From Alphaproteobacteria bacterium (GTDB lineage Bacteria > Pseudomonadota > Alphaproteobacteria > CAAHEQ01 > UBA3637): DNA of 64,000 nucleotides. The position numbers were made by a program, and so were the translations under genes. The stretch lies in assembly GCA_045635565.1 (NCBI GenBank), contig JAZTVX010000054.1, positions 568 to 64,567 of the forward strand, read 5' to 3'. This document shows, piece after piece, positions 1 to 64,000 of this stretch. Position 1 is the first letter of the stretch. Every line of letters begins with the position of its first letter. Below the pieces are notes generated by a model. That model had not been told where the DNA came from and did not search any database. It worked only from the letters and a program-made list of their open reading frames with translations.

Positions 1-111
1 TCGTTATGATGAACGCCACCCTACCGTCATGCTGAACTTGTTTCAGCATCTCTTGGAGTTGTGGCAAGGTGCTTTATCGTCAAAAGACCCTGAACCAAGT
101 TCAGGGTGACG
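1..111. repeat. Double-hairpin palindromic repeat unit, copy A (left end may be cut by the window edge)
   Basis: Aligns with 158-269 with few mismatches and a 2-nt indel. Hairpins ATGCTGAA/TTCAGCAT (29-49) and ACCCTGAAC/GTTCAGGGT (87-107). No ORF. Confidence 0.8.
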
Positions 112-157
112 ATGGGGATAGGCAGGGTGTTGTGTTGTTAAAAGACACACTCACTTT

Positions 158-269
158 TCGTTATGATGACCACCACTCCCTATCGTCATGCTGAACTTGT
201 TTCAGCATCTCATCGAGTTGTGGAGGGTGCTATGTTATCAAGAGACCCTGAATTAAGTTCAGGGTGACG
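158..269. repeat. Double-hairpin palindromic repeat unit, copy B
   Basis: Tandem copy of 1-111. Hairpins at 188-208 and 245-265. The following 25-30 nt are only loosely similar to the spacer after copy A. Confidence 0.8.
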
Positions 270-413
270 TAAAAGAATGGCATGGTGCTCAAGGGGCGTT
301 GGGTGATGATAGGGTTTCTTATCATGCAAGTACAACAACGAAACAAATTTTTAAATCCAACAATATTTCAAACAAAAATAAATCGTCAATAACTAATAAT
401 AAACGGAGGAAAC

Positions 414-782
414 ATGAAAAAAACATTATTGATATTAGCCTTAATTTTGACATTACCGAGCATGGCATTTGCGAAATGTGAGGGTGGAGAAGAAAAACCG
501 GGAAAAAATGGTCATGTGTACTGTATAAGCAATCAAACAATGAACTGGTGGAGTGCGTTTGCATGGTGTAAAGCCAATGAACGTCATTTGGCAACATTGG
601 ACGAAGCCTGTAATAATCAAAGTTGGTCAAACGGTTGCCCCAATATGGCTATTGGTGTGAGTAAAGGAGCGTGGACCTCTATTGCCTCGGGGGATAGTTC
701 TGCTTATCACATTTATCTGGTAAATGGTGGTGATGTAAACGCATATGCGCGTACTACTATCCTTAAGGCTTTGTGTTATTAA
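414..782 (+). CDS. Small exported Cys-rich protein with C-type-lectin-like (CTLD) landmarks
   Basis: SD ACGGAGGA lies before the ATG. Signal peptide MKKTLLILALILTLPSMAFA. Mature part has YCIS..MNWWSAFAWCKANERHLATLDEAC, AWTSIAS (WIGL-like) and a C-terminal ALCY. Confidence 0.55.
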   Translation: MKKTLLILALILTLPSMAFAKCEGGEEKPGKNGHVYCISNQTMNWWSAFAWCKANERHLATLDEACNNQSWSNGCPNMAIGVSKGAWTSIASGDSSAYHIYLVNGGDVNAYARTTILKALCY

Positions 783-820
783 GGTATTTTTAGCAAAAGA
801 CTGTATATCATTAAGTAAAA

Positions 821-850
821 AAAGATTATCGCATGGTAATCTTTTTTTTT
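821..850 (+). terminator. Rho-independent terminator after the CTLD-like gene
   Basis: 8-bp stem AAAGATTA/TAATCTTT with an 8-nt loop, running into T9. Confidence 0.6.
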
Positions 851-919
851 GATGCTTTTTCTTATTTTAAAAAGCGTGCATGAAAAATACAGTCCCTATT
901 GGTATTGGATTTATTTGAA

Positions 920-948
920 TTGACAAAAAGTATCAAAAAATATACAAT
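920..948 (+). promoter_or_regulatory. Sigma70-type promoter for rppH
   Basis: TTGACA (920-925), 17-nt spacer, TACAAT (943-948), about 39 nt upstream of the ATG. Confidence 0.5.
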
Positions 949-986
949 AACTTTATGTTTTTTGCCACGCAGGGAAAGGAATTTTT

Positions 987-1517
987 ATGTTAATTTCAAA
1001 GGAAGAACAAGAACAATATCGGCCCAATGTTGGGTTAATGATTATCAATAAAAAAGGGCAAATATGGCTTGGGACACGGGCTGATAAAAATAAATTGCAT
1101 CATATATCCGGTACTCTTTATTGCGAGCAAATGCCACAAGGTGGTATTGATATTGATGAAACGCCTTTAGAAGCCGCTTATCGTGAACTAAAGGAAGAAA
1201 CGGGTTTATCAAAAGATAAAGTTCAGCTTATTCGTCAATCGGAATATTGGTATGCTTATCAATTTCCTCACCCGATTATGTTTTCAAAACAATCATATAT
1301 TGGTCAATGTCAAAAATGGTTTTTGTTTTTATATGATGGTACGGGTGAAGACTTTGATTTAATGGCTCATCCGGAAGAAATTGAATTTGAGTCTTATCAA
1401 TGGTACCATGCTGATGAAATGATTTTCAAAGTTGTTCCATTTAAACGGGATGTTTATAAACTTGTATTACAAGAATTTTTACCATCCATACAAGCAATAA
1501 CTCAAAAATATAAATAA
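987..1517 (+). CDS. rppH: RNA pyrophosphohydrolase (Nudix, RppH/NudH, InvA-like)
   Basis: Nudix box GGIDIDETPLEAAYRELKEETGL. Size and N-terminal YRPNVGLMIINKKGQIW are typical of RppH. Confidence 0.8.
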   Translation: MLISKEEQEQYRPNVGLMIINKKGQIWLGTRADKNKLHHISGTLYCEQMPQGGIDIDETPLEAAYRELKEETGLSKDKVQLIRQSEYWYAYQFPHPIMFSKQSYIGQCQKWFLFLYDGTGEDFDLMAHPEEIEFESYQWYHADEMIFKVVPFKRDVYKLVLQEFLPSIQAITQKYK

Positions 1518-1619
1518 TAATTTTTCGATTTCTTTTGTGTTGACGAGTTGATATTCTTGTGATAAATATCAATAAAATATCATCACTATTGAATTAAAAT
1601 CATGAGGGAAAGGGTTTAT

Positions 1620-2936
1620 ATGAAATTATTTGCTTTATTATTAGGGACCGTTTTTTTGTTTTCTGCCGGTTGTGCTTCTGCCGATTCGTCTAAAAAGAAT
1701 CTTGTAGAACGGGATAATCCGTATGTGTTAATGGAATTATTTGGGGCTGCTTTTCAATCGATAAAATCAGACTATGTTGAAGAGACAACAGACAGAGAAT
1801 TGATTGAAAATGCCATTAACGGTATGCTGTCGTCATTAGATCCTCACTCGGGTTTTATGAATCAATCTGATTTTGAAGATTTGGAAAATCAGACAAAGGG
1901 TGAATTTGGTGGATTGGGTATGGAAGTTTCATCTGAAAACGGTCTTGTTCGGGTTACAACGCCGATTGATGATACCCCTGCTTTTCGTGCCGGTATTGAA
2001 ACGGGCGATTATATTACACACATTGACGGGGAATCTATTATGGGATTATCATTGATGGAAGCCGTCAAAAAAATGCGTGGTGAGCCGGGAACAAAAATCA
2101 CGCTGACTATTTCCAGAAAAGACAAAGAACCGTTTGATGTAAAAATGACCCGTGCTGTTATTCAAGTTCAACCTGTTAAATTTGAAGCCAAAGGCAATAT
2201 TGGTTATATTCGTATTATTTCGTTTAGCGACCATACGACGGAAAAACTACATGAAGCCATTGAAAAATTGAATAAGGAGATTGGTTCGGAAAAATTGATT
2301 GGTTACATTTTGGATGTCAGAAATAATCCCGGTGGATTATTGACGGAAGCAATAGGGGTTGTTGATACGTTTATATCTGAAGGTGAAATTGTGTCAACCC
2401 GTTCTCGTAATCCGGAAGAAGCCATGCGTTTTAGTGCAAAAGATGGCGATTTAGCAAAGCAAAAACCGATTGTTGTTTTAATTAACGAAGGGTCGGCTTC
2501 GGCTTCTGAAATTGTTGCCGGTGCTTTACAAGATCACCACCGTGCTTTGATTGTCGGATTAAAATCTTTCGGAAAAGGATCTGTTCAAACATTAAGACCT
2601 GTCCCTGGTTTTGGTGGAATTAAGATGACGACAGCACGTTACTACACGCCGTCGGGTAAATCAATTCAAGCCAAAGGTATTGAACCGGACGTCGTGATTC
2701 CTCGTGCTAAAATAGAAGAATTACCAGTTATTAAAGGGTTTGGTGAAGGTGATTTGCCAAAAGCCATCGCTGCTGAAGAAGGTAAAAAAGCCAAAGATGT
2801 GAAAAAATCTAAAAAAGAAAATCCTGTTCAAAAGACTGTCCAATCAGATGAAAAAGATGCGGATAAAAAGGTGGATTATCAATTAGAACGGGCAATGGAT
2901 ATTTTACGTGGTATTGCTATATATCAAAAGCAATAA
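1620..2936 (+). CDS. ctpA: Carboxy-terminal processing protease (S41, PDZ-containing)
   Basis: PDZ segment GLGMEV..GDYITHIDG and S41 core NEGSASASEIVAGALQD..KSFGKGSVQ, with a signal peptide. Start is placed at the ATG preceded by GAGGGAAAGGG; an alternative ATG is at 1602. Confidence 0.85.
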   Translation: MKLFALLLGTVFLFSAGCASADSSKKNLVERDNPYVLMELFGAAFQSIKSDYVEETTDRELIENAINGMLSSLDPHSGFMNQSDFEDLENQTKGEFGGLGMEVSSENGLVRVTTPIDDTPAFRAGIETGDYITHIDGESIMGLSLMEAVKKMRGEPGTKITLTISRKDKEPFDVKMTRAVIQVQPVKFEAKGNIGYIRIISFSDHTTEKLHEAIEKLNKEIGSEKLIGYILDVRNNPGGLLTEAIGVVDTFISEGEIVSTRSRNPEEAMRFSAKDGDLAKQKPIVVLINEGSASASEIVAGALQDHHRALIVGLKSFGKGSVQTLRPVPGFGGIKMTTARYYTPSGKSIQAKGIEPDVVIPRAKIEELPVIKGFGEGDLPKAIAAEEGKKAKDVKKSKKENPVQKTVQSDEKDADKKVDYQLERAMDILRGIAIYQKQ

Positions 2937-3052
2937 AAGTATAATCAAAATGAATACCCCCTTGTGTATGCAGGGGGGTATCATTATGCTCATTCAATTA
3001 TGTATAACGTTCATACAGAAACAGTTTTGTTTTATGTGATAAAAAGGTGTCG

Positions 3053-3583
3053 TTATGCGTTTGATAAAGCCTCTAAAAATTTTTTAAAAAATTGTTGTAT
3101 CTTTTTATCTTTTGGTAATCCGTTTTCATCGAGGAAATCTTCTTTCCATGTCAAACACATTTCCGGTTGAGGTATCATAATGCCTTGTATGGCGGGAATA
3201 ATGGAACGTAAATGCACTTGAGCGGCTGCTGTGCCGACAGGACTGGGAGCAATACCTGCAATCGCTACTTTTTTATTGATAAACACGCCTTGTTGATAAG
3301 GACGAGAAGCCCAATCCAACGCATTTTTCAATACACCTGTTATGGAACGATTATATTCCGGTGTCATGATTAACACGATATCGCATTGTCGAATGGTTTG
3401 ACGAAATTGTTCAACGGCAGAAGGAATGTTTTTTTCTAAATCCTCCGAAAAAAGAGGCAGTTCAGAAATAGAAATAAATGAAAAATCCAAATTTGGATGC
3501 CCCATTTTAACAAACGCTTCTGCTGTTTTTCGATTGATGGATTGTGAATGTAAACTACCCACTAAAATACCTATTTTTTTCAT
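3053..3583 (-). CDS. NAD(P)H-dependent FMN reductase family oxidoreductase
   Basis: MKKIGILVGSLHSQSINR and IMTPEYNRSITGVLKNALDW are typical of the flavodoxin-like FMN reductase family. The start has SD AGGAG; the ORF track extends to 3619. Confidence 0.75.
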   Translation of the reverse strand: MKKIGILVGSLHSQSINRKTAEAFVKMGHPNLDFSFISISELPLFSEDLEKNIPSAVEQFRQTIRQCDIVLIMTPEYNRSITGVLKNALDWASRPYQQGVFINKKVAIAGIAPSPVGTAAAQVHLRSIIPAIQGIMIPQPEMCLTWKEDFLDENGLPKDKKIQQFFKKFLEALSNA

Positions 3584-3705
3584 ATATATTCTCCTTTCAT
3601 AGGATAAAAATAAAAACAACAGTATTTTTTGTCAAGGGTATTATTTATCTGATACCTCAAAACAATATATTCTTTATAAATATAAATTATTTGCGTTCTC
3701 AATGA

Positions 3706-3734
3706 TAAAAAAGACCGCCCATTAACGGACGGTC
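3706..3734 (-). terminator. Terminator downstream of accC
   Basis: Minus-strand stem GACCG/CGGTC followed by a T-run (plus-strand A-run 3706-3712). Confidence 0.55.
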
Positions 3735-3750
3735 AGATTGTTTTATGGAT

Positions 3751-5115
3751 TTAGTTTTCTTCAATAATTTCGTCTTGATGTTCCGAAATGAATTTTTCCA
3801 ACCAGTGAATGTTATATTCACCATCTAAAAATTCCGGATTAGTAATGATGCATTGATGAAGAGGAATTGTGGTTGAAATGCCTTCAATAACAAATTCTTC
3901 CAACGCACGTCTTAAACGCATCATTGCTCCATTTCGTGTTCGGCCGTGTACAATCAATTTAGCAACCATACTATCGTAACATGATGGTACTTTATATCCG
4001 GCATACATGCCTGAATCAACACGTACTTCTAATCCACCGGGCGTATGCCATGCACCGATTTTACCAGGGCAAGGAATAAATGTCTTTGGATTTTCGGCAT
4101 TGATACGACATTCAATGGCATGTCCTGAAAAAACAATATCCTGTTGTGTATAGCCCAATGGAGCACCTGCTGAAACACGTAACTGATCACGAACAATATC
4201 GACGCCTGTTACCATTTCGGAAATAGGGTGTTCAACTTGTACACGTGTATTCATTTCGAGAAAATAAAAATGACCGTTTTCATACAAAAATTCAATTGTT
4301 CCAACATTGGAATAACCCAATTTCTTCATAGCATTGGCAGCAATTTCGCCAATTTCTTTCCGTTGTTTGGAATTGAGTGCCGGAGAGGGTGTTTCTTCCA
4401 ATACTTTTTGGTGATTGCGTTGTAATGAACAATCTCGCTCTCCTAAATGAACAACGTTACCATAATTATCGGCAATGATTTGAACTTCAATATGACGAGG
4501 TGTTTGTAAATATTTTTCAATATAAACGACATCACTTGAAAATGAGTTGCGAGCCTCATTTTTAGCCAATGTGAATGCATCTGCCATTTCCGTTGCATTA
4601 TGGGCAACTTTCATACCTTTACCACCACCACCGGCTGCTGCTTTGACAATAACGGGATAACCGATTTTTTCACCCCATGTCAATGCTTCTTCTACCGTTT
4701 TAACGTCGCCGTCTGAACCGGGGACAACGGGAAGACCGGATTCAATAGCAGCTTTTTTGGCTGTCACTTTATCACCCATTAAACGAATCATATCAGGTTT
4801 CGGTCCGATAAAGACCATGTTGTGTGCCTCCACCATATCGGCAAAATCGGCATTTTCAGATAAAAAACCATATCCTGGGTGTATGGCATCAGCCCCTGTC
4901 ATCATCGCAGCTGAAATAATAGCGGCTTTGTTTAAATAGGAATCTTTTGCGGAAGCAGGTCCGATACAAACCGCTTCATCTGCCAATTTTACGTGCATCG
5001 CATCAGCATCAGCCGTTGAATGGACGGCTACGGTCTTAATACCCATTTCACGACAGGCACGATGTATGCGTAAAGCGATTTCGCCACGGTTGGCAATTAA
5101 AACTTTTTCAAACAT
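3751..5115 (-). CDS. accC: Acetyl-CoA carboxylase biotin carboxylase subunit
   Basis: MFEKVLIANRGEIALRI start and ATP-grasp motifs (GGGGKGM, EMNTRVQVEHP). 454 aa. Confidence 0.95.
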   Translation of the reverse strand: MFEKVLIANRGEIALRIHRACREMGIKTVAVHSTADADAMHVKLADEAVCIGPASAKDSYLNKAAIISAAMMTGADAIHPGYGFLSENADFADMVEAHNMVFIGPKPDMIRLMGDKVTAKKAAIESGLPVVPGSDGDVKTVEEALTWGEKIGYPVIVKAAAGGGGKGMKVAHNATEMADAFTLAKNEARNSFSSDVVYIEKYLQTPRHIEVQIIADNYGNVVHLGERDCSLQRNHQKVLEETPSPALNSKQRKEIGEIAANAMKKLGYSNVGTIEFLYENGHFYFLEMNTRVQVEHPISEMVTGVDIVRDQLRVSAGAPLGYTQQDIVFSGHAIECRINAENPKTFIPCPGKIGAWHTPGGLEVRVDSGMYAGYKVPSCYDSMVAKLIVHGRTRNGAMMRLRRALEEFVIEGISTTIPLHQCIITNPEFLDGEYNIHWLEKFISEHQDEIIEEN

Positions 5116-5117
5116 GA

Positions 5118-5564
5118 TTATTCCAAAGAAAATAAAGGTTGATTATATTCAACAGGACTGCCGGATTCAACCAAAACAGCACTGATTTTACCGCTTTTTG
5201 TTGCCTTAATCGGATTAAATGTTTTCATGGCTTCAATCAAACAAATTGTTTGACCAACAGAAACGGTATCACCCACCTTGACAAAATCGGGAGAAGATGG
5301 ATCTTTTGCCAAATAAACAATACCAACCATCGGAGAAACCAAATGATTATCTGTTTTAACAACCGGTTTTTCTTCACGTACTGCCGGAACAGGATTCTCT
5401 GTTGCTACAACAGGCAAAGACGGTTGAGCAACGGTTGTTACTGCTTGTTTCGGACCGACAACCCGAATATGAACCCCGTTTGCTTCATAGTCGATTTCGG
5501 ATAAATTGTTTTCATGCAATAATTCAGCTAATTCCTTAATTGCTTGTTTTTGTTCTTTTTCCAT
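5118..5564 (-). CDS. accB: Biotin carboxyl carrier protein
   Basis: Biotinylation motif IEAMKTFN, a Pro/Val-rich linker, and position directly upstream of accC. Confidence 0.9.
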   Translation of the reverse strand: MEKEQKQAIKELAELLHENNLSEIDYEANGVHIRVVGPKQAVTTVAQPSLPVVATENPVPAVREEKPVVKTDNHLVSPMVGIVYLAKDPSSPDFVKVGDTVSVGQTICLIEAMKTFNPIKATKSGKISAVLVESGSPVEYNQPLFSLE

Positions 5565-5670
5565 GAGACCTTCCTTTACAAATAAAAATCTTTTTCTCTT
5601 TTAACTTATTTAAAACAAAAAAGCAAGTGTAAAAAAAGAAACTTTTGTGACGAGTCATATTTCTCTGGAA

Positions 5671-6315
5671 CTAAAAATTTTGACGAGATGCGTCAAACAT
5701 GCTTGATCTTTTTATTTTGTTGGTTTCGTAGAGATCTCGACGTGCTTTTAATTCATACCGATAAATGCTTTCACGGACATCAGATGCATCAGAAAATCTG
5801 TTTTGAAACGGAACCTCCGGTGATTTATGGTAGTAACACATACAGACATGTAAATCTCTGTTTGAACCGACAATATATTTTTGAACAGCACGCATATCTT
5901 CCAATATAATATCGGCTTTAGGATTGCCCGTATGGAATTTAGCAAATTTGTGACAACTTAAATCAATAATTTCTTGGGGTGTTTTATTGGGATATTTACG
6001 GATTGATGAAGTCACAATATCTACCATATCTTTGCACTCTTGTGTGTAATCAGCCCGATTGCATGAAGCCTGTTGTGTTATGGCGTTTAATTTTTTGCGT
6101 TCTGCTTGAATTTTTGTAACGTAATCACCAACGGCTTTTCCGATTGCCGTTGATTGCTTTCCGTAATCTTGAATTTTGTGATAGACGTAACCTGTACCGG
6201 CAACAGCCAAGGCACAAAAACTTGTCAACACAAACAAAACCTTACGTTTCAATGAAGATGGTTGTTTTACGACCTGATTATCCGTTGATTGAACGGTTTG
6301 TTCATTGTTTTCCAT
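5671..6315 (-). CDS. Hypothetical single-pass membrane protein (Cys-containing C-terminal domain)
   Basis: SD AAGGGAAT. One TM helix (VLFVLTSFCALAVAGTGYVY) followed by the motif HKIQDY. I recognise no family. Confidence 0.55.
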   Translation of the reverse strand: MENNEQTVQSTDNQVVKQPSSLKRKVLFVLTSFCALAVAGTGYVYHKIQDYGKQSTAIGKAVGDYVTKIQAERKKLNAITQQASCNRADYTQECKDMVDIVTSSIRKYPNKTPQEIIDLSCHKFAKFHTGNPKADIILEDMRAVQKYIVGSNRDLHVCMCYYHKSPEVPFQNRFSDASDVRESIYRYELKARRDLYETNKIKRSSMFDASRQNF

Positions 6316-6329
6316 TTAACATATTCCCT

Positions 6330-6896
6330 TTAAACACGTGAATTTCCTGAAAAAATATTATTTAATTGATCAACGGTATCTGTATTAACAATTACACCGC
6401 TGTTAGCAAGAGCATTCCCACCACTGTTGTTTGTATTGCTGTTTGAACCGTTTCCCTTTGCGTCATCAATTTGATCTTCCAATTTGTCAATCTGAGACTG
6501 TAAATCCTTATTTTTTGCAAGAGCGTCTTTCCGTTCATCTTTGTAGTCAGTGATTTTTTTATAAACAAAATAACCAACGCCAAGTGTTGCAATAATCAAC
6601 AAAAGAAGTTTCCAATTACGGGTGATAATATTACCTTCGTCCTGTTGTTGTGCCATTTCATGATTCGCATGAGCAACAGCACCTTGATTGGCAGAGGTAT
6701 CAGAAGGAGTAGTGGTATTTGTTCTTGGTTGCTTTCCTAACGCCAATGCAACATCATCAGGTGTAACAACAGCCGGCTGGCCGGGGACAGAAGGTGTCGG
6801 CATATCTGTTGTCGCACCAGAGGAAGAAGTTGGTTGTTTCCCAGCCGTCGGTGTGTATGCAGTAACGGGAACTGCCCCACTGAAAGTATTTGTCAT
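6330..6896 (-). CDS. Hypothetical membrane protein with Pro/Thr-rich N-terminus, one TM helix and a coiled coil
   Basis: Start is placed at MTNTF (SD GGGAGAT); the ORF track extends to 7016. TM helix LLLLIIATLGVGYFVY, then KKITDY, then KNKDLQSQIDKLEDQIDDAK. Confidence 0.55.
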   Translation of the reverse strand: MTNTFSGAVPVTAYTPTAGKQPTSSSGATTDMPTPSVPGQPAVVTPDDVALALGKQPRTNTTTPSDTSANQGAVAHANHEMAQQQDEGNIITRNWKLLLLIIATLGVGYFVYKKITDYKDERKDALAKNKDLQSQIDKLEDQIDDAKGNGSNSNTNNSGGNALANSGVIVNTDTVDQLNNIFSGNSRV

Positions 6897-7040
6897 ATTT
6901 TTTATCTCCCAAATAAAGATTTGAACTGCGTAGTATGTATAATACCACAAATTATGTATAAAATCAATATTATTTTTTGCTTGCACATAAGATAAGAATA
7001 TGATATAATGAAACATCGTTTAATTTAATGGAGGATAGAA

Positions 7041-7652
7041 ATGGCAGATAAAAAATTGACCGGAAGCATAACGCCTGAAACACGGGCAGCACTTGATAAA
7101 GCACGTGCTAGTTCGTCGAATGGAACGAGTAATTCTGAAGATGCAAACAATTATCAGTTGACGGCTCAAGAGGCGGCAAAACTTTTGGAAGATGAAAAAA
7201 CTATAAAAAAACTCAAACAGGATGGTGTTGATTTTGATGAAAGAACAAAAGATTTACCCGAGGACAAAAAGAATATCATCGGGGCTCGTGAATATTACAA
7301 TGATTCTCAAAAAAATGCTTTAACAGCAATGGTAGGTGCATGGCTTGGTCGTTATGGTCCGGCTATGCAAAAACATTCATTGGCACAAATTGGTCTTACT
7401 CAGGTTGCCAATTCAACCAGTGGTTTAGCAGGGGCTATTTTGACTTTTGTTACCAAAACAGGAATATCAGACGGAATTTTAAATCAATACACACATGCAG
7501 AAGATGCTATTGAAGCGGGTGAAAACCTTGGTGCGATTGCACAAAGTGGGCAGACCCCTTCTTCTAATCAAACATTAGCCACTCATTCTCATGGGCATGT
7601 TGGGGGGGCAACTCCGAAGTTACCGCAAAACGATGGTTCTCGTTCTTGTTAG
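7041..7652 (+). CDS. Hypothetical protein
   Basis: Strong SD GGAGGA. 203 aa, polar N-terminal half and Gly/Ala-rich amphipathic C-terminal half, followed by a clean terminator. No family recognised. Confidence 0.55.
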   Translation: MADKKLTGSITPETRAALDKARASSSNGTSNSEDANNYQLTAQEAAKLLEDEKTIKKLKQDGVDFDERTKDLPEDKKNIIGAREYYNDSQKNALTAMVGAWLGRYGPAMQKHSLAQIGLTQVANSTSGLAGAILTFVTKTGISDGILNQYTHAEDAIEAGENLGAIAQSGQTPSSNQTLATHSHGHVGGATPKLPQNDGSRSC

Positions 7653-7661
7653 AAAAGATTT

Positions 7662-7697
7662 ATCCCGAAAACAATTTCCTTGTTTTCGGGATTTTTT
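7662..7697 (+). terminator. Rho-independent terminator
   Basis: 12-bp stem ATCCCGAAAACA/TGTTTTCGGGAT followed by T6. Confidence 0.8.
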
Positions 7698-7985
7698 AGA
7701 TTGTGCTTGAGCACCAAGTATGATGAATGGGGCAGGTGAATGTTATCCGTGTGATGCCGGATACACATGAAATTAAATATTGCGTTCAAATATGCAATTC
7801 GGAAGCATGACAAGATATCTGTGGTGATTATTGGGGTTTTAATAGAGATAGCGGCAGTAATGAAATCGACATGGATGAATTATCAACGCAATTATGTTGA
7901 AATGCATCATGAACACCAATGAAAGATACTAATATGGGCAGAATGTATTGTCATCAATAATATTGATTTGTGTATAATTTATATT

Positions 7986-8018
7986 AAAAAAAAGAAGCAT
8001 GTTTGCTTCTTTTTTTTG
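7986..8018. terminator. Bidirectional terminator (serves glk on the minus strand)
   Basis: Stem GAAGCA/TGCTTC flanked by A8 and T8. Confidence 0.7.
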
Positions 8019-8056
8019 TTGAGATAATCCGATAATAAATTGTATTAACGGATATT

Positions 8057-9322
8057 TTATTGACGAGAACGTCCCTGTGAACGTTTTTTTGTTTTACGAC
8101 GTTTCGTTTTGATTTTTTTGGGATGAATCTCTTTCGTTTGAGCATCTTTAAAACGTTCAATCGCCCGTTCAACCTTTTTCATGTACGGACGAACTTCCGG
8201 ACAATTGGTTTCAATAAAGGCTTGCATAATGGCCAATGACATCACAATGTCATAGTTGGCTTGTTTCTTTTCTTCTTCACTTTTTGTCGTTTCGATTAAG
8301 TGTTTAGAGCGAACAACAAGACCTAATGTTGCCATATCTCGATAGCATGAAGCACTAAACTGAACATTTTTCATGGCATCTGTCATACCGGCACGGTTGA
8401 TAAATTGTTGTTTAAAATCTTCTGATTCTTCTAATAAATGCAATACATATGGACTGGACATCAATCCACCACAAAAGAAAACATTTTGTGCTTTTGTCGT
8501 AGAAGCCATTGAACCGGTATGAGCCCCCAAATAAGCATTAAAAAATTTAAATGTTTTTAAAGCAATAACATCGCCACGATTTGCCAACGTTTCAATTTCT
8601 TCCGATGAAACACGTTGAGATTTTTGTGTTGGAATAAACCCATCCCGAAATGCATGATACACATTCGTAATTCCTGTTCCGGAAACAATATGTTCCATAA
8701 CGGGTTTTGTTCCTCGTTGAGCATAATGTTCATTTAAAATGCGTAATAATTTACGATTGTCTTCATTATCAACTTCATTTGAAAATTCAATATAGGGTAG
8801 GGTACTGTGGCCGGCTTCGGACGTGTAAATTGTTTGAGGGTGTTTACCGTTTTGTAAAATTAAACATGTTCCTAAACCTGTCCCCGGTCCAATAATGACA
8901 ACCTGACCTTGTGAAAAATCAGATGAGTTTTCTTTTCTGAAAATTGGACGATATTGTTCCGGTGTTAATTCCCCTAATGCCCAGCCTTGTAAAGCAAAGT
9001 CATTTACCAAACGAATGTGTCTGAAAAAAGGAAATTGTGCTTTTAATTTTGGTGCACTGGCCTTCCATGGCGTATTAGTGGTTAAAACTTCTCCGTTATA
9101 TTCATCAATGTTTCCGGCAGCGCCAATAACACAGAGAGTCGGTTGTTTGGTTTGTGTTGATAAATAATAAGAAACTGCTTGTTCAAAAGAGGTAAATTGA
9201 TCGCATTTGTATTTGGCATCAAAATTAACTTTTTCGCCTTCACCCTCGGTATATAAACCAAAACGAACATTCGTTCCACCGATATCACAGATTAAAACAA
9301 TTTGTTTTTGTTGATTTTGCAT
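8057..9322 (-). CDS. glk: Glucokinase with an extra C-terminal extension of about 80 aa ending in a polybasic tail
   Basis: N-terminal ICDIGGTNVRFGLY, IIGPGTGLG and GGL motifs of the Glk family. The extension IETTKSEEEKK...KKIKTKRRKTKKRSQGRSRQ lies beyond the usual Glk end. Confidence 0.8.
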   Translation of the reverse strand: MQNQQKQIVLICDIGGTNVRFGLYTEGEGEKVNFDAKYKCDQFTSFEQAVSYYLSTQTKQPTLCVIGAAGNIDEYNGEVLTTNTPWKASAPKLKAQFPFFRHIRLVNDFALQGWALGELTPEQYRPIFRKENSSDFSQGQVVIIGPGTGLGTCLILQNGKHPQTIYTSEAGHSTLPYIEFSNEVDNEDNRKLLRILNEHYAQRGTKPVMEHIVSGTGITNVYHAFRDGFIPTQKSQRVSSEEIETLANRGDVIALKTFKFFNAYLGAHTGSMASTTKAQNVFFCGGLMSSPYVLHLLEESEDFKQQFINRAGMTDAMKNVQFSASCYRDMATLGLVVRSKHLIETTKSEEEKKQANYDIVMSLAIMQAFIETNCPEVRPYMKKVERAIERFKDAQTKEIHPKKIKTKRRKTKKRSQGRSRQ

Positions 9323-9324
9323 AA

Positions 9325-9933
9325 TTAGACCTCTCTTTGTTGTAATGCTTTTTGTATGTACATATTCGGTTTGGGAATGCCCCGTGTGAACCGATACTGT
9401 ATGCAGATTCTGTTAAGTTGCAAACGATCTTCATCTGTTGCTGCCAGATTTAAATGGGCGTTGTTTTGAGATGACAGACGAAATCCATCTGTTTTATAAG
9501 AAATAATTTGGGATAGGATGTGCATAAAATATATGACGTCTTTTCTATCGGTAAACAATTGAGAACTCGACGTTCTGCTTTGAGGTTGTACAAGTGCTTC
9601 TTTCCCGTCAAAAACAGCAATGGATTCTGCAAAATCCTGTAACGGTTCAACAAATTTTGAATCTGTCATTTGATATGCACAAACCTTGTATCCGTTTTTA
9701 TCTAAAGAATCTTCCAGTTTTGATGCACGTAACGGAGATATGATATCGATGAGCCCGTTTTTGTCGTGTGTGAAATTGATTAAGTCGGTTTCAAGTGATG
9801 TTTTATGAAATATTAAACCGGTCGCACGATGCAAAACCTGTTCCGTTAGAGATGGCAGAAACAAAAAAATATGAGATTGAGCATTTCGCACACATTCTCT
9901 GAGTTTATGATAAAAACTACCAACAGATTGCAT
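9325..9933 (-). CDS. Hypothetical protein, co-transcribed with glk
   Basis: SD AAGGAG. 202 aa, with its stop 2 nt before the glk start. No family recognised. Confidence 0.55.
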   Translation of the reverse strand: MQSVGSFYHKLRECVRNAQSHIFLFLPSLTEQVLHRATGLIFHKTSLETDLINFTHDKNGLIDIISPLRASKLEDSLDKNGYKVCAYQMTDSKFVEPLQDFAESIAVFDGKEALVQPQSRTSSSQLFTDRKDVIYFMHILSQIISYKTDGFRLSSQNNAHLNLAATDEDRLQLNRICIQYRFTRGIPKPNMYIQKALQQREV

Positions 9934-10056
9934 AAAATCTCCTTATAAAAGTTTGTGCAGTATATCATATTTTCATGTATTGTGTCAATGATTTTTTGTT
10001 TTTTGTCACTTGACGTTTATTTGAAACCGTTGTATCTTGCTTTAGAAAGGTTAAAA

Positions 10057-10347
10057 ATGATAACTCAAAAAGAAAAAGGAATTTATATCGCTGTTCGTGT
10101 TTCTCCGAATGCAAAACGAAGTGGTATTGAGGGAATATGGCAGGAAAAAGCATTTAAAATTGCTTTGCGGGCTCCGGCTGTTGACGGTAAGGCGAATGAA
10201 GCCTTAATTGATTTCTTATCGGAATTATTTCATTTGAAAAAACGACAAATCGGAATTGTTCATGGCGAAACATCCCGTGAAAAAGTGATTTGCCTGAATG
10301 ATATTTCGTTAGATACTGTTCAAAAAATTCTTCAGTCGTTCATGTGA
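10057..10347 (+). CDS. DUF167 (YggU) family protein
   Basis: IAVRVSPNAKRSGIEG...LRAPAVDGKANEALIDFLSE...VHGETSREKV is typical of YggU. Start is placed at MITQKEKG; the ORF track starts at 9955. Confidence 0.8.
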   Translation: MITQKEKGIYIAVRVSPNAKRSGIEGIWQEKAFKIALRAPAVDGKANEALIDFLSELFHLKKRQIGIVHGETSREKVICLNDISLDTVQKILQSFM

Positions 10348-10391
10348 AAAATCAATAAAGGATAATGAAATTGTTTTTCATTCCCCTTTTT

Positions 10392-10730
10392 TCAGGTGTT
10401 ATTTATTATTTTCTTTTTTTCTGTGTGAAATTCACGTTCTGTGATAATGCCTTTATCTTTTAAATCAGATAATTTTTCTAATAATTCAAAGTTATTTTTC
10501 AATGTTTTATCGTTTGATGATACTTTGTTAATCCAGTTTTTAGGTTTCCAAATAAGTGATAAAATAATGGCGATTATCCATGTCGTTCCCCAAAATATTA
10601 TACCACACCAACTTAATACTTTGATTGCATATAACTCGCTATCACAAATACCTCTTTTTTTGGCTATTGTGATGGGTACTTGTGCCATCCAATAGCAAAA
10701 AAGACAGAATAGTATGAAAAGCAGAAGCAT
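10392..10730 (-). CDS. Small membrane protein with a superinfection-immunity-like N-terminus and a SHOCT C-terminal domain
   Basis: SD AAGGAG. VPITIAKKRG..VLSWCGIIFWGTTWIIAIILSLIW resembles the Imm_superinfect pattern. The C-terminal LEKLSDLKDKGIITEREF is a SHOCT motif. Confidence 0.6.
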   Translation of the reverse strand: MLLLFILFCLFCYWMAQVPITIAKKRGICDSELYAIKVLSWCGIIFWGTTWIIAIILSLIWKPKNWINKVSSNDKTLKNNFELLEKLSDLKDKGIITEREFHTEKKKIINNT

Positions 10731-10747
10731 TTACAACTCCTTTTATG

Positions 10748-11007
10748 TTAATTAAGTGTAATTATAATGCAGAATAAGTGATATCCCCAATATTCTTTTC
10801 TTCTTGCTCTCCCTGAAAAACAAAAATATTTTTTCGTTATACATTCAACAAAGTATTGCCATAAAGATTTTTCTTTTGTTTGCTTAGTTGGAGTAGGTTT
10901 TTTTTTCTGGTTTTCTAAAATAATTTTTTTTGATGTTCAAATTCAGTCTGTGTAATGATGTTTTTTTCTTTTAATTTATCAAGTTTTTCTAACGCTCCTT
11001 GTTCTAG
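10748..11007 (-). pseudogene. Gene relics: a SHOCT C-terminal fragment (10915-11007) and a start-less, truncated DUF805 N-terminal fragment (10748-10936, other frame)
   Basis: Hand translation gives LEQGALEKLDKLKEKNIITQTEFEHQKKLF* and ..SLWQYFVECITKKYFCFSGRARRKEYWGYHLFCIIITLN*. The FSGRARRKEYW motif is the DUF805 signature. There is no start codon, and the frames meet at a poly-A/T tract (10924-10931). Confidence 0.5.
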
Positions 11008-11014
11008 TTATCAT

Positions 11015-11221
11015 AAAAATACCACCTTGATGAGAGGTGGCAGGAAGTTAGAACCTATTTAAACAGAAATAGTGTAGTTTATTTGGCACAATGGTACGTA
11101 CCTCTCCTTATGCTTTATTAACTACCTTCCTGCCATAGCAAAAAGGTAGTTTTACGTTCTAAAAAGAACAACTGTTTAAGAGAGGGTTCTAAACCTCACA
11201 TCGGTCATCAACCGATGCATT
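11015..11221 (-). ncRNA. Candidate structured RNA of about 205 nt, unclassified (alternative: MITE-like insertion)
   Basis: It has its own extended -10 promoter and an intrinsic terminator (CCACCT/AGGTGG plus T-run, 11014-11040). Long-range pairings: GGCAGGAAG (11039-47) with CTTCCTGCC (11126-34), AACTACCTT (11120-28) with AAGGTAGTT (11143-51), and a TTAAACAG/CTGTTTAA plus TTAGAACC/GGTTCTAA helix. All frames are full of stops. Confidence 0.35.
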
Positions 11222-11227
11222 TATCGG

Positions 11228-11254
11228 ACTATAACATTATTAAAGTGAAGTCAA
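11228..11254 (-). promoter_or_regulatory. Promoter of the candidate RNA
   Basis: Minus strand reads TTGACT (11254-11249), 15-nt spacer, then extended -10 TGTTATAGT (11236-11228). Confidence 0.35.
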
Positions 11255-11291
11255 CACAAAACTGATGATGTTATGTTTATAAAAAAAGTAT

Positions 11292-11320
11292 AAAAAAAGG
11301 CGTTTCATTGAAACGCCTTT
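11292..11320 (-). terminator. Terminator of rpsA
   Basis: 10-bp stem AAGGCGTTTC/GAAACGCCTT with a 3-nt loop, followed by a T-run on the minus strand. Confidence 0.75.
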
Positions 11321-11335
11321 CTCGATTAGCCTTTC

Positions 11336-13039
11336 TTATTCGGCATCTGTTTTAGAAGATTTTTTTGTTTTTTTAGCCTTGGCTAAAGCATCTCCTAAAA
11401 TATCACCCAAAGAAGCACCGGCATTTGTTGCACCGAATTCTTCCATAGCTGCTTTTTCTTCGGCAACTTCACGAGCCTTAATTGACAATGTCAATTTGCG
11501 TGTTTTTGCATCGAATGAAGTTACTTTGGCATCAACTTTTTCACCGATAGCAAAACGTTCTGTTTTTTGTTCAGCACGGTCTTTTGCCAAATCTGTGCGT
11601 TTGATGAAGCCTTTGATTCCATTTACTTCAACTTCAATACCACCGTCTTCGATTGCAGAAACGATACCTGTGACGATTTCACCTTTTTTGATGTTTTCAG
11701 AAGCTGTTGCTAACGGATCTTCCGTCAATTGTTTAATACCGAGAGAAATCCGTTCTTTTTCAACATCAATGTCTAAAATCTTTGCTTTGACAACCATTCC
11801 TTTTTTGTAGTCTTTGATGGCTTCTTCGCTTGATTTTTCCCAAGACAAATCAGATGTGTGAATCATACCGTCAATGTCATCATTTAAGGCAACAAAAATA
11901 CCAAATTCAATCATATTTTTGATTTCACCTTCAATAACATCGCCGATGGTATGTGTATCACCAAATGCTTTCCATGGGTTTTCTTGAATTTGTTTCATAC
12001 CCAAGGAAATGCGACGTTTTGATTCATCAACGTCTAAAACAATACCTTCAACTTCTTGACTTAAAGAAACGATTTTGCTCGGATGAACGTTTTTCTTTGT
12101 CCAACTCATTTCTGAAACGTGGATTAAACCTTCAACACCCGGAGCCAATTCAACAAAGGCACCGTAATCCGTAATATTGCTGATTTTTCCTTTGAAGGAA
12201 GAATTTAACGGGAAACGTTCGTTGACACCAACCCATGGATCGCTGTCTAATTGTTTCATGCCTAATGAAATACGGCCTGAATCCGTATTGAATTTGATGA
12301 TTTGTACTTTAACCGGTTGACCGACTGTTAATACTTCTGCCGGATTTGTAATGCGTTTCCATGAAATGTCGGTAACGTGTAATAAACCATCAACGCCACC
12401 CAAATCAATGAAAGCACCGTAATCCGTGATGTTTTTGACTGTTCCTTCAACAACTTGACCTTCTGAAAGATTTTTAATGATTTCAGAACGTTGTTCGGCA
12501 CGTGTTTCTTCTAAAACAGCACGACGAGATACAACGATGTTACCACGAACACGATCCATTTTTAATAATGCAAACGGTTGAGCAACACCCATTAACGGTG
12601 TAACGTCACGAATCGGACGAACGTCAATTTGACTACCCGGTAAGAAAGCCGTTGCACCATTCAAATCAACAGTGAAACCACCTTTGACACGACCAAAGAT
12701 TGTACCGATAACATGTTCGCCTTTTTCCATGGATTTTTCCAAATCACCCCAGGCTTCTTCACGACGGGCTTTTTCACGTGATAAAACAACGTTACCGTTT
12801 TTGTCTTCATAACGATCAACAAAAACATCAACATCATCACCTAAATTCAGATTTTGAATGCCGAATTCCGTAACAGGGATACGTCCTTCGGATTTTAAAC
12901 CGACATCAACGATAACCATGTCATCATCAAAACCAACGATTTTACCGGAAATAACTTTTCCTTGTAAAGAACCTTTCCCCATAAATTCGTCTAATAAAGC
13001 GCCGAAATCTTCTGTCGCTTGGTTTACTTGTGTATTCAT
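11336..13039 (-). CDS. rpsA: 30S ribosomal protein S1
   Basis: Six S1 domains (repeated G.V..I..fGaFV.l pattern). 567 aa, in the cmk-rpsA arrangement. Confidence 0.95.
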   Translation of the reverse strand: MNTQVNQATEDFGALLDEFMGKGSLQGKVISGKIVGFDDDMVIVDVGLKSEGRIPVTEFGIQNLNLGDDVDVFVDRYEDKNGNVVLSREKARREEAWGDLEKSMEKGEHVIGTIFGRVKGGFTVDLNGATAFLPGSQIDVRPIRDVTPLMGVAQPFALLKMDRVRGNIVVSRRAVLEETRAEQRSEIIKNLSEGQVVEGTVKNITDYGAFIDLGGVDGLLHVTDISWKRITNPAEVLTVGQPVKVQIIKFNTDSGRISLGMKQLDSDPWVGVNERFPLNSSFKGKISNITDYGAFVELAPGVEGLIHVSEMSWTKKNVHPSKIVSLSQEVEGIVLDVDESKRRISLGMKQIQENPWKAFGDTHTIGDVIEGEIKNMIEFGIFVALNDDIDGMIHTSDLSWEKSSEEAIKDYKKGMVVKAKILDIDVEKERISLGIKQLTEDPLATASENIKKGEIVTGIVSAIEDGGIEVEVNGIKGFIKRTDLAKDRAEQKTERFAIGEKVDAKVTSFDAKTRKLTLSIKAREVAEEKAAMEEFGATNAGASLGDILGDALAKAKKTKKSSKTDAE

Positions 13040-13090
13040 ATAAATTCCTTAAAATAATTATAGTTGGCCACCCAAAGGCTTTTGGGGGAC

Positions 13091-13753
13091 TTATTGATTC
13101 CGCTCTTGAATAAAGCAGGCGACTTGAGCGTACACATCGTCTGCCGTCAAATCAGATGTATCCAAAATAAACGCATCGTCGGCCGGTTTTAATGGTGCTG
13201 TCGTGCGTTCGCTGTCTCGTTTGTCACGGGCAAGGATATCCGATAAAACATCTTCATATATAACACATAATCCTTTTAATTGCAACTCTTTAAAACGTCT
13301 TTTTGCACGAATTTCCGGTCGAGCCGTCAAAAAAATCTTATAATCAGCATCCGGACAGATGACCGTACCGATATCCCGACCGTCTAAAACAGCCCCTTTG
13401 GCAATGGTTCCGTCTTTTTTGACAGGGTGTTGTGCGAATCGACGTTGAAATTCAAATAAGGCTTCCCGTACACGGGGATAAGCCGATACAATGGAGGCGG
13501 CTTTTCCGTATTCTTCCGTTCTGATAACCGATTCGTCTTGTAGGTGTAACATTTTTTCACTTGAAAGACTTTTTGCGACTTCTACGGCTTTGTTTTCATC
13601 TTCCGGTGAATAACCGTTTTTCAACAGTTCATAACCAACCCCCCGATATAAAGCACCAGTGTCTAAATAAGCATAATCAAACACTTGTGCCAATTTAGAA
13701 CAAAGTGTTCCTTTCCCCGTTGCCGAACTGCCATCAATTGCAATAATACTCAT
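13091..13753 (-). CDS. cmk: Cytidylate kinase
   Basis: IIAIDGSSATGKGTL P-loop and DGRDIGTV. Start is placed at MSIIAIDG; the ORF track extends to 13828. Confidence 0.9.
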   Translation of the reverse strand: MSIIAIDGSSATGKGTLCSKLAQVFDYAYLDTGALYRGVGYELLKNGYSPEDENKAVEVAKSLSSEKMLHLQDESVIRTEEYGKAASIVSAYPRVREALFEFQRRFAQHPVKKDGTIAKGAVLDGRDIGTVICPDADYKIFLTARPEIRAKRRFKELQLKGLCVIYEDVLSDILARDKRDSERTTAPLKPADDAFILDTSDLTADDVYAQVACFIQERNQ

Positions 13754-13853
13754 ATCTGTTTTTTTTCCTTGTGTGTGTAAATTTTTATTGACAATTTGAA
13801 CATTACATGTAAAAGGCACAAATAACAAGTTTTTTTTTAATCGGAGGTTAATT

Positions 13854-14219
13854 ATGGCAAAAGAAACATGGGGTGCAAAACGTAAGTGCTTGAAATGTGG
13901 TGTGTTTTTTTATGATATGAATAAAAAAACATTTTCATGTCCGAAGTGTAAGGAAAAATATACGCCGGAATCGTACGAAGAATCAAAAACAAAGCAATTG
14001 ATGAAATTAGCTAAGAAAGCCGCTCCCAAAATTGATGATGAAAATTTGGATGAAGAAGCCTTGTTGAAAATGACGGAAGATGTTCCTTTGACAGACGAAG
14101 AATTGGGACCTGATGATTTGGAAATTTTGGATGATGACGGTGATTTGTCGGAACATGACGGTTCAGAATTGACAGGTATGGTTGATCATTATGATGATGA
14201 GGAAAATAACGAGCATTAA
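13854..14219 (+). CDS. FYDLN-acid family zinc-ribbon protein (TIGR02300-like)
   Basis: N-terminal KRKCLKCGVFFYDMNKKTFSCPKCKEKY followed by a highly acidic tail. SD GGAGG. Confidence 0.75.
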   Translation: MAKETWGAKRKCLKCGVFFYDMNKKTFSCPKCKEKYTPESYEESKTKQLMKLAKKAAPKIDDENLDEEALLKMTEDVPLTDEELGPDDLEILDDDGDLSEHDGSELTGMVDHYDDEENNEH

Positions 14220-14795
14220 ATGATGGAAAACCGACAATCATTTCATTCTTTGAAAGGACATTTCTTGGTTGCAATGCCTCAAATCGATGATCTGCGATTT
14301 GAAAAGGCTGTTATTTATCTTTATGAACATACACCACAAGGGGCAGCTGGTATTGTTATCAATCGACCGGCTGAACGGATGTCTTTTGTGGAAATATTGA
14401 AACAATTAAAGATAAAACACGAACAATTAACTTATGAACCGACAATTGTATTGGGTGGTCCCGATAAATTTACGAATGGTTTTATTTTACACACATCTGA
14501 TTATGAAACAGATGCAACGCAATGTATCAGTGAAGATATTTGTTTAACGGCAACACAAGAGATTTTGTATGATATTTCGCAAGGGCATGGTCCGTCTAAG
14601 AGTTTGATTTCTTTGGGGTGTGCAACGTGGATTAGTGGACAATTGGAAGATGAAATCATGAGTAATGTTTGGTTAACGGCACCTGCTGATGCAGATGTTA
14701 TTTTTGATGTTCCTTTTTCGAAACGGTGGCATTTAGTGCTGAACAAAATGGGCATACAATCTCACTTTTTATCAACTGAATATGGAAAAGCCTGA
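14220..14795 (+). CDS. YqgE/AlgH family protein (UPF0301)
   Basis: GHFLVAMPQIDDLRFEKAVIYLYEHTPQGAAGIVINRP is typical of the family. Confidence 0.85.
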   Translation: MMENRQSFHSLKGHFLVAMPQIDDLRFEKAVIYLYEHTPQGAAGIVINRPAERMSFVEILKQLKIKHEQLTYEPTIVLGGPDKFTNGFILHTSDYETDATQCISEDICLTATQEILYDISQGHGPSKSLISLGCATWISGQLEDEIMSNVWLTAPADADVIFDVPFSKRWHLVLNKMGIQSHFLSTEYGKA

Positions 14796-15922
14796 TGATT
14801 AAAAAAATATATGTCGGAGTTGCATTAACGGTTTGTTTTATCGCATTGGGGGTTGCATTACCAATCGGGGCTGTTGATGAAAAACCGTTGATATCTGTTG
14901 TAATGCCGACATATAATCGTGAGGATTTGTTGCCTCGTTCCATTGAATCCATTTTAAATCAAACGGTGAAAGATTTTGAATTTGTGATTGTTGATGACGG
15001 TTCAACGGATGACTCTGTTAAATTGATTCAATCATACCAAGCCAAGGATAAACGGATACGGCTTGTTCGTAATCCAAAAAATTGTGGGATTGCTTGTGCC
15101 AGAAATCGGGGAATGGATGAAGCCAAAGGTAAATATTTAGCCATTATGGACAGTGATGATTATTCCGAACCGAATCGTCTGGAAAAGTCGTTAGCTTTTT
15201 TCAAAAAACATCCGGATTATATTGCCGTGAACAGTGTTTATTATGAAATGGGACGTGAGGCCAAAGGAGTTAATAATTGGGTTCCACCTCGTCGCTGGGA
15301 AATTATTTATCACTTTGCTAATTATTATACAAATTTGGCCATGTTTGATTTGGAATTTGCACGAAAAAATGGCATACGGTATGATGAGACATTGATTTCG
15401 GCTGAAGATTATGACTTTTGGTCACGATTATGGTTGGCCGGTGGTAAATTAGGTATGATTAACGAACCCTTGTTGAGGTTGCGTCGGCATACGTCATATC
15501 CGAAGAAATATTACGAAACCATTATGGAAATGCGTAAAGTCATTAGTGCCAGATTATTGGAACGATTTGGTATTTCCAAAGAAGAAGCCTATCAGGGTAA
15601 TCGTTGTTATTTAATGGATAAAATGATTAAAGCCAATGAAAAAAAACAGATTGTCAATCAATACGCTTTGATATTGACGTACAAAAAACAATGCACGAAT
15701 GAATTGTTGCCCGCTGGTTCTTTGTATATAAAACATTTTGATTTTATTGATAATTTTTTCTGGGTTGACGAAAAACGATATGTACGAGCAGAAAATCAGG
15801 ATGAATATCAATTGGTTGAACAAACAAATGAAGTGTTAGTTTTGAAAAATCCGAAAGGAAAAAACGAAACATATCATCGTCAGACAGATGGTTCGTGGGG
15901 ATTGGTTGAAGATTTAAACTGA
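14795..15922 (+). CDS. Family 2 glycosyltransferase (GT-A) with an N-terminal signal/anchor and a C-terminal extension; paralogue of 50511-51731
   Basis: ISVVMPTYNREDLLPRSIESILNQT..FEFVIVDDGSTDDS and DxD (MDSDD). Hydrophobic N-terminus IYVGVALTVCFIALGVALPIGAV. The start overlaps the upstream stop (TGATG). Confidence 0.8.
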   Translation: MIKKIYVGVALTVCFIALGVALPIGAVDEKPLISVVMPTYNREDLLPRSIESILNQTVKDFEFVIVDDGSTDDSVKLIQSYQAKDKRIRLVRNPKNCGIACARNRGMDEAKGKYLAIMDSDDYSEPNRLEKSLAFFKKHPDYIAVNSVYYEMGREAKGVNNWVPPRRWEIIYHFANYYTNLAMFDLEFARKNGIRYDETLISAEDYDFWSRLWLAGGKLGMINEPLLRLRRHTSYPKKYYETIMEMRKVISARLLERFGISKEEAYQGNRCYLMDKMIKANEKKQIVNQYALILTYKKQCTNELLPAGSLYIKHFDFIDNFFWVDEKRYVRAENQDEYQLVEQTNEVLVLKNPKGKNETYHRQTDGSWGLVEDLN

Positions 15923-15939
15923 ATCAAAACGGAGGATAT

Positions 15940-16740
15940 ATGAAATTCTTAAAAATGTTTGGAATCGGTTTGATTTGTTTACTGTCATCGCAGGTATGTG
16001 CCGTCACGGACGCCGTTTTGGACGGACGGGCTAAAAAATTACCTTATGACCAAGGTCAATCCGTGCAACAGATTGTTCAAAATTTGACGGATGGTTTAGA
16101 TACTGATATGGAAAAGGCACGTGTTTTGGCTTCTTTTGTTGCCTTTCAACTAGATAGAAACGGTTATGCTGAACGTGTATTGGAAAAGGCCTCTCAACAA
16201 AATAAACCGGCAGATAAGATGCCGACGAATGATATTTTAAAAACACGAATTGGTACGCCACAGGAATACGCCACTTTGTATAATCAATTATGTCAGGCGG
16301 CAGGTCTGAGTGCCGTTAAAATAGATGGTTATGCCGGTCAAAATATTCAATCACCTGACAGAAAAGATCCGGCTGGATTGCAGGCTGTTCGTCACAGTAT
16401 GATGCAATTGACAGGGTTGCCTGATTTCAGAATGCAACGTTATGAATCTTCGTGGAATGCTATCGAGATTGATGGTCGTTGGATTTTGGTTGATACCTAT
16501 CGCATGATTTTCGGAAAAAGGAGTGTTGGTAAGGAAATATCTTCTGATAAACAGATGATTCGTTTTTTAAAGCAACGGGAAAGAAAAGGATTTCATGGAA
16601 ATGAATTATCGCAAGGAAAACGAATTGATGAAGATTATTTTGATGCAAAACCACAACAGTTTGTGAAGACACACTATCCTTTGAATCCCAAATGGCAATT
16701 GCTTCCTGTTCCGAAAACGTGGCAATCTTTTTTGAGATAA
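15940..16740 (+). CDS. Exported transglutaminase-like protein, probably catalytically inactive
   Basis: Signal peptide MKFLKMFGIGLICLLSSQVCA. Core GTPQEYATLYNQLCQAAGLSAVKIDGY...SSWNAIEIDGRWILVDT matches the G.C..FA...GIPAR.V.GY...HAW.EV..g.W...D pattern, with Cys replaced by Pro and His by Ser. Confidence 0.55.
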   Translation: MKFLKMFGIGLICLLSSQVCAVTDAVLDGRAKKLPYDQGQSVQQIVQNLTDGLDTDMEKARVLASFVAFQLDRNGYAERVLEKASQQNKPADKMPTNDILKTRIGTPQEYATLYNQLCQAAGLSAVKIDGYAGQNIQSPDRKDPAGLQAVRHSMMQLTGLPDFRMQRYESSWNAIEIDGRWILVDTYRMIFGKRSVGKEISSDKQMIRFLKQRERKGFHGNELSQGKRIDEDYFDAKPQQFVKTHYPLNPKWQLLPVPKTWQSFLR

Positions 16741-16883
16741 AAATGGGTGTGGCAGTCATTAAATTGTATTAAGAAGGATATCTCTGATTGGTATGCGAGA
16801 GCCACTTATGTACAAAGTATTATTGTATTATCAAAAGAACATTTATGTTGTCGAAAAGAGTGTTGATTACGGGCAGTCCAAAT

Positions 16884-16910
16884 AAAAAAACGCCGATTAA
16901 CACCGGCGTT
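16884..16910 (-). terminator. Terminator downstream of the nitroreductase gene
   Basis: Stem AACGCCG/CGGCGTT followed by a T-run on the minus strand (plus-strand A7, 16884-16890). Confidence 0.65.
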
Positions 16911-16930
16911 TAAATAATAAAAGACAAAAT

Positions 16931-17443
16931 TTATTCCCAGCTATTTATGTGAATACGGGTAGGATCAAATCGTTCTTTAACCGTTGTTGATATGGGTGAT
17001 GATGGTTTGCCTAATGCAATTAAACCAATGGGAATAATGTGTTCCGGCAAATCCAATAGTTCCAAAAATGTGTCAGTATGTTCCGGATATACACCACAAT
17101 AACATGTACCATACCCCAAAGCATGTGCTTCCAACATCAAATTTTGAGAGGCCAATGTCACATCGATGATACCCATGCCGTTATATTCCCGTGTTAAATC
17201 TACACAAACAATAATACCCGTTCCGGCATCTGATAAAAAAGAAGCATACGGATGATTGTTTTGAACTTTTGCCAATGCTTCCTTATCAGTTAAAACAATA
17301 AATTCCCACGGCTGTTTGTTCATAGCACTGGGAGCACTCATGGCGGCTTTTAAAATTTGTTCTAAATCAGTTGTCGGTATCTGAAAATCTTTTTCATAAT
17401 GTCGAATAGAACGTCTTTGAAAAATAGCATCATTTAATTTCAT
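16931..17443 (-). CDS. Nitroreductase family protein
   Basis: IFQRRSIRHYEKD and SAPSAMNKQPWEF motifs. 170 aa. Confidence 0.8.
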   Translation of the reverse strand: MKLNDAIFQRRSIRHYEKDFQIPTTDLEQILKAAMSAPSAMNKQPWEFIVLTDKEALAKVQNNHPYASFLSDAGTGIIVCVDLTREYNGMGIIDVTLASQNLMLEAHALGYGTCYCGVYPEHTDTFLELLDLPEHIIPIGLIALGKPSSPISTTVKERFDPTRIHINSWE

Positions 17444-17489
17444 GGTTTTTCTCCTCTTGGTTGTATAGATAAGATGTTGTTATAAAATT

Positions 17490-18557
17490 TCAAGCCTTTT
17501 GTGTGTCTGTTCCTTTGGCAGATTTTAATTGTCCACAGGCTGCCATAATGTCTTCCCCACGGGAACGACGGACAGGTGCCGCAAACCAATTGTTTTCTAA
17601 AATTTTGGAAAAACGATGAATCGCATTATGACTGGATGCTTCAAAAGGGGCTCCTTCCCAATGATGGAAAGGAATTAAATTGAATTTAACTTCCAGCCCG
17701 TCAACTAGTTTCATCAATTCTTCGGCATGTTTTGGTTGGTCATTGATATCTTTTAATAAAACATATTCCATTGTAATGAATTGGCGACGTTCACATCTTT
17801 TTTGATATTCACGACAGGCTTCAATCAATACTTCAAGTGGAAATTTACGATTGACAGGCATAATTTGATTTCTGATTTCATTATTGGGAGCATGCAGACT
17901 GATGGCTAATTTAACCCCTAAATCAGCCAATTCGGGAATGTGATTGGCGACGCCTGATGTTGAAACGGTAATTCGTCGTTTTGAAATAGCCAAGCCATCA
18001 CCGTCCATAGCGATACGCAGAGCCGTTTTTAGGTTGTTGAAATTACACAATGGTTCGCCCATTCCCATGACAACGATATTGGATAGGTATCTTGTTTCAT
18101 CGGTTGGTGTCGGCCATTCCTGATAACTATCCCGAGCGGACATAAATTGTCCAACAATTTCGCCGGCTGTCAAATTACGCATCATGCGTTGCGTGCCTGT
18201 ATGGCAAAATTTACACCCTTGAGCACAACCGACTTGTGTTGAAATGCACACAGCCCCACGATCTGATTCCGGAATGTAAACGCATTCAACTTGTTTCCCG
18301 TCGGAAAATTCCATAAGCCATTTGCGTGTCCCGTCAACGGAGTTTTGTTCTGTCACGATTTTCGGATGTGTAATCGTATAAAGAGAATTCAGTTTTTCAC
18401 GAAATGGCTTTGCCAATGTTGTCATGTCATGAAAATCAGTTTTTCCTTTGTTATATATCCATTGCCATAATTGTTTTGCACGAAAACTTTTTTCTCCGAG
18501 TTCAATCATTTCTTGTGTGAGTTCATCTCGAGATAAACCAATCAATTCTTTTTTCAT
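17490..18557 (-). CDS. rlmN: 23S rRNA/tRNA m2A methyltransferase, radical SAM
   Basis: FRAKQLWQWIY start, radical-SAM cluster CAQGCKFCHTG, and MGMGEPL. Confidence 0.9.
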   Translation of the reverse strand: MKKELIGLSRDELTQEMIELGEKSFRAKQLWQWIYNKGKTDFHDMTTLAKPFREKLNSLYTITHPKIVTEQNSVDGTRKWLMEFSDGKQVECVYIPESDRGAVCISTQVGCAQGCKFCHTGTQRMMRNLTAGEIVGQFMSARDSYQEWPTPTDETRYLSNIVVMGMGEPLCNFNNLKTALRIAMDGDGLAISKRRITVSTSGVANHIPELADLGVKLAISLHAPNNEIRNQIMPVNRKFPLEVLIEACREYQKRCERRQFITMEYVLLKDINDQPKHAEELMKLVDGLEVKFNLIPFHHWEGAPFEASSHNAIHRFSKILENNWFAAPVRRSRGEDIMAACGQLKSAKGTDTQKA

Positions 18558-18567
18558 GTTTTCTCCA

Positions 18568-19068
18568 TTATTCAGGGCAGGCTTCTGTCATAGCGTTTAA
18601 GGCTTTTGTAAAGCCTTTGAGTGAATAGGTGTCTTTTAATGTTGTTCCTTTTGTTGATTTGCTAATCGTTCGAACGACATTTCCGTCAATCATCTTGTTG
18701 ATAAGTTGCTTTTCCATTTTGGCATCTTTAATCCAAGCCGCATCATTAACTGCAAAAAGGGAAACAACTTTTTGATTATCAATTCCGAATGTTGGGACAT
18801 GTTTTGAGTGAAATTTTACCCCTGTCATAACGGTAATAATATTATATTCTTTTTCACTTGGGCGACGATATACCATTAAATATGCATCTTCACGTTTAGG
18901 AGAAGAATATAGTGGACTTGATGATATAAAACAAACTTTTTGGTTGTTTTCTATTGCTTCATAAACACGCCAGCTTGAATAATTGGCAATAGGCTTCATT
19001 TGATGAACATTTTCGGACCGACAACAAACCGATGACAGTAAAGTGAACGCAATTAAAAGATATTTCAT
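18568..19068 (-). CDS. Periplasmic protein, invasion-associated locus B (IalB)-like
   Basis: Signal peptide, W..YE....KVCFISS near the N-terminus, and C-terminal YSLKGFTKALNAMTEAC resembling the IalB family. Sits next to rlmN. Confidence 0.45.
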   Translation of the reverse strand: MKYLLIAFTLLSSVCCRSENVHQMKPIANYSSWRVYEAIENNQKVCFISSSPLYSSPKREDAYLMVYRRPSEKEYNIITVMTGVKFHSKHVPTFGIDNQKVVSLFAVNDAAWIKDAKMEKQLINKMIDGNVVRTISKSTKGTTLKDTYSLKGFTKALNAMTEACPE

Positions 19069-19174
19069 TTATCCTCCTTGTCTTAGGAAATGAGTGTACA
19101 CAACTTCCTCCAAAATAGCAAGTGTAAAAAAAATATTTAGGGGAACATTTATTGATAAAAACGATGAAAAAAAC

Positions 19175-19203
19175 TTGCATTTTAAAGATGTTTGTCATAT
19201 AAT
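19175..19203 (+). promoter_or_regulatory. Promoter of parC; the mRNA would be nearly leaderless
   Basis: TTGCAT (19175-80), 17-nt spacer, TATAAT (19198-19203). The ATG is at 19212 with no SD in between. Confidence 0.5.
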
Positions 19204-19211
19204 CCTAAATT

Positions 19212-21431
19212 ATGAATGAAATAATTACGGAAAATATTAGAGAAACAAAACTGGCAGATGCATTGTCTGAACGGTATTTGGCTTATGCCGTATCAACAAT
19301 TGTTGCCCGTTCGTTGCCGGATGTGCGTGATGGGTTAAAGCCTGTGCACCGACGTTTGTTGTTTGCTATGCGTCAGTTAAAATTGGATCCGGTATCTGGT
19401 TTTAAAAAATGTGCTCGTGTTGTTGGGGATGTTATCGGTAAATATCACCCACATGGGGATTCATCTGTTTATGATGCTATGGTTCGTTTGGCACAGGATT
19501 TTGCTGTTCGTTATCCATTAGTTGATGGGCAAGGGAATTTTGGCAATATTGACGGGGATAAGGCGGCAGCCATGCGTTATACGGAGGCTCGTTTAACGGC
19601 TGTTGCTGTTGCGTTAATGGATGGATTAGATGATGATGCCGTTGATTTTGATAAGACATATGATGGGGAAGAAGAAGAACCGGTTGTCATGCCTGCTTCT
19701 TTTCCGAATTTGTTGGCAAATGGTGCATCAGGTATTGCTGTCGGTATGGCGACGAATATTCCACCACATAATGTTGGTGAGGTATGTGATGCCTTGTTGT
19801 ATTTATTGAAAAAACCGGATGCAGAAATCGAACAGTTGATGACATTCATACAAGGGCCTGATTTTCCGACAGGTGGTATTTTGGCTGAAAGCCGTGTCGG
19901 TATTATTAAGGCTTATTCGACCGGTCGTGGGGCAATGAAGATTCGTGCCAAATGGGAAAAAGAAGAATTATCTCATGGACAATATCAAATTGTTGTGACG
20001 GAAATTCCCTATCAGGTACAAAAATCTGATTTAGTTATGCGTATTGCAAAGTTGTTATCAGAGAAGAAGTTGCCAATGTTGGCTGATATTCGTGATGAAT
20101 CATCAGATGTGGTACGATTGGTTTTGGAACCGAAATCTCGTACGGTTTCTCCTGAACAATTGATGGAACATTTGTTTAAAAATACGGATTTACAAGTTAA
20201 TTTTAACTTGAATATGAATGTATTGGATGCCGACCATACCCCTCGGGTTATGAATATCAAAGAGGTGTTAATGGCATTTTTAAAGCACCGAGATGAAGTT
20301 CTTGTCAGAAAATCCAATTATCGGCTAGCGAAAATTGAACATCGCATGGAGTTATTACAAGGATTTTTGATTGCCTATCTGAATTTGGATCGTGTTATTG
20401 AAATTATCCGTAACGAAGATGAACCTAAAGCCATTATGATGGCAGAGTTTCATTTAACGGATATACAGGCAGAAGCCATCTTAAACATGCGTTTGCGTTC
20501 TTTGCGTAAGTTAGAAGAAGCACAAATTCAATCTGAATACGATAATTTGGTTCTTGAAAAACAAGCATTAGAAGCCTTGTTGTCGGATACGGAATTACGT
20601 AAAAAGAAATTGTCAGAAGAAATTAAAGATATTCAAAAACGGTTTGGTCAAAACACACAATTGGGTCAACGGCGGACACTTGTTGCTGAAGCCCCGAAAG
20701 AAATTGAAATTTCGATTGAGGCTATGATTGAAAAAGAACCAATTACAATTGTATTATCAAAACGGGGCTGGATTAGGGCCATGAAGGGTCATACGGATTC
20801 GGTCGATGAGATAAAGTTTAAAGAAGGGGATTCTTTAAAAGCCACATTAAAAGCATATACAACAGATCAAATAGTGTTGTTTGCAGATAATGGACGTTTC
20901 TTTACTGTCTTAGGGAATAATATTGCCGGTGGACGTGGGTATGGTGAGCCTTTGCGTTTGTCAATTGATGTAGCGGAAGACGCTGATATTGTAACGATGT
21001 TTGTGTGGCTGCCTGAACAGATGTTGTTAGTTGCTTCTCAAAATGGGAAAGGGTTTATTGTGAACAGCAATGATGTTGTTGCACAGACACGAGCAGGTAA
21101 AATCATTTTAAATTTAGCTGATATGGACAAGGCTTTGCTTTGCAAACCGGTTAACGGTTCTCATATTGCTGTGATTGGAACGAACAGAAAGATGATTGTT
21201 TTCAAAACAGAAGAAATTCCGACCATGACACGGGGCAGTGGCGTTATTTTGCAACGTTATCAAGAAGCAAAATTATCTGATGTTCGCTTCTTTAACATCG
21301 AAGATGGTTTGCCGTTCCCCAGTGGTAATGGAACAAGGATTGAACGCAATATCGGTTTATGGTTAGCGAAACGGGCAACGGTTGGTAAATTCCCGCCGGT
21401 GGGTTTTCCTCGCAGTAATAAATTTGATTAA
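19212..21431 (+). CDS. parC: DNA topoisomerase IV subunit A
   Basis: [31 protein letters not shown], active-site AAMRYTE, and 739 aa (shorter than GyrA). Confidence 0.85.
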
Positions 21432-21440
21432 CATATTTGA

Positions 21441-21468
21441 TAAGGGCAGAAGTTGCCCTTATTTTTTA
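21441..21468 (+). terminator. Terminator of parC
   Basis: Stem TAAGGGCA/TGCCCTTA followed by T6. Confidence 0.75.
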
Positions 21469-21676
21469 TATCAATGTAATATATTTGTTTGTTGATGATT
21501 CGTGGTTATTATATGCTTTTAAAATAATCAGCACAACGAGTTATTTATCAAGGGGGAGATAAATGTCTTTCTCTACCGGTGTGACAAAAGTACGATATTT
21601 TGTTTGATTGAGAATTAAAAAAAATGATGTCTTGCAAATGAAATAAAATATATTACTTTATAACAGAAGGTAATAT

Positions 21677-22480
21677 ATGACTCAGTTGACATTTGCGTTT
21701 TTATTAACTGTATTTGCCGGTTTGGCTACGGGTATAGGTGGTGCGATAGCCTTTTTTACTCCTCGATTTGATAAAAAGTTTTTATCATTCTGTTTGGGAT
21801 TTTCGGCTGGTGTTATGATTTATGTTTCTTTCTTTGAATTAGTTCCAACAGGTTTTCAGTTATTGCAAAACATGCATGCTGACAGAGCGGAAATACTATA
21901 TTTGTGTGCTTTTTTTGGGGGAATAGCACTTACATCCGGAATTGATTTTATGATTCCTCATGTTGATAATTTATCCTTGTTAAAAAAGAAGCACTCCACA
22001 ACACATCAGATATCGTCCAAACCAGTTTCAAAACAATTATTGCGTTTGGGATTTGTAACAGCCCTTGTATTATCTATTCATAATATTCCGGAAGGGATTG
22101 CCACTTTTTTTTCAGCGTTGGATAAATCGGAAATTGCCTATGTCGTTGCCATTGCCATTGCTTTTCATAATATTCCCGAAGGATTTATTGTAGCCATTCC
22201 AATCTATTATGCAACGTCCAGCAGAAAAAAGGCTTTTCTTTGTTCTTTTTTGTCTGGTTTAACAGAACCATTGGGTGCTGTTATCGGTTATTTCTTTTTA
22301 GCATCATATTTGAATGATTCGCTTGTTGGTATCATACTCATCGGAATTGCCGGTATTATGATTTATATTTCACTTGACGAATTATTGCCAATGGCTCACA
22401 CTTATGGTAAACATCATTTGACAATATTAGGTTTATTTTTTGGTATGTTTCTAATGGCTGTCAGTTTGATTTGTTTTTAG
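21677..22480 (+). CDS. zupT: ZIP-family zinc transporter
   Basis: Multi-TM protein with repeated HNIPEG motifs (IHNIPEGIA, FHNIPEGFI). Confidence 0.85.
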   Translation: MTQLTFAFLLTVFAGLATGIGGAIAFFTPRFDKKFLSFCLGFSAGVMIYVSFFELVPTGFQLLQNMHADRAEILYLCAFFGGIALTSGIDFMIPHVDNLSLLKKKHSTTHQISSKPVSKQLLRLGFVTALVLSIHNIPEGIATFFSALDKSEIAYVVAIAIAFHNIPEGFIVAIPIYYATSSRKKAFLCSFLSGLTEPLGAVIGYFFLASYLNDSLVGIILIGIAGIMIYISLDELLPMAHTYGKHHLTILGLFFGMFLMAVSLICF

Positions 22481-23355
22481 GCATTCTGTCTGTTGTTGTT
22501 AATGGTAGGAATTTGTGAAAAATAATGTTCTATTTTTTGACATACATATTGCCCCTTCTTCGATGTCAAATCCTGATGAATATATGACATAATAAACAAC
22601 ATTCGTAGCATTAACGCTCCATCGAAATAATCAACATTTGATTTTGTTTCATTTTCATATGCCTTTTTAAACAAATATGAATCTTGTTGAGAATAACGGG
22701 GATATAGGGCGATATCGAAAACGGGATTAGCAAATGATAATGTGTCAAAATCGAAAATTCCTGTTATTTGATAAGATGAATTGACGTGATAATTGCGTGG
22801 ATTTAAATCACAATGACAGAGTGTTTTACGATTATGAAAAGCAGATAAGCATTTGCTGACCAGTGAGTACATGGGATGTGTTTGAAGTCGTTTGGTTAGT
22901 TGTTCTTCCATACAAGGAATGTTAAATTGACTGACATCTGTCGATTTAACGGCATGCAATGATTTTAAAAAAGTCGATAATTGTTCAAAAATATATTGTT
23001 TTTTTGAGGTTGACAATTGAGCAAATTTTTCTTCACCCAGAACGTATCCTTCAATACGAGGCATAACACACATGGTTTGAAGTTTGTTTTGATATTCTCC
23101 GTGATGAATGGAAAATTGACTGATAGGATAGGGTAAACGAGATGCTAAAAAATTTAAAATTTGTTGTTGCTGTTCAATGTTTTTTTCAATAAAATCATTT
23201 TTGAAAAAACGAACAACGGTTGTTTCGTTAACCATATAGGTAAAATTTTCATTGCCGTTTAATCTTTCTAATTGAAAAACAGGTAAAGACGGCAGACATG
23301 ATTGTATGGCGTTTTTGATAAAGGAATGGTTTAGTGACTCGGCTTGTGTAATCAT
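22477..23355 (-). CDS. Phosphotransferase (APH/choline-kinase fold) family kinase
   Basis: Catalytic loop CHCDLNPRNY and GIFDFD. Last gene of the ftsE..anmK operon. Confidence 0.7.
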   Translation of the reverse strand: MITQAESLNHSFIKNAIQSCLPSLPVFQLERLNGNENFTYMVNETTVVRFFKNDFIEKNIEQQQQILNFLASRLPYPISQFSIHHGEYQNKLQTMCVMPRIEGYVLGEEKFAQLSTSKKQYIFEQLSTFLKSLHAVKSTDVSQFNIPCMEEQLTKRLQTHPMYSLVSKCLSAFHNRKTLCHCDLNPRNYHVNSSYQITGIFDFDTLSFANPVFDIALYPRYSQQDSYLFKKAYENETKSNVDYFDGALMLRMLFIMSYIHQDLTSKKGQYVCQKIEHYFSQIPTINNNRQNA

Positions 23356-23370
23356 TTTTTAGACTTTATT

Positions 23371-24474
23371 TTATGATTTTTGAGAATAAAATATTTTTCC
23401 ACCAGTTGTTGGTTCCAATACACCGGTTGTTTGGGGAAAACTGACAGGTAGTTTCATTAAAGAACGGACACTTAAAAAGGCATAACTTTGTGCATTGAGA
23501 GTTGTGTTGCACCAACCACATTCTGAACCTGTTTTAACCGGTTCTTTGAGGATGGATTTTATCATGCGAACTAAGACGGGATTATAGATGCCCCCTCCGA
23601 TTAAAATCCATTCTTTTGGCTGAATGGATAAAAATGATTGTGCATTTTTAATGCTGTGTGCAATGAGTGCTGTTAAGGTTGTTGCACCGTCAGCCAATGA
23701 ACAACCTAAAACATGTTCATACATGCTAATGAATTCGTTTTTATCAACGGTTTTAGGTGGTTGTTTTTTATAAAATGCTTCATTGAGTAATCTGGTTAAC
23801 AAACGTTTATCAATCGTGCCTTTTGACGCATACAAGCCGTCAAAATCCATTTCGGCTCCTGTGTGCTTATAAATCCAATGGTCAAGCAATCGTGTACCAA
23901 TACCGATATCAAAAGCCTGCATTTCACCAAATTCACCAATACATGTCAGTGTGGTGATACCGCCCAATGATACGATACCGACAGGTTTTTTGAATGTTTG
24001 AGTTAGTGCTGTATAATATGATGCAAACAATGGTCCACCTTGACCACCGGATTTTAAATCTGATTGAATGAAACGAGAAACAACGGGTATATTTAATTGA
24101 TTAGCGATATCTTGTGGATTGCCTAAAGCAATTGAAATTTTATCTTTGGGTTTATGATAGACAACATGACCAGAGTAACCAATGATATCAATATGAGGAT
24201 GTGAACGTTTGTGTTCTTCGTAAAATTCCCGTATAACAGAAATATGAAAGTTTGTTAATAATGAATCAATTTCTTTCATTTCGTGTGTTAAAGTATAGTC
24301 AGCCTTTAAAATAAAACGGAAGATTTTATCTTTCAAATCCATTGGGTAAGGACGTGACATACAGACGGGTTGATGATACAAATCAATCCCGTCTGTTTCT
24401 AATAAGGCTATCTCAACAGCATTTAAACCAGAATCGGAATAAACACCTAAAACCGTCTTTTTCTCAATGAGCAT
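23371..24474 (-). CDS. anmK: Anhydro-N-acetylmuramic acid kinase
   Basis: Family-like N-terminus (VLGVYSDSGLNAVEIALLETDG) and GGGIYNPVLVRMI. 367 aa. Confidence 0.75.
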   Translation of the reverse strand: MLIEKKTVLGVYSDSGLNAVEIALLETDGIDLYHQPVCMSRPYPMDLKDKIFRFILKADYTLTHEMKEIDSLLTNFHISVIREFYEEHKRSHPHIDIIGYSGHVVYHKPKDKISIALGNPQDIANQLNIPVVSRFIQSDLKSGGQGGPLFASYYTALTQTFKKPVGIVSLGGITTLTCIGEFGEMQAFDIGIGTRLLDHWIYKHTGAEMDFDGLYASKGTIDKRLLTRLLNEAFYKKQPPKTVDKNEFISMYEHVLGCSLADGATTLTALIAHSIKNAQSFLSIQPKEWILIGGGIYNPVLVRMIKSILKEPVKTGSECGWCNTTLNAQSYAFLSVRSLMKLPVSFPQTTGVLEPTTGGKIFYSQKS

Positions 24475-25220
24475 TATTGACCTTTTGCCTGAAACGGGTG
24501 AGGTAATTTTTCTTGTGCCGCTTCAATTGTTTGTGATAACTCATTTAAAAACTCACGTTTGTTTTTGCCTGGTTCAATCGGAGGCAAAAATTGAACGGTT
24601 ATAACGCCGGCGTATTTGACGGATTTGTTTTTAGGCCAGCAATAGCCCGTATTTAAGGCTACGGGAACAACAGGAACATGACACTGATCATATAAAAAGG
24701 CAACACCGGGTGTGTAGGGTTGTTTCGTTCCGGGGGCTGTTCGTGTTCCTTCCGGAAAGATAACTAAATTCATCCCGTCTGCCAAATGTTTTTTGACACC
24801 TGACAACATTTGTTTCATGGTTTTTGCTCCGCCACTTCTGTCAATAGCAATACAACCTGTTTTTAAAAAATAAATACCGACAAAGGGAATCCATAACAGT
24901 TCACGTTTTAAAACATAAAATACATGGGGAATAATACCGTGAAATAATGTTGTTTCAAGGGCAGATTGATGTTTTGAAGCGATGATATACCCATTTTTTG
25001 AGGGGATATTTTCCAATCCTTTTAGTTGAATTTTTATTCCACAAAATATCTGTAACAGGTAGCGTGACATAATGGACCATGTTTTAGGTAAAATACCGGC
25101 TTGTTTACAGGGAATAAATAATGTTGGGATAAAAACAATCAGTAAAACCAATGTTGATACGTAAAAAACGATTAAAAAGACAATGGAACGAATGATTGTG
25201 AGTATGTTTGATAATGTCAT
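24474..25220 (-). CDS. plsC: 1-acyl-sn-glycerol-3-phosphate acyltransferase
   Basis: SKHQSALET (HX4D/E block) and IFPEGTRT block, with an N-terminal TM helix. Confidence 0.8.
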   Translation of the reverse strand: MTLSNILTIIRSIVFLIVFYVSTLVLLIVFIPTLFIPCKQAGILPKTWSIMSRYLLQIFCGIKIQLKGLENIPSKNGYIIASKHQSALETTLFHGIIPHVFYVLKRELLWIPFVGIYFLKTGCIAIDRSGGAKTMKQMLSGVKKHLADGMNLVIFPEGTRTAPGTKQPYTPGVAFLYDQCHVPVVPVALNTGYCWPKNKSVKYAGVITVQFLPPIEPGKNKREFLNELSQTIEAAQEKLPHPFQAKGQ

Positions 25221-25798
25221 AAAACCTCCTTAAATAAAGATTTGAGATGAACGAATACAAATTTATGATATTCTAAGAACAGTAACCAAGTATATCGTGT
25301 TTTAATCCAATTAACAGAATCTCCGTAAGATTTAGGAAAAACAGGGCGTGGATAAATTTTTAATTCTTTGTTTAGTCTGGATATTTCAAAAAAACTGCGA
25401 GGCATGTGGTAAAAACTGGTAACAAGTAAAATGGAATCAATTTGTCTTTCTTTAACCCAGGCATCTATTTCTTGTGCGTTGCCAACAGTGTTTTCTGCCG
25501 TATAGCCTAGTGTAATTTTCTTACGTTGTGTCTGTGAAACATTTTTTAATAAATCATCTTTCGTCACTTGTCTATTAACGCCCGATATCAATAAATAATC
25601 AGCATTTTGTTGTTTCATCAATTGGATACCTGTTTCAATACGATTGCTTCCTCCTGTTAGTACAACAACGGCATCCGGTTGTTCTAATGAATCTGATTGT
25701 AAAGACAATGCATAAACGCAAAACACAATAAATCCGATAAACCAGATTGTGAAGAATATAGAAATAAAATAAAGACTTAAACCATAAATATATTTCAT
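25217..25798 (-). CDS. DUF218 (YdcF/ElyC-like) membrane-anchored protein
   Basis: TM helix followed by AVVVLTGGSNRIETGIQL...LLISGVN. Confidence 0.75.
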   Translation of the reverse strand: MKYIYGLSLYFISIFFTIWFIGFIVFCVYALSLQSDSLEQPDAVVVLTGGSNRIETGIQLMKQQNADYLLISGVNRQVTKDDLLKNVSQTQRKKITLGYTAENTVGNAQEIDAWVKERQIDSILLVTSFYHMPRSFFEISRLNKELKIYPRPVFPKSYGDSVNWIKTRYTWLLFLEYHKFVFVHLKSLFKEVL

Positions 25799-26691
25799 TA
25801 TAAACTTCTTTTGAGTTCGGTTAAAACAGTTTTAAATGCTGTGATATATGCTAAAATAGCCGACAATAATGGTAAACTTGCTAAAATACCCCATTGCTGA
25901 TTTGTCAGTGCCGTACCAAGTATAAAACTACCGGTCAGATTATTGAGATAATAAGCAAATAACATCATCACGGGTAAAGCCAGTAGGAAACCGATAAAAC
26001 TACCGATAAAGGCAATTTTGAAACTGCGATTTGCAAATTGACGGGTAATGTAAAAATCACCGGCTCCCATCATGTGAATTAAAGTAATGGTTGCATGGTG
26101 AACTTTTAACCCTGATTTTGTTACAAACATAATTGAAAAAGCCATACTGACAAGCAGTAAAATCAAAATGCCACCAATTAACTTAATGATATTTTGTGCC
26201 AATTTTATCAAATCAGCCAAGGCGACCCGATGACTATCTAAAACAGCCAAAGGTACTTGTTCCGCCAAATCGGCCTTAATCTGGGCTAAATCGGGTAAAT
26301 TTTCCGTATCAATGATAACATCAATGATTTTGGGTAGAGGTAATTCACTTGTTACAACGTGATCACCAAGCCATGGAGCCATTAACTGATCCATTTGGTT
26401 GTCATCTAATGGATTTGCCCCGATAACCCCATCTGAAGAACGAATAATCGTTAACGCTGTTTCAATATCACTTTGAATGATATCTTTGCGTGAATTACCT
26501 TCTTTATCGTAAGATGGAATTTGAACAGTTAGTGAACCGGAAACATTTTTATGCCAAGATTCAACAGAACTATACGTAATCATAGCCAGAGCACATATCA
26601 ATGTGGCAATAAAAACCATCAGCATGCCAATCCATGCAACAAAAAAACAAGATGAATCCTGTACAAACGGGATATCAGACGGTTTTCTCAT
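25798..26691 (-). CDS. ftsX: Cell division permease-like protein FtsX
   Basis: Four TM helices with a large periplasmic loop, directly after ftsE with overlapping stop and start. Confidence 0.8.
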   Translation of the reverse strand: MRKPSDIPFVQDSSCFFVAWIGMLMVFIATLICALAMITYSSVESWHKNVSGSLTVQIPSYDKEGNSRKDIIQSDIETALTIIRSSDGVIGANPLDDNQMDQLMAPWLGDHVVTSELPLPKIIDVIIDTENLPDLAQIKADLAEQVPLAVLDSHRVALADLIKLAQNIIKLIGGILILLLVSMAFSIMFVTKSGLKVHHATITLIHMMGAGDFYITRQFANRSFKIAFIGSFIGFLLALPVMMLFAYYLNNLTGSFILGTALTNQQWGILASLPLLSAILAYITAFKTVLTELKRSL

Positions 26692-27419
26692 GCCGTTTCT
26701 CCTTGTTGAAAAGATGTGTGTCGTTTTTCCTGATTGATACGTTGAATTCGTCCTTGTGATAAATGCAACTGTTCAAATCCGAAATGTTTAATTAAATTTT
26801 GGTTGTGTGTGGCGATAACAATCGTTGTGCCGAGTTTATTTAATTCGAGAAATAAGTATAATAAGCGTTTTGCCATGGCATCATCAACGTTTCCCGTCGG
26901 TTCGTCGGCAATCAATAATTGGGGTCTGTTAATAACAGCACGAGCAATGGCAATACGTTGTTTTTCCCCTCCGGATAACTCTTCTGGAAATGCCCGAATT
27001 TGTTTTTCTAACCCGACCCAAGCCAATAACTCGCTGACATGTCGTTTGATTTCTGTTTCTTTTACGCCGGCTATGCGTAAAGGAAGGGCAACATTGTCAA
27101 AAGCATTTAAATGTGATAACAAGCGATAATCCTGAAAAACAACGCCGATTTGACGTCGAATTTGTGCCTTATCAGATCGGGATAGCGTATCGACAGCCTT
27201 GCCGAACAAACGTACACGTCCTTTCGTTGGCAAATGATTCATATACAATAGTCCCAGTAAAGATGTTTTGCCTGCACCGCTTTCACCCGTCATAAAATGA
27301 AACGAACCCGGATCAAGAGTTAATTGGATATCTTTTAAAATTTCGGAACCGGTTCCGTAACGGAATGAAACACCGTTAAATTCTGCTATTGGCGAAGAAA
27401 GTTTGTTCCCTTCAAACAC
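26688..27419 (-). CDS. ftsE: Cell division ATP-binding protein FtsE
   Basis: Walker A GESGAGKTS, signature LSGGEKQR, Walker B LLIADEPT. Confidence 0.85.
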   Translation of the reverse strand: MFEGNKLSSPIAEFNGVSFRYGTGSEILKDIQLTLDPGSFHFMTGESGAGKTSLLGLLYMNHLPTKGRVRLFGKAVDTLSRSDKAQIRRQIGVVFQDYRLLSHLNAFDNVALPLRIAGVKETEIKRHVSELLAWVGLEKQIRAFPEELSGGEKQRIAIARAVINRPQLLIADEPTGNVDDAMAKRLLYLFLELNKLGTTIVIATHNQNLIKHFGFEQLHLSQGRIQRINQEKRHTSFQQGETA

Positions 27420-27508
27420 TTTTATATTCCTTTTTTAAAAATAGTTGTATCTTTTTTCAAAATCGTATATATAGTATCTACACTATTTTTTTGAAAAGGG
27501 AAAGATAA

Positions 27509-29053
27509 ATGTTAGTTGTATGTCCAAAATGTTTTACTCAATATGTCGTTTCTGATGAAATTCGAATTAAAAAGGGGCAAAAATTTCACTGTTCTGCCTG
27601 TCAGAACTATTTTGTTTTAACTGATTCGGTTCAGCAAAACGAATCGGAAGACACGGATATTATTCCGACGGTGTCATCAGTCATGGAAGCCGTCAATCAA
27701 CCAACTCTGCCTGCTATGGGCGTTTCTGTTTGTCCGACGACAGAACGTGTTAATCAGATAACAATAGGCAAGTCAAGTGATGAATTGTTGAATAGTGTAT
27801 CGCCCAAAGAACAATTTGCCGACACGGTAACAAGAGAACCCCGATTTGAAGAACCGTTAAATTTGTTGGCAAATGAAAGACCTAATCCGAATATTCGATT
27901 GGATGCCATACCGGAAGCCTTTCAACCGGTTAAACAAACACCTAAAAAAACATCATTTTTAGGGACGTTGTTTTGGTTGAGTGTTGTCGCCGGTATTTGT
28001 GCAACGGCTTATATGCGAAAAGATTATTTGATTGAACAGTTAGATGCTTTTATTTTAAATCAGTTGGATAAGGGAAATATTTCCAGTGTTTCGACACCCA
28101 TTCAACCCGCTCCAAAACAATCAGTACCTCAAAAAAAAGATGTTAAAAAGGAAAATATTGTTTCGGCAGGAATAAAATCTCAAGTCAATGAGTCTGGTAA
28201 ACAAGTAAAGTCATCTGTTGATGTTCAAGAGAAAGAAGTATCTGTTCAAACGATTGAACAGAAAAAACAGTCCATTGAGAAAGTCAGTCAAAAGACCGTT
28301 TCGGACATAAAAAAATTACAAACGAATACGGTTCAACCAGTGAATAAGAATGTGCAGAAAGAAAAACCGGTTGTACAAAAAGAACAAATCAAAACATCTG
28401 AACCACCAGTTCAGCAAGAAGTGGATGTTCAAGAAGTTAAAGAAGTTATTTCACCTGTTTCCACGGAGATTATACCTGCACTGACACATGATGAAAATGT
28501 TGTTGAACAGATGAAAACAATTCAATCAACTATTATTGAACAATCAGAAATAAAGCAGGTGGAAAGTGAATTTCCGACATTATCCGGTCAACTGGATTCT
28601 GTGGCTTTAACAAACCAAATAGCACAAGAATTGCCAAATGTGGATGTGACACAAGTTAATTTAGATACACCGGTTGTCTCACAACCTGAAATTGTACGAG
28701 AACAAGCCGTTATCCCGGAAACATTCGCTTCTTTAGCTGAACAATCGGCTGAAACCGTTCATAGTGCAACAAACGTGTTAGATATACGCAATATTTCGTA
28801 TATGATTGCTCCAAATGAGGTGGGTGTTATGCGTTTGTTGATAAAAGGAGAATTGGCAAATACGGAATTAACGCCTATGGTTATTCCAGAATTAAAGGCC
28901 GTTGTTTATAATGATGAAGATATGGTAATCGCTCGTAAAAGAATTATTGTATCCCAACCGAAAATAGAAGGTAATTCTGTTCAAGAGTTCTTTTCCAGTG
29001 TTGTTCCGGCTCCGGAACGTGTCAGTCGTGTGGAGGTTGTTTTTGATGAATAA
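27509..29053 (+). CDS. MJ0042-type zinc-ribbon membrane protein with a long Q/K/E/V-rich linker (DUF3426-like C-terminus)
   Basis: MLVVCPKCFTQYVVSD...FHCSACQNYF, one TM helix (LGTLFWLSVVAGICATAY), and a low-complexity middle region. Confidence 0.7.
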   Translation: MLVVCPKCFTQYVVSDEIRIKKGQKFHCSACQNYFVLTDSVQQNESEDTDIIPTVSSVMEAVNQPTLPAMGVSVCPTTERVNQITIGKSSDELLNSVSPKEQFADTVTREPRFEEPLNLLANERPNPNIRLDAIPEAFQPVKQTPKKTSFLGTLFWLSVVAGICATAYMRKDYLIEQLDAFILNQLDKGNISSVSTPIQPAPKQSVPQKKDVKKENIVSAGIKSQVNESGKQVKSSVDVQEKEVSVQTIEQKKQSIEKVSQKTVSDIKKLQTNTVQPVNKNVQKEKPVVQKEQIKTSEPPVQQEVDVQEVKEVISPVSTEIIPALTHDENVVEQMKTIQSTIIEQSEIKQVESEFPTLSGQLDSVALTNQIAQELPNVDVTQVNLDTPVVSQPEIVREQAVIPETFASLAEQSAETVHSATNVLDIRNISYMIAPNEVGVMRLLIKGELANTELTPMVIPELKAVVYNDEDMVIARKRIIVSQPKIEGNSVQEFFSSVVPAPERVSRVEVVFDE

Positions 29054-29888
29054 GATATTGCAACAAGTTAAAGGTAATAAATTTAAAACAATTTCGGCGG
29101 GGAATCATTCAAAAGCCATTGAGAGAAAATCGCTTTCTGTAGGTGCTTTTTTATCATGGATATTGTGTTTGATATCTTTTTTAAGTATTTTTCTGATTAT
29201 GTTGTTAGGTAAAGTATTTGATGCTAATGCCGATTGTCCGAAAGGAGAAACCGTTTTAAAACAACAAGGGATGAAACAAGCATTTAAAGCATTCGAAACA
29301 TGTGCTTTGGGTGAGAATGATGATACGGCACAAATTCGTTTGGCACAATATTATATCAGTCAAAAAGAACCTGCTGATAAAATGAAAGCACTTTTTTATT
29401 ATCATTTGGCTTCTGAAAACGGGAATGCCAATGCGCAGGTTTCTTTGGCAAAATTGCTATTTCAAATGCAATCAAGTTCGGAAGGACAACAAATTCTTAA
29501 GCAATACAGACAACAAATGAAAGAAATGCTTGCTTATGATGACGCGCCGTTTCAAGGAGAATTGCTGCATCCGTATGTTTTGTTGATGTTGGCTTCCGAA
29601 AATGAAAAAGAAAAATGGTATTATCCGACAACACACAAGAAAAATGCTGAAGCCGGTATTTTGTTAAAAAAATATCAGATTTCCAAAGAACAACAAACAG
29701 CATTTATTCGTCAGGCCAGTCAGTGGAAACAAAAAAAAATGCGTGAAACTGCATACGAAGTTTTTGATGTGGCCGAATACAATGATTTTATGAAGACCGT
29801 CTATCCGAGTAAGGGCAGGGCAGATGCCTATAAACGACAACAAGCCGTTGAAAAATTAAAAGAAAAAACAATTAAATATTTGAATTAA
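29046..29888 (+). CDS. Membrane-anchored Sel1/TPR-like repeat protein
   Basis: Start at MNKILQQ overlaps the upstream stop by 8 nt. TM helix followed by AQIRLAQYYISQ...ALFYYHLASENGNANAQVSLAKLL (Sel1-like). Confidence 0.6.
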   Translation: MNKILQQVKGNKFKTISAGNHSKAIERKSLSVGAFLSWILCLISFLSIFLIMLLGKVFDANADCPKGETVLKQQGMKQAFKAFETCALGENDDTAQIRLAQYYISQKEPADKMKALFYYHLASENGNANAQVSLAKLLFQMQSSSEGQQILKQYRQQMKEMLAYDDAPFQGELLHPYVLLMLASENEKEKWYYPTTHKKNAEAGILLKKYQISKEQQTAFIRQASQWKQKKMRETAYEVFDVAEYNDFMKTVYPSKGRADAYKRQQAVEKLKEKTIKYLN

Positions 29889-29899
29889 AGGAGCTTTAA

Positions 29900-31231
29900 G
29901 TGAGTAAGATTTTTATTAAAACATTTGGTTGTCAGATGAATATTTATGATTCTGCCCGTATGCGTGATGCTTTTGGTGTTATGGGATACAGCGAAACTCA
30001 AAATCCGGAAGAAGCGGAAATTTTGCTTTTAAATACTTGTCATATTCGGGAAAAAGCCTCCGAAAAATTATTTTCCGAAATTGGTCGATTGAATGAAATT
30101 AAAACAATGCGTCTTGAACAGGGGTTGAATACACTGATTATTGTTGCCGGATGTGTTGTACAGGCTGAGGGAGAAGAAATTTTGAAACGGGCTCATAGTG
30201 TTGATATTGCTGTCGGACCGCAAAATTATCATCGTTTACCGGAATTAGTTACTCATTACAATCGAAAAAACGGACGTGTTTTAGAAGCACATTTTCCGGC
30301 CGAATCAAAATTTGATTATTTACCTCAAACCAAAGCAACGTCAGCATCAGCATTTTTAGCAATACAAGAAGGATGTGATAATTTTTGTTCTTATTGTGTT
30401 GTACCGTATACAAGAGGGTGTGAATATTCCCGTTCTGCTGATGAAATTCTTTCGGAAGCCCGTGATTTGGTAAAAAGTGGGGCAAAAGAAATCATGTTGT
30501 TAGGACAAAATGTGAATTGTTGGCACGGAAGCGGAGCAACGGATTTAGGAGATTTAATTCGTCAGGTTGCTCAAATTGACGGATTGGAGCGAATTCGTTA
30601 TACGACATCGTATCCTTCAAAAATTACGGAAAATTTGGTTCAGGCACATGCTGATGTTGAAAAGTTAATGCCGTATATTCATTTGCCGATTCAATCCGGT
30701 AGTAATCGGATTTTAAAAGCGATGAATCGTCAATATACGGCAGAAGAATATATCGATATTATTCATCGGTTCAGAAATGCTCGACCTGATATTGCCGTTT
30801 CGTCGGATTTTATTGTCGGGTTTCCTGGTGAAACAGATGAAGATTTTGAAGAAACAATGTCGGTGGTTCGTCAGGTTGGTTACGGTTCGTCATATTCATT
30901 TAAATATAGCCCCAGACCGGGAACACCGGCTGCGTTGATGAAAAATCAAGTGCCCGAAGCCGTCAAAACAGAACGATTATTACGGTTGCAGACATTATTA
31001 TTAGAACAGCAAAAGAAAGCATATGAATCCATGGTTGGAAAAACGGTGTCTGTACTGTTGACGGAAAGAGGTAAAAAAGAAGGTCAGTTAGTCGGTTATA
31101 CGCCGTATTTGCAAACGACACACGTTAATGCTTCGCCAGATTTATTGAATCAAATTGTTTCGTTAAAAATTACAAAGGCAAGTGCAACCTCCTTGTCAAG
31201 TGAGTTGGCTTGTGCTACAATAGAAGAATAG
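29900..31231 (+). CDS. miaB: tRNA-2-methylthio-N6-dimethylallyladenosine synthase
   Basis: GTG start after AAGGAG. FIKTFGCQMNIYDS and radical-SAM CDNFCSYC, with a TRAM-like C-terminus. Confidence 0.9.
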   Translation: MSKIFIKTFGCQMNIYDSARMRDAFGVMGYSETQNPEEAEILLLNTCHIREKASEKLFSEIGRLNEIKTMRLEQGLNTLIIVAGCVVQAEGEEILKRAHSVDIAVGPQNYHRLPELVTHYNRKNGRVLEAHFPAESKFDYLPQTKATSASAFLAIQEGCDNFCSYCVVPYTRGCEYSRSADEILSEARDLVKSGAKEIMLLGQNVNCWHGSGATDLGDLIRQVAQIDGLERIRYTTSYPSKITENLVQAHADVEKLMPYIHLPIQSGSNRILKAMNRQYTAEEYIDIIHRFRNARPDIAVSSDFIVGFPGETDEDFEETMSVVRQVGYGSSYSFKYSPRPGTPAALMKNQVPEAVKTERLLRLQTLLLEQQKKAYESMVGKTVSVLLTERGKKEGQLVGYTPYLQTTHVNASPDLLNQIVSLKITKASATSLSSELACATIEE

Positions 31232-31248
31232 GATAAACAGAAAGGGGA

Positions 31249-31962
31249 ATGGATATGACAGATAAAGGAACATATGTCGCTTCGGAATTGACGTTGCGTA
31301 CTAAAAAAAGACACATCAATCCACGTACGGAAACACAAGGTGTTTTTATTGAAGCGATGAATAAACATGAAATGGTTTTTGGTTTAGGACCTGCCGGAAC
31401 AGGTAAAACATTTTTGGCTGTTGCCAAAGCTGTTTCTGAAATGTTGGAAGGAAAAGTTGATCGAATTATTTTAACTCGTCCTGCTGTTGAAGCCGGTGAA
31501 AATCTTGGTTTTTTGCCTGGTAATTTGAAAGATAAGATTGATCCGTACTTGCGTCCGTTATATGATGCTTTGTATGATATGTTACCATCTGACATTGTTG
31601 ATAAAAAATTGGAAAGTGGTGAAATTGAAATTGCTCCATTGGCTTATATGCGTGGTCGGACGTTAAGTCATTCCGTTGTTATTTTGGATGAAGCACAAAA
31701 CACGACAGCTATGCAAATGAAAATGTTTTTGACACGGTTGGGAGAAGGTTCCAGAATGATTATCAACGGTGACTTGACACAAACTGATTTGCCGAGAGGT
31801 GTTAAATCCGGATTGCTTGATGCTATTCACACATTAAAAAACGTTCCAGAAATTGCATTTGTGACTTTTTCGGAAAAGGATGTTGTCAGACATGGATTAG
31901 TTTCCAAAATTGTTAAAGCATATGAAATGGCAAAAAAGGCGGAAGAAGATTATCATGCCTGA
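31249..31962 (+). CDS. phoH: PhoH-like ATPase (short form, ATPase core only)
   Basis: Walker [13 protein letters not shown] and ILDEAQN. In the miaB-phoH-ybeY order. Confidence 0.85.
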
Positions 31963-32419
31963 TATACAAGTTCAAATCAACGATAAACGGTATTATCGGC
32001 GTGTAAAAGGTATTCGCTTGTTTTGTCAGAAAATTATTGCTCACGTTTGGCATGACTATGAGCCTGCCGAAATTTCACTTGTTTTGGCAGATAATCAGTT
32101 TGTTTGGGAGTTAAATAAGCAATATCGGAATAAAGATTGTCCGACGAATGTTTTATCTTTTGAAACAGGACTTCGACCACAAGGAAATATGCCTTGGGTT
32201 GCCGGTGATATCATTGTTGCTTATGAAACCGTCATGCAGGAGGCCAAAGCACAAGATAAAACTTTTGAGGCACATTTAGCACATTTGTTGATACACGGAA
32301 CATTACATTTGCAAGGATATGACCATATTGATATGAAAGATGCCCGAAAAATGGAAGCCTTGGAAACAACATATATGCTGGAACTTGGCTATGAAGACCC
32401 TTATAAGGATCTTGAATAG
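31955..32419 (+). CDS. ybeY: rRNA maturation endoribonuclease YbeY
   Basis: [15 protein letters not shown] zinc motif. Start at MPDIQVQ overlaps the phoH stop by 8 nt. Confidence 0.9.
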
Positions 32420-32496
32420 TTGTGTGCTGTTAAGGAATAAAGGAAAGGAAGCAATTAAATTTGTTTTTGAATGAATCTTGATGAGAAGTAATCTAT

Positions 32497-33699
32497 ATGA
32501 AAATATTAACGTTTGGGTGTCGTTTAAATACATTTGAATCAGCAATGATAAATAAAATCGGTCATGGCTTGGATAATGTGATACTTGTTAATACATGTGC
32601 CGTTACGGGGGAGGCCGAACGGCAATGTCGTCAGGCTATTCGTAAAGCACATCGTGAATTCCCCGATATGAAAATTATTGTTACGGGGTGTGGGGCTCAA
32701 CTGCATCCGGAAGTTTATGCTACTATGCCGGAAGTGACGCGGGTATTGGGCAATCGTGAAAAACTGTTACCAGAAGCCCTTTTTTCGCAAGAAAAAGTTT
32801 TAGTTGGCGATATCGATGTTTCGGCTCCATGGGACTTGCCGATTGTAACGGATTTTGACGGTCGTGTTCGTGCCTTTTTGCAAATACAACAAGGATGTAA
32901 TCATGCTTGCACGTTTTGTATTGTTCGGAAAGCACGTGGACGAAATGTTGGGATTGAGCCTGTTAAAGTCATCGAACAGGCACGTTGTTTTGTGGAAAAT
33001 GGTTTTGGTGAAATAGTATTGACAGGCGTGGATATTACTTCTTATCCATATGGTTTTAATGCCCTTATTCGTCGTTTATTAACAGAAGTACCCGATTTAA
33101 AAAGATTACGGCTGGGATCATTGGACCCTGCTTGTATCGATGATGAATTGATTGATTTATTTCAAACGTTTCCCGCATTGATGCCTCATCTTCATTTGTC
33201 CGTTCAAGCGGGTGATGATTTAGTGTTAAAGCGGATGGCTCGTCGCCATACACGGACACAGGTTATTGAATTGTGTCGTAAATTACGACGTGTATGTCCG
33301 GATATTGTTTTTGGTGCTGATATTATTACCGGATTTCCGACGGAAACAGAGGCACAATTTATCAATACAATGAGAATGGTTGAAGAAGCGGATATAGCCT
33401 TATTGCATGTCTTCCCATATTCTGTTCGACCTGATACGCCGGCTGCTAAAATGCCGATGGTTGATGTTGGTGTACGAAAAGAACGGGCGTTGCGATTAAG
33501 AATGTTAGGACATCAATTGGAAATAAAGCAACTAGATGCTACTATCGGTCAAACACGGTCGGTTTTGATTGAACAAGAAGGACAGGGATACACGGATAAT
33601 TATTTAAAAGTCAATATTCCGTCAGCTAAGAACATCGGTGAAATTTTATCTGTTAAAATCATACAAAGGAGAGAAAATGAATTGGTTGGAGAAACTTAA
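32497..33699 (+). CDS. mtaB: MiaB-like tRNA methylthiotransferase (MtaB type)
   Basis: ILTFGCRLNTFES and radical-SAM CNHACTFC. 400 aa without a MiaB-type C-terminus. Confidence 0.75.
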   Translation: MKILTFGCRLNTFESAMINKIGHGLDNVILVNTCAVTGEAERQCRQAIRKAHREFPDMKIIVTGCGAQLHPEVYATMPEVTRVLGNREKLLPEALFSQEKVLVGDIDVSAPWDLPIVTDFDGRVRAFLQIQQGCNHACTFCIVRKARGRNVGIEPVKVIEQARCFVENGFGEIVLTGVDITSYPYGFNALIRRLLTEVPDLKRLRLGSLDPACIDDELIDLFQTFPALMPHLHLSVQAGDDLVLKRMARRHTRTQVIELCRKLRRVCPDIVFGADIITGFPTETEAQFINTMRMVEEADIALLHVFPYSVRPDTPAAKMPMVDVGVRKERALRLRMLGHQLEIKQLDATIGQTRSVLIEQEGQGYTDNYLKVNIPSAKNIGEILSVKIIQRRENELVGET

Positions 33700-34552
33700 A
33701 TTTGGTCTCAAAAAAACGGCACGCATCTTATCCGGCGTCAAAATGGATATGTCTTCTTTGGAAGCAATAGAAGAGTCTTTGTTGCAGGCAGATGTTGGGG
33801 TTAGTACGACAATGCAATTGATTGATGAATTGAAAATCCGTCATCCGAAAGATGAACACGAAACACGTCAAATCATTCGTGAAAAATTGTTGGAAAAATT
33901 GACACCGAGTGAACAACCGTTAATTATTGAAACTACGCACAAACCATATATTATTTTAATGATTGGCGTAAATGGTGCCGGTAAAACGACAACCATTGGT
34001 AAGATGGGTATGCAGTACAAAAAACAAGGATATCGTTTGTCCTTAGTTGCTGGAGATACATTTCGAGCCGGTGCAACGGAACAATTACAACAATGGGGTG
34101 AAAAAATTGGTTGTCCGGTGTATGCAAATCCGAATACTGATTCGGCCGGACTTATTTTTGATGCGATTAAAAATGCTCAAAAATCACAAGATGATATCTT
34201 ATTGATTGACACGGCTGGACGATTGCATAACCGATCTGATTTAATGGCAGAACTAAGTAAAATTGTCCGTGTCATACAAAAATGTGATGTAACGGCTCCA
34301 CATGCCGGTGTTTTGGTGTTAGATGCAACCGTTGGACAAAATGCGTTGGCTCAAGTTGAAACTTTTTCAAAAATGACCAAAGTAACCGGTTTGATTATGA
34401 CAAAATTAGATGGTACGGCTAAAGGTGGTATTTTATTAGCATTATCCGATAAATTCGGTTTACCGATACATGCTATTGGTATTGGTGAACAAATAGAAGA
34501 TCTTAATACGTTTAAAGCAACGGATTATGTTGAAGCATTGTTAGGAGAATAA
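33677..34552 (+). CDS. ftsY: Signal recognition particle receptor FtsY (short form)
   Basis: SD AAAGGAGAG. GVNGAGKTTTIGK, DTAGR and TKLDGTAKGG motifs. Confidence 0.9.
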   Translation: MNWLEKLKFGLKKTARILSGVKMDMSSLEAIEESLLQADVGVSTTMQLIDELKIRHPKDEHETRQIIREKLLEKLTPSEQPLIIETTHKPYIILMIGVNGAGKTTTIGKMGMQYKKQGYRLSLVAGDTFRAGATEQLQQWGEKIGCPVYANPNTDSAGLIFDAIKNAQKSQDDILLIDTAGRLHNRSDLMAELSKIVRVIQKCDVTAPHAGVLVLDATVGQNALAQVETFSKMTKVTGLIMTKLDGTAKGGILLALSDKFGLPIHAIGIGEQIEDLNTFKATDYVEALLGE

Positions 34553-34560
34553 AAAGTAAA

Positions 34561-37341
34561 ATGGGTTTATTTAAAAAGATATTTGTAACTGCTTCTCAAA
34601 TGCCGGCTTTTCAAATCAGTCTGTTGTTTTTTATTATGTTTTTGGCAATTGTTAAATCAACGGCGTTGACATTTTTAGATGTTAGTGCCGTTCATTTTAT
34701 GTTGACTGAAACGTCACGTCGGGCGTTAGGCGTTGATTTAATAGCCGTTTCAATATTATTGGGTTTCGTTGGTTATAAAACACGTTTGTTGTACCGTCGA
34801 AAAGGGTATGGCTCATTTGTTTTAATGACAATGCTGATATTGACTCTCATTGCTATTATTGGTTTAATTGAATATCCGTTTCCTGAAATTTACAATATTC
34901 TTTTTATTTTAAAATATGCTTTCTTTTTGCTGGTTAATGCTGTTTTTTGGTCTGTGTGCAGTCGTTTCTTTATGTTAATGACAACATCATTCAAATTTAT
35001 TTTTCTGCTGATTTCTGAAAGCATTGGTTATATTTTAGGTGGCAGTTTGATTTGGTTTGGCAGTATCGGAGCATACGGTTTATTGTATTACAGTGTCGCA
35101 TTATTGATTGTTTTGTATGCCGGCATATACGTTTTAACTCAAATGAAGCCTGTTGCCAAAGAAGTTTTTATTAAGCCGGTTGGTGAAGCACAGGATTTTA
35201 CCGAACAAAAAATGGTTCGGACGGTGTTAATGTTTAGTTTTTTTCTGATGACCGCTTTTTGTATTATGAATTATATTTTTTATACGGAAACAGTTTTAAT
35301 TTATCAGGGTAAAGAAATTTTAAAACGCATGGCTTTGTGGTGGGGATTATTTGGATTAGCGGAATGTGTTTTATCGTTAACATTACTTCGTCAACGGTTT
35401 TTTTATTTGCTGTCCGGTAATATGACATTGACGGCCGTTACAATGGTTTTAATGGCTTTGGGTGTTTTTTATCACAATTATTATATGGTTTTCAGCGCAT
35501 TTTTGGTGGTATCTGTCATTTTATACATGCATTATCTCGGATTTGTGGATATTTTATTGAAAACTTTGCGTGTGAGTGGTAATCATAGCATCAATTTAAA
35601 ACGAGTTTTTTTGATTGAACCGACGGGATTTATGTTAGGTGGTATTATGGTGTATCATCTGTCATCATTATTGGATTTATCATATGTTTTATTGATTTTA
35701 AGTGTTGTTTCGTTTTGTTTATTGATAAGTTCTTTTTATTTTTATGCCAATGTATTACTCAAATCCATGCGATTACGGGAATGGCGTTCGGCTTCCCTTG
35801 TTTTTGCATCACAACGGGTTTTTGATTACATTAAAAAGGAGTTACCAACTGTATCACCGGATGAAGTTATTTACTTTTTACGAGTGTTGGAAATTTCACA
35901 ACATCCGATTTACATGAAAACCGTTTTAAAATCGTTAAAACATACGTCGGAAAAAGTGCGTTTTTTTGCACTGGACTGCATCCGTCACACTTCAGATTTA
36001 AGTCGCTATCAATCAACGGTTCAATTCATTTTTAATACGGATGCGTCCGTTTCTGTTCGTCGGCAAGCATTGGCTATCTTGATACAAATTGCCGAACAAA
36101 AAGAAGATACACAGTTACTGGATTCATATGCTGTTTATTTAGATAATCCTTCATTGAGAAGTGGGGCGATGATCGGTTTTTTAACAGCTGGGGGCAATCA
36201 TGCCTTATTGGCGATGGATGGATTGCAACAAATGTCAACCAGCAATAAAACCAGCGATAAGTTATTGGCGTTGCAGGTTATGAAGGAGGCCCCATCTTCC
36301 GGTTTGATACGGTTGTTAATGCCTCTTTTAAAAAACAGAGATATGCAAATTGCACCGGAAGCCATGAAAATTGCCGGTTTGATTAAACATGCCGAATCCT
36401 TACCGTTTATTTTATCTGCCATTGATGATATTGAATTACAGGAAAATGCACTGGTTGCGTTAAAAATGTTTGGTGTTCAGTCATATCCGTTGATTGAAAG
36501 AACTCTCCATAACATCGAAACAAGTGCTTTTCGTCAAAAAGTCTTGATTTTGTTTTTAACGATGCAAGATGATGTGGAAAGTAAGCAGGTGTTATTGCGT
36601 GCGTTGAAAATTGGTAATCAAAAATTACGAAAAGCCATTATACGGGGCATGATTGATACAGATGTATTTTGGACGCATAAAAGCAAGTATTCGTTATTGA
36701 AAAAAGGGATTGAAGCCGATTTTCAACGAATTGTTTTTTTTGAACAGTTTTTAAAAAAATACAAACATTCTCCATTACCACAGGCACAAGATGCTTTCGC
36801 TTTTTTAATCAGGGCTATAACAGAAGATATCGAAGAAACACGTCAACTTATTTTTTATCAATTATTGTTATTGAATCGTAGTAAATTGTTCACGAAAGCT
36901 GTTCGTATTTTGTTGAGTGAAAATGAACCCGTTTATCCGATAGCGCTCGGTACATTACAAGATTTGTTACGCAAAGATTTGTATAAAATTATTGAGCAGG
37001 TTACATGTTTTTCATTAGAAAATCAAAAAGAGGTAATTTCATCATCTGTACCGGTTGATGAAGCCGTTGAGGATTTGTGTCAGTTGTTTTTAAAACCGTC
37101 ATTTCCTTTAGCACCGTGGATACAAGCCAACATTTTAAACTGTTTGCGAAAATTAGGCCATGTTAATGGTATGCGGGCCGTTTTGGTTGGTTTAAAAAGT
37201 CATAATGCTTTGGTTATGGAAGCATCAGTTGAAGCCTTATGTCGTTTAGAAGAAAATCAGGAAAACTTAAATAAAATTCTCCTGACTGTTCCGACAAGCA
37301 TTTTGGTAACGCTTAATTTAGATTCTTTATTAAAACAATAG
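34561..37341 (+). CDS. Fusion protein: transporter-like domain of about 12 TM helices (possibly TLC/NTT- or MFS-like) plus a C-terminal HEAT/ARM-repeat domain of about 500 aa
   Basis: About 12 hydrophobic helices fall in the first roughly 400 aa. Repeated helical-pair motifs follow (EKVRFFALDCIRH, VSVRRQALAILIQIAE, PSLRSGAMIGFL, ALVMEASVEALCRLEE). Confidence 0.65.
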   Translation: MGLFKKIFVTASQMPAFQISLLFFIMFLAIVKSTALTFLDVSAVHFMLTETSRRALGVDLIAVSILLGFVGYKTRLLYRRKGYGSFVLMTMLILTLIAIIGLIEYPFPEIYNILFILKYAFFLLVNAVFWSVCSRFFMLMTTSFKFIFLLISESIGYILGGSLIWFGSIGAYGLLYYSVALLIVLYAGIYVLTQMKPVAKEVFIKPVGEAQDFTEQKMVRTVLMFSFFLMTAFCIMNYIFYTETVLIYQGKEILKRMALWWGLFGLAECVLSLTLLRQRFFYLLSGNMTLTAVTMVLMALGVFYHNYYMVFSAFLVVSVILYMHYLGFVDILLKTLRVSGNHSINLKRVFLIEPTGFMLGGIMVYHLSSLLDLSYVLLILSVVSFCLLISSFYFYANVLLKSMRLREWRSASLVFASQRVFDYIKKELPTVSPDEVIYFLRVLEISQHPIYMKTVLKSLKHTSEKVRFFALDCIRHTSDLSRYQSTVQFIFNTDASVSVRRQALAILIQIAEQKEDTQLLDSYAVYLDNPSLRSGAMIGFLTAGGNHALLAMDGLQQMSTSNKTSDKLLALQVMKEAPSSGLIRLLMPLLKNRDMQIAPEAMKIAGLIKHAESLPFILSAIDDIELQENALVALKMFGVQSYPLIERTLHNIETSAFRQKVLILFLTMQDDVESKQVLLRALKIGNQKLRKAIIRGMIDTDVFWTHKSKYSLLKKGIEADFQRIVFFEQFLKKYKHSPLPQAQDAFAFLIRAITEDIEETRQLIFYQLLLLNRSKLFTKAVRILLSENEPVYPIALGTLQDLLRKDLYKIIEQVTCFSLENQKEVISSSVPVDEAVEDLCQLFLKPSFPLAPWIQANILNCLRKLGHVNGMRAVLVGLKSHNALVMEASVEALCRLEENQENLNKILLTVPTSILVTLNLDSLLKQ

Positions 37342-37350
37342 GAGAAGTTA

Positions 37351-37773
37351 ATGTCAAATACATTTGATAAAGTTTTAATTTTAAAAAATATTTCGTTGTT
37401 TGAAGGGGCTTCCGAAATGGCATTGTCTGATTTAATTTCCGTTTCCGAAGAAAAGACATACAAAGCCGGTGAAGAATTATTGAAAAAAGATGTGGAAAAT
37501 TCCCATTTATACATTGTGTTGTCCGGTAACATTTATTGTACGGATAAGGATGGAACGGTAACCGAATTAGGGGCACGTCAATTTTTTGGTGAAACGACAG
37601 TATTTAGTCCGGCCGTTATTCCTTTTTCTGTAAAGGCTAGTGAACGGACAAGTGTTTTAAGGATTAGTTCTAATCGACTGTATCATATGATTTCATTACA
37701 TCCCTCCATTGCCAGAGGTTTTATTGGAGAATTATCCAAGAGATTACAACGAGGTTATATCAGAAATATTTAA
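37351..37773 (+). CDS. Stand-alone cyclic-nucleotide-binding domain protein
   Basis: SD GGAGAAG. LKNISLFEG..., FFGETTVFS...RTSVLRISS phosphate-binding-cassette-like segment. 140 aa. Confidence 0.7.
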   Translation: MSNTFDKVLILKNISLFEGASEMALSDLISVSEEKTYKAGEELLKKDVENSHLYIVLSGNIYCTDKDGTVTELGARQFFGETTVFSPAVIPFSVKASERTSVLRISSNRLYHMISLHPSIARGFIGELSKRLQRGYIRNI

Positions 37774-37843
37774 AAATAGTGATTGCTTTTTCGAAAAAAA
37801 GAAACTATCATACGTATAACCATTATTAAAAAAGGAGAAAAAT

Positions 37844-47963: not shown

Positions 47964-49604
47964 ATGACACCAGAAATTATTGAAAAATTATTTCCTAATC
48001 CGTTGCCGACAATATCGGAAATTGAAGCCAAATATCCGGCAAGAACATTACCGGCAGGAGCAAAAGTAACACGTGTTGCTCCAAGTCCGACGGGTTATAT
48101 GCATATCGGCGGTATTTATGCCGGTTTAGTATCTGAACGGGTTGCTCATCAAAGTGGTGGTGTTTTCTTCTTGCGTGTAGAAGATACTGACCAAAAAAGA
48201 AAAAAAGAAGGAGCAACAGAAGTTATTTGCAATTCATTAACACGTTATGGCATTATTGCTGATGAAGGGGTTGATATTAACGGCAAAGATTTTGGGGTAT
48301 ATGGTCCTTATACACAAAGTGAACGAAAAGAAATTTATCAGGCGTATGCTAAGAAATTATTGGAAGAAGGATTGGCTTATCCGTGTTTTTGTGCTACCGA
48401 AGAATTGGATTTAATGCGTAAAATTCAGGAAAAACAATCTCAACGTCCGGGATATTATGCCAAGTATGCACATTGTCGTTATTTAACGGATGAAGAAATT
48501 ATGGCTCATCTAGAAGCAGGGAAACCATGGGTTCTTCGGTTTAAATCCACAGGAAACAATGATAAGAAAATGTTGATTAAGGACCTGATGAAAGGTGAAA
48601 TTAACATGCCTGAAAATGATTTGGATATTGTTATCTTAAAAGGTGATGGTTTGCCGACTTATCACTTTGCACATGTTGTTGATGATCATTTAATGGGTAC
48701 AACACATGTTATTCGAGGTGATGAATGGGTTTCTTCCGTACCACTTCACATTCAACTTTTTGTTGCATTGGGTTGGAAAGCCCCTAAATATGGTCATTAT
48801 GCTCCGTTGCAAAAATTGGATAACGGTAATAAACGTAAATTATCCAAACGTCATGATCCTGAAGCCAATATTGTTTATTTTTGGGAAAAAGGTTATCCGG
48901 AAGAATCACTGGTCGAATATTTGTTTAATTTAATCAACGCTTCATTTGAAGATTGGCGTCGCTTGAATCCGGATAAAAAAGCATTTGATTTCCCGTTGAA
49001 TTTTAATAAAATATCAAATACGGCCGGGGCACTGTTTGATTTCCAAAAATTGCACAGTATTTCCAAAGATGTTATTTCCCGAATGACGGCAGATGAAGTT
49101 TATGACGCTGTTTTGGGTTGGGCAAAAGAATACAAACAGGATTTTGCTCAACGTTTGATTGAACATAAAGACTATTTTGTTTCTATTTTTAACATTGAAC
49201 GTAATATTGGTAAAAAATCACGCAAAGATATTGTTAAATGGGAAGATGTGGAAGCCGATACCTCTTATTTCTTTGATGATACGTTTGATGTTGATTTATC
49301 GTCATATTCAGATGAATTAAAATTGAGCGTTGCCGACATGAAAAAGATTGCATCTGACTTTAAGTCACTGTTTGATATCAATGATGATAAAAATGCTTGG
49401 TTCGAAAAAATTAAAATGATTGCTCATAAACACGGCTTTGCTACAGAAATGAAAGCATATAAGGAAAATCCTTCTTTGTTTAAAGGTAATGTGTCTGATA
49501 TTGCCAATGTTTTAAGAATTTTGATTACCGGACGAACCCAAAGTCCTGATTTACATGCTATTATGCAGGTTATGGGGGCTGATAAAGTTTTGGCCAGATT
49601 GTAA
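47964..49604 (+). CDS. gltX: Glutamate--tRNA ligase (long form, 546 aa)
   Basis: VAPSPTGYMHIGG (HIGH), VEDTDQKR and KLSKRH (KMSKS). Confidence 0.85.
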   Translation: MTPEIIEKLFPNPLPTISEIEAKYPARTLPAGAKVTRVAPSPTGYMHIGGIYAGLVSERVAHQSGGVFFLRVEDTDQKRKKEGATEVICNSLTRYGIIADEGVDINGKDFGVYGPYTQSERKEIYQAYAKKLLEEGLAYPCFCATEELDLMRKIQEKQSQRPGYYAKYAHCRYLTDEEIMAHLEAGKPWVLRFKSTGNNDKKMLIKDLMKGEINMPENDLDIVILKGDGLPTYHFAHVVDDHLMGTTHVIRGDEWVSSVPLHIQLFVALGWKAPKYGHYAPLQKLDNGNKRKLSKRHDPEANIVYFWEKGYPEESLVEYLFNLINASFEDWRRLNPDKKAFDFPLNFNKISNTAGALFDFQKLHSISKDVISRMTADEVYDAVLGWAKEYKQDFAQRLIEHKDYFVSIFNIERNIGKKSRKDIVKWEDVEADTSYFFDDTFDVDLSSYSDELKLSVADMKKIASDFKSLFDINDDKNAWFEKIKMIAHKHGFATEMKAYKENPSLFKGNVSDIANVLRILITGRTQSPDLHAIMQVMGADKVLARL

Positions 49605-49622
49605 TTGAATGGGTTAATCAAT

Positions 49623-49654
49623 AAAAAAAGGGGCAGTTTATCTGCTCCTTTTTT
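49623..49654 (+). terminator. Terminator of gltX
   Basis: 9-bp stem AAGGGGCAG/CTGCTCCTT (one G-U pair) followed by a T-run. Confidence 0.6.
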
Positions 49655-49772
49655 GTAATGTATTATTGTATGATATTGAAAAATATTGTTTTTTTTATTG
49701 TTTTTCTCTTGACATTATCGTAATGGAAACATACTTGTTACCTGTACAGACAAGAGGAAAGGATGCCACGAT

Positions 49773-49904
49773 ATGAGTTTTATAATCAAAATTTTATTAT
49801 CAGTCATTTGTGCTTGTGTCATGGTTGTCTTTTTTTGTTATAACATATTATTTTTATTATTAAAAGGAGGAAAGGATGGAAGTTTCAATGAATCAAAATA
49901 CTAA
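49773..49904 (+). CDS. Possible 43-aa hydrophobic peptide (not in the ORF track)
   Basis: Hand translation gives MSFIIKILLSVICACVMVVFFCYNILFLLLKGGKDGSFNESKY, with one TM helix. It overlaps the next start by 29 nt. The SD is weak. Confidence 0.25.
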   Translation: MSFIIKILLSVICACVMVVFFCYNILFLLLKGGKDGSFNESKY

Positions 49905-50145
49905 ATTAACACCGGAAGAAAAAAAGATGTTAAAACAGGAAATTTATGACAGTTGGTCAGAATTACCCAAAGATTTAAGAGAATATATTTTAGAAAGCAA
50001 ACGTCAAAAGATGAAAGTGCTGTATATGTTGCAAGATTGGGCAAAACAAAATGGTCGAGAAACAATGTTAGAATTACTATCACGTAAAATTGTCTGTAAA
50101 GAAGAAAAAATGAAACGCTTGGAAGAAATGGAAAAGAATGCGTAA
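49876..50145 (+). CDS. Hypothetical small helical protein
   Basis: SD AAGGAGGAAAGG. 89 aa, charged. Directly precedes the LuxR-type HTH gene. Confidence 0.5.
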   Translation: MEVSMNQNTKLTPEEKKMLKQEIYDSWSELPKDLREYILESKRQKMKVLYMLQDWAKQNGRETMLELLSRKIVCKEEKMKRLEEMEKNA

Positions 50146-50155
50146 GGAGAACTTC

Positions 50156-50401
50156 ATGGACAAAGAAAACAAACCGTATCGGCGAGAAGAATACGCTCTC
50201 GGAAACGGCAGTTATCTGTCTGAAAGGCAAGTTGCCGTTTTGCATCAGTTAGGGCAGGGGCTTTCTAATAAACAGATTGCTCATGAATTAGGAGTTGCCG
50301 AACCGACAATCAAAATGCATATTAGTTCATTATTGAGAGCGTTTAAAGTTCAAAATCGTGTTCAAATATTACTAAAAGCAAAAGAAATGAATTTTTTGTA
50401 G
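50156..50401 (+). CDS. Stand-alone LuxR/GerE-type HTH transcription regulator
   Basis: SD AAGGAG. LSERQVAVLHQLGQGLSNKQIAHELGVAEPTIKMHISSLLRAF, with no receiver or ligand domain. Confidence 0.75.
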   Translation: MDKENKPYRREEYALGNGSYLSERQVAVLHQLGQGLSNKQIAHELGVAEPTIKMHISSLLRAFKVQNRVQILLKAKEMNFL

Positions 50402-50414
50402 TGAAGTGATTTTA

Positions 50415-50447
50415 TAAAAAAAGCATTGTTTTACAATGCTTTTTTTG
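50415..50447 (+). terminator. Terminator after the LuxR-type gene
   Basis: Stem AAGCATTGT/ACAATGCTT followed by T6. Confidence 0.7.
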
Positions 50448-50470
50448 TATGATGAGTGTTTGGATGCAAT

Positions 50471-50503
50471 AAAAAAACGCTTCATTTTATGAAGCGTTTT
50501 TTG
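50471..50503 (-). terminator. Terminator of the minus-strand GT2 gene
   Basis: Stem AACGCTTCA/TGAAGCGTT flanked by A7 and T6. Confidence 0.7.
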
Positions 50504-50510
50504 GAAGATG

Positions 50511-51731
50511 TTATTTTTTAATTGTTCCGTCTTTATTTTTTAAATAAGTCCAGTTAGTAGTACCTTTTTTCGTATAAATCTCATCATCCCATCTTTTCCA
50601 TGAGATAGTAACTGTTTTATCATCTTCGTTGATAATTGTTGCTGTATCAGTTGTGTCAGATAAACGATATAATTTTTTACCATCTTTTTCCAAAACCAGC
50701 GTATCTTTCCAGTAGGGATGAATAACTTGAATGGCAGTTCCGTCAATTTCAAAGGGTTGACAGATTGTTTTTCTTCTTTTTTCCAAAACATCTTGATTGA
50801 GAATCTTTTTGACTTTATTAGCCTCGACCATTTGTTTGAGAATTGTACAACGTTTTTCATCACCGTTGAAAGCACCCAGTAAATCATAAGAAACTTCAAC
50901 CAAAGGTTTGAATTTATCTTGCTGTACCTTTTTAAAACTTTCGGCTTGAATGTTGTAATATTGGTCGGGTTTAGCCAATCCCCGAATATATCCAAACATT
51001 AAAACCCCTTCTTTCATTGAGGAAACACGCCCACCTTTTGCCATAACATCTTTGTAAAAACCACAGTCTTCAGCATGTAAATATTTTGAATCATAACGGA
51101 TATTGTGCTTTTCAATAAAACTGCGACGAATAATAATTGTTGGATGAGCAAGTCCTGATGAAAAATATGTATTTAATTCAACTTCATCGGCATTGTTAAT
51201 TTGAGGAATCCCATGAGGTTTTTCGTGTTTCCCTTCTATAGGAACCAAACCACCTCCTAAAATGGCAATATGTGGGTTGATATCCATAGCCCAAACTTGT
51301 CTTTCCAAACGGAATGGCAGAGATTTATCATCATCATCCATACGAACAATGTATTTACCTCGTGCTGCATCTAACCCACGGTTAAGAGAGTATATTAAAC
51401 CTCTGTTTTGTTCATTTTTCAAATGAACAATACGAGAATCTTTTTGTGCATAATATTTAATTTGTTCTGATGTATTATCAGTTGAACCGTCATCAATAAT
51501 AATAAACTCAAAATCACCGTAAGTTTGTTCTAACATAGATTCGATAGCATGAGGTAATGCTTCAGCCCGATTGTAGGTTGACATGACAATGCTGACCGTC
51601 GGTGTGTTAAAAAAGTATTTGAACGGTTTAAGCAAAATGTCTTTATTCGCATGACACGAAAAACCTAACCAAAATACTAATACCGTATATCCCGTCTTTA
51701 GACAAAATGTTTTGAATTTATGTTGTTTCAT
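50511..51731 (-). CDS. Family 2 glycosyltransferase with a signal peptide and a C-terminal extension; paralogue of 14795-15922
   Basis: VSIVMSTYNRAEALPHAIESMLEQT..FEFIIIDDGSTDNT and DxD (MDDDD). Start is placed at MKQHKFKTF (SD GAGGG); an alternative ATG is at 51755. Confidence 0.8.
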   Translation of the reverse strand: MKQHKFKTFCLKTGYTVLVFWLGFSCHANKDILLKPFKYFFNTPTVSIVMSTYNRAEALPHAIESMLEQTYGDFEFIIIDDGSTDNTSEQIKYYAQKDSRIVHLKNEQNRGLIYSLNRGLDAARGKYIVRMDDDDKSLPFRLERQVWAMDINPHIAILGGGLVPIEGKHEKPHGIPQINNADEVELNTYFSSGLAHPTIIIRRSFIEKHNIRYDSKYLHAEDCGFYKDVMAKGGRVSSMKEGVLMFGYIRGLAKPDQYYNIQAESFKKVQQDKFKPLVEVSYDLLGAFNGDEKRCTILKQMVEANKVKKILNQDVLEKRRKTICQPFEIDGTAIQVIHPYWKDTLVLEKDGKKLYRLSDTTDTATIINEDDKTVTISWKRWDDEIYTKKGTTNWTYLKNKDGTIKK

Positions 51732-51797
51732 ACTACCCTCATATGTTTTTTTCATAGAGGTATCATATCTGACATCAATAGATTAGTCAATACTTAT

Positions 51798-52808
51798 TCA
51801 TGAAACATTATTGATTATTATTCCTTTTTGAAAATTTAAAATATTATCAAGTGTTGTTTGGTTAATACGGTTAATAGCATCAATTGAATTAAAGGCAATA
51901 TGAGGCGTGACAATAACATTTTTAAATTGCAGAATCTTTAAATTCATTGCAGAATCCAGTAAAAAGGCATTGTCATGAATACGATTTGTTGTTATAACCT
52001 CATCGTGCAACAGAAAGTCTTCGTTTTCTAATACATCTAGACCGGCTCCGCCAACAATACCTTGTTGCAATGCCCAATAAAGCGATTGTGTATCGATGAG
52101 ATCACCTCGTGCTGTGTTAATCAGTATAACCCCTTTTTTCATTTTTTCAAATGCCTCTTGATCAATCATGTGGAAATTTTGAGGTGTTGAAGGAACATGA
52201 AGCGAGATGATATCGGCATGCCGGTAAATATCTTCCAAATGATAAACGTAAAATGGTTTGAGTTTGGGGTTGGGATAAATATCAAATGCAATAATATTCA
52301 TGCCGAATCCTTGTGCAATTTGTATCATGTGTTGTCCGATGGAACCGGTACCAATTATACCAATGGTTTTACCCTGTAAATCAAAGCCAATATATTGTTC
52401 AGTATTAATATGATTGTGAGTCATTGCATTGCGACCTTGAATGATTTTACGGGATAGAGCCAGTAATAAACCAAACGCAAATTCAGCAACGGTTGTTTCG
52501 CCATATCTTGGTACGTTACATACGGTAATATTGCGGTTTTGGCAATATGTTAAGTCAATATGATTAAATCCCGTTGAGCGAGTTGCAATCATTTTTAGAT
52601 TGGGAAATAAATCCAGTTTTGAGGTGTCAATCATTTCGGAATGAACAAATAATGAAATAATTTCAACGTTATTCAAAGAAGAAATTTTGTTGATGTCAAT
52701 TGCATTCAGACTTTCTTCATAAATATCATAATCGGGAACAGTCAAGGGATGTTGTTGAATATAGTTTTTAAATAAGTCATCAGCATCAAAAAATAAAATA
52801 CGTTTCAT
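51798..52808 (-). CDS. D-isomer-specific 2-hydroxyacid dehydrogenase
   Basis: NAD site GKTIGIIGTGSIGQ. Catalytic-residue contexts NTARGDLID, DVLENE and TPHIAF. Confidence 0.8.
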   Translation of the reverse strand: MKRILFFDADDLFKNYIQQHPLTVPDYDIYEESLNAIDINKISSLNNVEIISLFVHSEMIDTSKLDLFPNLKMIATRSTGFNHIDLTYCQNRNITVCNVPRYGETTVAEFAFGLLLALSRKIIQGRNAMTHNHINTEQYIGFDLQGKTIGIIGTGSIGQHMIQIAQGFGMNIIAFDIYPNPKLKPFYVYHLEDIYRHADIISLHVPSTPQNFHMIDQEAFEKMKKGVILINTARGDLIDTQSLYWALQQGIVGGAGLDVLENEDFLLHDEVITTNRIHDNAFLLDSAMNLKILQFKNVIVTPHIAFNSIDAINRINQTTLDNILNFQKGIIINNVS

Positions 52809-52887
52809 GGGTGTGTCCTTTCAGTTTAAAATTGATATAGGAATGATTTGATTGATTGTAAATCTTTTCTGTCAAAAAATAATTTTC

Positions 52888-52916
52888 TTGATATTAAGAT
52901 GATTTTTAAGTAATAT
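52888..52916 (+). promoter_or_regulatory. Promoter giving a leaderless transcript for 52923-53495
   Basis: TTGATA (52888-93), 17-nt spacer, TAATAT (52911-16). The ATG lies 6 nt downstream with no SD. Confidence 0.4.
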
Positions 52917-52922
52917 AATTGA

Positions 52923-53495
52923 ATGTCAGAAAGTATCACATATCAGGATTTGGAAAAAAATTGTCCGATCAGTTGTCCGTTTCTCCGTAAGTTACCGGAT
53001 AAACATGTTTATTTATGCACAGAATATCACTCATTTTTGGAAATTGATAAATACGGTTTACCACGACGAAATGGTCAATGCGGTGTACAGGAAATTGATA
53101 ATGCTGTTGAAGTTTTAAAATCTGTTTCTGTCAGTATTGATTTGTGGGGGCCACATGTTCTAACATTGGATGATAAACAGTTGCTCAATAATATTGCATG
53201 TGTGTTAGATAATTCAGAAAGAACAACTTTGGCTTTTATTTTGGAAAATAAGAATACGGCAAAAGCATTTATGAATACATTTGCTCATCAACCGAAAGAT
53301 GCAGATTTGGTTGCTAATACACGTGCTGTTATTCGTGAATATGAAGAAAAATATTTAGATAAGGAAGAATTACAAAAACGGCATATTCAATCACGTTCAA
53401 ACCAATTGAAATCCACACAAAAACAAATGGAAGAAGATAATTTAAGATTTCGTTTGATTATGGAACAAAAAGAAAAGAACAATCATTCAAAATAA
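52923..53495 (+). CDS. Hypothetical protein with an N-terminal Cys cluster
   Basis: CPISCPFL...YLCTEY...NGQC, followed by a helical charged C-terminus. 190 aa. Confidence 0.5.
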   Translation: MSESITYQDLEKNCPISCPFLRKLPDKHVYLCTEYHSFLEIDKYGLPRRNGQCGVQEIDNAVEVLKSVSVSIDLWGPHVLTLDDKQLLNNIACVLDNSERTTLAFILENKNTAKAFMNTFAHQPKDADLVANTRAVIREYEEKYLDKEELQKRHIQSRSNQLKSTQKQMEEDNLRFRLIMEQKEKNNHSK

Positions 53496-53512
53496 TAAGA
53501 TAGGAAAGCAAA

Positions 53513-54142
53513 ATGTCAAAATTGATTATATGGGATTGGGATAATACCTTGGCAGATACACGTCGAGCCGTTCGAGCCGGTTTACAGGATTTGGTTTCAT
53601 TTTACCGGTTGCCGAATATAACTGATGAAGATGTTTTAAATGTTATGACATCCCATCGAGGTGATTTTTGGCAAAAACGATTCGGTGATAATATTCCTCA
53701 AGCTGTTGACTTTTATGTTCAGGCTTATCGTCAGCATGCTGATTTGGTTCAACCGTTTGAACAAACAACTTCATTATTAAATTATATCCGTCAAAAAAAT
53801 ATTCCTCAGGTTATTTTGAGCAATAAGAATGAAACCGCCTTGTTGGAAGAAGTTGAAAGACATGGCTTGTCATCATATTTTTCGATTATTAAAGGAACTG
53901 TTGATTTTCTCGGTAAGCCGGATGTTCTTTTTGTTAAACCGATATTAGAACAGTTTCTTCCTGATAAAGTTATCTTAATTGGTGATGGTATTTCAGATAT
54001 GTTGATGGCACAAAATATGGGGGCTGTTTCGATTTTAGTGCATCAACCAAATTGTAATTTACCACATACATATTATGCGGAAACATTGTCAGATGTCAAA
54101 AAATATTTAGAATATTTATTAGGTGAGGATGAAAATGACTAA
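53513..54142 (+). CDS. HAD-superfamily hydrolase (phosphoglycolate phosphatase-like)
   Basis: Motif I IWDWDNTLADT, SNK motif, and GDGISD motif. Confidence 0.8.
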   Translation: MSKLIIWDWDNTLADTRRAVRAGLQDLVSFYRLPNITDEDVLNVMTSHRGDFWQKRFGDNIPQAVDFYVQAYRQHADLVQPFEQTTSLLNYIRQKNIPQVILSNKNETALLEEVERHGLSSYFSIIKGTVDFLGKPDVLFVKPILEQFLPDKVILIGDGISDMLMAQNMGAVSILVHQPNCNLPHTYYAETLSDVKKYLEYLLGEDEND

Positions 54143-55535
54143 AACACGTTGGGGTTCACAAATTGGTTTTGTTTTGGCAACGGCTGGTTCGGCTATCGGA
54201 TTAGGTAATATTTGGCGTTTCCCGTATGTGGCTGGTCAAAACGGCGGCGGGAGTTTTTTAATATTGTACCTCCTGTGTGTGTTTGGTTTGGGTTATTTTA
54301 TGGTTATGGGAAAATTAGCATTCGGTCGTATTGGACGGGTTAATTTGGTTGATGGTTTTGAAAGTGCTGCTCAAAAATCGAATAAAAAAGTTTCTCTTTT
54401 ATGGGGCAAACTGGGTGGAGGTTTAGCGTTGTTTAATGCGTTGGCAGTAAACAGTATTTACGTTATCGTAATTGGTTGGACGTTTTTTTATTTATGTGAA
54501 TCAGTTAAGATACTTTTTTCTGATGTATCTACCAAATTAACAGTAGATGTTTTTAATACTTTAAAATTTTCATTCGCTCATCAATTTTTTTACTCACTTG
54601 CTTGTATTGCTATAACGTTTTTTATTTTGATAAGAGGTGTCAAAAAAGGTATTGAAACATTTTCAAAGTGGTTAATGCCCATATTGTTTATTTTGCTGGT
54701 ATTTTTGGCCATTCGTATGTTGTTTTTGCCGAATGCCATGCAGGGAATTTTATTTTTTCTGACACCTGATTTATCCCGAATTGGAATAACATCACAAGGT
54801 TTTTCTTTTAAAGAATTTAGTGATGTATTTTTAAAGGCTTTAGGGCAATCTATCTATTCATTATCAATGGGTATGGGTGTTATTTATATATATGGTTCTT
54901 ATTTAACACAACAATCCGATATTATAAAATCGACACGATGGATTGTCTTTTTAGATACATTTGTTTCTTTTTTGGCTGGTATTATTGTTTTTTCAGCAGT
55001 TTTTGCATTTGATTTAGAAGTAACCGGCGGACAGGCTTTAACGTTTATTAGTTTGCCACTTGTTTTTTCACAAATACTGGGTGGCGTATTTTGGCAAGTG
55101 ATTTTTTTCTTATTGCTGTTTATTGCCGCATTGACATCTCTTATTTCCATCTATGAGGCTGTTATCAATATGTTAATTGATAAATGGCATACATCACGGA
55201 TACAGGCAACTGTATTGACAGCTGTTTTTAATGTTATCGGATTGGTAATTATATTGATTTCTTCGACAGGTCTTGTTTCTTCCTTACGATTCGGAAAAAA
55301 AGATTTTTTTGATGTGTTAGATACGATAACGGGTGTTTACACAATGTCCATTATGGCACTTGTTTGTACGATTTTCATTGGTTGGAAAATTTCAACATCT
55401 GTTATTCGTAATTTACAGGTAGGACATCCGAAATTATTATCTCATTTTTCTAAAAGATATATTCGTTTTACATTGAGATTTTTTGCGCCGGTATCATTTA
55501 TTTTATTGATATTGAATGCTTTTTTTATTGAGTGA
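54135..55535 (+). CDS. Sodium-dependent transporter of the neurotransmitter:sodium symporter (NSS/SNF) family
   Basis: RWGSQIGFVLATAGSAIGLGNIWRFPYVAGQNGGGSF and multiple TM helices. Start at MTKTRW overlaps the HAD gene stop by 8 nt. Confidence 0.85.
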   Translation: MTKTRWGSQIGFVLATAGSAIGLGNIWRFPYVAGQNGGGSFLILYLLCVFGLGYFMVMGKLAFGRIGRVNLVDGFESAAQKSNKKVSLLWGKLGGGLALFNALAVNSIYVIVIGWTFFYLCESVKILFSDVSTKLTVDVFNTLKFSFAHQFFYSLACIAITFFILIRGVKKGIETFSKWLMPILFILLVFLAIRMLFLPNAMQGILFFLTPDLSRIGITSQGFSFKEFSDVFLKALGQSIYSLSMGMGVIYIYGSYLTQQSDIIKSTRWIVFLDTFVSFLAGIIVFSAVFAFDLEVTGGQALTFISLPLVFSQILGGVFWQVIFFLLLFIAALTSLISIYEAVINMLIDKWHTSRIQATVLTAVFNVIGLVIILISSTGLVSSLRFGKKDFFDVLDTITGVYTMSIMALVCTIFIGWKISTSVIRNLQVGHPKLLSHFSKRYIRFTLRFFAPVSFILLILNAFFIE

Positions 55536-55564
55536 AACAAAATAAAAAAAATAAAAAATAAGTC

Positions 55565-55593
55565 TTGACATGTATTGCAAAACGTGATATAAG
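55565..55593 (+). promoter_or_regulatory. Promoter of tRNA-Val
   Basis: TTGACA (55565-70), 17-nt spacer, TATAAG preceded by TGa (extended -10). About 20 nt upstream of the tRNA. Confidence 0.6.
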
Positions 55594-55612
55594 TAACACC
55601 TGTAAGGCAAAC

Positions 55613-55689
55613 GGGCGACTAGCTCAGCTGGTTAGAGCACCTCGTTTACACCGAGGGGGTCTGCGGTTCGAATCCGTAGTCGCCTACCA
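55613..55689 (+). tRNA. tRNA-Val (anticodon TAC), CCA encoded
   Basis: Hand-folded cloverleaf. Acceptor GGGCGAC/GTCGCCT, D-arm GCTC..GAGC, anticodon arm CCTCG-TTTACAC-CGAGG, T-arm TGCGG-TTCGAAT-CCGTA, and ACCA end. Confidence 0.9.
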
Positions 55690-55718
55690 CCAAAAAAATA
55701 AATATAAAAAAACAAAGT

Positions 55719-55746
55719 AACCATCAACTTTTGTTGATGGTTTTTT
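55719..55746 (+). terminator. Terminator after tRNA-Val
   Basis: 10-bp stem AACCATCAAC/GTTGATGGTT followed by T6. Confidence 0.75.
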
Positions 55747-55823
55747 GTTGTGAATGATTTTTATTGTATTTATTTAACAAATCTACACCCATCAGATTGT
55801 ATTTACTGTAAAAAAAATCAATA

Positions 55824-56573
55824 TTATTTTGTTATTTGTTTTATTTCTTCGGTGTTAAGTTGTGAGCAGTCTGCTTCAATTGATATTAAATATTGGACAC
55901 AATCAATGGCTTTGTTTTTTATGGACTGTTGCAGTGCGGTTTGCTCGTATGAATTTTTTATGGTAATATCTGCTCCTGCTTTTACCAATACTTTTATTAT
56001 TTCTAAATTGTTTTTATCAACAGCATTGTGTAACGGTGTATGACCAAATTCGCTTTGTGCATTGATATTAGCACCCTTGTCGATTAAAATTTGTAATGCT
56101 TCTAAATTATTTTCTAAAACAGCCTCATGTAATGGTGTGTTGCCATATATGTTTCGTGCATGAATATCGGCACCATTAATTAATAAACATTGCATTGCTT
56201 TAATGTTATTTTTGAAGACAGCATCATGAAGCGGTGTATTTCCATTTTCATCTTTTACATTGATATCCATTTTGGCATTTAATAGTGTTTGAATTGCTTC
56301 AATATTATCTTTATAGGCTGCAATATGCAGGGCTGTTGCACCATAGTGTGCTTTTGCATAGATATTGGCTCCCAAGCCAATAAGAGTTTGAATGGCTTCC
56401 ACGGCATTGCTCCAAGTCGCATCGTGTAAGGGGGTGAAATTGTGTTGTGATAGAACATTGATATCGCTTCCATTTTTTACCAGATGACGAATTTGTTCGC
56501 AGTCATTTTGGGAGGCTGCCATATGTAATAACGACTTATCAATCTGTGTTTTTTTTGTGTTGTATTCTGTCAT
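55824..56573 (-). CDS. Ankyrin-repeat protein (about 7 repeats)
   Basis: Repeated TPLH.A......(A/I)...L...GA(D/N)I motifs (TPLHDA, TALHIAA, TPLHDAV, TPLHEAV, TPLHNAV). SD AAAGGAGGAGGA. Confidence 0.85.
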   Translation of the reverse strand: MTEYNTKKTQIDKSLLHMAASQNDCEQIRHLVKNGSDINVLSQHNFTPLHDATWSNAVEAIQTLIGLGANIYAKAHYGATALHIAAYKDNIEAIQTLLNAKMDINVKDENGNTPLHDAVFKNNIKAMQCLLINGADIHARNIYGNTPLHEAVLENNLEALQILIDKGANINAQSEFGHTPLHNAVDKNNLEIIKVLVKAGADITIKNSYEQTALQQSIKNKAIDCVQYLISIEADCSQLNTEEIKQITK

Positions 56574-56617
56574 TTTTTATCCTCCTCCTTTATGTTTAAA
56601 AATTTAACATTCTCGAT

Positions 56618-56646
56618 ATTATATCGTTGACACAAAATAGTGTCAA
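56618..56646 (-). promoter_or_regulatory. Perfect consensus sigma70 promoter for the ankyrin gene
   Basis: Minus strand reads TTGACA (56646-41), 17-nt spacer, TATAAT (56623-18). The -35 is part of the palindrome TTGACAC-N6-GTGTCAA (56627-46). Confidence 0.6.
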
Positions 56647-56723
56647 TAAATAAATTTTGTGTTGTATGGTTAGACATATCAAAGAATTTATTTGAGTATT
56701 TTTGTGTGAATGGAAGAAAAAAC

Positions 56724-56751
56724 TTGAAATCATCTGTAAAATTTATACAAT
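56724..56751 (+). promoter_or_regulatory. Promoter of mnmG
   Basis: TTGAAA (56724-29), 16-nt spacer, TACAAT (56746-51). Confidence 0.45.
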
Positions 56752-56776
56752 AAAAGCATAAGAAAGAGAGGATTTT

Positions 56777-58627
56777 ATGGTTTTAATGTCATATGATGTT
56801 ATTGTTGTAGGGGGTGGTCATGCCGGTTGTGAAGCATGTGCGGCAGCGGCTCGTGTCGGTGCTAAAACATTATTGGTTACGCATCATATCGATACGATTG
56901 CCGATATGTCATGTAATCCGGCTATCGGTGGTTTAGGGAAGGGAACTCTTGTTCGTGAAATTGATGCGTTAGATGGATTGATGGGACGAGTTATTGATGC
57001 AACAGGGATTCAATTTCGTATTTTAAATCAATCGAAAGGACCTGCTGTGCATGGTCCACGTGCTCAAGCAGATAAGAACAAGTATCGTTCATATATGCAA
57101 AGTATTTTGAAATCCTATCCGAATTTAGATATATTAGAAGGTGACGTGCTGGATATTATTGAGCAAAATGGTCGAGTAACGGGTGTATTTGTAAATGATA
57201 TGGTTATTCGGGCTCGTTGCGTGATTGTTACGACCGGTACGTTTTTAAATGGTTTAATGCACATAGGGGAAGAAAAAACGGAAGGTGGACGTTTTGGTGA
57301 GGATGCTTCCAAAGGTATTACTCCTGCATTGATTCGTATGGGTTTTATGGTTGGTCGTTTAAAAACCGGTACGCCGGCTCGATTGAAAAAAGATTCAATC
57401 GATTGGTCACGCTGTGAACGACAAGATGGTGATATACCACCTAAGCCTTTTTCATTTATGACAAAAAATTTTAATCCCGAACAAGTGCCTTGTTATATCA
57501 CTCACACAACACCGGAAACCCATAAAATTATTTTAGATAATTTGGACAGAGCCCCCTTGTATAGTGGACAGATAAATTCAATCGGCCCTCGTTATTGTCC
57601 AAGTATTGAAGATAAATTGGTTCGTTTCGCTGGTCGGGATTCTCACCATATTTTTCTTGAACCGGAAACAAAAGACGGAGATTCAATTTATCCGAATGGT
57701 ATTTCAACTTCGTTACCCAAAGATGTACAGGAAGCGTTTTTACGAACTATCCCTGGTTTGGAACATGTTGAAATTTTACGTTATGCTTATGCTATTGAAT
57801 ATGATTTTGTTGATCCCCGTGAATTAAAAACAACTTTGGAAACAAAGAAAGTAAACGGATTATATTTGGCTGGACAAATTAACGGTACAACAGGTTATGA
57901 AGAAGCCGCAGGCTTGGGATTGGTTGCCGGTGTTAATGCTGCTTTGCAAGCAACTGATTCGGAAAAAAGACTTGTGTTTGATAGAGCTGACAGTTATTTA
58001 GGTGTGATGATTGATGATATTACGACTCAAGGTGTTGATGAACCATATCGTTTGTTTACGTCACGGGCTGAATATCGGTTAATTATGCGTGCGGATAATG
58101 CTGATTTACGTTTAACGGAAAAAGGGATACAGGTCGGTTGTATTTGTCAGGAACGGGCTGATGCTTTCTATCGTAAAAAATCAGCACTTCATCAGGCTAA
58201 AAAACATGTTTTGGAATTGAGTGAAACACCTCGTCGCTTAAATGAATTGGGTTTCACCGTTAATGAAGACGGTCATCGCCGAACGCCATATGATATGTTG
58301 TCATATCAGGGTGTTACATGGAATGATTTAGTGCGTGTGTGGCCCTTTTTGGGAACAATACCGCATGATGTAGCCAAACAATTGGAAATCGAAGGGCGTT
58401 ATCATGGATATTTGGCACGTCAACAACTTGATGTTGAAGCGTTTCGTAAAGATGAAGCTTTACGTATCCCCGAAAAAATTGATTATACTTTAATCGGAGG
58501 ATTATCGAATGAAATTGTCGGGCGTTTAAATAAAACGCGACCGGAAACGATCGGAGCCATGATGCGTATGACGGGTATGACACCAGCTGCCGTGACGGCT
58601 GTTATTGCTTATTTGAAGAAGAAATAA
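56777..58627 (+). CDS. mnmG: tRNA uridine 5-carboxymethylaminomethyl modification enzyme
   Basis: [23 protein letters not shown] and [13 protein letters not shown] motifs. 616 aa. Confidence 0.95.
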
Positions 58628-58726
58628 ATATTTTGTCAGTGATTTTGTGCTTTTGTAGCTCAAAAGATGCGATTTCTCTTTAGATAAGTTTTTTTGTTTG
58701 AAATGAGAAAAGATTGAATTGTATAT

Positions 58727-58765
58727 AAAAAAACGTTCTGTTTTTGTAACAGAACGATTTTTTTA
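58727..58765. terminator. Bidirectional terminator between mnmG and nusB
   Basis: Stem CGTTCTGTT/AACAGAACG flanked by A7 and T7. Confidence 0.75.
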
Positions 58766-58779
58766 TTAGTTGATATATT

Positions 58780-59253
58780 TTATGAACGCATAATACGGGC
58801 ATATTTATCTAAAATAGCATTAACCAAACGGGATTCCGGTCCTTCGAAAAAGGCATGTGTCATATCTGTATATTCATTGATAATAATGGGTGTATCCAAA
58901 TTTGGATTGACATAAAATTCAGCCATGCCGACTTTTAAAATACATTTAATCAAAATTTCCAATCTTTCGAAATCAATTTTAGCTGAAATATTATTTCTGA
59001 TAACATCAGTTAAAACATCTTCATGTTCTTTAACGGCATTAACTAAACCGGTAAACAACGAAGCATCTGCTGCTTCAATGGTAATGTATTCTTCACGTCC
59101 GGCAATACCATCTTTGATTACAACACCACCAGTATCACCCATTAGAAAGCGAGAAACCGTTTTTTCCCAACTTTCATCGGATAATTCTTTGGCATAGACG
59201 GCTTGAACAGCCATTAAACGGGCATTTGTAAATTTTTGATTTGAGTTTTGCAT
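58780..59253 (-). CDS. nusB: Transcription antitermination factor NusB
   Basis: ARLMAVQAVYA start, about 157 aa, downstream of nrdR and glyA. Confidence 0.85.
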   Translation of the reverse strand: MQNSNQKFTNARLMAVQAVYAKELSDESWEKTVSRFLMGDTGGVVIKDGIAGREEYITIEAADASLFTGLVNAVKEHEDVLTDVIRNNISAKIDFERLEILIKCILKVGMAEFYVNPNLDTPIIINEYTDMTHAFFEGPESRLVNAILDKYARIMRS

Positions 59254-59708
59254 TATTTTTCCTCTGTTAATCTGATGGCGAAGTCATTAAAATCCTGCAT
59301 GGAGTTAAAGTTTTTATAAACGGAAGCATAACGTAAATAAGCCACTTTGTCAATTTTTAATAATGCATCCATCGCCATTTCTCCAATAAGAGATGATGGA
59401 ATTTCTGTTTCAGAACTTTGTTCTAATTGACGAATAATTGAATTGACAATACGTTCGATTCCATCCGAATCAACGGCACGTTTCCTTAATGCCAGAAAAA
59501 TAGAACGATGTAATTTTTCCCGTTCAAAAGGAACACGGACATCATTTTTTTTCACAACAATCAAATCACGATTTTGAACATATTCAAATGTCGTAAAACG
59601 TTCTTGACAATTCGGACATTGCCGACGCCGACGAATCGATGAAAAGTCATCACTAGGACGAGAATCTTTTACCTGACTATCTGTGCAACCACAAAAAGGA
59701 CAACGCAT
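59253..59708 (-). CDS. nrdR: Transcriptional repressor NrdR
   Basis: MRCPFCG...VKDSRP...RRRRQCPNC zinc ribbon plus an ATP-cone. Confidence 0.95.
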
Positions 59709-59709
59709 A

Positions 59710-61008
59710 TTATTCTCCTAAACCGTTCCGATAAATCGGGAAAGCATGACATAGTTGTGAAACTTCACGACGGACATCTGCAACAACCGTATCTTTTTCA
59801 CTAGGATTTGTTGCCAAAGTATCTAAAATACGCACAATCATCAATCCGATTTGTTCAAATTCTTTTGTACTAAACCCCCGTGTCGTACCAGCCGGACTGC
59901 CAATACGTAAACCAGATGTAATTGTCGGTTTTTCCGGATCATTAGGAACGCTGTTTTTATTACAGACTAAATGTGCTTCAGCAAGTGCATCACAGGCATC
60001 CTTACCCGTAATGCCTTTGTTTCTTAAATCAATTAAAACGAGATGTGTATCTGTTCCGTTTGATACCAGATTATATCCGTGTGATTTTAAAATTTCTGCC
60101 ATGATATCAGCATTTTCAACAACTTGTCTGGCATACTCTTTAAAGGATGGGTGTAATGCTTCGCCAAAAGCCACCGCTTTTGCAGCAATAACATGCATTA
60201 ACGGACCACCCTGTAATCCAGGGAAGATGGCAGAATTGATTTTTTTTGCAATATCGGCATCATTCGTCAAAATCATACCACCACGGGGACCTCTTAATGT
60301 TTTGTGAGTTGTTGTTGTGACGACATGAGCATATTGTAATGGGTTCTCATACATCCCACCGGCAACAAGACCGGCAAAATGGGCCATATCAACCATTAAA
60401 TAAGCCCCGACTTTATCAGCAATTTTTCTAAATTTTTCAAAATCAATTTTTCGGGCATAAGCTGAACCCCCTGCAATAATCAGTTTGACTTTGTTACTGA
60501 CAGCAATTTGTTCAACTTCATTCATATCAATGTAACCTGTTTCTGAGTTGACACCATATGAAAAACTGCGATAGTATTGACCGGAAGAAGATACTTTTGA
60601 GCCATGTGTTAAGTGACCACCCGCATCTAAACTCATTCCCAAAATGGCATCATTCGGTTCTAATAAAGCCATGTAAACAGCGGCATTGGCTTGTGAACCG
60701 GAATGGGGTTGGACATTGACAAATTGTGCATTAAAAAGTTTTTTGGCTCTTTGAATGGCTAATCGTTCAACATCATCAACCCATTCACATCCATGATAAT
60801 ATCTTTTACCGGCGTAACCTTCGGCGTATTTATTGGTCAAAACACTGCCCATAGTTTGCATGACGGCTTGTGAAACAATATTTTCTGATGCAATTAATTC
60901 AATATGGTCTTGTTGACGCCACAATTCTTTTGTTATTAAACGAAATACATCAGAATCGCTTTCAATCAATGGTTGGTGAAAATATTGATAATTATTTTTC
61001 GAAATCAT
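59710..61008 (-). CDS. glyA: Serine hydroxymethyltransferase
   Basis: [26 protein letters not shown] (PLP lysine context). Confidence 0.95.
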
Positions 61009-61453
61009 GAGGCATCCTTTCTAACTTATTAACCCGAACAATATGGCGACCACCTTCAAAAGGTGTTGTCAGGAAGTTTTTAACGCATTCAATAGCGGTT
61101 TTTTCATCAATGAAACGTCCCCCGAGAATAAGTACATTTGCATTATTGTGCTGACGGGCAAGTGTTGCTAACTCCGGTGTCCATACAAGAGCCCCTCGAA
61201 TATAGTTATATCGATTGATGGCGATGCTCATACCAATGCCTGAACCACAGATTAAAATACCGTAATGGGCTTCACCTCGTTCAATTCCTTCGGCCATTTT
61301 AGCTGCTTTGTCCGGATAATCAACCGGTACACTCGAATCATTTGCACCGTAGTTGTGAACTTGAATATCATTTTCAATAAGCCATTTCCTGATGGATTCT
61401 TTTAATGGACAACCGGCATGATCAGCGGCAATGATAACATTTTTTACTTGCAT
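60992..61453 (-). CDS. rpiB: Ribose-5-phosphate isomerase B
   Basis: [10 protein letters not shown] and [16 protein letters not shown]. Start is placed at MQVKNV; the ORF track extends to 61534. Confidence 0.85.
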
Positions 61454-61509
61454 AATGTTCTTTTTCCCCTTATAACAGAATAATGATAAATGATAATAGA
61501 CAAATTGAA

Positions 61510-61971
61510 ATGAAAAAACAACCATTTTTAACAACGGATATTAAATTTCTTTCTTCCATTCAGGGTCGTATTTTAGGGATTGATTACGGTTCTATTCGAA
61601 TTGGTCTTGCATTATCAGATACTAATCAGCAAATTGCAATGCCTTTTAAGACTATTTTTAAATTGAAAGAATTAGATGATATTGTTCCGTCAAAAGATGT
61701 TCATGCTTTTGTTGTCGGATTACCACTTCAAACGGATGGAACAGAAGGATTTATTGCTGGTCAAGTCCGTTTGTTTTGTCAGCGTTTGATTGAAAAATAT
61801 GATTTGCCTGTTCTTTTAATCGATGAACGATATACATCTAAATATGCACAAGAAGCCATGCAGGGACGTTGTATGCGTCAAAAACGTCAACAACAGGTTT
61901 TAGACAGTGAAGCCGCTGCCCGTATTTTACAAAAAGCACTGAATTTGCTTCAAAACGAAGCAAAATATTAA
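61510..61971 (+). CDS. ruvX: Holliday junction resolvase-like protein RuvX/YqgF
   Basis: ILGIDYGSIRIGLALSD and DERYTS motifs. Start is placed at MKKQPF; the ORF track starts at 61483. Confidence 0.85.
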   Translation: MKKQPFLTTDIKFLSSIQGRILGIDYGSIRIGLALSDTNQQIAMPFKTIFKLKELDDIVPSKDVHAFVVGLPLQTDGTEGFIAGQVRLFCQRLIEKYDLPVLLIDERYTSKYAQEAMQGRCMRQKRQQQVLDSEAAARILQKALNLLQNEAKY

Positions 61972-63926
61972 AAAAAACTATATGGATCAATGTCGACCCG
62001 TAAATCGATACCGGCAGGAGTTGGTGTTTGTATTAACCATTCCTGAATAATAGATTGCAGGCGTGTTTCTTTGGTTGTTTTAATCAAAACACGGTAGCGA
62101 TATTTTCCTCTTAACAAAGATAAAGGAGCAGGGACAGGTCCTAAAACATCAAACCCTGCCATAAACGGGGCTTTTTTAACTAATAGATGGGCATATTGTG
62201 CAACGGTCGTTTGGTGTTTTCCACTGATAATAAAAGCAGCTAATCGTCCAAACGGGGGCATGTTTAATGTTTGTCTGGATGTTACTTCTTCTTTTAAAAA
62301 CAAATCCCTGTCATTGTTTTTCAGTGCTTGAATAATCATGTTATTCGGGGCATATGTTTGAATGATGGCCATTCCTTTTTTTTGTTCACGACCAGCACGT
62401 CCCATGACTTGTTGAAGTAGTTGAAATGTTCTCTCTCCGGCACGCAAATCTCCACCCGACAATCCCATATCTGCATCAATAATACCAACCAGAGTTAAAT
62501 TACCGAAATGGTGACCTTTTGCTAAAATTTGCGTGCCGATTAAAATATCAATTTCTTGATTATTCATTTGATTGATGATGTCGGCAAAGTGTTTGGGATT
62601 GCTCAATGTATCAGATGTAATGACTGCTAAGCGAGCATCAGGAAACAATGTTTGTGCTTCTTCATGAATCCGTTCAACTCCCGGACCACAAGAAACAAAA
62701 CAGTCTGTTTGTTCGCATTTGGGGCATTTTTGTGGTAAACTGCGTGTGTAACCACAGTGATGGCATTGTAAACATTTTTTTTGTTTATGCTGAACCAACC
62801 AAGCCGAACAATGAGGGCATTGTAAACGTTCTCCACAACTGCGACACAAAACCAAAGGAGCATATCCCCGTCGATTAAGAAATAACAATGATTGTTCGTT
62901 TTTTTCTAAACGTTCTTTTAATTTTTCACGCAATAAGGGGGAAATAAATCGAACATTTCCTTTTTCCTTTTGACGCATGTCGGCCAAGATAATTTCGGGT
63001 AATTCTGCTCCTGAAAATCGTGTTGGTAAAACAACATGATAATATTTCCCGTTTTGAACATTACAAAATGTTTCGACACTGGGTGTTGCTGATGCCAAAA
63101 TAATCGGAATATTAGCAATTTTTGCCCGTACAACAGCCATATCCCGTGCATGATATAAAACGCCGTCTTCTTGTTTGAATGATGAATCATGTTCTTCATC
63201 GATAATAATCAGTTGAAGTCGTTGAAACGGTAAAAATAAGGCAGAGCGAGCACCAACGATTACACGCGCTTTTCCATTTGAAATGGCTTTCCATGTGTCA
63301 CGGCGTTGTTTGGGCGTAATGTTAGAATGCCACACAGCCGGTTGTGTGCCGAATCGTTTTTCGAATCGATTCAACCAGGCACTTGTTAATGTGATTTCGG
63401 GTAAAAGAACCAAAATTTGCCCATCTTTTTGCAGAGCCTTTGAAATCATTTCGAAGTAAACCTCCGTTTTTCCTGACCCTGTAACGCCATCAAGTAAAGT
63501 AACAGAAAAATCTGATTCGCAAATTTCATACAATTCTTCAATAGCATTTTGTTGTGCCGGAGAAAAGAATATTTGTTTGAAATCAGGGTTAGGCGTGTGA
63601 AATTGAGTTGGTTTCTTGCTTTCTTTTTCAATTTCACCTGTCATACTCATTTTGAGAATGCTTCCCAAAGGTGATAGTGTATATTTTGCAACCCAGTTAA
63701 TAAATTGTATATGTTCATTTGTTAATGGAGGAATATCGGATACGCTTTCGATGTGTTTCATTTTGTCTTCGGGATAAGTTAAGTCTGGTTCTTTATTCCA
63801 AACAACACCGAGTAATTTTTTTCGACCAAACGGAGCAACGACAAAATGACCGATATCAACAGGAATGTCGGATAAATAGTCATAACACCCCAGTGGTGTC
63901 GGAAATAAAACAGATATGCGTTGCAT
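61968..63926 (-). CDS. priA: Primosomal protein N' (replication restart helicase)
   Basis: Walker A GVTGSGKTEVY, DEEH box, and Cys-rich zinc region CRSCGERLQCPHC...CHHCG...CPKC. Confidence 0.95.
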   Translation of the reverse strand: MQRISVLFPTPLGCYDYLSDIPVDIGHFVVAPFGRKKLLGVVWNKEPDLTYPEDKMKHIESVSDIPPLTNEHIQFINWVAKYTLSPLGSILKMSMTGEIEKESKKPTQFHTPNPDFKQIFFSPAQQNAIEELYEICESDFSVTLLDGVTGSGKTEVYFEMISKALQKDGQILVLLPEITLTSAWLNRFEKRFGTQPAVWHSNITPKQRRDTWKAISNGKARVIVGARSALFLPFQRLQLIIIDEEHDSSFKQEDGVLYHARDMAVVRAKIANIPIILASATPSVETFCNVQNGKYYHVVLPTRFSGAELPEIILADMRQKEKGNVRFISPLLREKLKERLEKNEQSLLFLNRRGYAPLVLCRSCGERLQCPHCSAWLVQHKQKKCLQCHHCGYTRSLPQKCPKCEQTDCFVSCGPGVERIHEEAQTLFPDARLAVITSDTLSNPKHFADIINQMNNQEIDILIGTQILAKGHHFGNLTLVGIIDADMGLSGGDLRAGERTFQLLQQVMGRAGREQKKGMAIIQTYAPNNMIIQALKNNDRDLFLKEEVTSRQTLNMPPFGRLAAFIISGKHQTTVAQYAHLLVKKAPFMAGFDVLGPVPAPLSLLRGKYRYRVLIKTTKETRLQSIIQEWLIQTPTPAGIDLRVDIDPYSFF

Positions 63927-63970
63927 TTTTCGTAACTTTATATATAATGTTTTTTTAGAGGATAACGAAA

Positions 63971-64000
63971 ATGACCGAAGAATACAACCCCTTAATCCAC
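63971..64000 (+). CDS. 5' end of an ORF running off the window (MTEEYNPLIH...)
   Basis: SD GAGGA 8 nt upstream of the ATG. Only 10 codons are visible. Confidence 0.3.
   Translation, partial: MTEEYNPLIH

Follow-up and report, generated by a model that had tools for sequence, protein, structure and literature searches.

The gene pair and its surroundings

The window analysed here, a stretch of 64,000 nucleotides from an alphaproteobacterial contig, carries directly after ftsY a gene for a 926-aa protein and, immediately behind it, a gene for a 140-aa protein (Table 1). The larger frame agrees exactly, in the ORF list, with the position and length given in the original prediction; the smaller one had been placed 10 nt downstream with a Shine-Dalgarno sequence of its own, and while the latter is indeed present as AGGAG, the intergenic gap is 9 nt. 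This AGGAG overlaps the TAG stop of the 926-aa ORF (37339-37341) and is spaced 6 nt from the ATG of the small ORF, and the narrowness of the gap suggests that translation of the two genes may be coupled. A comparable stop-to-start gap of ~2-13 nt, taken from the end of the tblastn match and approximate in the most divergent loci, is found in 21 of 23 orthologous loci, the other two being ORF calls that extend upstream. Both frames are real genes and not chance ORFs, with Pfam matches and full-length orthologues. Three antisense ORFs inside the locus (36198-36422, 37257-37532 and 37313-37576) were taken as spurious. Around the pair, predicted promoter and terminator sites were fewer or no more numerous than in shuffled sequence, and no terminator separates ftsY from the large gene or the latter from the cNBD gene; an Rfam scan returned a single tRNA distant from the locus, a repeat scan gave short chance matches only, and the base composition carries no sign of recent transfer.

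Table 1. Features of the locus, in positions of the window.
Feature	Coordinates	Strand	Basis
NTT-HEAT-type protein gene, 926 aa, TAG stop included	34561..37341	+	ORF list, full-length orthologues, hhalign
Membrane domain, aa 1-410, 12 TM helices, 6+6 MFS-type	34561..35790	+	AF2, Foldseek, hhalign, conservation table
HEAT/ARM-like alpha-solenoid, aa 418-926, predicted cytoplasmic	35812..37338	+	Pfam HEAT_2/HEAT, PDB profiles, AF2, invariant columns
AGGAG Shine-Dalgarno of the cNBD gene	37340..37344	+	Sequence
Stand-alone cNBD-fold protein gene, 140 aa	37351..37773	+	Pfam cNMP_binding, PDB profile matches
Degenerate phosphate-binding cassette, aa 79-96, FGETTVFSPAVIPFSVKA	37585..37638	+	PKG, CRP and NTT-HEAT-linked cNBD alignments

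Full-length orthologues with 26-87% identity were recovered at 24 genome loci and in ~34 clusters at 50% identity, and the relatives are all alphaproteobacterial MAGs from gut or rumen contents. The two genes lie side by side in each of the 22 loci long enough to show both, even where identity of the large protein drops to 27%, and the split pair recurs at the outgroup loci L026 and L029 (P0072, 913 aa + 141 aa; P0076, 915 aa + 152 aa), so that the co-conservation on which the original prediction depended is found both within the clade and in distant lineages. The survey of neighbourhoods that it had called for turned up both arrangements, the split form in the window clade and in outgroups, and natural NTT-HEAT-cNBD fusions among the outgroup proteins. 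Within the clade the adjacency of the pair could in part reflect general synteny; the order mtaB-ftsY-X-cNBD-ppiC is constant there, and the surrounding genes are common housekeeping ones that run co-directionally in a long block. The location of the pair directly after ftsY was correctly noted (8 nt separate the ftsY stop from the start of the large ORF), but the significance attached to it does not stand, as this is a lineage-specific synteny; the ftsY and ppiC adjacency is missing from the outgroup loci, and a functional link to ftsY was rejected on that ground. At the protein level, identities of 54-69% for the cNBD stand beside 32-60% for the transporter, which argues for strong constraint on the small protein, and within the large protein conservation is higher in the HEAT than in the TM domain (in P0018, for example, 46% TM identity as against 48% overall).

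A divergent membrane domain joined to a HEAT solenoid

The AlphaFold2 model of the 926-aa protein (mean pLDDT 83) places 12 long helices within residues 16-405 and continues as all-helical repeats from the membrane domain to the C-terminus. The C-terminal half is matched above gathering scores by Pfam HEAT_2 and HEAT, its PDB profile matches are alphaRep and designed armadillo proteins, and the early description of about 12 hydrophobic helices followed by ~500 aa of HEAT/ARM-like structure is borne out. The solenoid is marked by the family motifs IYFLRVLE, LLAMDGLQ and YQLLLL and by a conserved C-terminal tail, LL.VPTS.LV (aa 907-916). Its short HEAT-like helical hairpins are of the kind seen in PBS-lyase/NblB-type and alphaRep repeats, from which it differs in being tethered to a transporter and in its family-specific invariant motifs. 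Cyanobacterial NTT-HEAT proteins have been annotated as PBS lyases (PMC5381601); for the present solenoid the NblB profile gave a weak match only, and nothing in our analysis supports a lyase function. The N-terminus and the TM2-3 loop (RRKGYG) are rich in basic residues; given 12 TMs, this places both the N-terminus and the HEAT domain, by prediction, in the cytoplasm. The residues of the membrane domain that are conserved throughout the family (D40 in TM1, K118 in TM4, F129-W130, R135, K145, G156, R348, E353-P354-x-G356 and Y395) cluster, in the conservation table, in the cytoplasmic loops and at the TM12-HEAT hinge.

The modelled fold is a 12-TM MFS-type fold like that of the solved NTT1 structures. 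The best membrane matches in Foldseek were AtNTT1 (9j3m_A, E 3.8e-4; 9j3l_A, E 8.8e-4; TM-score ~0.55 on the target), although NTT1 ranked only marginally ahead of generic MFS transporters, and as such the fold alone is not diagnostic of an NTT. Pfam TLC gave no match at E<=1 for the whole protein or its N-terminal 410 aa, and when the membrane regions of this protein and 23 relatives were scanned against Pfam and NCBIfam at E up to 10, neither TLC nor an MFS model, MFS_1 (PF07690) included, was detected, though the fold is MFS-like. PDB sequence searches with full-length and TM-only profiles yielded HEAT/ARM matches and none to the TM domain, apart from a single acetylcholine-receptor TM match discarded as spurious. 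When the TM domain was searched exhaustively with phmmer through 1.84 billion representatives, there were 34 matches, all from its own family, and nearly all of the full-length members among them are ~910-933 aa long. Comparison with AtNTT1 and CpNTT1, made at the motif level only, is in keeping with this divergence: from the NTT signatures FW.FAN....EAKRFY (TM4-5) and KYSLFD..KE.AYIPLD + K.KGKAAID (around TM10-11), only the FW, K145 and scattered Gly and Tyr residues are retained, the other positions being taken by the family-specific R135-F, S143-x-K145-F and R348...E353-P-x-G-F.

The relationship emerges from profile-profile comparison. An hhalign run of the window family (A3) against the NTT-HEAT family (A6) gave a colinear alignment of 873 columns (probability 100%, E 1.8e-59) that spans residues 7-902 of the one and 4-917 of the other, and the window protein, at 926 aa, is within the 908-950 aa of the NTT-HEAT members. 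Restricted to the TM domains, the comparison still reached a probability of 98.6% over 401 columns (E 8e-16), the reversed and shuffled controls lying at E>0.07, which counters the possibility that the membrane domain has no TLC/NTT relation. Outside its own clade the window-family profile retrieved only NTT-HEAT(-cNBD) proteins, colinear as one domain. Within the comparison family, 13 of the 14 members match Pfam TLC and 8 match MFS_1; one of them, P0070, matches AtNTT1 at 1.5e-14 and CpNTT1 at 1.9e-12, while the bridging sequences P0079 and P0058 are TLC-positive and also match the window-family TM profile. The TM profile aligned to single, strongly TLC-positive sequences (P0064, P0070, P0087, P0089 and P0090) at background level, as did the negative controls, three other membrane proteins of the window, and the TLC link is therefore transitive. 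The original assignment of the membrane domain to TLC/NTT accordingly survives as a statement of lineage, supported by hhalign and the bridging sequences, but not as a direct Pfam TLC or MFS_1 match; membership of the NTT/TLC lineage holds through remote homology only, to proteins that are themselves TLC-positive, with the window protein below the Pfam TLC gathering score.

Taken as a whole, the 926-aa protein belongs to the NTT (TLC) lineage as an inner-membrane protein with a 12-TM MFS fold, and profile alignment shows homology to the NTT-HEAT proteins of other phyla along its whole length. Major, Embley and Williams (2017) described NTT-HEAT proteins, NTT-HEAT-cNBD fusions and NTT-HEAT genes followed a few nt later by a separate cNBD gene (PMC5381601). 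The locus has the features of such a module, namely full-length homology and a cNBD fused or a few nt downstream, and we regard its identity and architecture as a divergent alphaproteobacterial NTT-HEAT + cNBD module as very probable. The order and sizes are those of the published systems (a 12-TM + HEAT protein of ~910-950 aa, then a cNBD gene of ~140-150 aa), which are likewise without an assigned function (PMC5381601), as the original prediction had said of such architectures. The window clade differs from them in a TM domain that has diverged beyond Pfam TLC and carries its own D40, K118, R135, R348 and E353-P354, in the loss of the Arg and Ser/Thr of the phosphate-binding cassette, and in its restriction to gut and rumen Alphaproteobacteria MAGs with fixed synteny. 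With canonical NTT/TLC proteins (Arabidopsis NTT1, Chlamydia pneumoniae NTT1/Npt1 and Rickettsia Tlc1; PDB 9j3l, 9j3m and 9j3n; Pfam PF03219, TCDB 2.A.12) it shares the 12-TM MFS-type fold and, via the NTT-HEAT intermediates, the FW motif that closes TM4, one basic TM4-5 loop residue, a tyrosine and several glycines. The domain is, however, ~400 aa rather than ~500 aa in length, has largely lost the signature motifs, lacks a direct sequence match, and belongs to a system that adds a HEAT domain and a cNBD partner.

A cNBD fold with a degenerate cassette

The small ORF scores 51.4 bits with Pfam cNMP_binding (PF00027; cut-off 27.5 bits; E 1e-13; positions 2-87 of 89), in accordance with its early description as a stand-alone cNMP-binding domain fold, and its PDB profile matches are the cNBDs of PKG, PKA-R and CRP. 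The protein consists of the beta-barrel and a C-terminal helix; a DNA-binding HTH or other effector domain is absent, and a CRP-type transcription factor identity was rejected for that reason. Scored with the profile of this protein, the cNBDs of NTT-HEAT fusions reach 96-101 bits and the split partners from other phyla 74-79 bits, as against 29 bits for E. coli CRP. On these scores the small protein is specifically related to the NTT-HEAT-fused and split cNBDs of other phyla, and is the orthologue of the domain that elsewhere is fused to the HEAT C-terminus or encoded downstream. The fold and the Gly-Glu of the cassette are held in common with the cNBDs of CRP, PKA-R, PKG and cNMP-gated channels (PF00027), and the channels SthK and MloK1 likewise place a small regulatory module on a membrane transport protein; the window protein differs from all of these as a stand-alone protein of 140 aa with neither an effector domain nor the canonical phosphate clamp.

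An intact phosphate-binding cassette, G-E ... R-[ST]-A, is not present in the small protein. G80-E81 are kept, but the Arg position is occupied by I90, the Ser/Thr position by P91 and the Ala position by F92, so that the loss of conserved cassette residues, which was to tell against the original prediction, is found in part. None of the 23 orthologues has Arg at the first of these positions (it is Ile or Leu, save in the two most divergent, which have other non-basic residues there), and almost all have Pro at the Ser/Thr position. The cassette Arg (R82 in CRP, R209 in PKA RIalpha) is the main determinant of cNMP affinity, and degenerate, non-binding cNBDs have precedents in the KCNH CNBHD and, in Plasmodium PKG, the third cNBD. 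Since the phosphate-binding Arg and Ser/Thr have been lost, canonical sensing of cAMP or cGMP, and with it the sensor role first proposed, appears doubtful across all 23 orthologues, and canonical cNMP binding by the small protein seems unlikely. More probably, the 140-aa protein has a structural or allosteric role as a subunit and either leaves cAMP/cGMP unbound or takes a different ligand, given that the Arg and Ser/Thr clamp has been lost and yet the cNBD is more conserved than the transporter.

A proposed regulated transporter module and its alternatives

The best overall explanation, to which we assign a probability of roughly 60%, is a divergent NTT-HEAT + cNBD module in which the cNBD serves as a regulatory subunit. 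The small protein would be co-translated with the HEAT solenoid and bind to it as the regulatory subunit of a secondary transporter, and the state of the cNBD fold would be passed via the HEAT domain to a cytoplasmic gate, for which the conserved TM4-5 and TM10-11 loops and the Y395/W408 hinge are the candidates. Physical and regulatory coupling of the two proteins is a reasonable, somewhat better than even expectation. The family prior for the substrate is a nucleotide or other phosphorylated metabolite; with the canonical NTT motifs mostly replaced, a nucleotide may be considered tentatively, at rather less than even odds.

Among the alternatives, it is conceivable, if on balance somewhat unlikely, that an MFS-type transporter for a non-nucleotide substrate has been built on the NTT-HEAT scaffold, with a pocket lined by D40 and K118 and a cNBD-fold subunit that senses another molecule or is constitutively bound. 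D40 and K118 lie inside TM1 and TM4, are acidic in 23/23 and basic in 22/23 family members, and align to a Lys and a hydrophobic residue of the NTT-HEAT consensus, although this mapping comes from a remote alignment of 13% identity; the loss of the TLC motifs and the degenerate cassette point the same way, and CooA, CprK, PrfA and the KCNH CNBHD are familiar cases of a cNBD fold with another ligand or with none. A related and less probable proposal is that the module has been repurposed, its pocket re-lined (D40/K118) for a non-nucleotide substrate and its cNBD made a cyclic-nucleotide-independent gating subunit that senses another metabolite or the LL.VPTS.LV tail, which might in that case act as an intrinsic ligand by analogy with the KCNH CNBHD.

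Major et al. proposed ATP uptake under cAMP control (PMC5381601), and a canonical cyclic-nucleotide-gated importer, in which the cAMP/cGMP-bound 140-aa protein would switch an NTT transporting ATP/ADP or NTPs, draws on that proposal, on the NTT-HEAT lineage of the 926-aa protein, on the GE...R[ST]A cassette that most NTT-HEAT-linked cNBDs elsewhere retain in alignment, and on the persistence of G80 and E81. We consider it improbable here: the degenerate cassette, non-basic at the Arg position in every orthologue, disfavours this simplest regulatory model, the canonical NTT motifs are mostly gone, and no nucleotide cyclase was identified among the nine neighbouring genes scanned. Least probable is a non-transporter, a membrane-anchored HEAT scaffold or 'transceptor' with a TM domain that anchors or senses and a possible link to membrane-protein biogenesis, for which the conserved loops and hinge, the better-conserved HEAT domain and the clade-wide synteny with ftsY and a PpiC-type isomerase might speak, but against which stand a complete 12-TM MFS fold with intramembrane charged residues kept at >70% sequence divergence and the housekeeping, clade-bound character of that neighbourhood.

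The divergent NTT-HEAT + cNBD module is less novel than was assumed in the original prediction, because the split arrangement had already been published by Major et al. (2017; PMC5381601), and the literature searched contained no transport, binding or interaction data for any NTT-HEAT protein. The broad distribution of NTT-HEAT(-cNBD) proteins takes in cyanobacteria, Chlamydia trachomatis, oomycetes and numerous free-living bacteria, and none of these proteins has an assigned function. The suggestion of a probable intracellular bacterium is not upheld, in that the relatives are gut- or rumen-content MAGs and NTT-HEAT proteins are widespread in free-living bacteria (PMC5381601); the gene pair by itself is no indication of energy parasitism or an intracellular lifestyle. 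The window clade extends the family to gut Alphaproteobacteria and to sequence space outside Pfam TLC recognition, and surveys that use that profile therefore undercount the family. Furthermore, the clade is a natural variant in which the partner cNBD lacks the cyclic-phosphate contacts and yet is highly conserved, and setting it beside canonical partners could reveal which role the cNBD plays, that of a ligand sensor or mainly that of a structural subunit.

Layout of the two genes and their neighbourhood

The original prediction described a long ORF encoding a membrane domain joined to HEAT-like repeats, followed by a separate small ORF, and both are present with matching coordinates, strand and lengths (see table). 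The stop codon of ftsY and the start of the large ORF are 8 nt apart, and a further 9 nt separate the large ORF from the small one, whose ATG lies 6 nt after an AGGAG that overlaps the TAG stop codon of the large one. No terminator was predicted between ftsY, the NTT-HEAT-type gene (NTT, nucleotide transporter family) and the gene for the cyclic-nucleotide-binding domain (cNBD) protein. The pair belongs to a run of housekeeping genes in one direction (miaB, phoH, ybeY, mtaB, ftsY, NTT-HEAT, cNBD and a PpiC-type isomerase gene; 29900-38944), mutL and pgi are also among the genes around it, and the neighbours are all ordinary housekeeping genes. Base composition is unremarkable, with a GC content of ~35% both at the locus and elsewhere in the window, and a T-rich AT skew over 34-36 kb that fits a membrane-domain coding region rich in Phe, Leu and Ile. 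Taken at its longest, the ftsY ORF starts at a GTG (33638) inside the end of mtaB, giving a 62-nt overlap (33638-33699); the true start is probably an internal Met a few codons downstream (MNWLEKLKFGL...), since orthologue alignments begin around residues 2-14.

Coordinates of the features discussed
Feature	Sequence	Positions	Strand	Remarks
NTT-HEAT-type gene, 926 aa	window	34561-37341	+	ORF list
Stand-alone cNBD-fold gene, 140 aa	window	37351-37773	+	ORF list
245-aa ORF between mutL and pgi	window	40934-41671	-	no Pfam match at E<=1e-5
tRNA	window	55613-55686		sole Rfam match in the whole window
Metallophos (PF00149) gene, ~415-433 aa	L025	2690-3991		spacing to NTT-HEAT gene 10 nt or 4-nt overlap
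Metallophos (PF00149) gene, ~415-433 aa	L027	1757-3004		spacing to NTT-HEAT gene 10 nt or 4-nt overlap
Signalling genes adjoining the module	L026	7189-9352
Signalling gene adjoining the module	L029	6197-6787
Signalling gene adjoining the module	L028	6731-7801

Relatives were found in 24 genome loci, all from uncultured Alphaproteobacteria MAGs, most of which derive from ruminants (caecum, colon, rectum, rumen or abomasum) and from rabbits. An intracellular lifestyle, which had been thought probable, finds no support in these mostly gut and rumen sources, and Major, Embley & Williams (2017) emphasise the presence of NTT-HEAT proteins in free-living bacteria (PMC5381601). The order mtaB-ftsY-X-cNBD-ppiC, X being the gene of the large protein, is kept in every locus of sufficient length, down to 27% identity of X, so that the NTT-HEAT and cNBD genes are co-conserved in all these loci. 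The position after ftsY to which the original prediction drew attention is thus real and constant within the clade, but ftsY and ppiC are both absent from six outgroup NTT-HEAT loci (L025-L030). The split cNBD gene recurs 2-20 nt downstream of the NTT-HEAT gene in two of these, L026 and L029. Adjacency to ftsY is therefore clade-specific synteny, and adjacency of NTT-HEAT and cNBD genes is ancient.

The remaining outgroup loci are arranged differently. On the unrelated metagenomic contigs of L025 and L027 a metallophosphoesterase gene lies immediately upstream of the NTT-HEAT gene, with no cNBD gene downstream, and may encode another conserved partner in its place, such as a phosphodiesterase. 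The divergent neighbour in L028 encodes a 1242-aa fused TLC-HEAT-cNBD paralogue, while L030 shows no such neighbours. Signalling genes also adjoin the module in outgroups: a PAS-HisKA kinase and a response regulator directly 3' of the cNBD gene (L026), an HD-domain gene convergent with the cNBD gene (L029) and a Response_reg-HD_5 protein encoded nearby (L028).

A membrane domain remotely related to nucleotide transporters

An AlphaFold2 model of the large protein (17 homologues, mean pLDDT 83) and its hydropathy agree on 12 long helices within residues 16-405, arranged as six, a 17-residue central loop and six more, after which an unbroken alpha-helical repeat domain extends to the C-terminus. 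This C-terminal half matches Pfam HEAT_2 and HEAT, and among PDB entries the family profile also finds designed alphaRep and armadillo proteins; the architecture originally read by eye is therefore borne out. The positive-inside rule, together with an even number of transmembrane helices, predicts that the N-terminus and the HEAT domain are both cytoplasmic.

Direct searches did not place the membrane domain. Neither Pfam TLC (PF03219, the NTT family) nor MFS_1 matched the window protein at E<=1 or 23 diverse family members at E<=10, and sequence comparison with the PDB gave no meaningful match. When the transmembrane domain was searched exhaustively by phmmer against 1.84 billion representative proteins, 34 were found, all from the protein's own family and nearly all full-length matches being ~910-933 aa, which indicates a narrow family of fixed architecture. 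The full-length family profile (A3), however, picked up four proteins from beyond its clade (P0051-P0054): three with NTT-HEAT(-cNBD) architecture, two with a Pfam TLC match and one annotated at NCBI as an Npt1/Npt2 nucleotide transporter; the alignment to P0051 is a single colinear domain over positions 4-885. With these four as seeds we gathered the NTT-HEAT family, from which an alignment of 14 proteins (908-950 aa; A6) was built. Pfam TLC matches 13 of the 14 (best 5e-23), and one member, P0070, finds the solved NTT1 sequences of Arabidopsis (1.5e-14) and Chlamydia pneumoniae (1.9e-12) by plain phmmer. Compared by hhalign, the window family and A6 align with 100% probability (E 1.8e-59; 873 colinear columns across both domains), and their transmembrane domains alone with 98.6% (E 8e-16; 401 end-to-end columns); reversed or column-shuffled targets score 15-22 (E>0.07), and three unrelated membrane proteins of the window score at background. 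The best single-sequence matches are peripheral NTT-HEAT members (P0057, P0055, P0079 and P0058), and two of these, P0079 and P0058, also clear the gathering score of Pfam TLC. The most canonical NTT-HEAT members, compared singly with the transmembrane profile of the window family, do not rise above background, and the link to canonical TLC is transitive.

In the model, the membrane domain certainly has an MFS-type fold. Foldseek against the PDB places AtNTT1 (9j3m_A, 9j3l_A) first among membrane proteins, with SotB, MdfA, FLVCR1 and VMAT2 close behind, and the preference for NTT over other MFS families is weakly supported by structure. On this evidence the large protein belongs, as a divergent member, to the NTT-HEAT lineage; the original TLC/NTT assignment stands as remote homology but not as a direct Pfam TLC match, and the protein lies outside TLC as Pfam defines it. 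Motifs in common with NTT are confined to FW at the end of TM4, the basic K145 in the TM4-5 loop, several glycines and an invariant Y395 at the exit of TM12, and the family conserves a set of its own (D40 in TM1, K118 in TM4, R135, R348 and E353-P354-x-G356). There is no basis for assuming that ATP/ADP transport continues, and a transporter repurposed for a non-nucleotide substrate is conceivable, if doubtful.

The cNBD partner and its degenerate cassette

The small protein has a bona fide cNBD fold (Pfam cNMP_binding, E 1e-13), as originally proposed; a CRP-type regulator was ruled out, there being no effector domain. Against the C-terminal cNBDs of fused NTT-HEAT-cNBD proteins (P0058-P0063) the profile of its family reaches 96-101 bits, and against the separate cNBDs whose genes immediately follow the NTT-HEAT genes P0072 and P0076 it reaches 74-79 bits; by comparison, E. 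coli CRP gives 29 bits, and PDB chains with a single matched cNBD at most ~55 bits. Since, furthermore, it aligns without gaps from Met1 to the 141-aa partner of P0072, the small protein is the orthologue of the NTT-HEAT-linked cNBD, which provides a Rosetta-stone argument for its physical association with the large protein.

The phosphate-binding cassette of most NTT-HEAT-linked cNBDs reads GE[LM]A.L....PR[ST]AS, and that of the window protein GETTVFSPAVIPFS, where Ile stands in place of Arg, Pro in place of Ser/Thr and Phe in place of Ala. The cassette Arg is the key phosphate contact in CRP (R82) and PKA RIalpha (R209), and none of the 23 orthologues has Arg there. The module has degenerate cassettes in a few lineages besides this one (P0084, P0086, P0077, P0078 and the P0072 partner, the last without Glu). 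Despite this degeneracy, the small protein is more conserved among orthologues than its partner (54-69% versus 32-60% identity) and on these grounds is clearly functional. The cyclic-nucleotide sensor envisaged by the original prediction is doubtful here: modulation by canonical cAMP/cGMP binding is unlikely in this clade, and we likewise regard a canonical cNMP-gated nucleotide importer as improbable.

A proposed mechanism and its relation to known modules

We propose that the cNBD-fold protein would dock on the cytoplasmic HEAT solenoid, since the two are fused in relatives, their genes are closely spaced, as for translational coupling, and the pair is co-conserved. Once docked, it may modulate an MFS rocker-switch through conserved cytoplasmic loops and the Y395/W408 hinge; that the large protein is instead a non-transporting scaffold is very unlikely. 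At its extreme C-terminus (aa 907-926; window 37279-37338), where pLDDT is low, lies a tail, LL.VPTS.LV, that is nearly invariant in the family and absent from or unaligned to the outgroup NTT-HEAT consensus, and the cNBD subunit could dock at this tail.

NTT-HEAT proteins, NTT-HEAT-cNBD fusions and NTT-HEAT genes with a separate cNBD gene starting a few nucleotides beyond were all described by Major, Embley & Williams (2017), who inferred a single origin (PMC5381601); later papers mentioning the family added no functional data. The window pair is a highly divergent member of their split module. Its novelty is modest, and lies in a clade limited to gut and rumen Alphaproteobacteria MAGs, divergence past Pfam TLC detection, an Arg-less cassette across the whole clade and the conserved C-terminal tail. 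While no surprise to a specialist, the clade is a useful comparative handle on what NTT-HEAT-cNBD modules do.
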